This document shows, piece after piece, positions 1 through 64,000 of a stretch of 64,000 nucleotides of DNA. This DNA is from Vampirovibrionaceae bacterium NZW_1234. GTDB lineage: Bacteria > Cyanobacteriota > Vampirovibrionia > Vampirovibrionales > JAGQHJ01. Below the pieces are notes generated by a model. That model was not told the origin of the DNA. It saw nothing but the letters and a program-made list of their open reading frames with translations, and ran no database searches. How positions within the stretch are numbered: position 1 is the first letter of the stretch; every line of letters starts with the position of its first letter. Position numbers and translations under genes: made by a program. The DNA lies in the NCBI GenBank assembly GCA_041697335.1, contig JBGUGD010000001.1:64001-128000 (forward strand), given 5' to 3'.

Positions 1-439
1 CCATTCCTCTATAAACCGTTTTGTTTCCCATGACGAGTTTCGTCGTTTGATTGATACGGAGCAAATGTTGGAATGGGATGAGTACAACGGGCATTTGTAT
101 GGCAAGGCCATGCGGGATGTTTTGCCCATTGTGTCTCAAGGGCATCATGGCGTTATGGAGCTGACCGCTAAAAAGGCCTTGGAATTAAAAGCACGTCTAG
201 GGGATAAACTCAAAACGATCTTTATAGCACCGCCGAAACTGAGCTTAGAAGCGCTTCGGGTACGTTTGTTTTCTCGGGCGACGGAATCTGTGGACGCTAT
301 TGAGCGGCGGCTGACAGAAGCGGCAGAAGAAATGAAATTAATGCCTCGATTTGACCATGTGATAGAAAGTGTGGAAGGGTTGGTTCAGTTGCCGCTGGCG
401 CAATTGCGGGCCTATCTGGAAGAGCAAACAAAAAACTGA
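1..439 (+). CDS. gmk: Guanylate kinase (5'-truncated by window edge)
   Basis: Motifs LEWDEYNGHLYG, IFIAPP, RATES..AIERRL..A..E typical of the Gmk C-terminal half. Confidence 0.85.
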   Translation, partial: HSSINRFVSHDEFRRLIDTEQMLEWDEYNGHLYGKAMRDVLPIVSQGHHGVMELTAKKALELKARLGDKLKTIFIAPPKLSLEALRVRLFSRATESVDAIERRLTEAAEEMKLMPRFDHVIESVEGLVQLPLAQLRAYLEEQTKN

Positions 440-673
440 TCCACCGCCCTTGACTTCGATTCATGATTTGCCATAAAGTGTATCCCGAGCGGTTGAAGTA
501 TTCATTCCCAAGGGTAAGGGTATTACGTTAGGACATTTTGGTAGTTTGGTTAACCTGAAAAAACGATTTTCTTTGGGTTTTGTTACATTTTAACGCTTTG
601 TTGCAATTTCGGTGCATCAGCTCTGTTTACTAAAGGAGTATGTTGCCCGCGCTTGAACTTAAGGAATGTGGTT

Positions 674-1978
674 ATGATGATTCGCTTTGGCAAAATTATT
701 GATAATCCCGTGTTTGATAATCGTCCTGGCTTTCTTGGCCAGCTTGAGCCACGAGAGGCAGACTGGGATACTCGTACTGTTGGTGTTAAAGGCTCGAAAG
801 ACTTTGCGACGGTAAAGCAAGCCAGAAATTCCCAGGTCGATGTTGAATTTCACAACGGCAAAAAGGCTCAAACGGCTATTGTGACGACACCCAATGCTCG
901 ATATATTGTTTTGGAAGGTGGACGTCTGCAATTGCCTGACACCGTTGTGGAACTTCAGGGAGATACCTTTTCCGGTAAGATTGATCAGGTTAAAGTTCCG
1001 GCTCCACAAGAAATTCACCCTCAAACGGCTACGCCTCAGGCCTTTTTGTTGACGGCCGGTGTCGGCTCTCGCTTTGAGCCCGTTTCCGGGGATATTACGG
1101 ACTTGCCAAAGCCCGCTGTTCCCCTGATTGGTCGTGAATCCATTGCTCGAAATATTGTGAAACTCTTACAAGCGCATGGCATGAATGATGTGCTGGTTCA
1201 CACCTTTTATAAACGACTCCAGGTTCATAAATCCCTGGCCGGGATCCCCACGGTTCGTTTTATGGATGATCCGGAAGCCCCCGGAAGTGCCGGGGCCTTG
1301 TATAAAGCCTTGAAAGCCAATTTGATCGATACCACCAAACCCGTCGTCATCATTGCCGGTGACGCCGTGACCAATGGTGATCTGTCTCAGCTGGTCCGCA
1401 AACATGTTGAAACCGGGGCTGGGGTAACCATTGGTGTTCAGGAAGTGTCTGATGAAGATGTGCCTAACTTTGGCATTATTCAAACGGATAACCCGACGGG
1501 CAAGGATTCCGGTGAAATTCAGAGCTTTCTGGAAAAGCCGTCACTTCAGCAGGCCGGTAAAAATCGTCTGGGAAGCACTGGGATTTACGTCATCAGCCCT
1601 GAAGTTTATCCGACTATCATTGCCTGTGGGGATGTGATTTTTAATGATACCTCCAGACCCAAGAAAGATCGGATCTACGATTTCGGGATGCATTTTCTGC
1701 CTATGTGGTTGCAGCTCGGGAAGTTTAAAGCGAAACAACCCGGCAAGTCCCACATGTATGCCGAGGTGATGCCAGGTTATTGGAACGATGCCGGTAATCC
1801 GATTGATTATCTTCGCACAGTCAACGACATTGCTCGTGGCCTGATGGGGCGTTCCCTGGCAAGTCGTCTGAAACGGTTCTATGAAAATGGCGTCTTGTTC
1901 TGGGAAGGCACGAAGGCCAAAGCCAAGCTAGATGGAGCCAAGGTTTCCGGGAATGTTATCGTCACAAAAAAACCGTAG
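674..1978 (+). CDS. Sugar-phosphate nucleotidyltransferase (NTP_transferase family) with about 120 aa N-terminal extension
   Basis: LLTAGVGSRFEP..LPKPAVP, GSAGA, GDAVT, FLEKP, GYWNDAG motifs; start placed at ATG 674 after AAGGA. Confidence 0.85.
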   Translation: MMIRFGKIIDNPVFDNRPGFLGQLEPREADWDTRTVGVKGSKDFATVKQARNSQVDVEFHNGKKAQTAIVTTPNARYIVLEGGRLQLPDTVVELQGDTFSGKIDQVKVPAPQEIHPQTATPQAFLLTAGVGSRFEPVSGDITDLPKPAVPLIGRESIARNIVKLLQAHGMNDVLVHTFYKRLQVHKSLAGIPTVRFMDDPEAPGSAGALYKALKANLIDTTKPVVIIAGDAVTNGDLSQLVRKHVETGAGVTIGVQEVSDEDVPNFGIIQTDNPTGKDSGEIQSFLEKPSLQQAGKNRLGSTGIYVISPEVYPTIIACGDVIFNDTSRPKKDRIYDFGMHFLPMWLQLGKFKAKQPGKSHMYAEVMPGYWNDAGNPIDYLRTVNDIARGLMGRSLASRLKRFYENGVLFWEGTKAKAKLDGAKVSGNVIVTKKP

Positions 1979-2045
1979 TACTTTACGTCCCTGAGTGTCT
2001 CACCTGCCCACACAATCCTATTGTCCATGCTTCATTCGTGGGCTG

Positions 2046-2858
2046 CTAGAAAATCGCGGCATGGTCATTCAGGTAGTGTTCCAGGAGTTTGATAAAAATA
2101 GGCAGAGTGGCCAGAAACACCCCGAGGCCGATACAGGGTTTTAAAGCAAAGCTTAGCTGGAAGACCTGGATTTGTTGTGCCGTTCTATTCACGATCCCGA
2201 GCATCAAATCTACGGTGATGGTGACAATCAGGACAGGGGCAATTAATTGTGCTCCGATGGCAAGGGAGTTGCCGCCCAGTTGAATGAGATAATCAATGCT
2301 GATTTGACTGGCAAAATCCGGGGTCATGCCTTGGATGGGGAAGACTTCAAACGTCCGGTTCAACGCATTGATAAGCCAATAAAATCCGCCCAGATGCAGA
2401 AAAACCATTAAGCCGATGTAGCCGGTGAGTTTTTCTGTTAGTGCCACTTGTTGCCGGGAACTGGGGTCAAACATCATGGCGGAGGACAAGCCTATCTGGT
2501 TGTTCATCAGCGAACCTGCCGAGTTGATACACTCCATAATCATGGAACCGATAAACCCGATGAGCAGACCTACCGTGATGTTGGCAAAAATCTGAATCAA
2601 GTAAGGGAAGAGATCCAGCATGGTTACAGCCCGATTGTGAATGGGATCGCCTGGAAGGTGCCATGCCAGAACAAAGCTCATCAGAAAAGCAATGCCAAGT
2701 TTGATGTTGAAGGGGATATCTTTTCGTCCCAGGATTGGAGCCACCATCACAAAGCCCAACATTCGGCAGAAGACGAGAAAGGTGGTATCCACAATAGCGC
2801 CAAACTGGTGATGAAGAAGGGCTATTTGGCTGATGAGGCCTCCAAACTCCGCTTGCAT
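2046..2858 (-). CDS. fliR: Type III export gate protein FliR/SctT
   Basis: Hydrophobic 270 aa; FCRMLGF..APILG, AGSLMNNQIGL, LGIVNRTAQQIQVFQLSFALK; adjacent to fliQ/fliP. Confidence 0.92.
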   Translation of the reverse strand: MQAEFGGLISQIALLHHQFGAIVDTTFLVFCRMLGFVMVAPILGRKDIPFNIKLGIAFLMSFVLAWHLPGDPIHNRAVTMLDLFPYLIQIFANITVGLLIGFIGSMIMECINSAGSLMNNQIGLSSAMMFDPSSRQQVALTEKLTGYIGLMVFLHLGGFYWLINALNRTFEVFPIQGMTPDFASQISIDYLIQLGGNSLAIGAQLIAPVLIVTITVDLMLGIVNRTAQQIQVFQLSFALKPCIGLGVFLATLPIFIKLLEHYLNDHAAIF

Positions 2859-2864
2859 TCCGTT

Positions 2865-3404
2865 TTATTCCTTCTTGAATTCGGGGGGCTTGGGTAATGT
2901 GCCTGTCGCTCGACGCTTCATGTAAATTTGCTCGCCAACACCCGGCTTGGGAGCCACTCGCGTGCTGTTGACGTTTAGCGTGGAATTATTTTCCGTGAGT
3001 TCGTTGACTTTGGACGATTGCTTCATCATGGCCTGGATTTTGTTTTCACCAGGGACGTGTTTCGGCTCCCGGAAAAAGTCGTCTTTGGCTTTGGCGCCGT
3101 AAGCAATTCGGGGTTTGGGGGGGAGAATCATCAGGGAATCTTTTGGAATGACTTCCAGGCCCAGGTGAAAGGACTCTAAAATAAAATCTCGCATTGCGTC
3201 CATCATGAAAGGACCACCTAAAACAATCAGCATAAACACGCAGACAATCTTGGGTGCAGCCGAGATGGTTTGTTCCTGAACCTGGGTAACCGCCTGAAGA
3301 ATCCCGATGATTAAACCGATACCGGCGGCCAGTAATACGGCGGGCATGGACAAGAGCAGCATAAGCCCGATACCGTGGCTGACATGTTGCATTAATATGT
3401 CCAT
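2865..3404 (-). CDS. fliQ: Type III export gate protein FliQ/SctS with about 90 aa hydrophilic C-terminal extension
   Basis: GLIIGILQAVTQVQEQTISAAPKI signature. Confidence 0.92.
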   Translation of the reverse strand: MDILMQHVSHGIGLMLLLSMPAVLLAAGIGLIIGILQAVTQVQEQTISAAPKIVCVFMLIVLGGPFMMDAMRDFILESFHLGLEVIPKDSLMILPPKPRIAYGAKAKDDFFREPKHVPGENKIQAMMKQSSKVNELTENNSTLNVNSTRVAPKPGVGEQIYMKRRATGTLPKPPEFKKE

Positions 3405-3430
3405 GAACAGTACCTCCTTGGGCGTGCCGG

Positions 3431-4072
3431 TTAATTGTAACTGTTGACGAGGCCGTTAATAATGAGTCCCCATCCGTCCACGGCAATAAAGATGAGGATC
3501 TTGAACGGCAATGAAATAATGGTTGGTGAGAGCATCATCATCCCCAAGGCCAGAAGTACGTTTGCCACCACCAAATCCAGGACAATGAAGGGGATGAAAA
3601 TGAGAAATCCGATTTCGAAGGAGGTGCGCAACTCGCTGACCATGAAGGCGGGGGCTACTTCCCAGAAGCTGAGTTCTTCTACACTTTTTGGAGGTGATTT
3701 ATGGGCGAGTTCCACAAAGTAGGCGACGTCTTGTTGGCGGGTCTGGCGCATCATAAATTCCTGAAGCGGTTGGGCGGCTTCTGTAATGATGGCCACGACA
3801 GATTGTTTTTGCTTGATGGGCACCTCGGCTCGTTCGTACATTTCACCAAACACGGGCCCCATAGTATAGATGGTCATAATCAGAGAAATCCCAACTAAGA
3901 CCACGCCGGGAGGCACCTGTTGTGTCCCCAGCGCGGTTTTGAGAATGGACAAGACAATGACATAACGGGTAAAACTGGTGAGACTGACCAAAATAAAAGG
4001 CAGTAAGCTCAAGGCACCCATCAGGATAATGAGTTGAAGTGCGGGATCCATTTTGCCGAATAACTGTTCCAT
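3431..4072 (-). CDS. fliP: Type III export gate protein FliP/SctR (short form, no N-terminal signal peptide)
   Basis: TSFTRYVIVLSILKTALGTQQVPP, PAFMVSELRTSFEIGF, GMMMLSPTIISLPFK, DGW. Confidence 0.95.
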   Translation of the reverse strand: MEQLFGKMDPALQLIILMGALSLLPFILVSLTSFTRYVIVLSILKTALGTQQVPPGVVLVGISLIMTIYTMGPVFGEMYERAEVPIKQKQSVVAIITEAAQPLQEFMMRQTRQQDVAYFVELAHKSPPKSVEELSFWEVAPAFMVSELRTSFEIGFLIFIPFIVLDLVVANVLLALGMMMLSPTIISLPFKILIFIAVDGWGLIINGLVNSYN

Positions 4073-4077
4073 TGCGG

Positions 4078-4536
4078 CTATTTCCCTCCGAGTTTAAAGC
4101 GATCGGCCAAAATTAATTTGAGGCTGTAGTGGAACCGTTCCTTGAACCCGGCATTGGGGCTCAGCGGTGATGGACTACTGGAATAGTTTGATCCGGTAGT
4201 CAAGCCTGCAACAGTTCCCTCGTCGACTTGTTCGGCCAGAGCCGTTTCGCAAAGGGTCGTGTCAGGTTCTGATTCAAGTGTGGTCAGGTATTCGATTTTG
4301 TCCATGGTTGTTGAGACCAGGACACGCTGGGAACCATAGCGGATGACATATAAATTTTTACGCGGCTCCAAGGCCAATGCCGACTCGACCTGGAGTCCTG
4401 TCCCTGATGGGTTTGATGGCGTGGATGGACCGGTGGGCAGGAGGGATGGATTTTTCTTGAGATAGGCATAGATCAACAGTAAAAAGCCGATGACGCTTAA
4501 GGTTGCCAGGATAAAGTTGGTGAGATAATGGGCCAT
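4078..4536 (-). CDS. fliO: FliO/FliZ-like protein
   Basis: N-terminal TM helix then LQVESALALEPRKNLYVIRYG..RVLV; position upstream of fliP. Confidence 0.75.
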   Translation of the reverse strand: MAHYLTNFILATLSVIGFLLLIYAYLKKNPSLLPTGPSTPSNPSGTGLQVESALALEPRKNLYVIRYGSQRVLVSTTMDKIEYLTTLESEPDTTLCETALAEQVDEGTVAGLTTGSNYSSSPSPLSPNAGFKERFHYSLKLILADRFKLGGK

Positions 4537-5792
4537 TAGGTCCAGTCCTCTTCGTCGTCCATATCGTCAAAATCGGATTCTTCCAGGTTTAAGTCCATCA
4601 AGTCGTTGGCTGGGGGCATCTCTTCCTGCTGATGCATTTCTTCGGGGGCTTGAGATACATGGGGCTCCGTCGGCTGTGAGGCATAGGCCGATTTTTGACT
4701 TCGGTTACCCCGAGGTGGTGAGTCATCGACGCCTAAGATTCGGACACCGAATTTGTCACCAACGACCAGGAGTTCCCCCCAGGCAACCGGATGGCCTTCC
4801 ACTTCAATATGAATTCGGTTTTCCATCAGATCACCCACTTCCACCACCAGACCCTGCTCCATGTCTCTGAGGTGACGAAGCGGGAGTTTGACCGGCTCAA
4901 AGGTGGCGGTGACTTCCACTTCCAGGGTGTCCCAAATGTTTTGTTTGATTTCTGCGTCGTTCGCCATAGCGTCGTATCCTTGTTGTTGTAAATGTTCTGG
5001 GGCATGAAACCGTGGTGGAATGGAGATGTTGACGGGAATGGTTCCCTGGGTGATTGAATCGAGCAGATGCCAGCGGCTGGCATGGCTGTTTTCCAGTAAC
5101 ACCACATCGCCCTCTTCCAGGTTTTGGGCTTCTTCCAATTCCACACGGGTTGAGCCGATGCGAAAGCGGGCTTCCACATCAGCGTGATGAAATCGTTCTT
5201 CCGGCAGATTCCAGACCGGCGGCTGCGGGAGGTCTGGAAATTCGGTTTTAAGGCATGATTGAGGAGCTGTGAGGACAATTTGATTAATCTGTTCCGGCTC
5301 GCTGCTATCAAGTATCCAGACCAGGTGGACCAGTGGGTCATGTTCGGGGAGAGGTGCATGTTTATCGGCTTGTTTCAGAAACATCGGATAGAGGATGTGA
5401 AACAATTTCCTGCTGAAGCGCTCCAAAAGGAACACTTCAAAGTTGCGGATATGGTCCAGAGAAAATTCTTTGTCCTCAGCGGGTTTCCCTAGGGCAGATT
5501 CGAACAGGTGTTGGCAAAGCCCTTCTGATATCCGGAGTTGGGTCCAGCGAATACCGTCTTTGTCGAGGCCTTTTTGAGCGACATAAAAATCTTGCATATG
5601 CCAGTAATAATGAGGCTCTTTGGCCACACTGAACAGGCGGGTCCGAATCTGAAGATTCCAGAATTCATGGAGCAATTGCTCAATGGCTGCCTGAACATGT
5701 GTTCCCGGATACAGCAACTGATGTGGTGAAACATCCCGGATTTCCACCGGGGCTTCAGAATGTTGAACAGGGGGGACTGTAAGACCTTCCAT
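4536..5792 (-). CDS. FliM/FliN (SpoA-domain) C-ring or SctQ-like protein with two SpoA domains
   Basis: SpoA1 (RIGSTRVELEEAQNLEEGDVVLL) and SpoA2 (VEVEGHPVAWGELLVVGDKFGVRI-type motif); ORF is open to 5954, start at 5792 is a best guess. Confidence 0.8.
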   Translation of the reverse strand: MEGLTVPPVQHSEAPVEIRDVSPHQLLYPGTHVQAAIEQLLHEFWNLQIRTRLFSVAKEPHYYWHMQDFYVAQKGLDKDGIRWTQLRISEGLCQHLFESALGKPAEDKEFSLDHIRNFEVFLLERFSRKLFHILYPMFLKQADKHAPLPEHDPLVHLVWILDSSEPEQINQIVLTAPQSCLKTEFPDLPQPPVWNLPEERFHHADVEARFRIGSTRVELEEAQNLEEGDVVLLENSHASRWHLLDSITQGTIPVNISIPPRFHAPEHLQQQGYDAMANDAEIKQNIWDTLEVEVTATFEPVKLPLRHLRDMEQGLVVEVGDLMENRIHIEVEGHPVAWGELLVVGDKFGVRILGVDDSPPRGNRSQKSAYASQPTEPHVSQAPEEMHQQEEMPPANDLMDLNLEESDFDDMDDEEDWT

Positions 5793-6270
5793 CAACGCAC
5801 CATACTTCTCTCCATCCCCTACCTTATCGGTTTGTAGACGCCTCCACATCATCCGGCTGAAGGAAGCCATAGGGCAGGAGGAGGATGGAGGTAGGGTGGA
5901 TCTTGTGTTGAATGAGTGTCGGAATGAGCCAGCGAAAAGTGTTTTTGCCATCAATTATGTTCCCAGGCCAATAGGCTTTCTTAAGCGTAATGGGTTTTCT
6001 GGGATTGCCAAGAATCCTATGTCTGAAGGAGAGCCTTTGGAAAAGTGCCATCACGAAAAAGAGCGGCACTTCTATTGTTTGTTTATGTAAATAAAAGTAA
6101 CAAAATTCGCTATAGGCTCTCTTTGACTAGCACGTTTTTGAGCCTTCCGGTTTTTATTAAGGAAACCTTATATTTATCTTAATTATATCTATCATTGGCA
6201 ACTGCCATAGCAAGCCGATGCTGCTTGTTCAGGAAGAGAAGAGAGAAAGAAAAGTAGGAAGAGAAGGGCA

Positions 6271-8307
6271 ATGATTAATTTAGCGGGTAATTATTTTACA
6301 GCTAACCAGACCCAAAACAATGTTGGAAATTATTCGGCCAACCAAACGCTGAATATGGGCTTTAATTTGGGCGGTGGTACCCAAATACTGGGTGGCGTGC
6401 CTCAACCCCAAGGGGCCTTCCTGCAAGCCTACCCGCAAACTCAATTTGCTAACTTCCAGCAACCACAACCTTTCGCAATGCCCATGAATGGCTATGATCA
6501 AAATTCTACCTGGGGACAAGCCTTTGCACCCATCTATACCCCGGTGTCTGCTCCGCTGACTCCCCCTATTATGATGCCTGCTCCCACAGTGTTTTCGCAG
6601 CCACAGGTACCTTTCTTGACACCCGGAATGTCTTTCGGTTTTCCGTTCAGTATGCCTGTTCACATGCCCTACGTCATGACTCTGCCAGGTGCCTTGCTAC
6701 CCCAACCCCAAGGGCTTTCTGGGATTGCAACCTTTTTACTGGCACTGGTCGCCAAAGAATTGAAGAAACTCGGCAACACGGAAAAGCCTAAAACAGAAAG
6801 TCCCGCACCAGCGCCTGCTCCTCCAGGTGGCGATACACCCGTTGGTGGAAATCCTCCCAATACGCCATTACCGCCGGATGCAGAAGGTCCCAATGATGCC
6901 CCTGGAAACACAGGCGGTACAGATAATAATGGTGGTACCGGCAATACGGGCGGCACTGATAATAACGGTGGTACCGGCAATACGGGTGGTACTGATAATA
7001 ACGGTGGTACCGGCAATACAGGTGGTACTGATAATAACGGTGGTACCGGCAATACAGGTGGTACCAATAATAACGGTGGTGGTGGTAATACCACGCCGGT
7101 GACACCTCCTGCTCCGCCACCTGCCACTGCATCTGACTTATCCTTAACCACGGCAGTAATGCAGCGCTTTGTCTATAATGCCGACTTCAACCAGGATGGT
7201 AAAACCACTCTTGAAGAAGCACAATATGCGGTCACTCAGTTAGGTCGCGAGAACCAAGAGCATCCTAACGTGGAAACCGAGGCCGAGATGCTGGCAGGTC
7301 AGCGACTGGTTGCGAATTTCAGTTTGTTTGATAAAGCCCATGACATTAAGTATTTCAATGATCACAAGGCCCCTGGGGATCAGCCTATCCAGCAAACGGT
7401 GGATCGTAACCGTGGCGGTGTGGATAGTGCCAAGGTGAATATTATTGCAGCCTTGGATGGTCAACAGGCCAATGTCAGTGATACAGACTTTACGAATGCC
7501 AGAGCTGCATTACAAGCAATGGCAGTTCCTGGCCAAGCGTTTAGCGGTGGCATTCAAGCCAATATTTCCCAAGTGGATCTGGAAGAATTCTTCCTGCTCG
7601 CCAGCCCCGATGGTCTGGCTATCCCCAAGGATGAGGCCGAGCACACGCTAAACCTGTTGAAGCAGGCTCCTAATCCGGATGACACTGTACGGCGTCAGAT
7701 TGCTGCCGGCCAACTCATTGTGGATCAATGGGATGTATTCAGTAACGCCAATGGAGTAAGCAACCTGGTAAACGGGTCTGATGCTACTGATGCGGCTCCA
7801 GGGCAGGTGACGGTTGCCAAATTGCAGCTCATCTCTTCCTTGGATGATGATCACACCAAAGTAAGTGCGGGGGACTTTGATACCCTGGGCCTGTACAAGA
7901 ACTTGAAAAACACTGTGCCAGCTAATTTTACGCTGGATACTGAGTCGGCACTTAACGTCTTGCGTCAAGCCGGGGCACACCGCGGTCCTCAGAACGATGC
8001 CGACTTGGTTGTCACCGATCAGGACTTGATTGCCTTCCTGAATCGGACCAACCCCAATACGGCTGAAGCGGATATTGCACGAGTTCTATTGGCGAACAAA
8101 GAGATCTTTGCTCGTCAAATTGTGACCAGCCTGGCCAGCCCCATTCCGGGCAGCGCGTTGAGCACGCCGCCGGATACCCGTTCCTGGTCCTTTATGATTT
8201 CCCGCATTCGTGATGTTGCGGATAATGCCGGTGTTGCGGCTAATATTACCCAAGCCGATGTCGCTGCCAGCACCCCACTGAATCCGCAATTTATTGGTCC
8301 GGCCTAA
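6271..8307 (+). CDS. Hypothetical Pro/Gly/Asn-rich protein with EF-hand-like motif and three internal repeats
   Basis: 678 aa ORF, purine-rich leader, DFNQDGKTTLEE EF-hand-like loop, no signal peptide. Confidence 0.8.
   Translation: MINLAGNYFTANQTQNNVGNYSANQTLNMGFNLGGGTQILGGVPQPQGAFLQAYPQTQFANFQQPQPFAMPMNGYDQNSTWGQAFAPIYTPVSAPLTPPIMMPAPTVFSQPQVPFLTPGMSFGFPFSMPVHMPYVMTLPGALLPQPQGLSGIATFLLALVAKELKKLGNTEKPKTESPAPAPAPPGGDTPVGGNPPNTPLPPDAEGPNDAPGNTGGTDNNGGTGNTGGTDNNGGTGNTGGTDNNGGTGNTGGTDNNGGTGNTGGTNNNGGGGNTTPVTPPAPPPATASDLSLTTAVMQRFVYNADFNQDGKTTLEEAQYAVTQLGRENQEHPNVETEAEMLAGQRLVANFSLFDKAHDIKYFNDHKAPGDQPIQQTVDRNRGGVDSAKVNIIAALDGQQANVSDTDFTNARAALQAMAVPGQAFSGGIQANISQVDLEEFFLLASPDGLAIPKDEAEHTLNLLKQAPNPDDTVRRQIAAGQLIVDQWDVFSNANGVSNLVNGSDATDAAPGQVTVAKLQLISSLDDDHTKVSAGDFDTLGLYKNLKNTVPANFTLDTESALNVLRQAGAHRGPQNDADLVVTDQDLIAFLNRTNPNTAEADIARVLLANKEIFARQIVTSLASPIPGSALSTPPDTRSWSFMISRIRDVADNAGVAANITQADVAASTPLNPQFIGPA
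6904..7083 (+). repeat. Five tandem 36-bp coding repeats (GNTGGTDNNGGT)
   Basis: ggcaatacRggYggtactgataataacggtggtacc units read directly; variation mostly at synonymous positions. Confidence 0.95.
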
Positions 8308-8406
8308 TCTATCGCTAATAATAAAACAAGCCTGCTAATACTTGGTGTTTGTCCGGTACAGGCAGAATGACTCAACAACACTGGATGTGTTGCAAGAGTT
8401 GATAGA

Positions 8407-11358
8407 TTAGCCTGCGGTGCCAAGCCCAATGGCAATGCCTTCGATGCTGGAGACAATGGCTCGGTTGTAGCGCTCTAAGAGTTCCGGTGCGGCCTGGGAA
8501 TCCTGAAGTTCTCGGTACTTCTGGAGTAATCGGACCTGAATGTAATTTAAGGGATCCAAATAGGGTTCTTTGAGTTCAATGGAATTTTTTAAGGTCTGAT
8601 CCTCCGGGCGCTCCAGAAGGGTATGACCTGTTATCGCTTCAATTTGAGCCAGGGTGCGATGGTACTCGGTATCGATTCGATCCAGAATGCATTGTGCCGC
8701 ACCTGGATCTTTGGCCAGGGAGTGACAATAGTATCGAGCAATCTTGAGGTCTGTCTGGCGCAGGGCGATCTCACTGTTTTCGATGAGGCTTCTGAAAAAC
8801 GGCCATTCGTTGTACATGGTTTTTAAAATCGCAGGATGCTCAGTGGGGTTTTGCTGAACGAATGCTTCAAGCCCCGAGCCTAATCCAAACCACCCGGGAA
8901 TAATCTGGCGGGATTGAAACCACCGAAACACCCAGGGGATGGCACGCAAGTCTTTAACGGCCTGGAAATTACGTCGCCGCTGAGGACGGGAGCCAATGTT
9001 AACCAGCTCCACTTCGCGTGGGGTGACGTGTTCGAAATAGGGAATAAAGTCAGCATTGTCATGGATGAGGCTTTTATAAGCCTGGAATGACAGTTGGGAT
9101 AGGGTTTCAGCTGCTTCGATCCAGGGTGTTAGCGGAGGGGTTTCCTCTGTTATGTTCTTGGTAATGAGAGCACTGAGGACGTTTTCCAAGTGGGCTAAGG
9201 CAATATCCCGGACGTTGTAATAGCGGGACAAGACTTCACCTTGCTCGGTCAAGTCTTCCCCATACTCACAGGATTTGGGGGGAAGGGCCTTAATGGCGCG
9301 TTGTGTGGGGACGCCACCGCGACCAATATTGCCGCCGCGACCATGGAAAAATCTGAGGCGAATGCCATAGCGCTTTGCCAGGTCCAGGAGCACACGTTGC
9401 GCTTTATAGGCTTCCCAGTTGCTGCAGAAGTAACCTCCATCCTTATTACTGTCGGAGTACCCCAGCATCACAATCTGAGTATTTCCCCGGCAGGCAAGCT
9501 GACGCTGGTAGGCCTCATTGCTGAAGAGGAGTTCAAACACGGGCGCCGCATGTTGCAAATCAGGGATGGTCTCCAGAAGGGGGATCAGGTCCATTTCACT
9601 ATGATATTGACCGGCGAGGTCCCGATAGAAAAGTCCTTCGGTTTTAAGGACCAGGAGCGCGTTCAAAACGTCCTGGGCTGATGAAGTCATGGTGAGAATA
9701 AAATGTAGACATGCACCTTCGCCAATGTAGCGGTGGGCTTTACGGGTGACGGTCAGCATGCCCAGCAATCGCTGAACCACTTCTCGGTTTTCAAAGGTTG
9801 CCAGGCTGTCGGCTCGGTTTAAAAACTCCAATTGCCGAGCGCTGACCACCTTCGGGGACAATATCTCCTGGGTTAGGATGTCCAGAAGACGTGAATCGTC
9901 AGAATGATCATAGTGGGGGAGGGTAATATCCGCTGCATTCAAAATGGCCTGAGCTGCCTGGTTAATGTTTTGGGTGTCTTCCCGTAAATCGATGGAAGCG
10001 AAATGAAAGCCGAAAATCTGGACCTTTTTTCTGAGATTATCCAGGGGGCCGGTGACGGATCGGGTGTACCCATGCTGGAGATAGCTCTCAATGACAACGT
10101 CAATGTCCTGAATCAGTTGCTGACTATTCATATAGCGAAATACGGTATGGGTATGCCCGCCCAAAAGAAACTGCTGGTGAAGGGATTGTTGGAGGCGCTC
10201 AGCCATGAGAACCAGCTTGAGACGGTGCGGTTCTTTGTCGATGGAAATTTCAAAGGAGCTTGTTTCCATATCCGATGCCTGCATATCTCGAATGTCTTGC
10301 TGAATGGAGGCCAACAAGGCAGGACTGGGAGGAACCCGGTAGATAGAGTGGCTGAGCCCGGGGGCCATAGTTTGTAGATCATGAATATAGAGATTTAAAA
10401 TGGTCTCATGCTGGCGGGTTAGGGCTTCGGCAAACACATCGGGGGTGACAAAGGGGTTACCATCCATATCACCGCCAACCCAGCTGCCAAGGCTCATAAT
10501 GGGAGCATTCCGGGTCACACAACTGTCTTGATAATAAAACGAAAATAGCTGCTCCAGCTTCTCATGAAGTTCCGGCAATGTGGAATAGAGGGTTTTACTA
10601 AAATACCCCATAACCTGACGCACTTCATCTCGGACTTTGGGTTTGGTCCAGCGGCTGAAGTGGGTTGCCCATAGCACTTCAATTTTTTCGGTCAGCTGGT
10701 TCATCAGTTTTTTTTGTTGCACCGGTGTTAAATGTGGGGCATACAAGGCCTTTAAAATATCGTACAAGTCACTTTGATGTTCTAACAGCGTTTGTCTCAA
10801 AATAGTGGTGGGGTGTGCGGTTGCGACTAGGCGCACGGACAGTTTTTCCAGGATCTCCTGGAGGGTGTCGCACGAAACATCCCGTTGGGCTAAATGGCGA
10901 ATGATGTGATTTAGGCCCTGTTCTTCATGTTCAAACTGCACGCTTTGATGGTACCCCTCGGCAATGCCGGTCAGTGTTAAAAACAGGCGAAATGCCGATG
11001 CGGCATCTTCCAGACGGGATACCTGTTCCTCTAGGGGGAGATGGGCAATTTCGGACTGCAAGATATTATCGAATTCTTCGAAACCCAAGGTCCCCGACAG
11101 GCGCCGGGCTTTCTTCGAGGCTTTCCTGAGACGTTCAATCAGCTTATAAAACTCGCTACCTTGATGTTCCGACATGACTTGGCCGAGCAAGGCGCCAAAC
11201 AATCGCACATCGTCGTTCAAGGCGGTATCAGAAGTGCTGACCGGGATGGCTTCGGTTAATCGGACGTCACTGTCACCAATCATCGGCAGCGCTTGACGCA
11301 CCTGCCAATACAGCTCACGGTGACTGAGGCGTTCCGGGTTCGGCAGCGTGTGAGGCAT
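8407..11358 (-). CDS. ppc: Phosphoenolpyruvate carboxylase
   Basis: TAHPT, GSWVGGDMDGNP, MLGYSDSNKDGG, FHGRGGNIGRGG, LRAIPWVF. Confidence 0.97.
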   Translation of the reverse strand: MPHTLPNPERLSHRELYWQVRQALPMIGDSDVRLTEAIPVSTSDTALNDDVRLFGALLGQVMSEHQGSEFYKLIERLRKASKKARRLSGTLGFEEFDNILQSEIAHLPLEEQVSRLEDAASAFRLFLTLTGIAEGYHQSVQFEHEEQGLNHIIRHLAQRDVSCDTLQEILEKLSVRLVATAHPTTILRQTLLEHQSDLYDILKALYAPHLTPVQQKKLMNQLTEKIEVLWATHFSRWTKPKVRDEVRQVMGYFSKTLYSTLPELHEKLEQLFSFYYQDSCVTRNAPIMSLGSWVGGDMDGNPFVTPDVFAEALTRQHETILNLYIHDLQTMAPGLSHSIYRVPPSPALLASIQQDIRDMQASDMETSSFEISIDKEPHRLKLVLMAERLQQSLHQQFLLGGHTHTVFRYMNSQQLIQDIDVVIESYLQHGYTRSVTGPLDNLRKKVQIFGFHFASIDLREDTQNINQAAQAILNAADITLPHYDHSDDSRLLDILTQEILSPKVVSARQLEFLNRADSLATFENREVVQRLLGMLTVTRKAHRYIGEGACLHFILTMTSSAQDVLNALLVLKTEGLFYRDLAGQYHSEMDLIPLLETIPDLQHAAPVFELLFSNEAYQRQLACRGNTQIVMLGYSDSNKDGGYFCSNWEAYKAQRVLLDLAKRYGIRLRFFHGRGGNIGRGGVPTQRAIKALPPKSCEYGEDLTEQGEVLSRYYNVRDIALAHLENVLSALITKNITEETPPLTPWIEAAETLSQLSFQAYKSLIHDNADFIPYFEHVTPREVELVNIGSRPQRRRNFQAVKDLRAIPWVFRWFQSRQIIPGWFGLGSGLEAFVQQNPTEHPAILKTMYNEWPFFRSLIENSEIALRQTDLKIARYYCHSLAKDPGAAQCILDRIDTEYHRTLAQIEAITGHTLLERPEDQTLKNSIELKEPYLDPLNYIQVRLLQKYRELQDSQAAPELLERYNRAIVSSIEGIAIGLGTAG

Positions 11359-11475
11359 ATTTGAAGACTTTCCTGGAGGCTATCTGTTTCCAAAGTTTGG
11401 AATTCGATTTTACCATAACGGCCAGGAAAGGTTATAGGTGTTTACGGGGTAAATGGATTTCTGCAGGCTGAACTG

Positions 11476-12486
11476 CTACTGATTGGGCTTAAATGTTTCA
11501 ATCAGCAAGGCAAAAGCGCTGGCTGAGATTCCTGTTTTGCCCTGGCTGTTATCTGAAAATTGTTGGTGATATTCTCCTGATTGCCCTGCATTGTTGATAC
11601 GGGTATAGGCATTTTTTAGCTCATTTTCTTTTTGCTTTAGCTCACGCATAAATTGTTGGCGTTGCACATTAGTTAGTGGAGGTTGCAGCAAATTTCCATT
11701 CTCAAGCAGATCCTTAATGGTCTCAATGCGGGTTGCTATTTTAAGCAAGCTGTCATATTCAGGAAGTTTTGCGGCTTTGATAGCAGGTTTATTTACACCA
11801 GCAGGTGCCATCGGTTGTTCCACAGGCTTTGCTGCAGGCTTGGCTGGGTTTTGCTTTTCGAGCTTTTTGAGTTCATCTTGTGCCATTTTTTTGACGGCTT
11901 CAGCATCTTTCTTCATTGTATCGGCGCCTGGAAAGAGAGGGGGGCCACCCGGCTTCGCTGGAGGCTTTGGTATCGCTGCAAGACCTGTGTCTATTGCGGT
12001 AATGAGGGCTTTTAGCTCCTCTGGCGTCTTTCCTTTAAAAAAATCTTTGGGGGCTTTGCCATCAATAGTTAAGCTTACAAGGTTACCATTGGCATATTGT
12101 GATTGAATATTGACCCCAAACATTGCCCCCACGCCGAAGACAATTGGAGGTCTGTACGTAGGTGTTTCTGGTTTTTTCTGTAGGGAAGGACTCACTGGAG
12201 GTGCATCGCTATTGGGCTGCGCTGCTGGAGGGGCCGGAGCTGGAGACAAAGTTTCAGTGTCTGGAGTGTCTTGTGCAGCAAGTTGTTCAATTGCTGATGA
12301 GGGTTCCTGAGTTTTCGTTTCAACTTTGAGGAGGTCCTCCGCTAAATCGACTTGATCCGTTTCTGTTGGGCTGGTAATGGTCAGAAAGGTTAGTGTCGTT
12401 GGATCCAAGTCTCTCGTGGTGGGTTCAGTAACTTCGGAAGGCATTATGAGGGGAATAGTGAGTTTGTTCGGCTCAATTGGGGGCAT
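11476..12486 (-). CDS. Hypothetical Pro/Thr/Lys-rich protein
   Basis: Long ORF; GAGGAG RBS before ATG 12486; no recognisable domain. Confidence 0.7.
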   Translation of the reverse strand: MPPIEPNKLTIPLIMPSEVTEPTTRDLDPTTLTFLTITSPTETDQVDLAEDLLKVETKTQEPSSAIEQLAAQDTPDTETLSPAPAPPAAQPNSDAPPVSPSLQKKPETPTYRPPIVFGVGAMFGVNIQSQYANGNLVSLTIDGKAPKDFFKGKTPEELKALITAIDTGLAAIPKPPAKPGGPPLFPGADTMKKDAEAVKKMAQDELKKLEKQNPAKPAAKPVEQPMAPAGVNKPAIKAAKLPEYDSLLKIATRIETIKDLLENGNLLQPPLTNVQRQQFMRELKQKENELKNAYTRINNAGQSGEYHQQFSDNSQGKTGISASAFALLIETFKPNQ

Positions 12487-12628
12487 GCGGTACTCCTCAA
12501 AGTCTGTGCCAGGAAAATGGTGTATTTTTTTATCGACCGAGTGAACCATCTCTTTAGATGAAAAGTCACCCTTTCGCAAAAGATCTGTCAGGGCTGCTTT
12601 ATGAAAATTTTAAGTATATTTTATTCTT

Positions 12629-13105
12629 CTAAGAGAATGAATTACCCTGGCGCAAGGCTTTAAAAAATGTGTCTAGTTGAGTTTGGCAGGGTTTTTCCAA
12701 TATGCCTCCGATGACGGTGGCATGAGCGCCGAAGAAGGTGTTTAAATTCAAGGCACTGCCCAAGGCTCCCTGTAAGGGATCCGAGGCGCCAAAAATGACG
12801 GTTTTGATTCTGGCCTGGAGCATGGCGGTGGCGCACATGGGACAGGGTTCCAGGGTTACCACGAGTGTACAGTCCGAGAGGCGCCAGTTTTGAAGATGTC
12901 GACAAGCAGATTGAATGGCCATTATTTCGGCATGGCCTAGTGGATCCGAATTCTCTTCGCGGGTGTTCCAGCCTTCGCCAATGACCTGGCCTTGAGGGTT
13001 GAGAACCAGGGCGCCGACAGGCACATCTTTTGGCAGCGCTTTTTGGGCAAGCCCTAAAGCGGTTTGCATCCAAATCTCGTATGTTTGATGGGAATTTTCC
13101 GACAT
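12629..13105 (-). CDS. tadA: tRNA adenosine(34) deaminase
   Basis: VPVGA, HAE, TLEPCPMC. Confidence 0.92.
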   Translation of the reverse strand: MSENSHQTYEIWMQTALGLAQKALPKDVPVGALVLNPQGQVIGEGWNTREENSDPLGHAEIMAIQSACRHLQNWRLSDCTLVVTLEPCPMCATAMLQARIKTVIFGASDPLQGALGSALNLNTFFGAHATVIGGILEKPCQTQLDTFFKALRQGNSFS

Positions 13106-13217
13106 AAGGCCTCTTTGGGTCAGACTTCCTTTGTCTAGGGGATTGGGGACGTTGCATCCATGACTAAAATAATTACCATATCTCTACCAACCGACAAAGT
13201 ATTGAGGAGAAGACGGC

Positions 13218-13496
13218 ATGACATTTTTGGCTGCCTTGAAGGCGCTGATTGAAGGACTGGTGACCTCTGCAAAACAGGAAAAGCCGATTGGGCTGAAAAC
13301 CGTATCCGAATTGATGAACTACTCGAATGACGAGCTGTTGAATCAGTTGGCTCAACCGATTGCATCTTCTCAGAAGTTTAAGTTGGAAATTCGCTCGAAG
13401 AATCTGCATAAAACGGCTCCGGCCTTTGTGCACTTGCCTAAGCCCGGCTATGCCCGCTTTGATGCAACCCAACGAACCTTTATTTCCAAACCGTAA
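13218..13496 (+). CDS. Hypothetical protein (92 aa)
   Basis: GAGGAG RBS upstream, fills gap between tadA and relA. Confidence 0.65.
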   Translation: MTFLAALKALIEGLVTSAKQEKPIGLKTVSELMNYSNDELLNQLAQPIASSQKFKLEIRSKNLHKTAPAFVHLPKPGYARFDATQRTFISKP

Positions 13497-13611
13497 CCAG
13501 ACCGTTACATGAATCCGTTGCGGAACTTGCCAAGCTTGGCCTTGTCCTTTACCTTGGAAATCCAGGTCATTTCGGTAGATGATATCGGATTAGATGGGGT
13601 AAAATGAGTGA

Positions 13612-15828
13612 GTGATGTCTGACTCGGTTCCCATGGAAGAAAAACTGTTTAACGACCTCGCTGTATTGCTTCGTGAGCAGGGGCGATCGGAGGAGGACGT
13701 TCAGTTGGCGCGAAAAGCCTTTGAATACGCTGCGCAGAAGCACGACGGTCAACTGCGAAAAAGCCAGGAGAAATACATCGTTCACCCGGTTCAGGTGGCC
13801 ACCATGCTGGCCCGGATTCCGGTGGATACGCCAACTGTATGTGCGGCTATTTTACATGATGTCCTTGAAGATACGGATGGCACCAGTGACGAGATCAAGG
13901 CCATGTTTGGCTTGGATGTGCTTCATATTGTCGAAGGTGTCACGAAGCTGGGGAAATTTCATTTTGAATCGGCCGAACAGCGCAATGCCGAAAACTTCCG
14001 CAAGATGTTTTTGGCCATGGCCAATGATGTTCGGGTAGTGTTGCTGAAGCTCGCAGATCGCTTGCATAATATGCAGACGCTAGAGTTTATGAAGCCTGAA
14101 AAGCAGCGTAAAATTGCTCGAGAGACCCTGGAAGTCTTTGCGCCCCTGGCCAACCGCATGGGAATGGGAAAGTGGCGAGCCGAGCTGGAAGATTTGTCGT
14201 TTAAATACCTCGATCCAGAGGAATATCAGTTGCTCATCGATCAGGTGGCCGGTTCCATGCGGGACTGGGAACACAGTATCGAGGATATGCAGGCTAAGTT
14301 AAGTGATTCACTCAAACAACTCAATATTGATGCCCGGATCTACGGTCGAGTCAAAAACTATTTCAGTATCTACAAGAAAATGAAGGCCCATAACAAGGAA
14401 ATTCAAGACGTATACGACTTGGGTGCTCTGCGTGTCATTGTGGAATCGGAAAAAGAATGTTATGAGACCCTGGGGGTGGTTCATAGCAGTTATAAACCTA
14501 TCCCGGGACGATTCAAAGATTATATTGCCATGCCCAAGAGCAATTTGTACCGTTCATTGCACACCACGGTTATTGGGCCTGTCGGGAGACCGTTGGAAGT
14601 TCAGATTCGGACTCAGGAAATGCACCGGGTAGCCGAGTACGGGATTGCGGCTCACTGGCGATATAAAGAAGCCGGTGAAAGTACTTCGGCGGCCAGTATC
14701 GAAGAACAAAAACTTTCGTGGCTGAAGCAGATGCTGGAATTGAAAGATGAATCCAGCGATGCTCAGGAGTATGTGGACAACGTCAAGCTGGACTTGTTCC
14801 GCGATGAGGTCTTTGTCTTTACCCCGCGGGGCGATGTCTTTGATTTACCTCAAGGAGCCACACCTGTCGATTTTGCATACCGGGTGCATACCCAGGTGGG
14901 GAATACCTGTACGGGTTCCCTGGTCAATGGCAAAATTGTCCCCTTGGACTATCAACTGAGAAATGGGGATATTGTTGAGATTTCCACCAGCAAAAAAGCC
15001 ACGCCTCGCCTGGATTGGATTAAGTTTGTACAGACCCCCCATGCCAGAACCTGTATCCGTCAATGGTTTAAGAAAAACTTCCGGGAAGATCATATCGAAC
15101 AGGGACGAATGCTCCTTGAAGCCGAACTGACGCGGGCGGCTGTGGATGAGTTTATGAAAAACGGCAAAATGGCCGAAGTGGCTCAGCAGTTGAATTATGT
15201 GAAAGTCGACGATATGTTCCTGGCTTTGGGGTACGGGGAATTGTCGTTGCCCCGGATCCTCAACAGGCTGAAAAAAGACAAAGAAGAAAAGCCTGAGCCT
15301 ACGCTCGAGTCGCTCGCGACCAATCCCAATCTGTATCAAAAACGCAAGCGCCAGAACCGAGAGGAAATTGAAGGGCTTCAAGGAATGCTCTATCACTTGG
15401 CCAAGTGCTGCTCACCCTTGCCGGGGGATACTATTCTGGGTGTCGTGACGCGTTCTCGTGGGGTTATGATTCATCGTGATGACTGTGTGAATCTGTCTCA
15501 TGTCAGTGAAAACCGGGTTCTAGATGTCTCTTGGACGAATGGCAACGCGATGGAGCAGAAGAAGAGCCTTCACTCCATTCGCCTTGAGGTTCACGTCATT
15601 GACCGGCTTGGCATTTTCAAGGATGTTCTGGCCCGCATTGCAGATATCAATACCAACGTTTCCAACGCCAGAGTGAAGATGTTGGCCAATAACACTGCAC
15701 TTATCGAGGTGACGGTTGACATTGCCGATTTGGATCATCTGGAAAAAGTGAAAAGAGTGATTGCCAAGTTGAGTGATGTAATTTCCGTAACCCGGTCTCA
15801 GGTTCGTCCCTTGAAAAAGAAAAGCTAA
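13612..15828 (+). CDS. relA: Bifunctional (p)ppGpp synthetase/hydrolase RelA/SpoT
   Basis: HD motif (LHDVLEDT), KLADRLHN, YRSLHT, EVQIRT, TGS, CC-P-PGD and ACT domains. Confidence 0.96.
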   Translation: MMSDSVPMEEKLFNDLAVLLREQGRSEEDVQLARKAFEYAAQKHDGQLRKSQEKYIVHPVQVATMLARIPVDTPTVCAAILHDVLEDTDGTSDEIKAMFGLDVLHIVEGVTKLGKFHFESAEQRNAENFRKMFLAMANDVRVVLLKLADRLHNMQTLEFMKPEKQRKIARETLEVFAPLANRMGMGKWRAELEDLSFKYLDPEEYQLLIDQVAGSMRDWEHSIEDMQAKLSDSLKQLNIDARIYGRVKNYFSIYKKMKAHNKEIQDVYDLGALRVIVESEKECYETLGVVHSSYKPIPGRFKDYIAMPKSNLYRSLHTTVIGPVGRPLEVQIRTQEMHRVAEYGIAAHWRYKEAGESTSAASIEEQKLSWLKQMLELKDESSDAQEYVDNVKLDLFRDEVFVFTPRGDVFDLPQGATPVDFAYRVHTQVGNTCTGSLVNGKIVPLDYQLRNGDIVEISTSKKATPRLDWIKFVQTPHARTCIRQWFKKNFREDHIEQGRMLLEAELTRAAVDEFMKNGKMAEVAQQLNYVKVDDMFLALGYGELSLPRILNRLKKDKEEKPEPTLESLATNPNLYQKRKRQNREEIEGLQGMLYHLAKCCSPLPGDTILGVVTRSRGVMIHRDDCVNLSHVSENRVLDVSWTNGNAMEQKKSLHSIRLEVHVIDRLGIFKDVLARIADINTNVSNARVKMLANNTALIEVTVDIADLDHLEKVKRVIAKLSDVISVTRSQVRPLKKKS

Positions 15829-15979
15829 GGGTGTTCGCATCGGTTATCTTGGGTGGTTGACGGGTTACCCCGGCCGGAAAGATTTCGTATAATGAAGCTA
15901 CTGTAGAGGGCTGGGCTCGTCATATCAGGCCTGCCTGAGCATTTGCACCGGTGTGATAATAAAGCAGAGATGGGTGGCT

Positions 15980-16783
15980 ATGAACATATTGGATTCCATC
16001 ATTTTGGGAATTGTTGAGGGCGTAACAGAGTTTTTACCAATCTCGTCCACAGGGCATATGATTCTGACCAGTCACCTGATGCACTTGAACGATCAATTTG
16101 TGGATACCTTTGAGGTCGTGATTCAGTTGGGCGCCATTCTGGCCGTGGTTGTCTTGTACGCCTCCCGCTTTAAAATGCTGCTGAAGCCCAGTGAAGACCA
16201 TGCTTTTTCGGGTCTTAGAGGTTTATTGCTCCTGATGGTAACCAGTTTTCCTGCCGCATTCTTGGGTCTGGTGTTGCACAAGAAAATTGAAACGTATTTG
16301 TTTGGTCCGGGGCCCGTGTTGGCCGCCTTGGTTGTAGGGGCGGTAGCTATTATTCTGGTTGAACGCCAAGTTTTTCGTCATTCGGTTCGCTCGCTGGATG
16401 ATATTGGGTTTAAGCAGGCCCTGATGATTGGCTGTTTTCAATGCTTTGCACTTTGGCCCGGGATGTCTCGGTCCGCTTCAACCATTATTGGCGGCTTATT
16501 TTCCGGTTTGGAGCGTAATGTCGCGGCTGAATACTCGTTTATTGCGGCGGTTCCCATTATGGTAATGGCGACAGGGTATTCACTTGTAAAATCACTGGAT
16601 CTGTTACAGGGATACAACTTAATGGTCTTGGCCGTCGGGTTTGTGACCGCCTTTGTTTCCGCCATTTTGGCCATCAAGTTCTTCATCCGCCTCTTGCAAC
16701 GGTGGACCTTGGTGCCCTTTGGTATTTATCGCATTGGGCTGGCTATCGTCATGTTCTTCGTATTTCAAGCCACCGGTTGGTAG
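15980..16783 (+). CDS. uppP: Undecaprenyl-diphosphate phosphatase
   Basis: GIVEGVTEFLPISSTGH, PGMSRS. Confidence 0.96.
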   Translation: MNILDSIILGIVEGVTEFLPISSTGHMILTSHLMHLNDQFVDTFEVVIQLGAILAVVVLYASRFKMLLKPSEDHAFSGLRGLLLLMVTSFPAAFLGLVLHKKIETYLFGPGPVLAALVVGAVAIILVERQVFRHSVRSLDDIGFKQALMIGCFQCFALWPGMSRSASTIIGGLFSGLERNVAAEYSFIAAVPIMVMATGYSLVKSLDLLQGYNLMVLAVGFVTAFVSAILAIKFFIRLLQRWTLVPFGIYRIGLAIVMFFVFQATGW

Positions 16784-16820
16784 TCGCCCTCCAAGGAGGA
16801 TGCTAAAGCCGTATTTGGAT

Positions 16821-17690
16821 TCAGCTCAGGCTTTTCAAGGCTAGCCGGGCCACTCGCATGTTGTCGTCTTCGTAGAGAGCCTGAAAGCCTGAGGTTAATT
16901 GGGCCACTTGATAGGGGTGGAACCCAAAGAGGTCCTGAATTTTTTGGGTGTAGTCCTTGGGCGATTTTGGGGATGTGTCAGCGGCTGCTTGCGAACCCAG
17001 AAGAAATCGCTTGCAATCCTCTGAAGCATGATCGACGGCAAGGGACGCCACCAGGCTCAGCCAGTCATAAGCACTATTGTATTGCTTGTTCTGGAGAGCC
17101 AGCGCCAGAATAAACTCATCCTTGGTTGCAGGATCTAAATCCACAACAGCATCGACGGCGGGTTTCAAAAGCATGGCCAGGTTTTTACTTTTGATGCTTT
17201 TCGGATAGCCCGGCACGCGCCCGAGCTCGGCATAGCCTGTGATGACCTTTTCTATCAGGCTATTCATCTCCATTAAAAGGTGATCTAATGCCTTTGGTTT
17301 TGGCCGATTCGGGTCCAGTGCTTCGTCCAGGGATTCCATAGGTCCTTTTGGCACTTTCGCCATTTGATAATAGGGAGAGGGCCCAATAATGATAGGTGAA
17401 TAGGGATTGTTGGGATAGACCGGAATTGCAGCAAAGGCTCCGGGTGAAGCAAAAGGGATTGAACTGAGAATGCTGTGTTTTTTTTCGTATTCCTGTTTGC
17501 GTTTGGCTCGTTGGGCTTCTGCCTCAAAAATATGGGGAAGTTCAAAAAGCATTGAGCGAAGCAGATGTTTTACCGGGTACGGCCAATCCAGGGTGTTTTG
17601 TTCACCGAACCGGAGGGTGGCTGTTTGAGGTAAACCTCTGCGAGTGGGGCGTGGGGTGTGAGGAACACTTAAAACAGAATGGAGGTTCAT
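16821..17690 (-). CDS. Hypothetical protein with N-terminal LRFG motif
   Basis: 289 aa ORF, no recognisable domain. Confidence 0.7.
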   Translation of the reverse strand: MNLHSVLSVPHTPRPTRRGLPQTATLRFGEQNTLDWPYPVKHLLRSMLFELPHIFEAEAQRAKRKQEYEKKHSILSSIPFASPGAFAAIPVYPNNPYSPIIIGPSPYYQMAKVPKGPMESLDEALDPNRPKPKALDHLLMEMNSLIEKVITGYAELGRVPGYPKSIKSKNLAMLLKPAVDAVVDLDPATKDEFILALALQNKQYNSAYDWLSLVASLAVDHASEDCKRFLLGSQAAADTSPKSPKDYTQKIQDLFGFHPYQVAQLTSGFQALYEDDNMRVARLALKSLS

Positions 17691-17941
17691 GGTCCGAATC
17701 CGTTTCTAATCGATATGACTGCTTGCAACCTGAGATTGAATCTAAACCTTAGTCTATGACAAACAACACCAAAGATGGGATGGAATTGTTTTGAAATCCC
17801 ACGGTATTACAGATTTGTAACATGGCCAAGGGGCACGCTCTGGGCATGGCTATGCTGCTCCTCCTTGAAAAATACCTTGGTTTGCATTATCCCTAAATAC
17901 ATAATGTTACCTAAACACATGAGCAGGAAGAGGCGCGATCC

Positions 17942-18739
17942 ATGGCAGCGGTACAAGCAGAAATCGGCGTATTCGGTGGTTCCGGGTTTTATCAGTTTTT
18001 AGAAGATGCCGAAGTCGTTCAGGTGGAAACTCCTTATGGAATGACCAGTACAGACATTACCATTGGCACGGTTGCCGGTCGTCGTGTAGCCTTTTTGCCT
18101 CGGCATGGCGCCAATCATGCCATACCGCCTCATCTCATCAATTACCGGGCTAATGTGTGGGCCTTTAAAAAGTTGGGTATTACCCGGGTGATTGCCCCCT
18201 GTGCGGCAGGAAGCCTTCAAAAATATGTCCGCCCGGGTAGTTTCGTCATTTGCGATCAGTACGTTGACAGAACCAATGGCCGGAAAGATACCTTTTATGA
18301 TGGCCCCGTGACGACCCATGTGAGTGCTGCTGATCCGTACTGTCCGGAGATGCGCAAGTACGCTATTCAAGCGGCTCAGGAGTGTGGAATTGAACATCAC
18401 CCGGAAGGGACCATCGTTGTGATTCAGGGGCCGCGCTTCAGTACTCGGGCCGAATCCAATTGGTTTCGCAGTCAAGGCTGGGAAGTCATTAATATGACCC
18501 AGTACCCGGAAGTCCATTTGGTCAAGGAATTGGAGATGTGTGTGGTGAACATCTCCCTGATGACGGATTATGATACGGGTATTCCAGGTGTGGAACCCGT
18601 CAGCCACGAAGAAGTTTTAAAAGTCTTCAGTGCGAATAACGACAAATTGAAAACCCTGTTGTTTAAGCTCATTGAAACCTTACCGACCGAGCGGCATCAT
18701 TGTGGTTGTGGGCACGTTCTGTCGCATGCCCGAGTCTAA
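17942..18739 (+). CDS. mtnP: S-methyl-5'-thioadenosine phosphorylase
   Basis: GGSG, TPYG, RHG, NYRAN, GPRFSTRAES, INMT, TDYD. Confidence 0.93.
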   Translation: MAAVQAEIGVFGGSGFYQFLEDAEVVQVETPYGMTSTDITIGTVAGRRVAFLPRHGANHAIPPHLINYRANVWAFKKLGITRVIAPCAAGSLQKYVRPGSFVICDQYVDRTNGRKDTFYDGPVTTHVSAADPYCPEMRKYAIQAAQECGIEHHPEGTIVVIQGPRFSTRAESNWFRSQGWEVINMTQYPEVHLVKELEMCVVNISLMTDYDTGIPGVEPVSHEEVLKVFSANNDKLKTLLFKLIETLPTERHHCGCGHVLSHARV

Positions 18740-18748
18740 GAGGACCCA

Positions 18749-19030
18749 TTGCTGATGTATCAGTTGTTTATGTTTCTTGAACAGGTGTTGAATCTGTTTA
18801 TGGTGCTGCTCATTATCCGCATTATCATGTCTTGGGTGTCGCCGGGGAACATGTACCGTCAGCCATTTCGTTTTTTGTATGCGGTTACAGAGCCTGTTAT
18901 GGCGCCCTTTCGGGCTATTATTCCGCCCATTGGCGGGTTGGATCTGTCGCCAATGCTCTTGTTTATGCTGATAGGCTTTCTGCAAAACACACTGCGTCAT
19001 CTGGCCGTGATGTCTTTGCGAGGAATGTAG
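18749..19030 (+). CDS. YggT family membrane protein
   Basis: RIIMSW, VTEPVMAPFR.IIPPIGGLDLSP. Confidence 0.92.
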   Translation: MLMYQLFMFLEQVLNLFMVLLIIRIIMSWVSPGNMYRQPFRFLYAVTEPVMAPFRAIIPPIGGLDLSPMLLFMLIGFLQNTLRHLAVMSLRGM

Positions 19031-19059
19031 GCAGCAAGCTCCCTTTTGGCTCCAAAGGC

Positions 19060-19647
19060 CTAGCTCAGCTTGCGTAAGGGCAATAAGTTGTTTTCCTGGG
19101 CTACGGGCTCGCAGTGGCTTGCACCATAGCGAGCCGGATTCTGGTTGCGTTGCCATTCAAAGGCACTTCCTTTGAAGGCCCGTCGGGTTCCACGGAACTC
19201 AGTTTTGCGGATGACTTCGGCTTCAAATATATCGCCGCTTTCCACATGCACTGTGGTTTTTCGGAACGGATTGAAAACGGCGGGCTCGGATGTGGGCAGG
19301 TCCGTGTAGGAGGTGGACTTCATGGCCACGGCATACATGAGTTCGTATGCTTCAATGTGGTCCTTTTTAACCATTTTGGTGCCCTCCAAGCCACAGTGAC
19401 GACAGAACTGTTGTACGGGCTTTATGTGGCCGGTCAGTGTTTGTTTTGGAACACGTCGAGCATTGCATCCTCGGCAGTGAAGAAATACCCATTCGATTTT
19501 CACGCCATACCCACAATCGGGGCAATAGGTTGGGGCTTGTAATAAATTAACATGCGGGTGTGGACATTCCCCTTTTCCGAAAAGCACCTGAAAAAACGCT
19601 TGAAATGCCTTAGCTAGGGTCACTAGGCTGCTCCCTTCTCTTCTCAT
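19060..19647 (-). CDS. Hypothetical zinc-ribbon protein (CxH, CPDCG, CxxC, CxxC)
   Basis: Cys motif pattern; paralog at 48525-48941; TATAAT 6 nt before ATG 19647. Confidence 0.75.
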   Translation of the reverse strand: MRREGSSLVTLAKAFQAFFQVLFGKGECPHPHVNLLQAPTYCPDCGYGVKIEWVFLHCRGCNARRVPKQTLTGHIKPVQQFCRHCGLEGTKMVKKDHIEAYELMYAVAMKSTSYTDLPTSEPAVFNPFRKTTVHVESGDIFEAEVIRKTEFRGTRRAFKGSAFEWQRNQNPARYGASHCEPVAQENNLLPLRKLS

Positions 19648-19874
19648 ATTTGTATTATAGAGCGATCTGTCCATGTTTCATCCACCACATGAAGGGGCTG
19701 TGTATGTGTCACATTGCTTGATTCTGCGCACGTTTAACCGCCCTATCCCCTCGTCCAATTGTTTTTTGAGCTATAGCGATTTTAACACTTTGTGCATATT
19801 CAGGGAATATATTTTGTCAAAAATGTAACGACCAGCTACTGATCCGGGAAAGAGCCTCAAGAATATTCTTTGTA

Positions 19875-20567
19875 TTACTCGGTCTCCAGGATCTGTTGGA
19901 GGAATCGGGTAGTATTTTGGGCGGCTCGAATACATTTGGTCGGAAGAAAATGTGTCAGGCGCCATTCTTTTGCGTCGAGGAGATTGCCTGTCTGTGTGTC
20001 CAGAACAATCTCATGGCGGTACCGGGGTGAGCCTTCCGGATAAAAACACAGGGAAAGTTGATGGATTTCAGGCGCATACTTGGCCTCATTGCCCTCAAGG
20101 TTCAGGGCTTTCGCAGAGTCTTCTTGGAATTTTGTGTCGAGTACTTTAGCAATGAGAGCCGGGCTGACAACGGCATGATGAGTTTCGAAGGCTTTTTTAA
20201 GGGTGCAGACATCCCCAGCCATTTCGCCGTATGCGGGATGACTTGTCGGTAGCTGACTTTCTTGACCCTGTGGACCTTTGACAAAGATGTCTTGTGTGAG
20301 TTGCCACTCAGCACCGAAGCCTGCCTTGCAGAGTTGATGATCGTTGGCATTGGACAAGGGCGTCATAACTTCGCCATACCCAAGTGGACCTTCCGCGTGG
20401 ATGTAGAGAAAGGCTCGGTGATGACCCAGGCTGGGATGGAGACGAACCGGGCGGGCGGTATAGGTCACCTTATGACCCATGGCCTCGTTGCTACCGGAGG
20501 CTTTAAGCAAACCGCCTTTGAGGAGGTTGATGGTCTCTATTTTCCCAAACCGAATACTGCTAAACAC
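19875..20567 (-). CDS. Hypothetical protein with N-terminal IRFGKI motif
   Basis: 230 aa ORF, no recognisable domain. Confidence 0.65.
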   Translation of the reverse strand: MFSSIRFGKIETINLLKGGLLKASGSNEAMGHKVTYTARPVRLHPSLGHHRAFLYIHAEGPLGYGEVMTPLSNANDHQLCKAGFGAEWQLTQDIFVKGPQGQESQLPTSHPAYGEMAGDVCTLKKAFETHHAVVSPALIAKVLDTKFQEDSAKALNLEGNEAKYAPEIHQLSLCFYPEGSPRYRHEIVLDTQTGNLLDAKEWRLTHFLPTKCIRAAQNTTRFLQQILETE

Positions 20568-20777
20568 GAGTCTTACCTGAGATTAAGATGGCTTTATTAT
20601 GATGAGGCGAATACATTCTTGATGCAAGCAGATGGTTATGGGTGGCTATCCCAGATCTAAATGAGCTTTGCAGCGCAAAATAAAGTTTGACAGCGCTTCG
20701 TCGAAGCCGAGACTAAAGGATGGCATGACGCGGATGTTTCTTGTGACCTCATTTCGGAATGAAAACCTGAGGACCGG

Positions 20778-22724
20778 GTGATGGGTGGATTTGCCGGAAT
20801 TGTATGCAAAGACTTTCTTTCGGAAGAAGGCGCATCCAAAATTGTACACAGGATGCTAAAAACATTGGTGCATCGCGGCCCTGAGTGGCAAGGCACAGCT
20901 TTTATTCCTTATGGTGGTTTCGGGCATCAACGCCTCAGTATTCATGACCCCCGAGGTGGGCATCAGCCGATGCACCACCCTATGAAGCCTTATGTGCTGG
21001 TGTTTGACGGAGAAATTTATAATTTCCAGTCGCTTCGGGAAAAATTAATGGCTAAAGGGCTTGAGTTTCACACCCGAAGCGATACCGAAGTTCTGCTGAT
21101 GATGTATGACCATTATGATGTGGACATGTTTACCTACCTGGAAGGTATGTATTCTTTTGCCTTGTGGGACGGCATTAAGAAAGAACTGCTTCTGGCACGG
21201 GATCCGTTGGGCCAAAAACCTTTGTATTATGAGATGGACTCCCATGGGATTGCCTTTGCTTCGGAACTCAAGGCGATTCTAAAAGCTCGTGAAACCAAGC
21301 CGGCGTTGAACCCTGTGGCGCTCCAAAGTTATCTTGCGCTGCAGTACACACCTTCTCCAATGACCTTGTTTGACGACATCTATAAACTCCCACCGGGCTA
21401 TATGCTGCGTTGGGCCATTGAGACGGGTGACTTGCAGGTTGACCCTATCTGGATCCCCGATGCCGAAATCTCCAAGGCGTTGACCCGCAATAAAGGCATA
21501 TCCATGGAGGACGCTTTAAAGGCCTTTGATCTCCAACTGCGCCAGGCTTTTGAGCGTCAGGTGGGCACCCTCGACATGCCCCTGAATTTGATGCTCAACG
21601 ATGGTCCTGGTTCTCGTATCCTCGCCGCATTGACTCGGGAATATACCAAGCATCCGGTTCATACCTATACGGCAACCTATACCCATGGGCGTGGGCAATG
21701 CCGGGTTGCCGATTCGGTGCAATCCTGGGTAGGGCAAGCCGGGTACAGGCACCATCTTGTTGAGGTCGGTCCAGAGACACTGGAGCAACTGCCGCATATT
21801 TTGTGGCATATGGATGAGCCGGTGGCAGATCCGAATTTATTGGCGCTTCATACGTTGGCTCGGGTTGCATCCGATCACTCGAAGGTAACCTTGACAGGTC
21901 ATGGTACCGCGCAGTTGTTTGGCAGTTTGCCTAAGTACAGTGCGTATCAAAATCTAAAGCCGTTTTATGCCCTACCCTCTATACTACGCAAATCCTTCTC
22001 GATTGCCTTAGGCGGAGCGCCCTTGTTTTTTCTGGGGTGGGATTCGTCTCAGTTGCTACAGGGGGTATTAAATAACTCCGATCCTTTAGCCATCTGGCAT
22101 ACGTATACGAATTTCCCCGAATATGAACGCCGTAAGATGCTGGCCCAAGGGCTGGCCTTTCCGGATAAACAAGTTCGGGTCTTTTCCACGGTGGGATTTG
22201 ACCCATTTGTCCAGTTGCAGTGGGATGACTTGCAGCATTTGTTGCCCCACAGCGTTCTCTTAGGCTTGGATAAGGTGTTTATGGCTGCCAATCAGGAAGT
22301 TCGACTGCCCTTTTTGGATCTGCAACTGCTGGCCTGGTCTATTGGACTACCCTATGGGTTTAAATGGAAGGGGCGGCAGAGCAAATACTTGCTCCGAGAG
22401 TACATTCGGAGGCGTTATCCGTCTTACAGCAATGGTATCCCTCAGAATGCTCAGGCCATTTCATCTCCTCCTTTGGATGATTGGCTTTATGCGCGCCTGG
22501 ATGCTTTGGAAAAAAGTCTTCTGGAGAGTGCTTTATTCGAGGAAACTCATTTCTTTTCCCGCCCCTATATCCATAAATTATTTCAGCGTTATGCTGCCGG
22601 AACATTGCGTTCCGCAAATCCGATCTGGACTCTGATTGTACTAAAGACCTGGTACGATGCATTTTTCAAGTGTGACACCAAGGAGGGGCTTTGGGAGCTT
22701 CAGACTTTAGGTCGCGTTTATTAA
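20778..22724 (+). CDS. AsnB-like (class II glutamine amidotransferase + Asn synthetase) protein with degenerate active sites
   Basis: HRGP, GHQRLSI, GEIYN, SDTEVL, ARD.LG.KPLYY, FASELKA, EVRLPFLD; catalytic motifs altered. Confidence 0.85.
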   Translation: MMGGFAGIVCKDFLSEEGASKIVHRMLKTLVHRGPEWQGTAFIPYGGFGHQRLSIHDPRGGHQPMHHPMKPYVLVFDGEIYNFQSLREKLMAKGLEFHTRSDTEVLLMMYDHYDVDMFTYLEGMYSFALWDGIKKELLLARDPLGQKPLYYEMDSHGIAFASELKAILKARETKPALNPVALQSYLALQYTPSPMTLFDDIYKLPPGYMLRWAIETGDLQVDPIWIPDAEISKALTRNKGISMEDALKAFDLQLRQAFERQVGTLDMPLNLMLNDGPGSRILAALTREYTKHPVHTYTATYTHGRGQCRVADSVQSWVGQAGYRHHLVEVGPETLEQLPHILWHMDEPVADPNLLALHTLARVASDHSKVTLTGHGTAQLFGSLPKYSAYQNLKPFYALPSILRKSFSIALGGAPLFFLGWDSSQLLQGVLNNSDPLAIWHTYTNFPEYERRKMLAQGLAFPDKQVRVFSTVGFDPFVQLQWDDLQHLLPHSVLLGLDKVFMAANQEVRLPFLDLQLLAWSIGLPYGFKWKGRQSKYLLREYIRRRYPSYSNGIPQNAQAISSPPLDDWLYARLDALEKSLLESALFEETHFFSRPYIHKLFQRYAAGTLRSANPIWTLIVLKTWYDAFFKCDTKEGLWELQTLGRVY

Positions 22725-22924
22725 TCGGCAGAGCGAGCGGCTGCCAAACTACTTTTGTTGTAGCAGTGGAAATATTACTTCATTAAACCTGTCAGATTCT
22801 TATGGGAAGTGGGTTTTGCAAAAAGAATGTAACGATTTGGTGACTATGACTTTGAATTGTTCTTGTCTGTGGCTATTATCATTAATAGCAACCGTTTCGG
22901 CTGGATAAAAGAGGAATCACGACC

Positions 22925-23644
22925 ATGCAAGCGTTACAAGAGAAGGTGGTATCTGTTCTCGATCATGGGTTTGTAGAGCTGGTAGGGGCTCTGGGGGATG
23001 ACTTAACGGTCGTAAATGCAGCTCGTGTGTCTTTTGGAAAGCGCAAAACCGAACTTTCCGATGGGGATAAAAAGCTGATCCGCTATCTGGCAGAGCATCA
23101 GCATTGGAGTCCCTTTCGGCATGTTCAACTGCAGTTTCACTGTAAAGTTCCCGAGTTTGTGGCGCGCCAGTGGTATAAGCACGTTGTGGGCATTGCCTAT
23201 TCCGAAGTGCCCACGGTGGATCACGCATGGAACGAAATCAGCCTTCGCTATGTGGATGCCTCTCAGTTTGAGTACTATACCCCTCAGGGGTTTCGTAAGC
23301 AATCTGAGGACAACAAGCAGGCTTCTACGGATGATATTCTGGAGGACGCGGGTGATACCCTACGCTTGCGCTATCAGGCTCATTCGAAGGCCGCCTTCGA
23401 ACTTTATGAAGAAATGATCGTGGCCGGTGTTGCCAAAGAACAAGCCCGCGGGGTGTTGCCCTTGAATATCTATACTGAATTCTATTGGACAGCGTCCCTA
23501 CAGGCTGTGGTGAATTTTATCAAACTACGACAGCATCCCGGTGCTCAGTTTGAAATTCGCGAATACGCCAACGCCATCCAAGACTTAACGAAGTTGGTGG
23601 TTCCTACCTCTTTCGAGGCTTTGCTGGGAGTCGACAGCCACTAA
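22925..23644 (+). CDS. thyX: Flavin-dependent thymidylate synthase
   Basis: VNAARVSF, H.SPF, ARQW.KH, NEISLRY, EQARGVLP, HPGAQFEIR. Confidence 0.92.
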   Translation: MQALQEKVVSVLDHGFVELVGALGDDLTVVNAARVSFGKRKTELSDGDKKLIRYLAEHQHWSPFRHVQLQFHCKVPEFVARQWYKHVVGIAYSEVPTVDHAWNEISLRYVDASQFEYYTPQGFRKQSEDNKQASTDDILEDAGDTLRLRYQAHSKAAFELYEEMIVAGVAKEQARGVLPLNIYTEFYWTASLQAVVNFIKLRQHPGAQFEIREYANAIQDLTKLVVPTSFEALLGVDSH

Positions 23645-23806
23645 GCTTATCTTCATGGGCTTGTGCCATGGTGACGTTGCCGAATTCGGCAGCATGACTC
23701 ATGTTGAACATTTGTAAATATTTTGCAGGGAATGAGTTACATGTCTTCCCATGTATCCTCATGGGCGGTATAAACATGATCAAACTCTAACTCTCTATCC
23801 TTTGTT

Positions 23807-23840
23807 GCCCTTTAGCAGCTACTGCTAAGGGTTTTTTTTT
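23807..23840 (+). terminator. Intrinsic terminator
   Basis: ccctttagcag-ctac-tgctaaggg-type stem followed by T9. Confidence 0.8.
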
Positions 23841-23869
23841 GCTTAATTGCGCAATACATGATGCTGTCC

Positions 23870-24112
23870 ATGTCAGCGCCCCCTGCGGGCTGAAAATAAT
23901 GATCCTGTCATGTCTTTCGATGACCCGGTCTTAAAGGGTCATGAGGGACATGGGTGTGTTCTGTATTCAGGTTGGAAAAGTGCACTGGGTGTGCTGATGA
24001 CGGAACGGTCTCGTTGCAGGAGTTTACAACGAACCGGGAACTGTGATGCCCTAGACCGGCTTATGGAAAAACCGGCCTAGGGAAGAATTGTCTTATCAAG
24101 GAGGAAAGGACG
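23870..24112 (+). ncRNA. Candidate structured ncRNA (multi-hairpin, GGA-rich)
   Basis: Several consecutive stem-loops with G-U pairs that work only on + strand; no ORF. Confidence 0.4.
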
Positions 24113-24118
24113 ACTATT

Positions 24119-24502
24119 TCAGGAACCCCAAACAAGTCGAGTGAGACTCATACCGGCCCAGACGGCCAGTAATCCAATACTGATGGAAGAAAGAATATAA
24201 ATTAAGGCTGAACCCAAGGACACTGAACCTGCCAAAGAATATGCTTCCAATCCAAATGCGGAAAATGTGGTGAACCCTCCGAGAATTCCCGTCATGAAAA
24301 AAAGACGCAAATCTTCTGGAATGGGAACGTTGCGGAATAGTTCACTCAATAAGCCAATAAAAAAGCATCCAATGAGGTTAACGCCAAGAGTGCCAAATGG
24401 AAAGGATGTGCCTAACCAGTGGCTGAGGAAAATTGTGAGCCCATAGCGTCCAAGCGTACCGAGACTACCACCCGCACCCAGCAAGAGTAGTCGGGTCAAC
24501 AT
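24119..24502 (-). CDS. crcB: Fluoride efflux channel CrcB/Fluc
   Basis: GG.LG..GRY, FPFGTL.VN..G.F, TGILGGFTTFSAF. Confidence 0.95.
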   Translation of the reverse strand: MLTRLLLLGAGGSLGTLGRYGLTIFLSHWLGTSFPFGTLGVNLIGCFFIGLLSELFRNVPIPEDLRLFFMTGILGGFTTFSAFGLEAYSLAGSVSLGSALIYILSSISIGLLAVWAGMSLTRLVWGS

Positions 24503-24507
24503 GGGAG

Positions 24508-25011
24508 CTAGCTCCGGGTATGCTTCCAAAAGGCTTCTGTGGTAAAGTCTGTGGCTTTAGGTTGCTCTGTGGCAATGGACACATGGTTGGGGGTAAAGAT
24601 AAACACACCATCGCCAATCCGTTGTTGATTGCCATCAATGGCATGGGTGGCACCGGATAGGAAATCGACAACCCGTTGTGATTGGGCAGTATCCAACAAG
24701 TGGAGGTTTAAAATAACAGATTTTTTTGCTCTCAGATGCTCAACAATTTCCAGAGATTCTTCGAAGGCTTTGGGTTCAATTACAATGACTTGGTTTGCCG
24801 TGGTTGGTTGCTGACCAGGATGATCAACAACTTTCAAACTTTTGGTGCGACGGGATACACGCTCTGTCATAGGTTCTTCCTGTATCATTTGGGTCGTCAT
24901 CGGTTGATAAACGGAACGTTCGGTTTCAAATTCCTCATCAATAGAGTACACATCATCCTCAAAATCGTCACCGGTAACCCAACTCTTAATCCGATTCACG
25001 AAGCCACTCAT
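24508..25011 (-). CDS. sepF: Cell division protein SepF
   Basis: SVILNL, QRVVDFLSGATHAIDG, FIFTP. Confidence 0.95.
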   Translation of the reverse strand: MSGFVNRIKSWVTGDDFEDDVYSIDEEFETERSVYQPMTTQMIQEEPMTERVSRRTKSLKVVDHPGQQPTTANQVIVIEPKAFEESLEIVEHLRAKKSVILNLHLLDTAQSQRVVDFLSGATHAIDGNQQRIGDGVFIFTPNHVSIATEQPKATDFTTEAFWKHTRS

Positions 25012-25090
25012 GGATATTCACAACCTCCTCGATTCTATCTATCCTTTGTTTCATTGTCATTGGGGTTTGTAGTAAGTGTGGTTTGTACGA

Positions 25091-25771
25091 TCAGGCGCCG
25101 AAAATTCGGTTGCCTATTCTAATTATTGTAGCACCACATTTCAAAGCGTGAACAAAATCTTGACTCATTCCCATAGAAAGTTCCGGAAGCCGGATCGAGT
25201 AGGTTTGTTCCAAGTGGTCTCGAATGTTTGCCAGATGTGTGAAGACATGAATGCTGGCTGCTGCATCCATTGTGTGTGGCCCCATTGTCATGAGGCCTTG
25301 GATTTCAATGCCGGATAAATTCATGAGTTTGGGGAATTCTTCGAGCAAGGACTCTCTTGAGAAGCCGGTCTTTTGTGGCTCTTGTGTCAGGTTTACCTGT
25401 AATAGTACGGGTTGTCGAGAACCGTATTTCTCATTGGCTTCTGATAGCATCAAGGCCAAGGTGAGCGAATCCATGGAGTGAATCAGGTGAATTTGATGCG
25501 TCCGGATTTTTTTGATTTTGTTTCGTTGCACGTGTCCTAAAAAATGCCATCGACTGTTTTGGGCAACTGTGGGTGGAAGTGCGGAAAGTTTCGCTTCAAA
25601 ATCCTGGACTTTATTTTCGCCAAAATCTCGGATACCAGCCTCATAGGCTTCACAAATCTGATCAAGAGTCGCGTACTTGCTCACGGCAACCAGGCGAACA
25701 TTTTGTCCGCCGGAACGGTGCTGGTCCAGTATGGTTTGTAGTTCCTGAATGCGTTGGGTAACCGTGCTCAT
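25091..25771 (-). CDS. yggS: PLP homeostasis protein YggS
   Basis: VAVSK, FGENKVQ, WHFLG.VQ.NK, GLMTM, ELSMGMS.D, IRIG. Confidence 0.95.
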   Translation of the reverse strand: MSTVTQRIQELQTILDQHRSGGQNVRLVAVSKYATLDQICEAYEAGIRDFGENKVQDFEAKLSALPPTVAQNSRWHFLGHVQRNKIKKIRTHQIHLIHSMDSLTLALMLSEANEKYGSRQPVLLQVNLTQEPQKTGFSRESLLEEFPKLMNLSGIEIQGLMTMGPHTMDAAASIHVFTHLANIRDHLEQTYSIRLPELSMGMSQDFVHALKCGATIIRIGNRIFGA

Positions 25772-25784
25772 TTTGAAGGGGGAA

Positions 25785-26105
25785 TTACAAGGTAGGGAGC
25801 ACAGATGATTTTTTAACCAGAAGCAGAACAAACATCACAGCACTCAAGGTCAGCATCAGACCCGAAGGCATAAACGCATGGGTTTTCAGCAAGCGCATCA
25901 CAAAGACGATGGTTAAAATCCCAGAAAGCCCTAGTAAACCATAATAGCCGAACATTTTGCCTTTTAACAGGGCAAAGGCACTGAGCAATATGAGGAGGCC
26001 GGATACACTGCCACTGATCAACGATGCCGTACTGCCTTTCGTTAAGTAGCCGATAACCCCACCAATCAGGGTTAGAATGCCATAAGCAAAAGCAATGTAA
26101 ACCAT
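25785..26105 (-). CDS. TMEM14 family small membrane protein
   Basis: YG.L...GG.IGY..KGS..SLISG, FMPSGL. Confidence 0.85.
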   Translation of the reverse strand: MVYIAFAYGILTLIGGVIGYLTKGSTASLISGSVSGLLILLSAFALLKGKMFGYYGLLGLSGILTIVFVMRLLKTHAFMPSGLMLTLSAVMFVLLLVKKSSVLPTL

Positions 26106-26218
26106 CGGATTGTCCTTTCTATTGAGACCCTTGTGACTGTTCAGTATAATGCCAAGGAGTCCTTAATAATGAGGATAGCAAAAAGGTCCTGCATGACAAA
26201 GGAGGCTTTGGCCCTAGG

Positions 26219-27451
26219 ATGCAAGTTGATAAACGCGTGTTTTGGATTATCTTTTTTGTGGTTTTTATTGATCTCATTGGCTTTGGTATTGTGTTTCCCC
26301 TACTCCCTCTGTATACCCGGCACTTTCAGCTCAATGGGTTTCAGATTGGCTTAATTCTGGGGATCTATTCTTTAATGCAGTTTATCTTTGCTCCCATTCT
26401 GGGGCGATGGTCTGATCGGATTGGACGGCGACCTGTTCTGCTGATTTCCTTGTTAGGTACAGCGGCTTCTTTTTTCCTCCTGGCGTGGGCGAATAGTTTT
26501 TGGTTGTTCTTTTTGGCTCGTGCGCTGGATGGGATTGCCGGAAGTAACCTGTCGACAGCTCAGGCCTATATTGCAGACATTTCTCCCAAGGAACAGAGAA
26601 CTCGCAACATGGGCATGTGGATTGGAGCGGCATTTGGATTAGGGTTCGCATTTGGTCCATTTTTTGGCGGTGCCTTGCATTGGATTGGCTTGCATCTGGT
26701 TCCTTCGTTTGCCTTAGGCTTCCCGTTCTTCGTGGCGGGGATTATTACGTTGCTGAATGCATTAATGGCCTTCTTCCTCTTGCCGGAGTCGTTAAAAGTC
26801 CGAGATTCGGAGCACTTGATTGGGCGTCGTACGTTTTCCTGGTTTACTATTCAAGGGCGCTTGTCAGGTGCGGTGGGTGGGCTTATTGTAACCTATGCCA
26901 GCGTTATTTTTGCCTTTGCCTTAATGGAGGCCACCTACACATGGTTGTCTAAAGATCGGTATGGTTTAACGCCGGCTCAGATTTATGCCATGTTTGGCTA
27001 CCTGGGTATCGTGATGGCCTTTGTTCAAGGTGGACTAGTCCGCCGTTTGGCACCCCGTTTGGGGGACAAAAACCTGGCCCTGCTCGGTGGGTTTTTATTG
27101 ATGATCGGTTTGGCTTCATTGCCTTTTGGTTCCTCTTTACCGTGGTTGATGGTGGCTTCGGGGTTAATGGCGGCTGGTGAAGGCTTTTCCAATACGGCCT
27201 TGATGGCCAGTATTTCGAAAGGATCTCACGAGACCATTCAAGGGGAAACAATGGGGGTTACTCAATCTCTGGCCAGTTTGTCCCGCTTTGGTGGTCCCGT
27301 TCTTGCTGGGTATTTATACCAGCACTACGGTGCGACCTCGCCTTACGTAACCGGGGCTGTCGTTGTTTTGGTCTCTCTGGGGCTTTGTGTCATGGGTTTT
27401 AAACGTCTGGTTGTTCTGGATGACTCTCCAACTAAAGCCTTATCCACATAA
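26219..27451 (+). CDS. MFS transporter (TetA/DHA1-like)
   Basis: D.IGFGIVFPLLP, G.WSDRIGRRPVLL, QAYIAD, LPES. Confidence 0.92.
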   Translation: MQVDKRVFWIIFFVVFIDLIGFGIVFPLLPLYTRHFQLNGFQIGLILGIYSLMQFIFAPILGRWSDRIGRRPVLLISLLGTAASFFLLAWANSFWLFFLARALDGIAGSNLSTAQAYIADISPKEQRTRNMGMWIGAAFGLGFAFGPFFGGALHWIGLHLVPSFALGFPFFVAGIITLLNALMAFFLLPESLKVRDSEHLIGRRTFSWFTIQGRLSGAVGGLIVTYASVIFAFALMEATYTWLSKDRYGLTPAQIYAMFGYLGIVMAFVQGGLVRRLAPRLGDKNLALLGGFLLMIGLASLPFGSSLPWLMVASGLMAAGEGFSNTALMASISKGSHETIQGETMGVTQSLASLSRFGGPVLAGYLYQHYGATSPYVTGAVVVLVSLGLCVMGFKRLVVLDDSPTKALST

Positions 27452-27644
27452 CGAGGTCGATACCAGTCTGAGTGTATCAATGCCCTCTTTGTTCAACATC
27501 TTGTTGATGCGAGGAGGGCATTTTGCATTGTTGCCTTACCTCTGACGTCGACTTTGAGTAGGATGTGTTCTGTGGCTTAGCGCTAGGGGCAGAGTATTCA
27601 TCTTGAGAATTGAGATTAATGTGGAGCTTTGTGCGAGAAACGGC

Positions 27645-27677
27645 AAAAAGCCCCCTCTCTTTCGAGAGGGGGCTTTT
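27645..27677. terminator. Bidirectional intrinsic terminator
   Basis: aaaagccccctctc-tttc-gagagggggctttt between convergent genes. Confidence 0.85.
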
Positions 27678-27699
27678 CAAAGGTGTAGGACAATGTGGC

Positions 27700-28515
27700 C
27701 TAGGGTTTGTAGAGTTTGTAGGGGCGGCCAATTGCATCTTTAATTTGATCGTATTTTAACGGGGACTCGCTCAGCAATTTGCTGACACCGGTGGTGATGG
27801 AGCTTTCGTTCAAGTCCTTATGTTTATTCATAATCCACTCGGTAACGTCTTTGCTCCGGAAAGGCTTGCCTGCTTTTACCAATGCATCAATCCCTTCCTG
27901 AATCAAAGGGGTCAATTTACTGGGCTGACGACCTGTACTGGCGGTCTTTTTCACGGCGCTGGCAGAAACTTTTTTGGTTGCTCCTGCTTTGGTTACCGGC
28001 TTTTTAACAGCAGGTTTACTGGCTGCGGGTTTTTTGGCTGCTGTTTTAGTGGCTTTAACTGCTTTTACGGCTTTGGCAGGTTTTGTGTTTTTAGCCGGTT
28101 TGGCAGATTTAGCAGGTTTAGCTGCTTTTACAACAGGCTTTTTCGGTGTTGCTTTTTTCGTAGCGGTTTTAGCAACGGCTTTTTTTGCAGTTGCTTTAGT
28201 CACGGGTTTCTTTGCAGCAGTTTTTTTGGTCACGGTTTTTTTGGCAGCAGCTTTAGCAACCGGTTTTTTTGCTGCAGGCTTTTTGGCAGCCGTTTTTTTA
28301 GTAGCAGACTTGGGGGTAGTTGTTTTCTTGGTGGAAGCTTTCTTAGCCGGGGTGGCTACAGCAGCCGATGCTTTTCGGGTCGTTGTGGTGGATGCTTTTT
28401 CTGAAGCACCAGTTTGTTTGCGAGCTTTGGAGAGAGCTTGTTCCAATCGGACGTTTTCTAGAAAACGAGCTAATTCTTCATCCGTATCGCACGTCACGGA
28501 AAATGTAATGGGCAT
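27700..28515 (-). CDS. Histone H1-like Lys/Ala-rich protein with C-terminal winged-helix-like domain
   Basis: KKPAAK/KKTAAK/AKPAK repeats; AAGGAG RBS; globular C-terminal about 75 aa. Confidence 0.8.
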   Translation of the reverse strand: MPITFSVTCDTDEELARFLENVRLEQALSKARKQTGASEKASTTTTRKASAAVATPAKKASTKKTTTPKSATKKTAAKKPAAKKPVAKAAAKKTVTKKTAAKKPVTKATAKKAVAKTATKKATPKKPVVKAAKPAKSAKPAKNTKPAKAVKAVKATKTAAKKPAASKPAVKKPVTKAGATKKVSASAVKKTASTGRQPSKLTPLIQEGIDALVKAGKPFRSKDVTEWIMNKHKDLNESSITTGVSKLLSESPLKYDQIKDAIGRPYKLYKP

Positions 28516-29267
28516 TCGGGAATACTCCTTTCACTCAAGTTCGTTGAGGTTTTTAATCCAAGTTATCCATATTACGTTAGAAATAACATATTTAGAAAAA
28601 ATTGAAAAGCCCTACTATGATTAAATTGGAAATGTTGGGGGACGAGGATTGAAATTGTGTCTCGTTGAATTTCGGCTGTTTGGTCCTCCAGGAATTCGTT
28701 TGGCGGCGATCAACGCAACAGAATGTTCCGTTTAATATTAGTTTGTCAGATTCGTTAGAAACACATCCCTTGAATGTAGGAGTCCTGTAAATTGCAAAGG
28801 CAAATTTGAGATCTGCCGACTTGGACCAAGATGTGTTTAGCGGAGTTATCGGTTTGCACTAGAATGGGCATTTGTGTTTCTTATGACTCACAAGGATGCT
28901 AAGTCCTTGTCTTACAAGGCTTTTTTTCAAGATGAGTTAACTGGATAATGGTCTTGAAGTTTTCTGCAGGCTATCCATTGATGTTTTTGCCTGCGCTATT
29001 TTGCGCGATAAATTGGGGTTCCACTTTTTTGTTGGTGAGAAATTTTTTGGTTTCAAAAATAAGTCAGATGGGTTAGTTTTTGCCACTCCCGGAGGCCATT
29101 TTGTCCTCATATCTGGAAAACCGTGGTATTGCCTTCCAGCCTATATTCGGGTTTAAATGCAGATCTGTAACAGATGAACTCAATCCGGTTATGTTGGTCA
29201 TCTTAGTGTCTTCTCTGGAAATTGCCGGACACGAGCTCTGATAAGTGGTTGAAAGGATAGAGAATCA

Positions 29268-30020
29268 ATGGACATTCAAACTCGTTGGGAAACGATTGAT
29301 GTAGCAGGAAACGCCATGAATGCCTTTATTGCATCCCCGGCCGATGGTGGCTCCTATCCCGGTGTTTTGGTTTTCATGGAAATCTTTGGCGTAAATGAGC
29401 ATATTCAGGATGTAACCCAACGGATTGCCAAAGAAGGCTATGTGGCCATGGCCATTGATTATTATCACCGCGTCGCACCAGGGATTCAGCTTGGCTATTC
29501 GCAAGCCGATATAGAAGAAGGGCGCAAATATAAGGATATGATCAGTCAGGCAGATATGGAGGCCGATGCCCGTGCTGCCATTGACTATTTGAAGGAACTT
29601 CCCAATGTCAGCTCCAAAGATCGGGTTGGAACCGTTGGATTTTGCTTTGGAGGATATGTCGCTTACGTGGTTGCAACATTGCCTGAAGTTGCTGTTACGG
29701 CTTCGTTTTATGGTGCCGGGATTGCGCAGGATATGCCCGGAAAGGAAGAACCGCCTGTTGATAAGTCCGGTGAAATTGAGGGTTATATGCTCTGCTTGTT
29801 TGGTGAGAAAGACGCCTCAATTCCGCAGGAAGATATTCAAATGATTGAGAGTTCTCTTGAGCGTGGTCGGGTGAGTCATAAAATCATTGTTTACCCGGAT
29901 GCCGATCATGGGTTCTTCTGTGATAAACGCGGCAGTTATCATCCCGAGTCTGCCCTGGATGCATGGTCTGAATTATTACAAGCGTTTCAATCTCAGCTTA
30001 AAGGAGCTGCGGTCCGTTAA
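29268..30020 (+). CDS. Dienelactone hydrolase family protein
   Basis: EIFGVN, GFCFGG, FYG, HGFFCD.R.SY. Confidence 0.93.
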   Translation: MDIQTRWETIDVAGNAMNAFIASPADGGSYPGVLVFMEIFGVNEHIQDVTQRIAKEGYVAMAIDYYHRVAPGIQLGYSQADIEEGRKYKDMISQADMEADARAAIDYLKELPNVSSKDRVGTVGFCFGGYVAYVVATLPEVAVTASFYGAGIAQDMPGKEEPPVDKSGEIEGYMLCLFGEKDASIPQEDIQMIESSLERGRVSHKIIVYPDADHGFFCDKRGSYHPESALDAWSELLQAFQSQLKGAAVR

Positions 30021-30050
30021 ATTTAGAAACGGCCTGGTTTCTATTAGACC

Positions 30051-32129
30051 TTAAACACCCTCTTTTGCCCGGATGGCGGAAGGGGGTGTTTGCATGGTGG
30101 GAGAGGCTGCAATTTTTTGAATGGCAGGTAAGGAGACATAAAATCGGGTTTCTTTGTCCGGCTCACTTTCGGCCCAAATTTTACCGCCATGTAATTCGAC
30201 AATCCGTTTGGCGATGTAGAGACCCAGGCCCGAGCCAATTTGTTTGAACTTTCGGGAAAGCGAGTAATATTTGTCAAAAATATGTGGAAGCTCTTGCGGT
30301 CCGATGCCTTTACCCAGATTGCTGATGCAGACTGTTACGGCCTCCTCCTGATCGGCTTGGTGGATATAGAGATGAAGGGTGCTTTGACGTAATGCGTAGT
30401 TCAGGGCATTGGATAAAATGTTATGAAATACCCGCTTCATCTGAATCGGGTCAACAGAGACCTCGGGCAGGTTCAAGGCGGCATGAAATTCCAGCGAGAG
30501 CTGGCGCTTCTCAAGCAAGGGCTGAAGGGAGTCAATCACGTCTTTTAAGAGCAGTTGCAGGTTCATGGGCTGTTTGTACATGGCAAGGTGAGACGACTCC
30601 AGCTTATAAAAGAGGAGCGTTGCATTGACCATGTCCAGCAGATCTTTCACACTGTCGCTGGCACCCATCAAGAGTTTTTGCTGGTCAGAAGTAATGGTTC
30701 CCGCCTTGCCATTGATCAACGAACTTAAGACCAACTCCTGGGCCAGCAGTGGTGTTTTCAGATCATGGGTCAATGTTGCAATGTGGCTTTCCTTTACCCG
30801 CTCCAGTTCTTTGCGAGTGGAAATATCGCCCAGAACACAAATAAATCCGCGTTGCTCCTGAACACCATCTCGCTCGGCCTTATCGGCCTTGAGCCGGGAG
30901 GCATTGAGACGCAAGGTTCGATTAATGCCGCTCTGATTGTGTGTGATCTCGGTTTCCAGAGACTCGGGCAATTCTCCCTCGAACTGATCGCTGGTGCATA
31001 ACAAGAAGGACAATTCTCGGCATTTTGCCATGTGAGGGCATTGACAGGAGAAGAGATCGAAGAAGGTTTTCTTCGAAAGGGCTTCGGCACTCAAGCCACT
31101 CCATTCTTTAATAGGCGGGTTTGTCAGTTGTAATTCCAGGTTGTCTCCTAACATTAAAATTCCGTCGGGAGAGGCATGGAACATGGTTTCAAATTGGTGT
31201 TGGGCTTCACTGAGATTGCGTTTATACCGCTTGGCTCCGTTGATGAGCATTTGGGTCAGAATCAGAATCAGGAGGCCACCAAACCAGAGGGCCAATCGCT
31301 GGTTCAGGAGTAAGTCGCGAAGCCCGTGTCTGGGTTCAACGGTAAGATGCCAAGGCTGGTTTGTAACCAAAAAAGTTAATTGGGCTGCCGGCTTTTGTTT
31401 TTCACGAACACTTGGGGCAGTTTTTTGAAGTACGCGTCCCGCAGGATCGGACAGGTGAATGGTACGCTGGTTTGCCATGCTTTCTTTTTGCAGAGGATTC
31501 CACAGCACTTGCATCGCAATGTCACCGACAGCATAACCGATAAATTCCGAGTTGTTTCGGTAAATGGGGATGATGGCCAGCACACTGTCCTCATCGCCCA
31601 TGAAATTGAGAAGGCCGGATGTGAAAGGTTGGCGGGTCTGTCTAGCTTGACTGAACAGGGACGCGTAGACAGGTGCTTTATCAAGGTGTGTGTTCACCAG
31701 TTGGGCATTCTTGGGGGTATAGGGATAGATGCGGGTCAGGGTTAAGTTCGGGCTGACATAAAACAGCCGTCGGAACCCATGCAGGTTGGCAGTAATCGAT
31801 TGCCCATACTGTTGAAAATCATACTGGCTGATGTCCACGAAATTCTGATAAATGACGTTCAAGGCAATCAGTGCGGTTACATGCGCTTCCATGGAAGATT
31901 GCAGGCGGGACTGAAAATGCTGAGCCACGAGGCTGTGTTGGTACTTCTCTTCCCGCTGGGTATTTTGGACCAGAAGCAGGTCGATACCGCCCAGGAGGAG
32001 AAAACCGCTGAGCCAAACCACGAGAACTCCTCGGTTTCGAGAGAGGTTCTTGACGATAGGCTTGGTCAGGAACTGGTTTGATCGGATTGCTTTTATTGTT
32101 GCTATCGTACGTTCAATGGCATTGGGCAT
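30051..32129 (-). CDS. Membrane sensor histidine kinase (CHASE/Cache-like, PAS, HisKA, HATPase)
   Basis: Two TM helices, PAS (ASPDGI..DISTRK), THDLKTPL, NILSNA, GSGLGLYI. Confidence 0.92.
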   Translation of the reverse strand: MPNAIERTIATIKAIRSNQFLTKPIVKNLSRNRGVLVVWLSGFLLLGGIDLLLVQNTQREEKYQHSLVAQHFQSRLQSSMEAHVTALIALNVIYQNFVDISQYDFQQYGQSITANLHGFRRLFYVSPNLTLTRIYPYTPKNAQLVNTHLDKAPVYASLFSQARQTRQPFTSGLLNFMGDEDSVLAIIPIYRNNSEFIGYAVGDIAMQVLWNPLQKESMANQRTIHLSDPAGRVLQKTAPSVREKQKPAAQLTFLVTNQPWHLTVEPRHGLRDLLLNQRLALWFGGLLILILTQMLINGAKRYKRNLSEAQHQFETMFHASPDGILMLGDNLELQLTNPPIKEWSGLSAEALSKKTFFDLFSCQCPHMAKCRELSFLLCTSDQFEGELPESLETEITHNQSGINRTLRLNASRLKADKAERDGVQEQRGFICVLGDISTRKELERVKESHIATLTHDLKTPLLAQELVLSSLINGKAGTITSDQQKLLMGASDSVKDLLDMVNATLLFYKLESSHLAMYKQPMNLQLLLKDVIDSLQPLLEKRQLSLEFHAALNLPEVSVDPIQMKRVFHNILSNALNYALRQSTLHLYIHQADQEEAVTVCISNLGKGIGPQELPHIFDKYYSLSRKFKQIGSGLGLYIAKRIVELHGGKIWAESEPDKETRFYVSLPAIQKIAASPTMQTPPSAIRAKEGV

Positions 32130-32244
32130 GACGTTGGTTTGAACTCCAGTGAACCCTCAGATAGTTCATTATGGCGCATTCAAGAAGCGTCAACAACGAA
32201 AATCGAAGATATTTGAATCTGAATCCGTCACGGTCTGGATTGGC

Positions 32245-33327
<1,083 letters not shown>

Positions 33328-33603
33328 TTATCGTCCGACTTCCAGGACGACATCGCCATGGATGCGACATTGACAGGATAAACGGTCATTGGGGTCGAGG
33401 TAGAAGACGGCTTCCTCAACAACGGTTTTGGGGCATATGTTTTCCATCCCCTGAAGGACGGTAACCACACAACTGCAACAGGCTCCGTTGCCGCCACAGC
33501 GATCATGGACATTGATGTCCAGTAGATGTGCCGCCTCTCGCAGCGTGGTTTCACCGTCAATTTCAATTTCCAGGTTTTGGGGTGTAAAACGGACTTTGGG
33601 CAT
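33328..33603 (-). CDS. 2Fe-2S ferredoxin
   Basis: CGGNGACCSC...RLSCQ; start at MPKVRF. Confidence 0.9.
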   Translation of the reverse strand: MPKVRFTPQNLEIEIDGETTLREAAHLLDINVHDRCGGNGACCSCVVTVLQGMENICPKTVVEEAVFYLDPNDRLSCQCRIHGDVVLEVGR

Positions 33604-33666
33604 GAGTCTAATGGTTTGTTGCTCTGTAAATATCGTGCTTTTCATTGTATCGGATCGCCGCCTTTG

Positions 33667-33703
33667 GGACAAAAAGAAAAAACCGAAGGGGTGACCTTCG
33701 GTA
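33667..33703 (-). terminator. Intrinsic terminator after yraN, preceded by CA-rich tract
   Basis: Minus strand accgaagg-tcacc-ccttcggt then ttttttctttttgtcc. Confidence 0.8.
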
Positions 33704-33748
33704 GGGTAATGTGTGTGTGTTGTCAGACATGGGGTTTGTGGGAAACTT

Positions 33749-34117
33749 TTAAAAAGCGGATTCGTAGAAGGTGATAACAGGCGGTTGACCATTGTTCTGG
33801 TGAACAACCGTAATCACGTCAAACGACACTTGATTGTATTGAAAATCTGGCTGCGTAGCGAGGTACGCTTCTGCTAAAATCCTGATTTTCTCTTGCTTTA
33901 CTGGCGTTATTGCCTCATGTGCTTCTCCATACTTCGTATTTCGACGTGTCTTCACTTCTACAAATTTAAGGGTTAACGTTTTCGGGGAATACGCAATGAT
34001 ATCTATTTCGCCAAACTGACCGTATCTCCAATTACACTGAAGGATTTCGAACCCAGCTTGTTCTAGGAATACCCTTGCGAGGGATTCACCGTGTTGACCT
34101 AATTGACGAGACTTCAC
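33749..34117 (-). CDS. yraN: YraN (UPF0102) family PD-(D/E)xK protein
   Basis: LG..GE..A..FL, GEIDII, FVEVKTR, FDVI, AF C-terminus; GTG start inferred. Confidence 0.9.
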   Translation of the reverse strand: MKSRQLGQHGESLARVFLEQAGFEILQCNWRYGQFGEIDIIAYSPKTLTLKFVEVKTRRNTKYGEAHEAITPVKQEKIRILAEAYLATQPDFQYNQVSFDVITVVHQNNGQPPVITFYESAF

Positions 34118-34160
34118 TCTGGCCTTAACAACACAAACACTACAATGGTTATTGTAACGT

Positions 34161-34493
34161 TTAAGCGTTAAAGGTTTTGAACGAAGAGTCAATGTTTTTG
34201 TTGATAACCTTTTGAACCGCTTCAATCTCTGTCTGAACTGCCTGACGTTGGGTGTCCACACGACGTAAGTTCATTTCGAGAGCCTTATCCAGCGTCTGAA
34301 TCGCTGCAATTCTCGCTTGGATAGCGATAGCCGCAGGGGATTCAGGTTCAAGGTTAGCACTAATCGTAAACAGAGCGCCAGTGACGTTGGCCAGGGACAT
34401 ACGAGCTTGGTTAATGAACTGCCCCTGCAATTCCAAGTCACTCTTACGAGCTGTTAGGATTAGATATCTGGCTTGACTTGCTGCAAAACCCAC
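34161..34493 (-). CDS. Small coiled-coil protein of MGxAASQAR type
   Basis: GTG start with AGGAG RBS; MGFAASQARYLILTARKSDLE ... KVINKNIDSSFKTF. Confidence 0.8.
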   Translation of the reverse strand: MGFAASQARYLILTARKSDLELQGQFINQARMSLANVTGALFTISANLEPESPAAIAIQARIAAIQTLDKALEMNLRRVDTQRQAVQTEIEAVQKVINKNIDSSFKTFNA

Positions 34494-34911
34494 TTCTCTA
34501 TTCTCCTATTTATTCTTCTCGAATGAGTTACAAGTGACTTACATAATATATATAAAACATTCAAAATAACCGGATTGCTCAAAACGGTCCAAATTGATCT
34601 CAAACTGTAATAATTCTTAAAAAACAATCAAAAGATAAGGGAAACTTAATGATTTCCCGGGCAATATCCGTGTTGCGGCCTTATACGGCTGCCATTTGAG
34701 CCCTTTTCGAAGGGCGAAAATCCGGGTTTTGGGACAGAATATTATCTTTTCATTAGGATTTCTAAAGGATAGATCGATGACCTTACCCCCTCAAGGACGA
34801 GTCCGGTAAGTTGAGCCATCCCGAATCAATCCCTGTGGATGGGGCTTGTAGCAAGGGAATTTGGCTTCCTTGAAAGGAAGGTGTGCCTAACAGCCAAGCA
34901 AAAGGGACTGG

Positions 34912-35229
34912 TTAAATGATTTGTGTCCCATCCGGCACGCCGTGATCGCCAAAGCTAAGCCGGATAACGCTTAATATGCTTTCTATTAGCTCTTCCTGAC
35001 TTTGGAACTCTTCTTGCGGACTGTCATGAAGAATGTCAGCCAAAACCATGGACTCTGTCTGGGACCATTGGATTTCCAGCGGCCCGATATGTCTCATCAA
35101 TTCAGGCTTGCGGGCCGGGAAGCGAACTTGGGCCAAGGCGTCGTTTAAGCTATCCAGATTGCTGGTAAGGTTTGGCTCAGCCGTATCGGGTTGAGTTAAT
35201 TTGGGTTCGTCTTGTTTTGACTTGGCCAT
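34912..35229 (-). CDS. DUF2795-like small protein
   Basis: L..V.FPA.K.EL motif and EEFQS.EEL; GGGGAG RBS. Confidence 0.6.
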   Translation of the reverse strand: MAKSKQDEPKLTQPDTAEPNLTSNLDSLNDALAQVRFPARKPELMRHIGPLEIQWSQTESMVLADILHDSPQEEFQSQEELIESILSVIRLSFGDHGVPDGTQII

Positions 35230-35404
35230 GGTGTCTCCCCCCTGTTTTGAGCACTTCGCTGTCCAGACTGTCTCTCTCGGACGTTCTGGTCTTTGATTAC
35301 TTTACCCTACCTGGCGGGGGTGGGTGTATTCACTGAAAGACGGATCACCCCGGAGGGTTCTTTTTCCTATTCTTTTCTATATAGGATGGCGGCGATGTCC
35401 CGAC

Positions 35405-35510
35405 ACGAAAAAAATCCCTGTGATGTTGCCGTCACAGGGATAGGGATTTTTCCCTACAATCGTACATTGGCTATGGGTTAAGTTAAAGCGAAAATGAGTA
35501 GTAACTGCTA
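35405..35510 (-). ncRNA. Candidate sRNA, copy 1 of tandem family
   Basis: Contains invariant 21-mer (35456-35476) followed on minus strand by hairpins and U-tract; 5' end uncertain. Confidence 0.55.
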
Positions 35511-35583
35511 CTTAGCCCCAAGATTGCAGGGAAACAACATAGCTCGTGTATTGCCGCCCCAAAGTAGGGGGCGGGTTTCGGTT

Positions 35584-35763
35584 CTAAGCTTCCGTCCAGA
35601 GGCGCTGGTTGCTGTTGGGTGCGCCAGTCAAAAGGTTACCGCTGATCCCACCACCAAAGCTGCTGGCCGTGTCATTGGAGACCCCGTTAAAGCTATTGCT
35701 TGGAGGGAAGGTGGTTTTCATTACGTTTGCTGAACCGCCCATTGCGCTCATACTGCATGCCAT
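35584..35763 (-). CDS. Small Ser/Gly/Asn-rich protein, 59 aa (not in ORF track)
   Basis: AAGGAG RBS; MACSMSAMGGSANVMKTTFPPSNSFNGVSNDTASSFGGGISGNLLTGAPNSNQRLWTEA; GC hairpin just after stop. Confidence 0.7.
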   Translation of the reverse strand: MACSMSAMGGSANVMKTTFPPSNSFNGVSNDTASSFGGGISGNLLTGAPNSNQRLWTEA

Positions 35764-36003
35764 TGGTAGACTCCTTTTCTTGTTTCCTACTAACCTAACT
35801 GAAACGTTATATTCTTATAATAATGAATTGTTGAAACAAGAAGTGTCTTCTGGCCTACAAATTTAAAAAGAAAATAAAAAAACGTGGTGGCGTGGGTTGC
35901 ATCTTTGCCCGAAAAGCCTCAAGGCATGGGCCATTTGCCTATTGTTACGGTTTCTGGAAGTGAACATTTATGCCTGTAATTTTCCAGGTGCCACAGGGGG
36001 GCT

Positions 36004-36120
36004 GGACAAAAAAGAAAAACCCTATGGAAGTCATAGGGTTAACAATCGTACATTGGCTATGGATAAGTCGTTAAGAGTAAGATCGATTTAGCGTGTTTTC
36101 TGTGAGAGTAGAGTTTCGAT
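36004..36120 (-). ncRNA. Candidate sRNA, copy 2 of tandem family
   Basis: Extended -10 (TGaCATAAT) upstream, conserved core 36042-36073, terminator ccctatg/cataggg plus U-tract. Confidence 0.7.
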
Positions 36121-36299
36121 ACTTTTATTATGTCAAATTGATGTGTTGCTTTCTGTCGGGTAGCCAACAAATTTGTTCAGCGGACTCAAATTCGTCTTCG
36201 GAGTTTATCCGAAGCGTCTGAAACCCTTTTTAGATCTGGGTTTGAGGTGGTTTACATTTCGCAATCATCCTGCTCTCCAAGCGCGTTCCTCTAAAGGAC

Positions 36300-36420
36300 G
36301 GACAAAAAAAAGAAACCCTATGGTGAGCATAGGGCGAGACAATCGTACATTGGCTATGGATAAGTCGTTATGAGAGAGAGGTTTAGAGTTTTGGTCTGAA
36401 GAGATGTGTTGAGTTTCGAT
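36300..36420 (-). ncRNA. Candidate sRNA, copy 3 of tandem family
   Basis: Same promoter block (60/63 identical to copy 2), conserved core 36339-36370, same terminator stem. Confidence 0.7.
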
Positions 36421-36588
36421 ACTTTTATTATGTCAAATTGATGTGTTACTTTCTGTCGGGTAGCTGACAAATTCGACGGACTCCTCGGGTAATCCTGAAA
36501 AAACCGCCTAAATGCTCTCCACGAGAGGCAAAAAGGCGGTTTACAAAAGTTAAAGATTGAAGGCTTACAGCGAAATCAAGCCCGTCTG

Positions 36589-37773
36589 TTATTTGAAATA
36601 GGCGCTGACTTGCTTGTCTTCAGCATAACAGCTCCCGTTCCAGCGATAGACATAGATCGGGTGGTAAGGGTCTTTGTCAAACTGGCGAACCACAATTTCC
36701 ATCTTGCCGTCGCCATCAATGTCTTCGGTAATATGGGGGCCTTTGTGGGATTTCAGTTCCCCGATCACCTGGTTTTTCCCGTTGAGAATACGAACCTCAT
36801 AGGGGGCGTTGGGCGTGCCGGTTAAAAAGAAATTGATGGAATCGGTCGTGCCGTCCTGATCCAAATCCAGCGATTTACTGGTTTTCAGTTGGTTCCAGTT
36901 GACGGGTGTCGAACTGAAGGAGCATGTCTGCGCAACTTCCGGGGGACGAGATGTCGCGGTTGTTGTACTCTGGTCCGACTCTACCGTGTTGCCATCAGCC
37001 ATGGACAAGGCCATCAGCGCACTATTGGGGCTGGATGACGTCGCACCGTAGGGAACATAAATGGTCGTCACGTCTTCATTAATTAAGCTGCTATAAGCTT
37101 CATAAGGCTTCAGTCCTTCCAAAATGCGCACATAGCTGGGCCATACACCGGGTTTCATATCATCGCGGTTAAAAATCAGGGCATCTTTCAGCTTGTAGCC
37201 CACATCCATCTTGCGGGTGGTCATGGCATCCGGCGGCGCGTTTTCAAAGATAATGTCCGTATCGACCTGGGCCAAGCCATAGGCCAGGCTGGTATAGGGG
37301 GAGCCGATTTTATCGTTGGCTTTTCTCAGGAAGAAAAGGCCGTTCTTATTGGCTTCCATCACCAGTTGGGCGTATCCATAGTCGAAAAACTTGATGGGGT
37401 CATTTTCATTGGTCAAATAGCGGGCTTTCAAAGCCTTCATCAGCTTTGCACGCTCTTCGGGAATCTGGCCATAGGCTGCATAGGCCCGTCGAAGGGTCTC
37501 CATATGCAGGAGCAGCGAATCGGTCGACGTCATAAACTCATAGGTTCCGTCTGCCGTTTGGACAGCCTGGTCCAGGCCTTCGGCTTGGGGGACACTGGAC
37601 ACTTCCAACGGAACTGTTCTAAGCAGCATGGGCTTTTCAGTAACCGTGGTTGACGTTGCTTCCAGTGCGACATCTTCAGCCTTGCCGGGTGCCAGGAGGG
37701 CTGTTGTTAATGTTAGCGCCAGCATGGAGGCAAAGGTGGTTTGCTTCATCCAACTCAGTGACCGGTTGTCCAT
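36589..37773 (-). CDS. Exported hypothetical protein with C-terminal DxDGDG (FG-GAP/VCBS-like) motifs
   Basis: Signal peptide (LALTLTTALLAPGKA), DLDQDGTTD and DIDGDGKMEIVV; GAGGAG RBS. Confidence 0.75.
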   Translation of the reverse strand: MDNRSLSWMKQTTFASMLALTLTTALLAPGKAEDVALEATSTTVTEKPMLLRTVPLEVSSVPQAEGLDQAVQTADGTYEFMTSTDSLLLHMETLRRAYAAYGQIPEERAKLMKALKARYLTNENDPIKFFDYGYAQLVMEANKNGLFFLRKANDKIGSPYTSLAYGLAQVDTDIIFENAPPDAMTTRKMDVGYKLKDALIFNRDDMKPGVWPSYVRILEGLKPYEAYSSLINEDVTTIYVPYGATSSSPNSALMALSMADGNTVESDQSTTTATSRPPEVAQTCSFSSTPVNWNQLKTSKSLDLDQDGTTDSINFFLTGTPNAPYEVRILNGKNQVIGELKSHKGPHITEDIDGDGKMEIVVRQFDKDPYHPIYVYRWNGSCYAEDKQVSAYFK

Positions 37774-38266
37774 AGAACACACTCCTCTAAAATCGCTTGC
37801 TTTTGGACTTACATGGCCCCATATCACCATATCGGGGCAGATTTGATTTTCTTTATCATGGCCTCTCTCTATATATAGAATAAAGGGAGGTCATTTGTCT
37901 GAAAGTCATCCGATCTCAATTATAAGGAAAAGCCTCAAATCGGGGGACGGGGGCGTAACGATCTTCAATGACGAGGTCGTTGGCAAGGAGGTTCCGATAG
38001 GGGGAATTTCCCCGACTCCGAACCGGCTTCACCGGGGAGACTGATCGAAGCCTTCATGGGGCGCCCTCTGCCATGGGCTGAGGACAGGAAAGTACCGCTA
38101 GACAAAGGATTTGTTTTCTGGCACAATAAACCAGCCTCGCCATACCCAACCCGATCGGGAGTGACCCCTGATCCGGAACTGCGATGAGACCGGGCTCGGT
38201 TTTTGCCCTCAAGAACCAAAGATGCGCCCCGCGCTGTGGTCGCCCACAGAAATCATAACGATGGTC

Positions 38267-38295
38267 TTGATCCTGTTTTTTGTTTTGGTTATGGT
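38267..38295 (+). promoter_or_regulatory. Putative sigma70 promoter of the rpsM operon
   Basis: TTGATC-N17-TATGGT 135 nt upstream of rpsM. Confidence 0.5.
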
Positions 38296-38430
38296 GTTGG
38301 TTCACACTGTATGGCACGGCGAATTTCGGTCGCTCGCCACACCAGTTACGAAAACGTAAGAAGCTACAGAGTCAAAACGTAACGAACACGGTACGAAATA
38401 AGTAAAGAAAGCTGAGAAAGTACAGAAAGC

Positions 38431-38805
38431 ATGGCACGGATTGTTGGTGTAGATCTTCCACGTAACAAGAAGCTTTTATGGGCTTTGACCTATATTTACG
38501 GCATTGGCCTGACAAGCAGCAAAAAGATTTTAGAAGCCACCGGCATTGACCCGGACAAGCGTACAGATGATCTGACCGAGGATGATATCAACCGTCTGCG
38601 GGAAGAAATCGAAAAGAACTACCAGGTCGAAGGGGATCTGCGGCGTAAAGTGGGGATGGACATCAAGCGTCTCCAGGAGATCAACTGTTATCGCGGTCAG
38701 CGTCACCGCAGAGGTCTGCCGTGTCGTGGTCAGCGCACCAAGACGAATGCCAAGACTCGTCGTGGTAGAAAAGCTGGCAGCCCCATCAAGAAAAAAGCCG
38801 GTTAA
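38431..38805 (+). CDS. rpsM: 30S ribosomal protein S13
   Basis: [28 protein letters not shown]. Confidence 0.98.
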
Positions 38806-38848
38806 TGCGTAGACAAGCTTAAGCACAGTGGAGAAAGCGTAATTTACT

Positions 38849-39247
38849 ATGGCCAAACAACAAAAAGACAAAGGCAAAGTCAAACGTAAAGAGAAAAAGA
38901 ATGTGCTCCAAGGCGTGGTGCACATTCAGTCCACGTTTAACAACAGTATTGTGACCTCGACCGACCCGCAAGGTAATGTCATTGCTTGGTCGAGTGCAGG
39001 GGCTTGTGGCTTCAAGGGTGCTCGCAAAGGCACACCGTTTGCCGCTCAGTCCGCCGCCGAAGACGTGGCCAAAAAGTCCGTCGAGCACGGTATGCGCTCG
39101 GTAAAAGTCTATGTCAGCGGACCGGGTGGCGGCCGTGAAACGGCTATCCGCGCCCTTCAGGTTGCTGGCTTGGAAATTACCTTAATCAAGGATGTGACCC
39201 CCATTCCGCACAACGGGTGCCGTCCTCCCAAACGTCGTCGAGTTTAA
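38849..39247 (+). CDS. rpsK: 30S ribosomal protein S11
   Basis: [31 protein letters not shown]. Confidence 0.98.
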
Positions 39248-39279
39248 GCAGCAGAAATTGATAACAAGGAGAAGTACCC

Positions 39280-39894
39280 TTGGCACGCTATCGTAAATCA
39301 GTTTGCAAATTATGCCGCAACGAGGGCATGAAGCTCTTCCTGAAAGGGGCTCGTTGCGAAACCAAATGTGCAATCGACAAGAAACCCTACGCCACCGGCC
39401 AACATGGTCAGGCTCGGAAAAAGCTCTCTGAATACGCCATTCAGTTGCGTGAAAAGCAAAAAGTTCGCCGTATGTATGGTGTTCAGGAAAAGCAATTCCG
39501 CAAGTACTACGAAAAAGCAACCCGGACCACTGGGGTTACCGGTACCATCATCTTCCAATTGTTGGAAGCTCGCTTGGATAACGTTCTTTACCGCTCCGGT
39601 CTGGTTCCTTCCCGTGCCCAAGCCCGTCAAATGATTGGCCATGGACACTTTCTGGTGAATGGACGCAAAGTCGATATCCCGTCGGTTCAGCTCAAGCCGG
39701 GTGACGTGATTACGCCCAAGGAAAAGAGCAAGGAACTGATCAAGCAACTTTCCGAAATTGCCACCACGGCCACCCCGCGCTGGTTGGATGTGGATAAGGA
39801 CAATCTGGCCATTCGGGTGAATGCAAAAGTTGAACGGGAAGACGTGGATGCTACCCTCAAAGAAGCGCTGATCGTTGAATACTATTCACGGTAA
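39280..39894 (+). CDS. rpsD: 30S ribosomal protein S4 (zinc-binding form)
   Basis: CKLCR..G.KLFLKG.RC...C, LEARLDN, IVEYYSR; TTG start. Confidence 0.98.
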   Translation: MARYRKSVCKLCRNEGMKLFLKGARCETKCAIDKKPYATGQHGQARKKLSEYAIQLREKQKVRRMYGVQEKQFRKYYEKATRTTGVTGTIIFQLLEARLDNVLYRSGLVPSRAQARQMIGHGHFLVNGRKVDIPSVQLKPGDVITPKEKSKELIKQLSEIATTATPRWLDVDKDNLAIRVNAKVEREDVDATLKEALIVEYYSR

Positions 39895-39961
39895 GCGATA
39901 TACTTTTGTTCTAGAACAGTTCTATCCGCCGGATAATTTTTAAGAGGAGTTTTAGCCCCCT

Positions 39962-40924
39962 ATGGAACACCAACCCAACATTAAATGTGTCAACACAACC
40001 ACCGATTCGGATGGTTCGATTTATGGCAAGTTTGTGATTGAACCGTTGGAAAGAGGCTACGGGACCACTTTGGGTAACTCGTTGCGTCGGGTTCTTTTGT
40101 CCAGCTTGCCGGGTTCTGCCATTACGGCTGTTCGTATCGAAGGGGTCAGTCACGAGTTCACTACCATGCCTGGTGTCAAGGAAGACGTCATGGACATCAT
40201 CCTCAATCTCAAAGGCATCGTGATCAAGAATCTGACCGAAGATACCCAATATCTTCGCATTGATGCCGATAAACCCGGCCCGGTGTTTGCAGGCGATATC
40301 AATTTGCCTGGTGATGTTCGTATCGTCAACCCCGATCGCTTGATCTGCACCTTGTCCGAGGGTGGCAGCTTCCATGCCGATCTGACCGTTGAAAACGGCA
40401 AAGGCTATGTTCCGGCCAACACCAGCGGTAACCTCCCGGTTGATGTATTGCCCATTGACGGTGTCTTTATGCCCATCCGCCGGGTTGCCTACACCGTGGA
40501 AGATACCCGGGTCGGCCAGCGCACCGATTATGACAAACTGATTCTGGAAGTCTGGTCCAACGGCAGCATCGAAGTGGCTGAAGCCCTGAGCCGTGCTGCA
40601 AACCTGCTCATCGAGCACATGTTGCCTCTGGCCTCTTTGTCCGGTATTCCCAAGCTGGTGGCTCAACCTCAGCCTGAAGAAACCGAGACGGAGACCAAGG
40701 CGCCCAATATCACCGTCGAAGATCTGGAATTGTCCGTGCGTGCCTTCAACTGCTTGAAGCGGGCCAATATCAATTCCATCAGCGAGTTGCTCAACAAGTC
40801 CGAAAACGACTTGCTCAACATTAAAAACTTCGGCAAGAAGTCCGCTGACGAGGTGATTGAGCGCTTAAGAGCCTTTGGTTTGGATCTGAAGCCCAATCCG
40901 GAAGAATCGGAACTGATTTCGTAA
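39962..40924 (+). CDS. rpoA: RNA polymerase alpha subunit
   Basis: EPLERGYGTTLGNSLRRVLLSS, LSVRAFNCLKRA, NFGKKS. Confidence 0.98.
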   Translation: MEHQPNIKCVNTTTDSDGSIYGKFVIEPLERGYGTTLGNSLRRVLLSSLPGSAITAVRIEGVSHEFTTMPGVKEDVMDIILNLKGIVIKNLTEDTQYLRIDADKPGPVFAGDINLPGDVRIVNPDRLICTLSEGGSFHADLTVENGKGYVPANTSGNLPVDVLPIDGVFMPIRRVAYTVEDTRVGQRTDYDKLILEVWSNGSIEVAEALSRAANLLIEHMLPLASLSGIPKLVAQPQPEETETETKAPNITVEDLELSVRAFNCLKRANINSISELLNKSENDLLNIKNFGKKSADEVIERLRAFGLDLKPNPEESELIS

Positions 40925-40959
40925 GAAGGAAAGAATAAACTCCAAAAGGACTATCGATC

Positions 40960-41361
40960 ATGAGACACAGATGTAAACGTCATCACCTGTCCAAAGCGGC
41001 TGACCAGCGCAATGCGCTGATCCGGACTTTGGCAACCAGCTTTATCAAGCACAATGAGATTGTCACCACGCTGCCTCGGGCCAAAGCGCTTAAAGAAACC
41101 GTGGAGCAGCTCATTACCCTAGGTAAGCAAGGTGATGTTCACGCTATGCGTCAAGCTGCTCGGCATGTCTACAACCAGCCGACGGGCGAGCTCATGACCA
41201 CGGACAACGGAAAGACCATCTCCCAGACGGTATTGCGTAAGCTCTTCTCCGAAATCGCTCCCAAGTTCCAGGGGCGTAAGGGTGGATACACTCGTGTGGT
41301 GAAGCTTCCTCCCCGTCGTGGTGATGCCGCTCCGATGGCCCTCATTCAGCTGGTCGATTAG
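40960..41361 (+). CDS. rplQ: 50S ribosomal protein L17
   Basis: MRHR, TT..RAK, R.GGYTR, RRGDAAPMA. Confidence 0.97.
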   Translation: MRHRCKRHHLSKAADQRNALIRTLATSFIKHNEIVTTLPRAKALKETVEQLITLGKQGDVHAMRQAARHVYNQPTGELMTTDNGKTISQTVLRKLFSEIAPKFQGRKGGYTRVVKLPPRRGDAAPMALIQLVD

Positions 41362-41388
41362 GGATTTTTTCCCTTTCTGGGACCAGGC

Positions 41389-42297
41389 ATGATGACGGAC
41401 ATTCACTCTCAAAGTATCGACACCCAGCAGCAGCGCATTGCACTGCTGCTGGAGTATTTTGGCCCGGCTTTTTCGGGGGCGGCCCGACAGATTGAAGCCT
41501 ATACGGTTCAAGGCGCTTTGGAAAACACCTTGGCCAAGCTGAACATTCCGCATACCGGTGTGTGTCTCGCCGGGCGTACGGATGCCGGCGTGCATGCCAA
41601 GGGTCAGGTGGTTCATTTCGATATTCCCTTTCAAGGCCTGAATCAGATTCCAAGCCTGAATCTTTCCTTAAATGCAAAGTTACCCCATACTATGTCTGTG
41701 AAGGATTCGGTGATTGTGCCTCTGTCGGAGGTCAAGAAGCAGAACTTTCATGCCACCGTGTCGGCCCAGTGGCGCTGGTATCAGTACCGCATCTTTAATC
41801 AGCCCCTGCGGTCCACCTGGAAGCGTCCCGATGCGGCCTGGGTTCGCTATCCGATGGATGTGGAGCGCATGGCTGAAGGGGCACGCTACTTCCTGGGTGA
41901 ACATGACTTTGAGAGTTTCAAATGTCCTCGGACCGATAATATGAATAATGTTTGCAACGTCATCCACAGCCGCCTGTATCGGGAAGATGAAAACTATATT
42001 GTCTTTGACATTGTGGCCAATCGGTTTGTTTACAAAATGGTCCGCAATCTGATGGGGCTGTTGATTCAGATTGGGCTTGATGATCGTCTCCAGCCGGAAG
42101 ACATTCCCCAGATTATTGGATGCAAAGCCCGTCAGGATAGCTTTTCTACCGCACAACCCGAGGGTCTTTCCCTCATGGCGGTCCATTATCCCAAACCATG
42201 GGACTTTTTTCAGAACGATGTTTATGTTACAACTTTGAATCAGATAATACAGGAGTCCAGCAGTTATGAAAAAAACGTACTCCGCAAAGCCTCTTGA
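41389..42297 (+). CDS. truA: tRNA pseudouridine(38-40) synthase
   Basis: [29 protein letters not shown]. Confidence 0.95.
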
Positions 42298-42712
42298 AGT
42301 AGAGCGTAAGTGGATCATCGTCGACGCTAAAGGCCAACGCCTTGGCCGTTTAGCCAGCACCGTGGCAACCTTGCTGCGTGGCAAGCATAAGCCCGAGTTC
42401 ACCCCCCACGTGGATACCGGGGATTTTGTTATCGTCATTAACGCCAGTGATGTTGAAGTGACCGGCAACAAGGCGAATGATAAAAAATACTACCGCAACA
42501 CCGGCTACCCGGGTGGTTTGCGGACGTTGACCTTTAAAGATTTCATGGCCAAGTCCCCTGAAAAGGTGATTGAGTTGGCCGTTTGGGGGATGATTCCTCA
42601 CACTCGCCTGGGTCGTGATCAGATCCGCAAATTGCATGTGTATCCCGGTGCTGAGCACCCGCATCAAGCTCAACAGCCGGAACTCTACAGAGAATTGGAG
42701 GTCGTGAAATAA
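42266..42712 (+). CDS. rplM: 50S ribosomal protein L13
   Basis: [28 protein letters not shown]. Confidence 0.98.
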
Positions 42713-42713
42713 C

Positions 42714-43115
42714 ATGGATTACCCGCAAAAAGGAACCCGTGGTACGGGACGTCGTAAAACCGCTGTTGCTCGGGTACGTTTGGTCAAAGGCACCGGCAAG
42801 CTTCTGGTGAACAACCAAACCGGTGAAGATTATTTTGGCCAACGGGCTGCGTTGGTTACCCAAGCGGTTCAGCCCCTGGTGGTTGCCGGTGTTCGCGAGA
42901 AATACGATATTCTGGTCAAAGCCCATGGCGGCGGCAAAAGCGGTCAGTCTGGTGCTATCCGTCTCGGTGTGGCCCGTGCGCTGATCGAAGTGATGCCGGA
43001 TCTGAACAAGTCCATCCGTGATGAAGGCTTCCTGACCCGTGACCCTCGCGTGAAAGAACGGAAAAAGTACGGTTTGCACAAAGCCCGCAAACGTCCTCAG
43101 TACTCCAAACGTTAA
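42714..43115 (+). CDS. rpsI: 30S ribosomal protein S9
   Basis: GTGRRKTAVARV, LTRDPR.KERKKYG, QYSKR. Confidence 0.98.
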   Translation: MDYPQKGTRGTGRRKTAVARVRLVKGTGKLLVNNQTGEDYFGQRAALVTQAVQPLVVAGVREKYDILVKAHGGGKSGQSGAIRLGVARALIEVMPDLNKSIRDEGFLTRDPRVKERKKYGLHKARKRPQYSKR

Positions 43116-43159
43116 TTTCTGCTGGGATTCAAAGACAACACACTGTATTATCCGATTCA

Positions 43160-43205
43160 CAACCATCCTCTCACTCGAAGACCTCGGTGGGAGGATGGTT
43201 GCTTT
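43160..43205 (+). terminator. Hairpin/terminator ending ribosomal operon
   Basis: aaccatcctc...gaggatggtt stem. Confidence 0.65.
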
Positions 43206-43316
43206 AAGGATTGGAGCGGGTGAGAAGAAAGAGCGACCACTAGGCAAATGACATAAAAACGCTCGGATCTTTAGAGGCTCCGAGCGTTGGGTTTTTCAAA
43301 TGATAGGGGCGTGTCG

Positions 43317-43874
43317 TTAAACAATTCTGTCGAATTGCGGTTCAAGGTTGCGAGAGACCACCCCAAATTGTCCGACAAGCGGCTTTCCTTTAAGGGCGGC
43401 CAATTCCTTGATCTGGGTGGTATCAATCCGGAAGGCATCATCGGATGCCAACGCCGTATCCGGATCCAACGCGCCTTTTAAGAGCTCGACCCCCGGTAAT
43501 TGGAGCAAGGCTTTCAGGAGGGTTCGTTTCTCCGGTTCCGTATGGGAGGCGGTGAGCAGTAAGACTTTGGGGTCGCTGGAAGGCGGATCTGTTTTTCGGC
43601 GACCATACCCCACAAACAAGGTCGGATGGTCTAACATCTGCTTCAGGAGGGTGGATTGTTTGGTGAAAAATGTTTCTAGAAACGTTTTCACAATGCTCCC
43701 TTCGGCTTTTTCAGCTGATGTGACTGCTGGAGCCTGTTCGGTCCGGTGCTCGTTCAGGAGTTCTGCCTTAAGTCGAGCCAGGGCCTCTTGGGTGTTCGAT
43801 GAATCACTAGAGAACTTCAGAGGCTGTTTCGCTGCCCTGGTTGGCAGATACGGTTTAATTGCCAAAATTTTCAT
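43317..43874 (-). CDS. Hypothetical protein with N-terminal PLKFS motif
   Basis: Start MKILAIKP after GGGAG; no recognisable domain. Confidence 0.65.
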   Translation of the reverse strand: MKILAIKPYLPTRAAKQPLKFSSDSSNTQEALARLKAELLNEHRTEQAPAVTSAEKAEGSIVKTFLETFFTKQSTLLKQMLDHPTLFVGYGRRKTDPPSSDPKVLLLTASHTEPEKRTLLKALLQLPGVELLKGALDPDTALASDDAFRIDTTQIKELAALKGKPLVGQFGVVSRNLEPQFDRIV

Positions 43875-44145
43875 TGCTTTTAGAGACTCCCTTTCAACCA
43901 CCACGGGTGTTTTCACCTCAAATGATATTTGGAAAGCAGCTGGTAAGCAATTAAAAATTGGCATTGGGCTTAAGATGTCCATACGTGAAGAATATGGGGG
44001 CAGAACGGTTTCTGACTAGGTCGCTTCCAAAATTACGAAATGTAACAAATGGATCGGCTTTAGGCATTTTTAAACCTTCTTAATTTTTTATTTACACATA
44101 GAGAAGAGATTACCTTGTTTTGCGAAGAAGGAGAGAGAAGACGTT

Positions 44146-45045
44146 ATGTATTCGATGAATCCTTACGGTGGTGGTATCAGTCCCAACGTCGGAGGCTATG
44201 GCTTTCCGCAGTCACCGCGTAGCAGCTCGTCCTCCTCAAGCTATAACAATTACAGTCCTTCAGCAGTTTCGAATTATTCGAATTACAGCCCGTCTGCCTC
44301 ATCGGCATACTCGAATTTTTCAAATTACAGCCCCACGGCGGTGAGTTCCAATTTCTCGCCGAACTACTCGCCGACGCTGAACCAGTATTTGCATAACGAA
44401 AACAAACCGATTTATTACAGCAATTCGACCAACTATTATGGTCAGGAGGGTACCCCGGTGTATAATCCCCCAATGTCGTATTCGCCGCCTGGCGGAAGCT
44501 ATTATCAGGGCGGCACCTATAGCCCCAGCAGCAGTTATTATCAAGGTGGTAATTATCATGGTGGCAACTGGGCCTATGATAACAGCAATTACCACACCTC
44601 GGCTCAGCACAATAACTACAAGAGCGATTTCACCTTTGCCCCGCAAGTCACTCAAATCGGTGACCCCTGGGCTGCCCGTTTCCTGGGCCGTCCCAACGTA
44701 TTTGGATTCAAATCCGTGGGTGACATTGCGTCCAACAATACCCGTCTCGGTGTTGGCGTCAACTCGGTGGGCGACATTAATTCCCGGAACATCTTCAATA
44801 TCAATTCCGGCAACAATTTCATTAATGTCAGCAACCTGACCCAACCCCAGCCTACCCCATTTTACTGTCCACCCGGCTACTATACGCCGTTCTATCTGGA
44901 CCCCACCCAGTATGCAGATTGTCCCCCCGAGTTGTTGCAATACCTAGGCCAATCCTTTGATAGTTACCGAGGAGCTTTCGGCGGCAGCCAAAATACCTCG
45001 ACCAACAACTATAACCGGGTGTTACGCGATTTTACCGATGCCTAA
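44146..45045 (+). CDS. Hypothetical Tyr/Ser/Asn/Pro-rich low-complexity protein
   Basis: AAGGAG RBS, YSP repeats, terminator at about 45088-45122. Confidence 0.8.
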   Translation: MYSMNPYGGGISPNVGGYGFPQSPRSSSSSSSYNNYSPSAVSNYSNYSPSASSAYSNFSNYSPTAVSSNFSPNYSPTLNQYLHNENKPIYYSNSTNYYGQEGTPVYNPPMSYSPPGGSYYQGGTYSPSSSYYQGGNYHGGNWAYDNSNYHTSAQHNNYKSDFTFAPQVTQIGDPWAARFLGRPNVFGFKSVGDIASNNTRLGVGVNSVGDINSRNIFNINSGNNFINVSNLTQPQPTPFYCPPGYYTPFYLDPTQYADCPPELLQYLGQSFDSYRGAFGGSQNTSTNNYNRVLRDFTDA

Positions 45046-45120
45046 AACCCGGCATCACCGGTGAACAAGTTACCTTCCTAATTAATCTGGCTCTGCTTAG
45101 CGGCAGGGCCCTTTTTATTT

Positions 45121-46194
45121 TTACGCCGGCAGATGCAGGCCCAGGTGTTGGGCGATGAGTGGAGCATCGGCGGGGAGGGTGTCTTTTTGGGCGTTGCCGA
45201 ATTGAATGGCGTTGTCCGGGTCTTTCAGGCCATTGCCGGTCAGCACGCACGTCACCGTCGAACCGGGTTCAACGTAGCCGTTGGCGCAGGCTTGAAACAG
45301 CCCGGCCACGCTGGCGGCGCTCGCAGGCTCACAGAAAATGCCTTCTTTGGAAGCCAGGAACTGATAGGCGTAAACGATTTCGTCATCGGTCACATCATCA
45401 ATCCGCCCGCCGGATTCGTCCCGGGCGTTGACGGCCCCTTGCCAGCTGGTGGGATTGCCAATGCGAATGGCCGTGGCCAACGTTTCGGGGTTATCGATTT
45501 TTTCACCCCGCACAATGGCCGCCGACCCGGTGGCTTCGTAGCCGAACATTTTGGGCAGGCTATCGATTTTGCCCGCATCCTTATAGGCCTTATACCCGGC
45601 CCAATAGGCGGTAATGTTCCCGGCATTGCCTACGGGAATAAAATGATAGTCGGGGGCTCGGCCCTCGAGCTGGTCACAGATCTCAAAAGCCCCTGTGCGC
45701 TGCCCGAGGAGGCGATAAGGATTGATGGAGTTGACGATGGCCACATTGGTGGCCTGCCCGAGGATTTTGACCACATCCAGGGCCTGGTCGAAATTGCCGG
45801 CAATTTCCACAATGCGGGCCCCGTACAAAATGGCTTGCGACAGTTTGCCCATGGCAACCTTGCCCTGAGGTAGCACAATCAGGGTCTCAAGCCCGGCCCG
45901 AGTGCCGTAGGCGGCCGCAGAGGCACTGGTGTTACCGGTGCTGGCGCAGATAATATGGGTATAACCCTCAGCCTTGGCTCTGGAGACGGCATAGGTCATC
46001 CCTCGGTCCTTGAAGCTCCCGGTGGGGTTCAGGCCTTCGAATTTGAGATAGACTTTTAAACCGGGGACTCCGGCCTGTTTCGCCACGGCTGGGGCGGGAA
46101 TCAGCGGGGTATTGCCTTCGTTTAAGGAGACAATGGGAAACGTGTCGTCAAAGTCAAAAAAGGACCGATAGCGGCTTAAAATGCCCTGGCTCAT
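45121..46194 (-). CDS. thrC: Threonine synthase
   Basis: EGNTPL, NPTGSFKDRG, ASTGNTSAS, PVGNAGN, EPASAAS, TGNGLKDP. Confidence 0.96.
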   Translation of the reverse strand: MSQGILSRYRSFFDFDDTFPIVSLNEGNTPLIPAPAVAKQAGVPGLKVYLKFEGLNPTGSFKDRGMTYAVSRAKAEGYTHIICASTGNTSASAAAYGTRAGLETLIVLPQGKVAMGKLSQAILYGARIVEIAGNFDQALDVVKILGQATNVAIVNSINPYRLLGQRTGAFEICDQLEGRAPDYHFIPVGNAGNITAYWAGYKAYKDAGKIDSLPKMFGYEATGSAAIVRGEKIDNPETLATAIRIGNPTSWQGAVNARDESGGRIDDVTDDEIVYAYQFLASKEGIFCEPASAASVAGLFQACANGYVEPGSTVTCVLTGNGLKDPDNAIQFGNAQKDTLPADAPLIAQHLGLHLPA

Positions 46195-47546
46195 GGATGG
46201 AAAACCCTCAAAACAGTTGCAATGGTTTGTGTGGTGGATTGGTTCCGGATTTGCTCAAGTGCGGCCTGCATGGCGCTTTCCTGCACATCATGGGTAATCA
46301 GTACAATTGTCGCCGAGCCGGTCTTGGGGTCGGTGCCTTTTTGCATAATGGCATCCAGGCTGACGTTATGGTCGCCGCAGGCTTTGCCCAGATTGCCGAT
46401 GACCCCGGATTCATCTTCGGCTTCCAGGCGGATGTAGTAAGCGTTTCGGGTTTCGGAGACGGGAATGAGCTTGCTTTGGGCTTCCAAGGAAAGGTTCATA
46501 CCCGCCACGGAGTGTTGGCCGGTTCTCAATGCATTGGCAATCAAGAGGACATCACCCGAAACGGCACTGGCGGTAGGTAATTCTCCAGCGCCTTTGCCGT
46601 AAAACATTACATCACCCACCGCATCGCCTTGAACAAAGATGGCGTTGTTTTCAAACAGAACCTTGGCCAGGGGGTGCTCCGAGGGAATCAACATCGGGTG
46701 AACCCGAATGTCGATGGCTTCGCCATTTTCGGAACGGGCCATGGCAATCAGACGAATGGTATAGCCCAAGGTCCGGGCCATCTCGATGTCTACCGGCCCA
46801 ATGGTCGAAATGCCTTCGGCATGAATGCCGCTTTGTGCGACCTGGCGCTGGTAGGCAATGGAGGCCAGGATGCCGATTTTACAGGCCGCATCGTGGCCTT
46901 CCACATCGGCGGTGGGGTCGGCTTCGGCAAAGCCTAAATCCTGGGCTTCCTTGAGGGCCGCCTGAAAATCCAGCCCGGCCTGTTCCATGCGGGTCAGAAT
47001 ATAATTGGTGGTGCCGTTTAAAATGCCGGCAATCTGGCGGATCTGGTTCCCGGCCAGGGAGGTTTTTAAAGGCGAAATAATGGGAATCCCACCGGCAACC
47101 GCCGCTTCAAAGAACAGATTGACGCCGTTTTGGGCGGCCAATGCGAACAGCTCCGGCCCATAGTTGGCAATAACCACCTTGTTGGCCGTGACCACATGTT
47201 TTTTATTTTCCAGGGCCTGGCGAATCACTTGGTAAGGATGCTCTTTGCCCCCCATGACTTCTACAACGATATCAATGTCCGGATTGTTGATCACATCGGC
47301 CACATCATCGGAAATAATTTCGGTCGGCACGGTTTCCAGCGAGCGTTTTTTATCCAGGTTCTTGACCACAATGCGGGAAACGTGGGTGAAGGGGCAACGG
47401 GTCAGCAATTTGTAGACGCCGGTGCCCACAGTGCCAAGACCCAGCAATCCAACATTGATGACGGGCTTGCCCGCATTGTGGGCGGCATCGGGTTTATGGG
47501 CATCTTGTGTCAACATGGGGGACAGTCCTTCTGGTTGGTTACTCAA
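46191..47546 (-). CDS. hom: Homoserine dehydrogenase with ACT domain
   Basis: GLGTVG, VVTANK, FEAAVAGGIP, NGTTNYIL, GAGELPTASAV. Confidence 0.96.
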   Translation of the reverse strand: MSNQPEGLSPMLTQDAHKPDAAHNAGKPVINVGLLGLGTVGTGVYKLLTRCPFTHVSRIVVKNLDKKRSLETVPTEIISDDVADVINNPDIDIVVEVMGGKEHPYQVIRQALENKKHVVTANKVVIANYGPELFALAAQNGVNLFFEAAVAGGIPIISPLKTSLAGNQIRQIAGILNGTTNYILTRMEQAGLDFQAALKEAQDLGFAEADPTADVEGHDAACKIGILASIAYQRQVAQSGIHAEGISTIGPVDIEMARTLGYTIRLIAMARSENGEAIDIRVHPMLIPSEHPLAKVLFENNAIFVQGDAVGDVMFYGKGAGELPTASAVSGDVLLIANALRTGQHSVAGMNLSLEAQSKLIPVSETRNAYYIRLEAEDESGVIGNLGKACGDHNVSLDAIMQKGTDPKTGSATIVLITHDVQESAMQAALEQIRNQSTTQTIATVLRVFHP

Positions 47547-47564
47547 CGGGTTTGACGTTTGCTA

Positions 47565-48281
47565 TCACCAGGTCGGGCCCAGCGAAAAGGGCACATGGGC
47601 CGTTGCCAGAGCGGTGACGCTGATATCGGGGGAAACTTTCTGGAAGGCTTTGACGGCCTCGCTGAGGGTGGCGCCGGTGGTCATCAAATCATCCATGATC
47701 AGAATCCGGGACTTGGGCTGGAGTCGTTGGGCCAAGGCTGGATGCACTTCTAAGGCGCCCTGGATATTCTGGCGGCGTTTGCGGCGGTGATAGATGGTGT
47801 GTTGGGCCTGAATAGGATGACGCCATTGAAGGCCGTTTTCCAGAAAGTCATAGCCGAAATGGCTGGCCAATGGGCGTGCCAACAGGGGCAATTGAGCGAG
47901 GGCGGAGTCTGCATGCGGCGGAATCATGACCACCGTCCACCCGGATTGCTGGGCCTGCGGGAGTTGCTGCCAATAATGCAACAAGATCTGGGACAAGGGA
48001 AACCCCAGCTCGGCTTGGTTGTTGAATTTTAATTGATATAAGAGCCGCTTGAGCCGGAAGGGAAACTCGCAGGCGGTATAAATAGGGGCCTTGGAGACCG
48101 TCATAATGGGGACGGCGTGACGCACCATCAGCTGTTGTTCACAGGTGGGGCAGATGAACCCCGGCATTTTGGGAGGCATACTGTCACGGCAAACAGGGCA
48201 AAGCGCATCCGTCAGGGCCAGTCTCAGTCTATCCAATAAGAAGCCAAAAGGTTTGACAGCCATCCATCCAATACCACTCAA
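47565..48281 (-). CDS. comF: ComF family phosphoribosyltransferase-like protein
   Basis: N-terminal CxxC..CxxC, DDLMTTGATL. Confidence 0.85.
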   Translation of the reverse strand: MSGIGWMAVKPFGFLLDRLRLALTDALCPVCRDSMPPKMPGFICPTCEQQLMVRHAVPIMTVSKAPIYTACEFPFRLKRLLYQLKFNNQAELGFPLSQILLHYWQQLPQAQQSGWTVVMIPPHADSALAQLPLLARPLASHFGYDFLENGLQWRHPIQAQHTIYHRRKRRQNIQGALEVHPALAQRLQPKSRILIMDDLMTTGATLSEAVKAFQKVSPDISVTALATAHVPFSLGPTW

Positions 48282-48524
48282 AAAAACCGGATGCCATAGT
48301 CATAACACTCATTTTGAGCAGAATCAACCTTGTGTTAACTCCTGGCCAGTCCGATGCTTTGGCCGATTCTTGGCCCTCGGCAACCGGGGAATCCCGGGGG
48401 CGGGACTCCGGTTTTTGATCCCGGTTGCATTTTTTACAAATCCGCATACGCTTTCTCTAACAGGATTGTCGAGAGAGAATGAGTAGCCTGGTGGAGCATG
48501 TGTGTTATGCGAGAAAGCGGATTC

Positions 48525-48941
48525 ATGGATCTGTTGAAAGCCCTGGTGACGTGCAGTCATGCCCGGGCCAATGCGGTTGAAGGCAAAACGTTTTGCCCGG
48601 ACTGTGGGCAGGGGGTGGTGTTTCGGTGGGTTGTTCTTAAATGTGTCGGCTGCGGGCAACGACGATCGGCTTGCTATCGGTTTCGTCAGGTAGCCCCTGT
48701 CGATCTGTGTTGCCGCTTTTGCGGTGATCCGTCCTGGGAGGCTCGGGTGTTGGTGGATCCGGAATATTATCAGCTTCGCTATGCCCTGCTCCAATATGAG
48801 CCGGATCCGGAGGAAGCCGCTGGACGACCCGACTGGGGGTATGGGGTGCTTGTGTCCTTGATAGCGCGTTTGTGGGCATGGCTGGATCCCTCGCCAACAC
48901 AATCCCCACCCCTGTTGTGTCCTTCCTCACCTCTGTCCTGA
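48525..48941 (+). CDS. Hypothetical zinc-ribbon protein (paralog of 19060-19647)
   Basis: CSH..FCPDCG..W..L.C.GC..RR..CRFCG. Confidence 0.7.
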   Translation: MDLLKALVTCSHARANAVEGKTFCPDCGQGVVFRWVVLKCVGCGQRRSACYRFRQVAPVDLCCRFCGDPSWEARVLVDPEYYQLRYALLQYEPDPEEAAGRPDWGYGVLVSLIARLWAWLDPSPTQSPPLLCPSSPLS

Positions 48942-49168
48942 GGTGGCGGATGGGGGCAGCATCATAAATGGATGTTGTTTGTAGCGAAAACATCGGTTTT
49001 GCTTGAATTCAGGCCATGCCTTCGGCAGTGAATGGGATGAGGAATGTGTCAAAGCGTAAAATTTTTTAAAAGCCTGACTGAGCTGCTTTGAATCCCTTGA
49101 CAAGCGTCGTGATGCGATGAGCGATGGCTCTTGATCACAGGCCATGGTGAATGCAGCGACCAACTGTC

Positions 49169-49189
49169 AATACTACATCGAGTAGTATT
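49169..49189. promoter_or_regulatory. BlaI/MecI-type operator palindrome
   Basis: AATACTAC-atcga-GTAGTATT upstream of BlaI-family gene. Confidence 0.65.
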
Positions 49190-49342
49190 TGTGGAGGTAG
49201 GCTAGATTGAGAAATAGACGTTGATTTTTTAAAAGTGCTTTCCATATACTGGTAGGAACAAAATTTGAGAGTTATTCAGAGATCAATTGAGAGATAGGTA
49301 GTTTATCTATTTCAATTTGGAAGCGGAGGTTTTCTCACGGAT

Positions 49343-49807
49343 ATGAAAATGAACTTGAAGCAAGGCGACCTCGAAAATATTATTCTTAATGCTCTGTGGG
49401 ATCTGGAAACGGATGGGCGCACCAAGATTTTCGTGGGAGACATTCAAGAGAAGATTAAACAGGACCGGGCCGATTCCAGAGAATGGGCCTACACCACGGT
49501 TAAAACCGTCCTGGATCGCCTCGTGGATAAAGAAATCGCCTTCCGTGAAAAAGACGGTAAAAAATATCTCTATCGCTCGGTTCTCAAACGCGATGAAGCC
49601 GGCACCCTGGCATTAACCAAGCTGATTCGCCAGTATTTCCGCAACGATGTGAGCAACCTTGAAGCCTGCCTCGATCGCATTCGCCACACCTTTGAACCGG
49701 TGAAGCCTTTTGCCTCCAAGCCGGTTGCTCCCTCGCTAGAAGAAGTTCTGGCCCCCATTCCCGCTGCCTCCGTTGAGACCCGAGTTGCTGAGCCGGCGAT
49801 TTCTTAA
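49343..49807 (+). CDS. BlaI/MecI/CopY family transcriptional repressor
   Basis: GDLE..IL..LW, WAYTTVKTVLDRLVDK, REKDGKKYLY. Confidence 0.9.
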   Translation: MKMNLKQGDLENIILNALWDLETDGRTKIFVGDIQEKIKQDRADSREWAYTTVKTVLDRLVDKEIAFREKDGKKYLYRSVLKRDEAGTLALTKLIRQYFRNDVSNLEACLDRIRHTFEPVKPFASKPVAPSLEEVLAPIPAASVETRVAEPAIS

Positions 49808-49812
49808 GGCCG

Positions 49813-50340
49813 CTATTTTTTCAGGTACGAAATTAAATTTTTCACAATCGCTTTGTGTTCTGGTGAATGCAGATTCTGCATGAAGGCTGGATCGTTTTCT
49901 GCCTTGCTCACCAAGCTGCGCTGGGCCTGAGCCGCGTTGACCTGGGCAATAAATTGCTGGAACTGGGCCGGATCTTTGGCAATGGTTTTGGTTAATTCCT
50001 GATACTCTTCCCAGGTGAGGCCCTTGGCGGCCAGAATTTGTTTGATCTGACCTTCCGAGCGCAGGGATGAAGGCGTATAGTATGTTGGCTTTAAGACGGC
50101 CGATAATTCTTCGACGTTGGTGTTGCCATTAAAGCTTTCCAACAAGAGATTAACGGCTTGGTTTTTGCCACCGCCACCGTGATAGGACACGGTTTGTGTG
50201 GTGCTTTGAAACAGGTCCGGATAAATGTCGGCGTAAGCCTTCATTTTTTCCGGAGAAACCCCCATCGCCCAAGATTGGGCGATGATTAACACACTGAACC
50301 CTACCGACATGACACTTTTGCCAATCCAGCCTGTCATCAT
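49813..50340 (-). CDS. Exported hypothetical protein
   Basis: Signal peptide-like N-terminus ending AQSWA; AAGGA RBS. Confidence 0.7.
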   Translation of the reverse strand: MMTGWIGKSVMSVGFSVLIIAQSWAMGVSPEKMKAYADIYPDLFQSTTQTVSYHGGGGKNQAVNLLLESFNGNTNVEELSAVLKPTYYTPSSLRSEGQIKQILAAKGLTWEEYQELTKTIAKDPAQFQQFIAQVNAAQAQRSLVSKAENDPAFMQNLHSPEHKAIVKNLISYLKK

Positions 50341-50611
50341 CCAGCCATTTCCTTCTAGCGTTTGCTCAATGAAGATATAGCCCGTATCGGACGGACGTTT
50401 GCAAAACTTCAGTAATCCTGACTCCCTGATCACAATTTGTAACATGTTTCAAGTCCGTGCGATTGCTCGTCTGGGCGATTTTTCCAGGGCCTGGGAGCCC
50501 TTTGGAGAGACAGTGCTGACTGGGGTCGTGATTATTGAGATGTGGGGGTGGATGTGGACAAGGGAAAAAGGGTTGGCTTGGAGCGGCAACGAAACCCCAT
50601 GTGAGGCAATT

Positions 50612-50642
50612 TCACCGTGCGGACAATTTGTCCGCACGGTGA
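50612..50642. repeat. Perfect inverted repeat (15-bp arms, 1-nt spacer)
   Basis: tcaccgtgcggacaa-t-ttgtccgcacggtga. Confidence 0.95.
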
Positions 50643-51387
50643 TTTTCAGACCGGCATGGTTTTCAGAGGGGGTATTGGCGTGTAAGGTATCGAGTTGGGG
50701 CATTCTTGAAACCTTCTTGATAGGATTTTAGTGTTATTATTCCCACTGGGTAATGTTTTTAAACGTGTATTTTGGGTAAATTAGCCTTTATATAAGCTTT
50801 TTTCCTGATTTGTTTGTGAAATTGCTTTTAAAAGTGGTGTCTTCGCCCAGGGTAATCCAACGGATTTGCGTTGCCGATCCATTGGGAATACACCGTTGGG
50901 CGGTTGGAGTGATAATGGCGATAAGCCTCTTGTGGAGGGCGTTTTTAAGATTTACTTAATGCAACATCGGCGTGTTTTTTGTTTTTAATTTATTACAGTC
51001 TTTAGAAGGACAAGTTGTCTGGCTTGCGGACTGTTCCAGTTGCAGTTTTTGGAGGATCGTCCTTTCGTACAAGGTTATGTGTGTGCGCGAAAATAATGCG
51101 TGTGTGCGTCTTACGTGCTTTCCCAAAAAGTCCAGGCCGATTTTTCGAGCTTGTGAGTTTATCCGGTTTTTTCTCTAATCAATAAGGTTATGGACCGAGC
51201 ATCTGGGGTAATAAGGCCGTGTGCCAACATTTTCCTGGATGTGCATGAGATTGAAACAGAAACAGAATAGGTGCTTTCGCCTTCTGCAGGCCGCCATGTC
51301 CATCGGCATCCGCCCTGGGCAGGCTAACCGGCGGTGCGTTGTCAAGTGTGCTTTCTCCCCTGAAGTCACTGCTGAAGCCTACTGATT

Positions 51388-51427
51388 GCTGCTGAACTCT
51401 CATGCATTCGGCAGCTTTTTTTTGTCC
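51388..51427 (+). terminator. Intrinsic terminator on + strand without an upstream + strand gene
   Basis: gctgctgaa...ttcggcagc then T8-gtcc. Confidence 0.7.
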
Positions 51428-51463
51428 TTTGTGTCATGAGGGTGTGGGGCAGCGTGATAGGTG

Positions 51464-52477
51464 TCAGTCAACGTTGATGACAATCTTTCCGAAATGTCGG
51501 CCACTTTGGAGGTACTCAAAGGCCGAAACAGCCTCTTCAAAGGGGAAGATTCGGTCGATGACGGGATGAATGGGGAGCTGGCTCAAGGCCTTGTTCATGG
51601 CTTCAAAAGAGGCTTTGGAGGCCACATAGATCCCCTGGAGCCGGATACGTTTCATCAGAACCGGTAGCACATTCAATTGGGATGCGGCACCGGAGAGGAT
51701 GCCGATGACATGGATAGCTCCCTGATGGCGAACGGCATTCATCGAGAGGCTTAAGGTGTTGGCCCCACCCACCTCAATGACATGATCGACGCCCTGGCCT
51801 TCGGTCAGATCCAGCACGGCCCGATCCCATTGCGGCGTCGTGACATAGTTGAGGATCTCATCGGCTCCCAGGGTTTTGGCCCGAGCGAGCTTTTCGTCAC
51901 TGCTCGACAGGAGAATTGTACGGGCCCCTATGGCCTTGGCCAATTGCAGTGCAAAGAGGGAGACCCCACCTGTACCTTGAATCAGCACGGTGTCACCGGG
52001 TTTAAGCTGACCTTCATCCACCAGGGCGCTCCAGGCCGTCAGGGCGGCTATGGGCAAGGTGGCCGCCTCCTGAAAATTCAGATGCTCAGGAATCGCCACG
52101 ACACCGGTTTCCGGCAAAATGACATGCTCGGCCAGAAGGCCGTCCAATGGTCCTCCCAAGGTGGCTTTGGCTTTCTCCCGGGTGAGCCCGCCCTCGAACC
52201 AGCGCTGGGCGAATAGCCCCATGACCCGATCGCCCACCTTGACCTGGCTCACGCCAGGGCCTACGGCGTCAATGACACCCGCACCATCCGAGACCGGAAT
52301 CAGGGGGAGAGGTTGTTTCGGGTTGTAGAGACCTTGAACCATCAGCAGATCCCGGTAATTAAGCGAAGTGGCTTTGACCTGGACCCGAACTTCGCCAGGC
52401 CCGGGACTGGGGGTGGGGCGTTCAGTTATGGCCAGTGCGTCCAACCCAAAGGCGTGTTGCAGTTCCCAGACGCGCAT
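51464..52477 (-). CDS. NAD(P)-dependent MDR-family alcohol dehydrogenase/quinone reductase
   Basis: SLNYRD, PVSDGAG, QGTGGVS, HFGKIVI. Confidence 0.92.
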   Translation of the reverse strand: MRVWELQHAFGLDALAITERPTPSPGPGEVRVQVKATSLNYRDLLMVQGLYNPKQPLPLIPVSDGAGVIDAVGPGVSQVKVGDRVMGLFAQRWFEGGLTREKAKATLGGPLDGLLAEHVILPETGVVAIPEHLNFQEAATLPIAALTAWSALVDEGQLKPGDTVLIQGTGGVSLFALQLAKAIGARTILLSSSDEKLARAKTLGADEILNYVTTPQWDRAVLDLTEGQGVDHVIEVGGANTLSLSMNAVRHQGAIHVIGILSGAASQLNVLPVLMKRIRLQGIYVASKASFEAMNKALSQLPIHPVIDRIFPFEEAVSAFEYLQSGRHFGKIVINVD

Positions 52478-52712
52478 CAGCAGAATTCCTTTTCCGATTC
52501 TTGATAATGCGACTAGCTTATCACTGCTTGCCCGCTTTGTCAGTGGATGGATACTGATACCGGATTCACACCAAACACGGGGCGTGTAGCGATGATGACA
52601 ACCTCGTGTTATTTGTGTTGATAACGGATTCGGCCAGGCTCAAAACATTCGAATTTGGATATTCAAGGACTGGCGTGGACTATTCCATGGGGATTCTTGT
52701 CTTGGGGGATTC

Positions 52713-53384
52713 TCATCCTGAGGTTTGGGAGCGGTTTGAATCCCCTAACAATTGGGCGAGGCGTTGTTCGAGCTTAAGCCAGTCTCCTGCAAGCTGGAGC
52801 AGGCCTGACACGCGTGATCCGATCGGCCTCGGTTGTCTCGGCTGAGAATCGGCCCGTTGTCCTCCAATACCAGAGTCTTGGTCAGTAAAGCGCTGGCCTT
52901 GCCTTTCTGACAGTCTTTGGGAGGAGTTGGAATTGCCTAACAACTGGGCGAGGCGTTGCTCGAGCTTAAGCCAGTCTCCTGCGAGCTGGAGCATGTTTGA
53001 CACGCGTGATCCGATTTGCCTTGCTTGTCTCGGTCGAGAACCAGCCCGTTGCCCGGCAGGATCAGAGCCCTGTTCAGAAAAGAGCCGGCCCTGTGTTTGT
53101 GGCAGGCTTGGGGATGCGAATGGGTCAACCCGGGGTTGACTCAACAACCCCGGATTCGTTCTTTGCCAATTATTTTCAAGGCGTTGTTGTATCTCGAAAT
53201 AATCCTGGACCTGGCCTAAAGCACGTGAGATGTTAAACCCTTGGGGGGTATACATATCCGAGGGGAAAAAGCCAGTTTGTGCTACGTCTTGAACAGCAGC
53301 CCAATTGCTGAGTTTTTCCAGCTCCCGGCTCAGGCGACCCCAGGGCGTCGATCCCATGAAGGAATTGTTGGCATTGCCAAACAT
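52713..53384 (-). CDS. Hypothetical Gln/Ser/Arg-rich protein with internal 64-aa duplication
   Basis: AAGGAG RBS; two copies of IGSRVS..LQLAGDWLKLEQRLAQLLG 192 nt apart. Confidence 0.75.
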   Translation of the reverse strand: MFGNANNSFMGSTPWGRLSRELEKLSNWAAVQDVAQTGFFPSDMYTPQGFNISRALGQVQDYFEIQQRLENNWQRTNPGLLSQPRVDPFASPSLPQTQGRLFSEQGSDPAGQRAGSRPRQARQIGSRVSNMLQLAGDWLKLEQRLAQLLGNSNSSQRLSERQGQRFTDQDSGIGGQRADSQPRQPRPIGSRVSGLLQLAGDWLKLEQRLAQLLGDSNRSQTSG

Positions 53385-53451
53385 GCGGGGCTCCTTCCAT
53401 AGCTTATATCAATGTTTGGAAATAGACGGGAGATGATGTGCCAATTGCTTT

Positions 53452-54126
53452 CTAGGTCAATAATTCAGCTAATCCCTGAACGAGAGGGTTCTCGCCGCCG
53501 GGACGGCCGCCTTCACCTTGGCCGCCTTCGCCCATGATGCGCTCAAGTAAGCCGTTTAGAAGTTGACCCAGAATGCCTTCCGGTCCGTTGCCATTTCCGG
53601 CGCCACGGCCACCCCCGCCATTCTGGTTGGGAATCTGGTTTGGATCCATATTCTGCCGCAGGAACTGCCGGGCTTCGTCGTCATCCATTTCATCGGCCAT
53701 ATCTTCGGCCGTATCGCGATCGACGCCCATTTGTTGTTCCAGCACCCGGGCCACTTCGTCTTCCAGATCGTCGTCATCAATGTTATTGACGCGTTGCTCA
53801 ATGGCATCCTGATCGATGCGATCCTGAAGCAGGGCGGCGGTTAGCTGGCGTAATGCCTGCATTTCCGCCTCCTGAGCGGCCTGGTTGTTATTGTTGGCCC
53901 GCCCTTGTCCGGCGTTGGCGTTGTTGTTGGCATTGCCGTTGCCTTGAACATTATTATTGTTGTTATTGGCATTGTTGTTATTGTTGGTGTTTTCTTCGGG
54001 CCCACCCATGCGGTCTTCCATGGCATCCAGACGGTTGTTCATCCGATCCATGCCCCGTTGCAGATTTTGGGCCATATCTTGCCATGCCGCAGCATTGTTT
54101 CCGTTAATTATGACGTTACCAGCCAT
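53452..54126 (-). CDS. Hypothetical Asn/Gly/Asp-rich, Cys-free (harpin-like) protein
   Basis: GAGGAG RBS; poly-Asn tract; LRQLTAALLQ and ILGQLLNGLL helices. Confidence 0.8.
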   Translation of the reverse strand: MAGNVIINGNNAAAWQDMAQNLQRGMDRMNNRLDAMEDRMGGPEENTNNNNNANNNNNNVQGNGNANNNANAGQGRANNNNQAAQEAEMQALRQLTAALLQDRIDQDAIEQRVNNIDDDDLEDEVARVLEQQMGVDRDTAEDMADEMDDDEARQFLRQNMDPNQIPNQNGGGGRGAGNGNGPEGILGQLLNGLLERIMGEGGQGEGGRPGGENPLVQGLAELLT

Positions 54127-54529
54127 TTGTCGCTCCTCACACGCGTAACTATCTTCTGCCACCGATATCGGTGTCATAAACACTAACGAACCTACATCCT
54201 AAGCGTATAAAAACAAACGTTAAAATTTTTTTGACAGCTTTTTTTAGAATTTTTTTCATCCACTTAAGACGGCTTAAGAATTGGGGGCATATGGGGAGGT
54301 CGGGGGGAGACGGGGCTCTGCCTGTTTTTTTTACACGTCTCTCACACGTTTCTCGCAGGGACAAAGGCGGGTTCTGCTATCAGTGTCGACTGTGGACGCA
54401 TGGTCGGGTTATCAGGCTTGTTGGTGAGGGACCTGGCTGAGGCAGCTCACTTTTTTTGCCGCTACTCAGGAAATGCTTGACGTGCCCGAGTGGAGTTGTT
54501 ATTTTGTGTAAGACTTGATTATGTCTTGT

Positions 54530-54601
54530 GCGTCCTTAGCTCAGCGGTAGAGCACTCCCCTTTTAAGGGATAGGTCCTGAGTTCGAATCTCAGAGGACGC
54601 A
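54530..54601 (+). tRNA. tRNA-Lys(UUU), CCA not encoded
   Basis: Acceptor GCGTCCT/AGGACGC, D arm GCTC/GAGC, anticodon loop CT-TTT-AA, T arm CTGAG-TTCGAAT-CTCAG; one C.U mismatch in anticodon stem. Confidence 0.93.
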
Positions 54602-54667
54602 TTTTCCCCTCCATATAAGGTTGTGTATGCGCCCCAATGAAGACGTTGTGGGTGCGTTTTTTTGCTT

Positions 54668-56308
54668 TTAAAGAACGTCGAGTGCCGGGGCGATGGGAGA
54701 AAAACTGTCGGGGTTGGCGCGATGCCAGTCTTTTCGAAAGCTCGCAGGAATTGGGTCTTTAAGCAGGCTATCGGGGGCAAGATAGTCATAAATGTAGCTT
54801 AAGGGGAGCACATGGGTTGGGCTGATGCGGCGTTGGATATGGAAAGGTTGAAGCTCCGAGGGGTGCGATAGTCCGGCTGCAGCGAGGATCTCCATAAAGG
54901 CATGGACCGTGCCGTCGTGGAAATTCTGGACCCGCCGCCATTTGTCTTCCACAACCAGGCCTTTGACCAGATCCGGATTTTGGGTGGCCACCCCGGTTGG
55001 GCAAGTGTTGGCATGGCACTGCAAGGCTTGAATACAGCCCAAGGCAAACATCATACCTCGGGCGGAATTGCACAAGTCGGCACCCATGGCGATTTTTGAC
55101 GCGATATGAAACCCGGTGGTTACTTTGCCGCTGGCTATGAGGCGAATATGTTGGCGCAACCCACAGCCGACCAGGGCGCTATGAACAAAGGTCAAAGCGT
55201 CATCCAGGGGGGTGCCTACGGAATCGGAAAACTCCAGGGGAGCAGCCCCGGTTCCGCCTTCACCGCCATCGACGGTAATAAAATCAGGATAAATGCCTGT
55301 CTCCAGCATGGCTTTGCAGATGGCCAGAAACTCATGCCGATGGCCCAGGCACAGTTTGAAGCCGATGGGCTTGCCGTCGGACAGTGTGCGCAGGCGATCA
55401 ATAAACAGCAACAACTCACGCGGTGTGGAAAAAGCCGAGTGCCACGGTGGGGACAGAACATCTTCTCCCATGGGCACCAGACGGATGGACGCAATCTCGG
55501 GTGTGATTTTTTCCTTGGGCAAAATCCCCCCGTGGCCGGGCTTGGCTCCCTGGGAGAGTTTGATCTCAATCATTTTAATTTGGGGCAGGGCGGCTTTTTC
55601 CTGGAAACGATCCGGGCAAAAGGCGCCGTCCGGGGTACGGCAGCTGAAATAGCCGGTGCCAATCTGCCAGATGAGATCCCCACCGGGCTCCAGGTGGTAA
55701 GGGCTGAGGCCCCCTTCGCCGGTGTTATGGGCAAACCCACCGGCTTTGGCGCCTTTATTCAAGGCCAGAACGGCATTTTTGCTGAGGGCACCATAACTCA
55801 TGGCTGAAATATTGAAAATGGAGGCATCGTAAGGCTGGGTGCACTGAGGCCCCCCGACGCGAATGCGAAAGGGTTCCGTTGGCATGGGTTTTGGGCTTAG
55901 GGCGTGGTTGATCCATTCATAGCCGATGTCATAGACATTGCGCTTGGTGCCGAAGGGATGGGTGTTCAGATCTTTCTTGGCCCGTTGATAAATGTTGGCC
56001 CGTTTCACTCGATCGAAGGGGCGTCCGTCGATGTCGGATTCGATGAAATATTGGTTGATTTCCGGGCGAATGGATTCCAATAAATAACGCCCATGGCCCA
56101 GGATCGGGAAATTCCGGAGCACGGCATGGCGCTTTTGAAAGACATCATGAAGGCCTACGCCAATGAGCGGCAAGGCCAGAGCATAGGCAAAGCGAGCTGC
56201 CGGCCAGGCAATGGCCCACGTCTCGATGCTTAACAGGGAGATGGCCGATGCGAAATAAAAAATACGCCGGATGGGAATTTTCCCGAACACCGCTGCTCTG
56301 CTCCACAC
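54668..56308 (-). CDS. FMN-binding glutamate synthase family protein
   Basis: SAMSYGALS, NTGEGG, EIKLSQGAKPGHGG, DGGEGGTGAAP, CIQALQCHANTCPTGVATQ. Confidence 0.93.
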   Translation of the reverse strand: MWSRAAVFGKIPIRRIFYFASAISLLSIETWAIAWPAARFAYALALPLIGVGLHDVFQKRHAVLRNFPILGHGRYLLESIRPEINQYFIESDIDGRPFDRVKRANIYQRAKKDLNTHPFGTKRNVYDIGYEWINHALSPKPMPTEPFRIRVGGPQCTQPYDASIFNISAMSYGALSKNAVLALNKGAKAGGFAHNTGEGGLSPYHLEPGGDLIWQIGTGYFSCRTPDGAFCPDRFQEKAALPQIKMIEIKLSQGAKPGHGGILPKEKITPEIASIRLVPMGEDVLSPPWHSAFSTPRELLLFIDRLRTLSDGKPIGFKLCLGHRHEFLAICKAMLETGIYPDFITVDGGEGGTGAAPLEFSDSVGTPLDDALTFVHSALVGCGLRQHIRLIASGKVTTGFHIASKIAMGADLCNSARGMMFALGCIQALQCHANTCPTGVATQNPDLVKGLVVEDKWRRVQNFHDGTVHAFMEILAAAGLSHPSELQPFHIQRRISPTHVLPLSYIYDYLAPDSLLKDPIPASFRKDWHRANPDSFSPIAPALDVL

Positions 56309-56564
56309 CTTAAGGACTGTTCCTTCAGTTTACGAAAGCGACCATGCAAGGGAATCCTTCTTTTGGTGGAGCCAGGGTGCAGCCAAATGGCTACGGTCTT
56401 AAGAATGACTTAAGAATTGGGGTAACAACAAGGGGGCAAATTATTGTTTTTATAACAGTATCTCATTGGTTGAAGAGACCGTGAACCGTGAATCGAAGAA
56501 TCGGCACATCTAAATCCCCGTGCTGGTTTGAAATATCGGATATTGTGCTGGAGGAAACAATACA

Positions 56565-57062
56565 ATGGCTTTTGGTAATCTTCGAGGTGTCCCTCAACGG
56601 CAACCCAGTGTCAACGGTGGCAACAACCCCATGATGCCTGACATGACCAATGGTGCCAATGGCAACAATTTAATGGCGCAGCTCATTAATAGTCCATCGG
56701 CCAACCCAGGAGCACGTCCTGCTGGCGATGGCCAGGCGCCCGGAGGCGGTAATGCCGGCATTGATCCGCGGCAGATGTTTCAGGATGTGCGTAGCTTTTT
56801 AACCGGTGGTGGTGGCTTGCCTGACTATCTGACCGGTGGGGCCCAAGGCGGCAACGCTGGGACGCCTACAAATCTGGGTGAGGGGCTGCGCGGCATTTTT
56901 GGCAATGGCTCGAATAACGGGGCCCAGACACCGGGTGCCGATGCGTTGGCTCAGCGGCCTGGTGGTCCCAATTTAGGCCAGAACCCCGGGCTTCAGGCCA
57001 TGGGTGACATCTTTGATATGACTCGGCGCCTGGATCTGCAATCGGGGGCTTCCGGCATGTAA
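56565..57062 (+). CDS. Hypothetical Gly/Asn/Pro-rich, Cys-free protein
   Basis: GGAGG RBS; 165 aa low complexity. Confidence 0.75.
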   Translation: MAFGNLRGVPQRQPSVNGGNNPMMPDMTNGANGNNLMAQLINSPSANPGARPAGDGQAPGGGNAGIDPRQMFQDVRSFLTGGGGLPDYLTGGAQGGNAGTPTNLGEGLRGIFGNGSNNGAQTPGADALAQRPGGPNLGQNPGLQAMGDIFDMTRRLDLQSGASGM

Positions 57063-57441
57063 TCGCTTGCTATGCCTGCTTTGAAGGCCTACTGGGGCTT
57101 TTTACCGGGTTTTCTGATCCATTTCCATCGGGCCTGGTGAGTCACCGGAAAATAGGGATTGACACGCTTTTTCGGTATTCTTGTGTCAGGTTGGGCTTGG
57201 GATCTTAATGAATCCCTAATGTTTGACCTGACACAAATTATTGCTTTGGGTGTTTTTATATAAACACAAGGTGAAAATAACTCACCGACTCCCAACTCTC
57301 TCTCTCGTTTCTCGTGTGTGTGATAAAAACCCCTTTTTTCATCCCGAATGAATGATGCCGGATAAGCCCATTATCGTGTGCATTGTTTTTCCCTGATAAA
57401 TCAACCGTGTGTATGTGTGTGTGTTAAGGAGGTTCTCTGAA

Positions 57442-58164
57442 ATGGTTATCGCTCGTCCAATCGGTGGTCGTCCCACGACCCCGCCCACTCGTCCTACGAC
57501 GCCCCCCAGACCGACGACTCCCCCAACAACCCCGTCGCCAACCACGCCGCCCGTGACCGGGACTAGCAATAACGGCGACCGGACGTTGATGCTTCAGATT
57601 TTATTGCTCCTGTTGCAAATGATTATGAAAATGCAGCAGACCCCCCGCTTTCCCTTCGGTGCCGGCGGTGGTTATAACCGAGCCTTCGGTGGTGGTTTAA
57701 GCGCTGGCTCGGGAAGCAGTTCCTCTCCCCGGTTCCCGAATTCGCTGTTCCCCTCGTTCAGCAATTCGCCGACCCTGCCTTTGGCGCCGCAACGCTTGGA
57801 TTCCCCATTTCGAAATACCGGTGACCTGACCCTGGATCGCTTAGTTGCGCCAGGCACCCCGGTGGCTCCCAATGACTATAACAGCACGGATTTTCTGACC
57901 GGCTTGAGCCAGTTTACCTCGCCATTCGGGCGACAGGTTGGGCCCAACACCACGCTGGAAGAAGCCCGAAATGCAACGCTGGCCGTACAATCCTACCTGC
58001 CCAGCAATATCAACAAGCAGCTGAACCTTGGATTGTTGCTCACCCAGTTGAATGCACGGGATCCTCAGCCTCTGGATCAACCGGAATACGCCCAGGCGCT
58101 GTTCGACCTGACGGGTAACATTGACCCTCAAACCCAGGCGCTGTTCAGAATCCCCGGTTTCTAG
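57442..58164 (+). CDS. Hypothetical Pro/Thr-rich protein with LQILLLLLQMIMKM helix
   Basis: AAGGAGG RBS; PTTPP repeats. Confidence 0.78.
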   Translation: MVIARPIGGRPTTPPTRPTTPPRPTTPPTTPSPTTPPVTGTSNNGDRTLMLQILLLLLQMIMKMQQTPRFPFGAGGGYNRAFGGGLSAGSGSSSSPRFPNSLFPSFSNSPTLPLAPQRLDSPFRNTGDLTLDRLVAPGTPVAPNDYNSTDFLTGLSQFTSPFGRQVGPNTTLEEARNATLAVQSYLPSNINKQLNLGLLLTQLNARDPQPLDQPEYAQALFDLTGNIDPQTQALFRIPGF

Positions 58165-58452
58165 AATCAAGTTTTCGCTACCGTTACGAGTTCTCTTCTA
58201 CAACAACACAACACAACAACACAACACAAATCAGGGTAAATGAGATTCCTATAGTGTGGGAATAATGGGCTGTGTCGGGAGGTTTGGCCACGTGCCAGGC
58301 CTCCCGACTTATTTATTACAGAAGGCTGGACAATACCATTGAGAGTAACGCTGCTTCTGGAAAAGGACGCTTTGGCGCCAAGGGCTGATTGTTTTCGGCC
58401 AAGGAGTGTCGTACACTGAAATGCAGTTTTTCGCACCGTAACTGAAGTTTGA

Positions 58453-59412
58453 ATGATGACCGCCTCAAAGCCCGATCCGACTCCAAATTCTCCTCGCCCG
58501 GTGTCCGGGGGACCTTTGATGCCAGGGGCCTCTCCTTCCGGGGCTGGTATCTTGCCGCTCTTTGCTGAGACATTCCTGTTGGTGGGCCGGTACTTTATTA
58601 TTGTTTACCCGGTGTTTCTGTATTTCATTCTGAGCAGTTTTCTGCTGCCCCACACGACACCGGATTTCAGCCATTGGGCCTGGTGGGTTGTCAGCTTGGG
58701 CCTGGTCGCCATTTTGTATATTTTCAAGGCCGGCTGGAGTCTGATGATGTACCGGGCCGTGAAAGAATGGCAGGTGTTTCAGCAACGCTTACTGCAAGGA
58801 CCAGTTGCCGACGCGGATGAGCCGTTTCCGCTACCCATGATTCCTTTTTCCCTCCTAAAAGAGTTTATTCCCGGCATGGGACAATATGGCCTGACGTTTT
58901 TACTGGGCGGCATTCTTTGGGCGCTGTGCGTGATTACTCCCATCGGCCTGTTGGTTTGGGGAGCCTATCACTGGATTGGCAGTCCGGAGTTTATTTTGCC
59001 CTTGTATAACCAGAATACCCTCACGTTTCAAGACTTCCAGCAGTTTTGGGATCGCTTGCCGATGCATCAGAAAACCCAGTTGAGTCAATGGAACCTTGTC
59101 TCCATGGCGGCGATGGGGATTCTGTTCATCGTCAATGCCCTGACGCTGTATTGGCAACAATACGTGATTTTGAAAGACACCCATGCCTTTAAAGCCTTTT
59201 GGCTCAGTGCCCGGCGCGCCGTTCGGCACCCCTTCCAGACGGTCCTGATTCTGGTTTATTTCTGGACCTTTTACCTGTTTTTCTCCCTGGTCGGGAATAT
59301 GTCTGATGTGTTGGCCTTTTTGGGTATCTTCCTGCTGATTCTGACCATGGTCTACTTTGGTCTGTTCCTGTTTTTGTATCTTCTGCGGATCGATGCCGAA
59401 GCAACCCCCTGA
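58453..59412 (+). CDS. Hypothetical integral membrane protein
   Basis: Multiple hydrophobic segments; overlaps miaA start. Confidence 0.8.
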   Translation: MMTASKPDPTPNSPRPVSGGPLMPGASPSGAGILPLFAETFLLVGRYFIIVYPVFLYFILSSFLLPHTTPDFSHWAWWVVSLGLVAILYIFKAGWSLMMYRAVKEWQVFQQRLLQGPVADADEPFPLPMIPFSLLKEFIPGMGQYGLTFLLGGILWALCVITPIGLLVWGAYHWIGSPEFILPLYNQNTLTFQDFQQFWDRLPMHQKTQLSQWNLVSMAAMGILFIVNALTLYWQQYVILKDTHAFKAFWLSARRAVRHPFQTVLILVYFWTFYLFFSLVGNMSDVLAFLGIFLLILTMVYFGLFLFLYLLRIDAEATP

Positions 59413-60310
59413 GGTTATTGTTGTTGCAGGCCCGACAGCCACGGGGAAGACCCGTGTGGGCGCAAGTATTGCCAAGCACTTGGGCTCCGAAGTCATTTCG
59501 GCGGATTCCCAATTGGTGTATCAGGAGCTGTCCATTGGTGTGGCCAAGCCCACGGCTGAGGAAATGCACGGGGTGGTCCACCACATGATCGATGTGGTTA
59601 CTCCGACGGAGCAGTTTTCTGCGGGACAATATGCGGATATGGCTCGGCCTATTCTGGAACGATTGCTTTCGGAAGGGCGATCGCCTGTTGTTGTAGGTGG
59701 CACCGGGTTTTATATCCGAGCCTTGCTCCAGCCCGGCCATATTCCCCAGGTGCCTGTGGATGAGGCCTATCGGGCGCAGTTGCGAGACCGCCTGGCGGAG
59801 GAGGGACCCGAAGCCTTGTATCAGGAGCTGCTGGTGCGGGATCCCCAACGAGCGTCTCAATTGCATCCCAATGATACGGTTCGGGTGATCCGGGCGCTGG
59901 AGATTATTGAAGCGACCGGAAAGCCAGTGGAAGCCAGCCCCGTGGAACCTGTCTACCCTACGCGGGCCATTGGGCTTCGCTATGCCGATCGGGAGCGCCA
60001 GTGGGCCCAGATCAATCGGCGTCTGGAGGCCATGATGGCTGAAGGTTTTTTGGAAGAGGCCCGACAGGTGTATGGCCGCTACGGGTTTTGTGAAGCACTG
60101 CATAATGCCCATGGGTACCCAGAGCTGATTCAGGTCCTGGAAGGGCAACGCACTCTGGAGGATGCCATTGGCCAGATACAGATCAATATTCGCCAGTACA
60201 GCAAGCGCCAATTGACATGGTTTAATCGTTTTCCCGGTATTCAGTGGTATTGTGTCGACCAGATGGGGTTGGATGAAGTTGTTACGGATGTCGTTGCTTT
60301 ATATCGTTGA
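59393..60310 (+). CDS. miaA: tRNA dimethylallyltransferase
   Basis: GPTATGKT, SADSQLVY, IGVAKP, VGGTGFY, RVIRALE, YSKRQLTWF. Confidence 0.96.
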   Translation: MPKQPPEVIVVAGPTATGKTRVGASIAKHLGSEVISADSQLVYQELSIGVAKPTAEEMHGVVHHMIDVVTPTEQFSAGQYADMARPILERLLSEGRSPVVVGGTGFYIRALLQPGHIPQVPVDEAYRAQLRDRLAEEGPEALYQELLVRDPQRASQLHPNDTVRVIRALEIIEATGKPVEASPVEPVYPTRAIGLRYADRERQWAQINRRLEAMMAEGFLEEARQVYGRYGFCEALHNAHGYPELIQVLEGQRTLEDAIGQIQINIRQYSKRQLTWFNRFPGIQWYCVDQMGLDEVVTDVVALYR

Positions 60311-60770
60311 CCCGGGCAGGGGATCTTCCTTAAGATGACTGGTGTCGTAATTTTGTTGACTGTCTTGATTTGATTTTTTGTTTTCCGAGTTGTTTTGTTT
60401 GTAAGGAGCGATAGTGAGTTGGTCTGGCAGGAGCGCCCGTTTCATGTCTCTGAAGACACCCGGCTCCCGGTAACACAACCCTTGAAGGACATGACCTTTA
60501 TTCACTGTCCCATGACGGTTGCCTTGCGTACTCGCACGCCGATTTACAAGGACTATGTCCTGTCCTCGGAACCCTATTTGCTGAATTAGGCTGGCGATGC
60601 CCTGCCCTTTAGTTGGGTTGGTGAGTCAGGATGCCTCCAGAATTTAAAAAAAAAGAAAGAGCAGGCTGTTTGGGAGAGGGCAGGGGATGTAACAGCGCTG
60701 CTCTTATTCTGCTTATTGTGCTGATAATCTGTGAGTGTTTGCGATAGCTTGAAGAGAGGGGATAGGTGTG

Positions 60771-61610
60771 TTATTTCCAGAGCCGTTTCCAGGCACTTGA
60801 GATTTTTTGCCCAACAGCCGATGCCGCATTGGAGACCTTTTCAGCGGCAGTGCTGACGGCATTGGAAATCTGGCTTGAGGAGACTTTGCCTACACCTGGA
60901 ATAGTGGCTGTAACGCCTTCCTTGGTGCTGTAGCCGACACCGACTTCAACGCCCTTGATTTTGACCGAGGCGTCAACAAATTCGCCTCGCTCCTCAGACT
61001 TTCCGGCAGTGACGCCCACTTCGGCATTCAACTTCTTGCCCAGGCCGACTTCGACTTTGGCCTCGACCGACTTTTCGCCGGGCTTGTCGGTGACAATGAC
61101 ACTGGGACTGCAGCTGACCGGGCCAACTTTTCCTTCCACCTTGGCCCCGTATTTGCCGTCTTCGCCGGTGTATACTGTGGCGGCCCCGCCTACGGACGCA
61201 TCGATTCCGGCGACACCGACTTTGCCGATGGCAGCGACTTCGGTTTTTTCTTTGCTGACGTTGGCGCCAAGTTTTGCGGAACCTTCCAACGGAACACCTT
61301 CAAATGTTGTGGTGCTTTTCACCTCGGCCATGGCGCCAACGCCGTCTTTGGCATTGCAGTTGGCTTTGGCACTTGCGCCCAAGGAGCCGGTCATGTCATA
61401 GCCGTTTACCTTGGCTTTCCAGTCCGCCCCGGCAGCAGCACCGGCCTTGGGGCCATCTGCGCCATTCGAGGCATAGGCCTCGGTGGTGATTTTTTCATCG
61501 TAATTTGTGACGTTGATCTTTTTTTCAGCAGGCTTCCTGTCCGAAGGAACTGCATGCAACGGCGCGCCATAGCTTTTCGCATATGGCTTTACCCCTGAGG
61601 ATAAGCTCAT
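60771..61610 (-). CDS. Hypothetical Gly/Ala/Val/Lys-rich beta-repeat protein
   Basis: GGAGG RBS; alternating hydrophobic strands; amphipathic C-terminal helix. Confidence 0.75.
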   Translation of the reverse strand: MSLSSGVKPYAKSYGAPLHAVPSDRKPAEKKINVTNYDEKITTEAYASNGADGPKAGAAAGADWKAKVNGYDMTGSLGASAKANCNAKDGVGAMAEVKSTTTFEGVPLEGSAKLGANVSKEKTEVAAIGKVGVAGIDASVGGAATVYTGEDGKYGAKVEGKVGPVSCSPSVIVTDKPGEKSVEAKVEVGLGKKLNAEVGVTAGKSEERGEFVDASVKIKGVEVGVGYSTKEGVTATIPGVGKVSSSQISNAVSTAAEKVSNAASAVGQKISSAWKRLWK

Positions 61611-62101
61611 ACTATATAGCCTCCAATGTCCAGCCTAGTCGTAATATCTAAAGAAACGAGTAATATTTGTATTAATATAAAAATAATTATTGAAAGATTT
61701 TTGATAGCGGAATTCGGCTGAGTTAATTGTTATAAAAACAATCAATTGCTGGGCACTTTTGAAAAGAACCTGGTGGCGTGATTCGAGAAGTCTTTTGGAT
61801 CGGATACCCAGTTTGAGGCACAGGTCTCTGAAATGCGAAGTTTTTTTAAGTATCCGTACTTTGTCTTACCTCTGGATTTGAGAAAGATATAAGCCGCGGC
61901 TGCACTCGTTTTGCACAGCCTGACCGCCTGGTCAGGTGAACCGATGAGGCGGGTGAGGGGCCTCTGGTTTTTTGTCGACATGATGAATTGAAAACATCGA
62001 TTTTCAGCGTGCATCATAGGGAATGGTATACGGTGAAAACGCTTCAGCCTGATTGATAGTGGGCTGAGCCGTTCTGAAACTATTAATTAAGAGGAGGGTC
62101 T

Positions 62102-62368
62102 ATGGTTCCGCATTCCAAAGATGAATTGCAACAACGTAAGGAAGAGCTTCAGAAAAACGCTGAGATTGCCTATACGCAAGTTCCAACCCAGGAAGAGATG
62201 CTGAATGGAGGCAAGCCCGTTGAAAAACCGGCCGATAAAGAAGAGAATCTGAAAAAAACCGAGAAGTCCCAGGAGACGGGGCACAAGCATCACGACCAGG
62301 CGTTAGCCCAGGATATTGATGAGGCGCTTTACGAAGCGGCGCAACAAGGCAATATTGGCGGTGATTAG
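62102..62368 (+). CDS. Hypothetical acidic small protein
   Basis: GAGGAGG RBS; 88 aa. Confidence 0.7.
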   Translation: MVPHSKDELQQRKEELQKNAEIAYTQVPTQEEMLNGGKPVEKPADKEENLKKTEKSQETGHKHHDQALAQDIDEALYEAAQQGNIGGD

Positions 62369-63492
62369 GACTTGGGCTTGGGTTTTGCGCTTTTTTGCAG
62401 GGGACGATTTTGTTCGTCCAGTTCAAAAATCCAGCGTGATAAGGCATAGGCCGTGTTCAAAATAATAAGCGATACGCTGTCGCCAGGTTGAATATTAACT
62501 TCCTGTTTGTCCTCTTGACGTGTGGCTCGCTTAAAGCCTTCGCTGAGATCGGCATTGGCGGCTGTGTTCTCCGCATTGCTTGAACTGGTGGATGTTTCCT
62601 GAGCTGCTCCTCCCGAGTTCAAGAGCGACGTGTCAAAGATTGCCGCAGGCAGACCGTCTTTTGCCAACTGTTCGTTGGTCTTGTCTTTCAATATCGGAAG
62701 AATTGGGGCGGCAATTTTTTCATGAAACATCAAAACACCCACTTGCAAGGGCTCATACTGTGAGACCACGATTTTGAAACGGCCCAAGGTGTTGGTTTCC
62801 AGATACATGACGACCGACATATCACGTTCCTGGCCTTCTTCGCCGCCACTGCCGTCTTCAAAGGACAGGTCCATTTTCTGGGGTGGTACCAGGGGATAAA
62901 TGGGCAGGTAAAGCAGTACGAGGGTTTCGGTCGCGTGCATGGGGGATTGCTTTATTTTCTCACTCATCTTGTCAAGGGTCTTCACCAGCTCGGCCACTTG
63001 CGGGCCACTTTGGGTTTGACTGATGGGAGAGGCCTGAAGGAGTTTCATGAGCTTGGATTTGGCTTCATCCGTATTTTTTCCCAGGAGCTTCTGCATCTCA
63101 TCCAGGGGAATGGTTAATTCGTTGGCATTGTCTTGAATGACCTGTTTAAGTGTTTGTTTCAGGCTTTTTTTCAACGTTTCGGGCGTGGCTTCCAGGGCCA
63201 TCATCATCAGTGTGGTCCGAAGCTCTTCGGGAAGCTTCATGGCATCTTTCAAAAAAGTTGCAACCTCATCGGCCGGAAGACGTACCGATTCATCGGCAAA
63301 CAAAGCCGCCATGGTGAGCTTGGCAAGCTGTTGCTGCAACGTGGGAGGCCCTGTTGGAATGGGAGTGCTGGGAACGCCAATGTCGTTTGAACCGCCACTA
63401 ATCAGTTGCTGCGCCTGGCTCAGCAAGTTTACAAGATTGAATTTGGGAAAACCGGCGTTTGACATCATCAGCCTCATCGCGCTCTTGTTCAT
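62365..63492 (-). CDS. Hypothetical protein with FliK/SctP-like C-terminal region
   Basis: Helical Leu/Gln-rich N-part then LYLPIYPL and VMYLETNTLGRFKIVV, resembling the hook-length-control C domain; exact start uncertain. Confidence 0.5.
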   Translation of the reverse strand: MNKSAMRLMMSNAGFPKFNLVNLLSQAQQLISGGSNDIGVPSTPIPTGPPTLQQQLAKLTMAALFADESVRLPADEVATFLKDAMKLPEELRTTLMMMALEATPETLKKSLKQTLKQVIQDNANELTIPLDEMQKLLGKNTDEAKSKLMKLLQASPISQTQSGPQVAELVKTLDKMSEKIKQSPMHATETLVLLYLPIYPLVPPQKMDLSFEDGSGGEEGQERDMSVVMYLETNTLGRFKIVVSQYEPLQVGVLMFHEKIAAPILPILKDKTNEQLAKDGLPAAIFDTSLLNSGGAAQETSTSSSNAENTAANADLSEGFKRATRQEDKQEVNIQPGDSVSLIILNTAYALSRWIFELDEQNRPLQKSAKPKPKS

Positions 63493-63554
63493 TATCGACG
63501 GTAAAGCAGAAAACGTGAATTCCTGAAAAGAGCGACTCTGGGTATAATATATGC

Positions 63555-64000
63555 ATGAAGTTGTTTTCCACTTATTTTTTGCTTGTGTTGGGTCTGGTCC
63601 TGGCCGTCAGTGCATTGGGCTGTCGTACCACCTTGCCTGAGAAGTCCACCGATCTGCTCCACTCGGTGCAGCAGCGGGATCAGATTATTGTGGGGACCAA
63701 ATACGATTCGCCCCCTTTTGGGTATCTGGATAAAGATGGCCAGTTGAAGGGGCTGGAAGTGGAGCTGGCTCACGAAATTGCCAAGCGCCTTTTGGGTGAT
63801 CCGAACAAAGTCAAGTTTGTTCAGGTGAACTCGTCCACTCGGGTTGCCGCCTTGAACGCTCGCCACGTGGACTTTGTCCTGGCAACAATGACGATTACTC
63901 CAGAGCGTAAACAAGTGGTGAATTTTACCGAGCCCTATTACAAATCGGCCCAGGCCATTATGGTTCGTGAAAATTCCGGTATTACCTCCATCAATGACTT
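63555..64000 (+). CDS. Polar amino-acid ABC transporter substrate-binding lipoprotein (3'-truncated)
   Basis: Manual translation MKLFSTY..ALGC lipobox; VGTKYDSPPFGY, GLEVELA, ATMTITPERKQVVNFTEPYY. Confidence 0.9.
   Translation, partial: MKLFSTYFLLVLGLVLAVSALGCRTTLPEKSTDLLHSVQQRDQIIVGTKYDSPPFGYLDKDGQLKGLEVELAHEIAKRLLGDPNKVKFVQVNSSTRVAALNARHVDFVLATMTITPERKQVVNFTEPYYKSAQAIMVRENSGITSIND

Follow-up and report, generated by a model that had tools for sequence, protein, structure and literature searches.

A putative flagellum-descended, non-rotating type III secretion machine kept independently of the flagellum in Vampirovibrionia

The step from the flagellum to the injectisome has been argued from trees. 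With regard to reduced flagella, endosymbionts of the Buchnera type possess filament-less basal bodies, i.e., hook-basal bodies kept without filament and motor, for which a role in secretion has been proposed. Such basal bodies represent a recent reduction of the only flagellum, whereas the system described here is an old paralogue found in three deep lineages alongside a complete flagellum. FlgB, FlgC and FliE have been defined as flagellum-specific markers (Abby and Rocha, 2012, PMC3459982), and the NF-T3SS of Myxococcales, the earliest intermediate treated in the relevant part of that work, lacks FlgBCDEK, FliEG, FlgH and MotAB, with every rod gene already gone.

A 64-kb stretch of DNA from Vampirovibrionaceae bacterium NZW_1234, in the following termed the window, contains five open reading frames, all located on the minus strand and each matching a Pfam model above cut-off, that form a SpoA-fliO-fliP-fliQ-fliR operon. 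The operon had been described in the earlier note and proved real. According to the ORF lists of the window, it is flanked by genes for a nucleotidyltransferase and an orphan protein. The features are:

4536..5954, minus strand: FliM-FliN fusion (SpoA protein), 472 aa counted from the first TTG
4965..4981, minus strand: predicted internal translation start at Met330, a conserved linker ATG (ATG 4967-4965; Shine-Dalgarno-like AAGGA 4981-4977)
4078..4536, minus strand: FliO, export-gate assembly chaperone (Pfam FliO, E 6e-8, above cut-off)
3431..4072, minus strand: FliP/SctR, signal-less, 213 aa (passes the fliP TIGR01103, yscR TIGR01102 and SctR PRK12797 cut-offs alike)
2865..3404, minus strand: FliQ/SctS, 179 aa (Pfam Bac_export_3, residues 5-75)
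2046..2858, minus strand: FliR/SctT (Pfam Bac_export_1, E 2e-56)

The window proteins share 43% (FliP) and 23% (FliR) identity with their flagellar counterparts from the same genome, which thus carries a second, canonical fliPQR set; the genes of the window are not the sole copies. In window FliP the conserved domain begins at residue 17, as compared to residue 91 in the flagellar FliP of the genome, leaving no room for a signal peptide. While this part of the original description holds, the short length that accompanied it (212-237 aa in 20/20 orthologous loci) has no diagnostic value, the flagellar FliP proteins of Bacillus and Chloroflexota outgroups being 219-221 aa long. FliQ is enlarged, as had been noticed before: its domain extends to residue 75-79, after which comes a Pro/Lys-rich C-terminal tail of about 100 aa, an extension found in all 20 orthologous loci (total length of FliQ 123-321 aa).

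The SpoA protein, the true start of which, judging from the alignment of orthologues, probably lies 35-55 codons after the first TTG, consists of a FliM middle domain, a first SpoA domain, a linker, a second SpoA domain corresponding to FliN and an acidic tail. The predicted fusion of FliM-like and FliN-like parts was confirmed by two SpoA stretches (Pfam FliMN_C, E 1e-19) and by an hhalign probability of 92% with the FliM of the same genome. The top NCBIfam match is SctQ, under the cut-off, and no CheY-binding peptide is evident at the N-terminus. Among 15 aligned fusion orthologues, the linker ATG is present in all, and the best anti-SD pairing at the linker is ≤ -4 kcal/mol in 12; comparison of anti-SD pairing in these orthologues yielded 12/22 linker ATGs vs. 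20/125 other internal ATGs. Initiation at Met330 is predicted to yield a FliN-like product of 143 aa. Injectisome SctQ gives rise to a long and, from an internal start, a short product, as stated in the pertinent section of PMC4832279, the short product of the window gene being predicted from sequence.

The operon is part of a complete additional type III export system, termed set 2, which is encoded at four loci of a genome that also has a full flagellum (set 1). The ORF lists of the window show neither flhA/flhB nor rod, hook or motor genes, and in this sense the cluster stands alone, as had been proposed; other parts of the system, however, reside on contigs C29, C30 and C32. C29 carries a gene for FlhB followed by one for a FliA-like sigma factor, C32 an operon flgF-flgG-flgB-flgC-lytic transglycosylase-fliE-fliF-X-fliH-flhA-fliI, and C30 a unit of fliJ, a FliK-like gene and a gene for a FlgE-like protein of 280 aa that lacks the middle of hook models. 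Altogether, the inventory comprises FlhA/B, FliI/H/J, FliF with its C-terminal M-ring domain, FliE, four rod proteins, the hook-like and FliK-like proteins and protein X. The last, encoded between fliF and fliH, was compared with the FliG N and M folds and their EHPQ-like motif; it is probably a FliG in which a new helical domain is joined to the N and M domains and the torque domain is missing. A FliG of 154 aa, N and M domains only, occurs in genome G501. With respect to curated cut-offs, FliP and FlhB of set 2 pass, while FlhA, FliQ and FliR reach neither the flagellar nor the injectisome equivalog cut-offs. It may be added that set 2 is more than an export gate, since rod, FliE and hook-like genes are retained.

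With the flagellum, set 2 shares the complete export core (FliPQR, FlhAB, FliI, FliF), FliO, all three flagellum-specific markers as well as FlgF/G, FliH/J, the FliK-, FlgE- and FliA-like genes, and the gene orders fliE-fliF-(fliG)-fliH and fliM/N-fliO-P-Q-R. It differs in the FliM-FliN fusion without evident CheY peptide, in its short hook-like protein and in branching apart from the flagellum that coexists with it. Homologues of the SctJ/N/Q/R/S/T/U/V core of injectisomes (Ysc, Inv/Mxi-Spa, Rhizobiales) are all present, and the SctQ-like fusion, the signal-less SctR-like FliP and the lack of a motor are further common traits; in contrast to injectisomes, set 2 keeps rod, FliE, FliO and full FliF and is spread over several chromosomal loci, and no SctC, SctD, SctF, tip or translocon genes were seen among the annotated neighbors at the set-2 loci inspected. 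The Myxococcales NF-T3SS resembles set 2 in being non-motile, in the absence of a linked secretin, in a proposed role in translocation and in having once been read as a relic, as far as covered in that part of PMC3459982. Set 2 looks one step nearer to the flagellum than the Myxococcales system because FlgB, FlgC, FliE, a FlgE-like gene and, probably, a truncated FliG are retained.

The survey covered 151 genomes of the class, which comprises non-photosynthetic relatives of cyanobacteria; 54 of them belong to three flagellin-free families (f7-f9). By family, set 2 is present in f1-f4, f6-f9 and f11 and absent from f5 and f10. FlhA of set 2 and rod/hook genes are kept in 54/54 of these, e.g., flgF-G-B-C and fliE in the non-flagellated G147, whereas flagellin, the MotB plug (the stator component scanned) and FliG-C above cut-off were each found in 0/54. 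Flagellin was also absent from four of four genomes of family f18 and from five of five single-set Margulisbacteria, in which the MotB plug occurs in 4/4 and 1/5 cases, respectively. FlgI is absent in 3/3 tested non-flagellated genomes that keep set 2. Set-2 genes are under purifying selection, and the FlhA tree of set 2 tracks family groups, which suggests vertical descent. Retention in non-flagellated relatives, without flagellin, MotB and FliG-C, supports the view, put forward in the earlier note, of a non-motile export system apparently derived from the flagellum.

Phylogenetic analysis of a five-gene concatenation separated set 2 plus injectisomes from flagella (SH-aLRT 99.7, UFBoot 100), and the same split appeared in four single-gene trees (FlhA 95, FliI 92, FliP 99, FliR 80), such that injectisomes are the neighbors of set 2 in all five trees and set 2 lies outside ordinary flagellar clades; the trees are unrooted and comprise 33-45 taxa. 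Support remained at 99.7-99.8 when the 20-40% fastest sites or all Vampirovibrionia rows were removed. Myxococcota SctV-type rows fall with the injectisomes, outside set 2. The independent repurposing within Vampirovibrionia that had been suggested initially is not supported in that form: a sister class and Margulisbacteria also carry paralogous sets, and a recent duplication within Vampirovibrionia alone was rejected (AU p=7.5e-5), so that the origin is older than had been proposed. The position beside the injectisomes points, unless it reflects convergence, to shared ancestry rather than to an independent event. Signal-less FliP and the FliM-FliN fusion are probably convergent with SctR and SctQ, as the sets of the sister class and Margulisbacteria lack both traits.

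Based on these trees, we tentatively propose, at slightly less than even confidence, that set 2 is a third T3SS lineage and the living sister of all injectisomes. The flagellum would have been duplicated before the split of Margulisbacteria and Cyanobacteriota, one copy losing torque domain, stator and filament while keeping rod, hook-like and ring genes; L/P rings would still be used in Margulisbacteria and the sister class, the versions of which retain FlgA/H/I and FlgD, and would have been lost in Vampirovibrionia, whereas injectisomes would have arisen from the same stock by loss of the rod and later gain of a secretin. If true, the non-photosynthetic cyanobacterial ancestor had two type III machines. 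A serious competitor, which we regard as a real possibility just short of an even chance, concerns the origin only, namely an independent exaptation in which the grouping with injectisomes would stem from convergence or from long-branch attraction once the system was freed from motility. The stems of both groups are long (0.4-0.65) and the branch uniting them is short (0.13), Dayhoff-6 recoding lowers the support to 88, the guide tree from which site frequencies were derived had the same split, and among the four injectisome taxa of the final matrix none is a named Chlamydia, Hrp or SPI-2 system; the traits confined to the Vampirovibrionia sets fit an independent event as well. Against it stand the recurrence of the split in single-gene trees, its stability upon removal of sites and taxa, and the rejection of a clade of Cyanobacteriota/Margulisbacteria copies with injectisomes outside (AU p=0.003).

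As to function, we consider it probable that the operon encodes two parts, the export gate and the C-ring, of an additional type III secretion machine that does not rotate, descends from a flagellum and is kept independently of it. FliP/Q/R, FlhB and FlhA would be placed inside the FliF ring, with FliI/H/J and the proton motive force as sources of power, and X would join FliF to the C-ring or sorting platform, which the FliM-FliN fusion would form together with the FliN half predicted to be translated from within it. With the help of the transglycosylase, FliE and rod proteins could build a hollow conduit across the wall, lengthened by the short hook-like protein and measured by the FliK-like ruler; once the length is reached, FlhB would switch to late substrates. 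The rod would serve as secretion channel and not as drive shaft because stator partner, filament and CheY input are missing. The likely use would be protein export at the cell surface in contact with prey, host or neighbors, and the orphan genes of the window, as proposed in the earlier note, would be candidates for its substrates. With neither L/P ring nor linked secretin, the Vampirovibrionia machine may terminate in the periplasm, or it may make use of an unlinked secretin for passage of the outer membrane. Secretins are encoded elsewhere in 5/5 genomes, and at four inspected secretin loci no export gene is located within 1.5 kb.

The absence of needle, translocon and linked secretin genes from the set-2 loci examined and of the L/P ring from non-flagellated Vampirovibrionia would also agree with a non-secretory or assembly-only envelope structure, in which rod and short hook would export no separate substrates but form an immobile strut in the periplasm, a short appendage for adhesion or a base for membrane tubes. 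It has been suggested, and contested, that the flagellar export core takes part in the formation of nanotubes. We regard such a structure as unlikely, since FlhB, the FliK-like ruler, the full ATPase complex and the SctQ-like platform are all kept, which would fit an ordered export of at least two classes of substrate. An alternative that appears still less probable is a second true flagellum, of lateral or conditional type, whose filament, stators and rings would be supplied by set 1. It could account for the rod, FliE, hook-like, FliK-like, FliJ and FliA-like genes, for the two motAB pairs of this genome and for the ring and FlgD genes in the sister-class and Margulisbacteria versions; yet, the 54 genomes keeping set 2 offer no flagellin, MotB or FliG-C to borrow, FlgI is missing where tested, and even most flagellated genomes have a single FliG-C. 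The interpretation published for non-flagellated Gastranaerophilales, in which a lost flagellum has left decaying genes behind, matches the ongoing loss by which the flagellar sections of PMC3787301 and PMC4040986 present partial gene sets of gut genomes, and the breaking up of set-2 operons in several families, but is largely refuted and hardly credible given that the retained genes are set-2 paralogues (FlhA of f7-f9 42-89% identical to set-2 and 36-39% to flagellar FlhA among the matches listed), that other families carry set 2 alongside a complete flagellum, that it is kept in 54/54 genomes of f7-f9, and that its genes are under purifying selection.

The 'partial flagella' of gut Melainabacteria thus look like a conserved secretion machine and not like decay. 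A widespread, motor-less system that branches near the injectisomes and retains the rod, FliE and FliO together with a probable truncated FliG would represent an earlier stage than the Myxococcales system, one that could be imaged, and may reveal the route from flagella to injection devices. Screens that weigh rod genes against secretins would class set 2 as a flagellum and overlook it. In the portions of PMC3787301, PMC4040986 and PMC4451040 that deal with these genes in Melainabacteria, they appear under 'flagella' or as loss, in none as a separate system. The order of locus tags given in PMC3787301 for the genes of its flagellar supertree matches the set-2 operon, so that this tree may rest largely on the set-2 paralogue. 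Both sets are contained in the gene table for Vampirovibrio chlorellavorus (PMC4451040, Table S3), which has fliP, flhA and fliF in duplicate as well as the gene run spoA-fliO-fliP-fliQ-fliR. One of the host groups of set 2 includes this cultured predator.

With respect to type III export, the genome of Vampirovibrionaceae bacterium NZW_1234 (3.7 Mb, 94.75% complete) encodes FliP, FlhA, FlhB and the export ATPase twice each. One of the two systems, set 1, is a complete flagellum with three flagellins, and it includes a second, canonical fliPQR set. The other, the motor-less set 2, comprises the window operon, described in the earlier note as a stand-alone cluster: the five-gene operon stood, its isolation did not, as three further set-2 loci are located on contigs C29, C30 and C32. 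The original finding was real and understated in scale, the system being larger than first reported.

Gene content of the two export systems in the genome under study
Set 2, window, 2046-5954, minus strand: genes for the SpoA protein, FliO, FliP (213 aa), FliQ (179 aa) and FliR
Set 2, C32: flgF-flgG-flgB-flgC-transglycosylase-fliE-fliF-X-fliH-flhA-fliI (X, probable FliG without torque domain)
Set 2, C29: flhB and a FliA-like sigma factor gene
Set 2, C30: fliJ, a FliK-like gene and a 280-aa FlgE-like gene
Set 1: fliPQR-flhB-flhA; flgBC-fliEFGHI; flgFGAHIJ-N-K-L; fliJK-flgDE; motAB-fliL-fliM-fliY

The C32 and C30 loci are tied together by another genome, G001, in which their genes are joined in one operon, and co-occurrence and tree position point to the window operon and the flhB gene on C29 as parts of the same machine. 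The FliK-like gene yielded a weak FliK match (E 0.006), and the FlgE-like protein matched hook models in two stretches with the middle skipped. In membership tests, set 2 qualified neither as a flagellum nor as an injectisome. We consider it probable that set 2 is a conserved type III machine without a motor, in which rod components form a conduit through which proteins would be secreted.

Directly 3' of set-2 fliI reside two mutually similar orphans of 156 and 169 aa (L001:8784-9857, on C32), candidate substrates or chaperones without match in Pfam or NCBIfam. The helical domain at the N-terminus of X has free-standing paralogues, about 160-320 aa long (G147:C1:402426-402896, G073:C22:82274-83407 and similar ones), which are encoded directly upstream of X in family f3 and elsewhere in f7. 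A second motAB pair (G000:C10:135698-137695), with a long MotB (405 aa), is unlinked to both export sets, and an isolated gene of 122 aa encoding an N-terminal rod motif (L006:9090-9458, on C20) is remote from both.

The five reading frames noted in the window were borne out, with identities and lengths matching (213-aa FliP, 179-aa FliQ). In agreement with the claim of a short, signal-less FliP, its domain starts at residue 17; the protein scored above the flagellar and both injectisome cut-offs of NCBIfam, and FliQ and FliR remained below those of either kind. The proposed fusion of FliM-like and FliN-like domains also held: the genome's own FliM can be aligned with the SpoA protein across its middle domain and first SpoA (hhalign 92%), from FliM residue 87 onwards, and the SpoA protein has a FliN-like SpoA at its end. 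A CheY-binding peptide, judged by its motif, is shown by the flagellar FliM and is not evident at the N-terminus of the SpoA protein. All 20 fliP loci retrieved encode the short FliP and the long FliQ, and the fusion protein was detected at 14 of them. Adjoining the operon region, a 678-aa orphan (6271-8307, plus strand) without Pfam match contains an Asn/Gly/Thr tandem repeat near 6900-7090; further low-complexity orphans are located at 44146-45045, 52713-54183, 56565-58164 and 60771-61610. A 375-aa orphan (62365-63492, minus strand), without significant match in a Pfam search, has a homologue in G001 (25% identity), encoded immediately 5' of the flgF operon of set 2, and may be a further set-2 component.

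Within the class Vampirovibrionia, sampled by 151 genomes and with a label backed by the grouping of named Gastranaerophilales/Melainabacteria records with families f7 and f4 in trees, flagellin is encoded in 63 genomes, i.e., the genome under study and all of f1, f2, f3, f4, f6 and f11; 61 of these contain at least two FliP. Profile scans detected flagellin and the MotB plug in none of the 54 genomes of f7, f8 and f9, and FliG-C above cut-off was likewise found in none. Retention in such non-flagellated relatives, a check proposed earlier, was evident for set-2 FlhA and for rod/hook genes in 54/54, with a single FliP in 52. Neither set is present in f5 and f10 (34 genomes). In f7 and f9, dN/dS was estimated at about 0.01-0.08 from four single pairs, for which dS approached saturation; no dS was obtained for a fifth. 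FlgI is absent from 3/3 non-flagellated class genomes tested; secretins occur in 5/5 genomes tested, away from set-2 genes: at four secretin loci, no export gene is encoded within 1.5 kb. Beyond the 151-genome sample, some f7 members have a third FlhA match and are probably flagellated, and one named genome contains both sets. The second FlhA match, which each of the 124 f7 genomes shows at E <= 1e-30, is probably a paralogue restricted to the FlhA C-terminal domain; paralogues of this kind were seen in several genomes (L036:5998-6867, G418:C13:63574-64626, extra matches in G175 and G169).

Earlier reports describe a gut genome with flagellar genes and without filament or L/P rings, interpreted as reduction, with a list of shared flagellar genes that runs in set-2 order (PMC3787301), flagellar subsets interpreted as loss (PMC4040986) and partial sets (PMC5877343). 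In PMC4451040, both sets are entered under 'Flagella', and Table S2 (predicted highly expressed and alien genes) contains a FliI/YscN ATPase under another tag than that of fliI in Table S3. FlgB, FlgC and FliE have been given as defining markers of flagella and Myxococcales as the earliest non-flagellar branch (PMC3459982). Literature searches yielded no recognition of a separate system; some supplements and subscription journals may hold one.

In single-gene trees of FlhA (128, 60 and 295 rows), FliI (57 rows), FliP and FliR (35 rows each), ordinary flagella, among them those (set 1) of genomes that also encode set 2, are in every case separated from set 2 and injectisomes; in the comparison with flagellar and injectisome sets suggested previously, set 2 lies outside ordinary flagella for FliP and FliR. 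Concatenation of FliP, FliQ, FliR, FlhA and FliI (33 rows, 1650 columns; LG+C20+F+G4, PMSF) supported this split with SH-aLRT 99.7 and UFBoot 100; like the single-gene trees it was unrooted, injectisomes were represented by few rows, stems were long, and the guide tree already contained the split. The split was robust to fast-site removal and to dropping Vampirovibrionia rows, with support down to 88 after recoding. Set 2 forms one group (97.6/99) adjoining Myxococcota and Ysc-type systems. The boldest reading that the data allow, set 2 as sister group of injectisomes, has in our judgment a chance slightly short of even. A direct sister relationship between Vampirovibrionia set 2 and injectisomes was not rejected by the AU test (p=0.065). 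A clade of all Cyanobacteriota/Margulisbacteria copies was rejected (p=0.003), as was a duplication confined to Vampirovibrionia (p=7.5e-5); the independent repurposing within this class that had been proposed is not supported in that form.

A scan of the phylum (301 genomes) indicated FlhA, mostly twice, in 43/45 genomes of seven other families, which we take on taxonomic grounds to be Sericytochromatia and term the sister class, and in 0/128 genomes of further families. Margulisbacteria contain FlhA in 49/51 genomes, with two matches in 13. The second sister-class locus has the order flgF-G-A-H-I-J-sigma-flgB-C-fliE-fliF-flhA without fliG in six of seven fetched double-set loci and probably also in the seventh. 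In both groups set 2 retains FlgI, its FliM and FliN are not fused, and its FliP is extended at the N-terminus. Flagellin is encoded in 8/8 double-set genomes, and single-set genomes are without it (0/4 in the sister-class family f18, 0/5 in Margulisbacteria); MotB in 4/4 f18 genomes and a flagellin-like gene at one set-2 locus outside the class oppose a simple non-motile reading there. FliA-like sigma factors at L009:10873-11601 and L369:951-1631 are divergent (42% mutual identity), one of them encoded behind set-2 flhB; together with FliA-like genes within set-2 operons of the sister class and Margulisbacteria, this gene arrangement suggests that a dedicated regulon may serve set 2. Set-2 FliP reading frames of 389-413 aa in sister-class loci L272, L274 and L276, FliO-like in their N-terminal part, are possible FliO-FliP fusions. 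Some Betaproteobacteria contain a third, divergent export set, fliP-sigma-...-fliQ-fliR-flhB-flhA (L203 from Janthinobacterium, P0167 cluster from Achromobacter), that lies close to set 2 in trees of FlhA, a position not recovered by the concatenation.

Follow-up and report, generated by a model that had tools for sequence, protein, structure and literature searches.

Three short cassettes in the 64,000-nt window (the whole stretch of DNA analysed here) carry an identical 21-nt core, which raises the question of whether they are small RNA (sRNA) genes and, if so, what controls them and what they act on. An earlier note on this DNA had read them as separately transcribed sibling sRNAs with a constant and a variable module. 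From the evidence set out below we propose, at a probability of roughly 0.6, that sibling trans-acting base-pairing sRNAs, with copies 2 and 3 in a Crp/Fnr-type stress regulon, would account for the cluster as a whole. The genome carrying the window is G000 (3.70 Mb, 94.75% complete), and G003, G004, G028 and G034 are relatives; open reading frames (ORFs) and starts were predicted throughout by simple scripts, and some of these predictions are in error.

Cassette structure and the divergence of the copies

The 21-mer occurs exactly at 35456, 36042 and 36339, as had been claimed, with 0 matches in 100 shuffles, and in the whole 3.70-Mb genome it matches three places only at up to 3 mismatches, all in the window (4 places at 4 mismatches and 14 at 5). 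The identity of copies 2 and 3 does extend to 32 nt (36042-36073 and 36339-36370), and on the minus strand a hairpin with a U-tract follows the core in all three copies. The features of the cluster are the following.

35406..35441, minus strand: copy 1 intrinsic terminator; the plus strand also scores as terminator-like
35443..35454, minus strand: extra small 12-nt hairpin of copy 1, between core and terminator
35456..35480, minus strand: copy 1 core, with the 21-mer at 35456
35467-35480, minus strand: 14-nt segment of copy 1, TAACCCATAGCCAA, identical to the end of an sRNA-like element conserved in three genera
35584..35763, minus strand: 59-aa orphan ORF with a purine-rich leader, of which copy 1 may be the 3′-UTR
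36007..36040, minus strand: copy 2 intrinsic terminator
36007..36121, minus strand: copy 2 predicted sRNA, about 115 nt
36042..36073, minus strand: copy 2 32-nt core, with the 21-mer at 36042-36062
36054-36064, minus strand: copy 2 start-codon-complementary stretch, within the 32-nt core
36127..36135, minus strand: copy 2 extended -10, predicted start about 36120
36154..36169, minus strand: copy 2 Crp/Fnr-family box TGTTG-N6-CGACA, one mismatch, 21 nt before the -10
36303..36335, minus strand: copy 3 intrinsic terminator, 8-bp stem and U-tract
36303..36421, minus strand: copy 3 predicted sRNA, about 119 nt
36339..36370, minus strand: copy 3 32-nt core, also in copy 2, with the 21-mer at 36339-36359
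36351-36361, minus strand: copy 3 start-codon-complementary stretch, within the 32-nt core
36427..36435, minus strand: copy 3 extended -10 (TG-n-CATAAT), predicted start about 36420
36454..36469, minus strand: copy 3 Crp/Fnr-family (CooA-type) box TGTCA-N6-CGACA, centre about -41.5 (CooA consensus from PMC545781, excerpt)

The cluster region is bordered on one side by a 413-aa FG-GAP-like gene and on the other by a 105-aa DUF5789-like gene, which has no homologue in the protein database or the viral contigs searched; the region itself holds no long ORF, except for the 59-aa ORF at 35584-35763. A conserved small ORF within the core was rejected by eye, as the reading differs among the copies on both strands. 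Elsewhere in the window, 34161-34493 (minus strand) encodes a 110-aa protein that matches no Pfam family and has at least four paralogues in the genome, and 27700-28515 (minus strand) a 271-aa Lys/Ala-rich protein, histone H1-like by eye.

The predicted copy 3 sRNA consists of a C/U-rich, weakly structured 5′ part, the core and the terminator in that order, and in foldings of the predicted RNAs the core has no stable fold of its own. The terminator stems are paired in 24 of 24 stem cells across the three copies. The compensatory change previously noticed in them is present, with 2 of 8 pairs changed on both sides, but it is not significant (66 of 500 shuffles equal it), because only three sequences are available.

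Judged by sequence, copies 2 and 3 are homologous intergenic genes, each with a promoter and a terminator of its own, the arrangement that at least two genes must have to count as siblings. The 63-bp upstream block ascribed to them is common to both, and so is the extended -10, where CATAAT is preceded by TG (36132-36127 and 36432-36427). The stretch of about 40 nt between promoter and core, described as divergent, is variable but still homologous (26/42, or 62%, against 48±4% in shuffles). When the units of about 297 bp are aligned, the upstream block is identical at 60/63 positions (95%) and the core at 32/32 (100%), with the terminator at 30/39 and the variable part at the 26/42 just given, whereas the flanks (62/131 and 31/64) are at shuffle level. 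A promoter and a core left intact amid decayed surroundings point to purifying selection on the promoter and the RNA motif; gene conversion may instead be the source of the block identity.

Separate transcription can be argued for copies 2 and 3, but not for copy 1, which has no recognisable promoter, lacks both the upstream block and the Crp/Fnr box, and lies about 110 nt behind the 59-aa ORF on the same strand. Copy 1 is probably a 3′-UTR RNA of this ORF, with the same seed apparently under different control. The ORF itself has no Pfam match and no paralogue within the genome; a degenerate copy of the promoter-like motif GCAA...TGTTTTTAT precedes it.

Part of the copy 1 core recurs outside the cluster. 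A 13-mer taken from it is found at 20 places in 49 genomes, 13 within ORFs and 7 intergenic, and three of these seven are one syntenic element (in G000 on C28, in G003 and in G004), termed family C here, which ends in CAUAACCCAUAGCC and a terminator. Copy 1 and family C have 14 nt in common, where 200 shuffles gave at most 12 (against 247 terminator-upstream regions), whereas the 10-nt overlap of copies 2 and 3 with the family C seed was reached by 45 of 200 shuffles and is at chance level. The terminator and upstream module of family C differ from those of the window copies. In G000 the family C element lies at C28:52715-52800 (plus strand), conserved and syntenic in three genera, and a further intergenic seed is found at G004:C49:48136.

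The Crp/Fnr-type box and its candidate regulon

Inside the 63-bp block of copies 2 and 3 lies a regulator box that the earlier note had missed, in each copy 21 nt before CATAAT, and at this spacing it is therefore centred near -41.5. Crp/Fnr activators occupy a position of about -41.5 at class II promoters. Both copies thus have the layout of a class II Crp/Fnr promoter, a 16-bp palindrome near -41.5 before a -10, counted from the predicted start. Across the genome, 13 intergenic sites fit TGTCR-N6-YGACA with its spacer of 6, versus 2-5 for each of nine other spacers, and a -10-like hexamer stands 21 nt behind exact boxes six times, versus 0-2 at 24 other distances; one-mismatch boxes inside the window alone are unenriched (7 vs 5.7). 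The copies are quite likely to be regulated through this box.

Three Crp-family genes score above the cut-off in G000 (on C2, C15 and C29), and one exact box lies directly behind the one at C15:46701-47390, ahead of an operon with a thioredoxin and a DsbD-domain gene. Judged by this proximity, the C15 protein is most likely the activator. A box also precedes an MNIO/bufferin-like operon beside a CsoR-like repressor gene (BufB score 304 against a cut-off of 310); the locus, G000:C16:29297-32135, comprises the CsoR-like repressor, a Cys-rich precursor, a BufB-like MNIO and a DUF2063 partner, and resembles a bufferin cluster. Several of the boxed genes have no functional label. Close homologues of the C15 protein are present in 3 of 49 genomes of the order, G000 included, and exact boxes occur at two of the three homologous Crp loci, in G028 and G034. 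With labels read from the sequence, a box stands ahead of a thioredoxin/DsbD-like operon in G028, and boxes in G034 stand ahead of bufferin-like precursor operons and of a thioredoxin-like gene. The box is unenriched genome-wide in G028 (4 sites vs 6 in the control) and has 10 sites vs 5 in G034; none of the 14 box loci of these two genomes has a cassette nearby.

Since the box stands at the same spacing before the bufferin-like and thioredoxin/DsbD operons, copies 2 and 3 seem to form the non-coding side of a regulon for copper/thiol stress. Bufferins are copper-induced in Caulobacter (PMC11626156, excerpt), and we give about even odds to copper or thiol stress as the signal. Two further orphan RNAs lie behind a Crp-type box and a -10, at G000:C29:207199-207430 (plus strand) and C30:1331-1180 (minus strand), and have no common core. 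A cluster of TGTCG/CGACA half-sites, none at 6-nt spacing, is found upstream of cydA (G000:C13:91600-91660).

The closest described box is that of CooA, with the consensus TGTCGGCNNGCCGACA (PMC545781, excerpt). Like the CooA sites, the box is a 16-bp palindrome, and the copy 3 box agrees with the Desulfovibrio vulgaris cooSC site at 14/16 positions (PMC545781, excerpt). However, the boxed genes here are bufferin-like, thioredoxin/DsbD and sRNA genes, and no coo gene was recognised beside the 13 exact sites among the genes scanned, which were some of those present. The candidate regulator, moreover, is a generic Crp/Fnr protein that reaches the cut-off of no named family.

Searches in relatives and RNAs of the same build

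The full core had no match in 60 relatives at up to 2 mismatches, and its 12 matches in 400 genomes of the class at up to 3 mismatches were all inside long reading frames. The exact 21-mer gave none in viral, metagenome and genome collections, and a degenerate gapped core pattern gave 48 chance matches in metagenomes, with no cassette among them. The search for the 21-mer that the earlier note had suggested therefore returns the three window sites in G000 and nothing in relatives. This says little, because G000 is the sole genome of its genus, the flanking protein has no homologue more than 59% identical, and synteny behind the FG-GAP orthologue is lost, the region differing in 4 of 4 family genomes. 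Searching the family genomes by blastn with copies 2 and 3 gave chance-level matches, and a three-sequence model (R1) run over 61 genomes gave weak, mostly terminator-driven matches, the best outside G000 scoring 30 bits against 70-95 for the copies themselves. That the cassettes belong to no known RNA family holds in an Rfam scan, where no family reached its gathering threshold, the copies had no match up to E 5, and the whole window yielded only a tRNA. A REP/MITE element was rejected, since the three copies stand in one locus and none is dispersed.

RNAs of the same build are nevertheless found across the order. Family A, reached through the weak R1 matches, consists of a promoter-like motif, a variable spacer of 39-110 nt, the invariant CCCAGCCUAUGUCCCACC and, last, a terminator. 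Of 49 genomes, 14 contain the 14-nt core of the family, and its terminator stem covaries (0 of 500 shuffles equal it, a figure to be read with the relatedness of the sequences in mind). Exact matches in the genome collection number 20, of which 12 have the promoter-spacer-core-terminator build and 7 of these 12 are titled Vampirovibrionales or Vampirovibrio; 300 genomes of the phylum gave one match, with one mismatch. The copy in G000 (C20:5904-6010, minus strand) has an invariant 18-nt core, and the scanned loci had no Rfam match; a 6S RNA lies about 460 nt away (L077:2063-2240, on G000:C20). In 10 of 14 loci family A is immediately preceded by family B, which has the invariant AUCUCCACUGGACACACC and a terminator and lies in G000 on the minus strand of C2; the conserved gene ahead of the tandem is one that we take to encode a TPR protein. 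Membership of the window copies in family A was rejected: the 14-member model R2 aligns to their terminators only and misses their cores, so the architecture is common to both and membership is not.

In two promoter-proximal regions that look transcribed, one in G000 (C26) and one in G028, sites of 14-16 nt complementary to family A follow the promoter motif of that family, a finding in favour of base pairing by RNAs of this build. The site in G028 (C47:140699) is a 16-nt complement of the core in the leader of a hydrophobic ORF of about 63 aa. The region in G000 (C26:42585-43080, plus strand) has the promoter motif, a 45-aa ORF and a G-rich 3′ tail, and is a candidate multi-sRNA sponge; the tail is complementary to at least four orphan-terminator RNAs (C4:19341, C15:6520, C20 and C28). 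There are 250 intergenic terminators in G000, 133 of them orphan, and among these are further multi-copy core-plus-terminator families, grouped as C2:123445/C29:92236/C14:156557, C2:124361/C38:18108, C9:109665/C9:110716 and C9:123520/C9:119940. A motif at C37:118041 presumably resembles that of Yfr1. The promoter-like motif GCAA...TGTTTTTAT has 182 intergenic versus 42 coding sites in G000 at fixed spacing, is also present in relatives, and is possibly the site of a lineage-specific sigma factor.

The selective conservation between copies 2 and 3, their regulated promoter and the same-build families in the order together support the earlier reading as sibling sRNAs with a constant module, and the cluster very probably consists of functional sRNA genes.

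Candidate targets, rival readings and known systems

By pairing energy no partner stands out, the best reaching -27.0 against -28.6±2.4 for shuffled cores, with no non-coding or start-region site winning, and the variable parts have no partner better than shuffles. Counted by exact complementarity, start regions match the 32-nt core more often than they match CCAT-containing shuffles: 7 of 3074 regions have a match of at least 11 nt, where the shuffles give 0.7 and none of 200 comes as high, and 86 against 55 have one of at least 8 nt. The matches centre on the AUG; a positional start-context model absorbs most of this excess (GCTATGG, 21 observed and 14.9 expected). Of the 3074 predicted genes, 7 have the 8-mer GCTATGGA, itself picked post hoc, at their start, namely cydA, cydB, a BioB-like radical-SAM gene, rpiB and three unnamed ones, and an adjacent gene pair is matched by 3 of 290 comparable 8-mers. 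The core pairs over 11 nt with cydA, and cydB has an additional site across its ribosome-binding region (-22.5 kcal/mol). An sRNA acting on cydAB has been reported in Rickettsia (PMC9960880). The relative cydA gene, found in 1 of 5 genomes, lacks a complementary site. We regard cydAB as a tentative and rather doubtful target, and the BioB-like gene and a glutamate-synthase-family gene (12-nt pairing with the core) as weaker candidates; all of these picks are post hoc. A coarse motif for heme-copper oxidases had no match in G000; the idea of a simple switch from bd to a copper oxidase lacks support on this count and was rejected.

We therefore envisage the following course only as a proposal. 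Local duplication would have produced the sibling sRNA genes, and a Crp/Fnr-family activator, likely the C15:46701-47390 protein, would, under copper or thiol stress, switch on copies 2 and 3 along with the bufferin-like and thioredoxin/DsbD operons. The (U/A)CCAUAGCC seed would then pair with GCU-AUG-G start regions and block translation, with the cytochrome bd operon cydAB as the best candidate target, and copy 1 would bring the same seed under different control. Such pairing would proceed without Hfq or ProQ, neither of which was found in G000 (94.75% complete) with the profiles PF17209, PF04352 and PF21979, which include two models for Hfq.

Base pairing is fairly likely as the mode of action, and it has to be weighed against other uses of an invariant core. 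An unlikely alternative is that the RNAs are decoys whose single-stranded core titrates an RNA-binding protein, extra copies raising the dose. Total invariance over 21-32 nt does exceed what a seed requires, no target stands out by energy, and CsrA and one RRM protein are present in a genome where Hfq and ProQ were not detected. However, each RNA has a single motif and no GGA occurs in the three predicted minus-strand RNAs, so they are not CsrB-like and decoys of the CsrB/RsmZ kind were rejected; a cold-shock-domain protein that might bind the CCAAU motif was not found in G000, and for family A, which has this build across the order, complementary sites of 14-16 nt exist elsewhere in two genomes. 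Action mainly on non-coding RNAs, in a sponge network like Yfr1/Yfr2, seems quite unlikely to us. Several orphan-terminator RNAs show good pairing with the C26 tail (G000:C26:42785-43010; z -6.4 and -4.6), which could form about 17 bp with copy 2, and C5:155016-155030 (plus strand), just before a terminator and 3′ of a 155-aa ORF, is a perfect 15-nt complement of copy 1. Yet copy 2 ranks only 14th of 133 on the tail (z -2.0), the C26 region has no convincing homologue in 48 relatives (four short weak matches), and the C5 site is no better than shuffles.

There is only a slim chance that a terminator region was recently duplicated in tandem or gene-converted without any RNA function, or that the cluster is a protein site at the DNA level. 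The confinement of the core to G000 among the searched genomes would fit a functionless duplication, but the flanks have fallen to background where promoter and core have not, and the box keeps the regulon spacing; a single further genome match at 4 mismatches argues that the core is not a dispersed operator. The suggestion that these are constant-scaffold/variable-guide RNAs for an RNA-guided protein fares worst and is highly improbable. A variable 5′ part does precede a constant 3′ part in the window copies and the order-wide family alike, but the variable parts are drifted duplicates at 62% identity rather than the unrelated spacers of CRISPR/TIGR-like guide arrays and have no partner above shuffles, the core lacks a stable fold, blastn of the cluster region against phages and plasmids gave no matches, and a Pfam scan of eight neighbouring ORFs found no RNA-guided-effector family.

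For Vampirovibrionales/Melainabacteria, the non-photosynthetic sister group of cyanobacteria, the locus provides a candidate RNA family with a predicted regulator, signal and target, all of which can be tested with reporters in a laboratory host. Following it up also brought to light candidate sponges and no fewer than three more conserved seed-plus-terminator families, in a genome with no detected Hfq or ProQ, which bears on how chaperone-free sRNA regulation works and on whether Yfr1/Yfr2-like networks are older than photosynthesis. A wider picture, which we hold as speculation that will probably need revision, is that Vampirovibrionales have a large Hfq/ProQ-free network of a single design, with variable leaders, invariant C-rich seeds, terminators and G-rich multi-site sponges, of which the cluster would be a young branch with the older start-codon seed CCAUAGCC, wired through a CooA-type box to a Crp protein that governs copper/thiol stress, and silencing both bd cistrons. 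The literature search listed no paper on sRNAs of Vampirovibrionales/Melainabacteria and no report of this RNA family, its regulator link or the RNA repertoire of the lineage, and a term search of PMC12873609 finds no mention of the lineage.

Among known systems, FnrS, CyaR and NsiR4 are single-copy sRNAs under Crp/Fnr activators. The window copies would resemble them as a non-coding repressive arm of an activator regulon, although regulator, signal and sequence are all different. The kind of RNA is already known from what the excerpts of PMC4211561 and PMC6778093 describe. Sibling sRNAs such as OmrA/OmrB, PrrF1/PrrF2, Qrr1-5 and the csRNAs likewise come in several copies under one regulator, with a conserved core (32 nt in Qrr), a divergent remainder and a terminator (PMC4211561, excerpt). 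Unlike them, the window copies belong to another phylum and a genome where no Hfq was found, show no sequence similarity or Rfam match to them, have the core directly before the terminator, and include one sibling that is apparently differently regulated. Yfr1/Yfr10 with the sponge Yfr2 have another motif and no Rfam match to the copies, whose full core is limited to one lineage and whose expression is predicted to depend on an activator; however, they belong to the same phylum and likewise combine a short, invariant, single-stranded C-rich motif in otherwise unlike RNAs with complementary partner RNAs (PMC6778093, excerpt).
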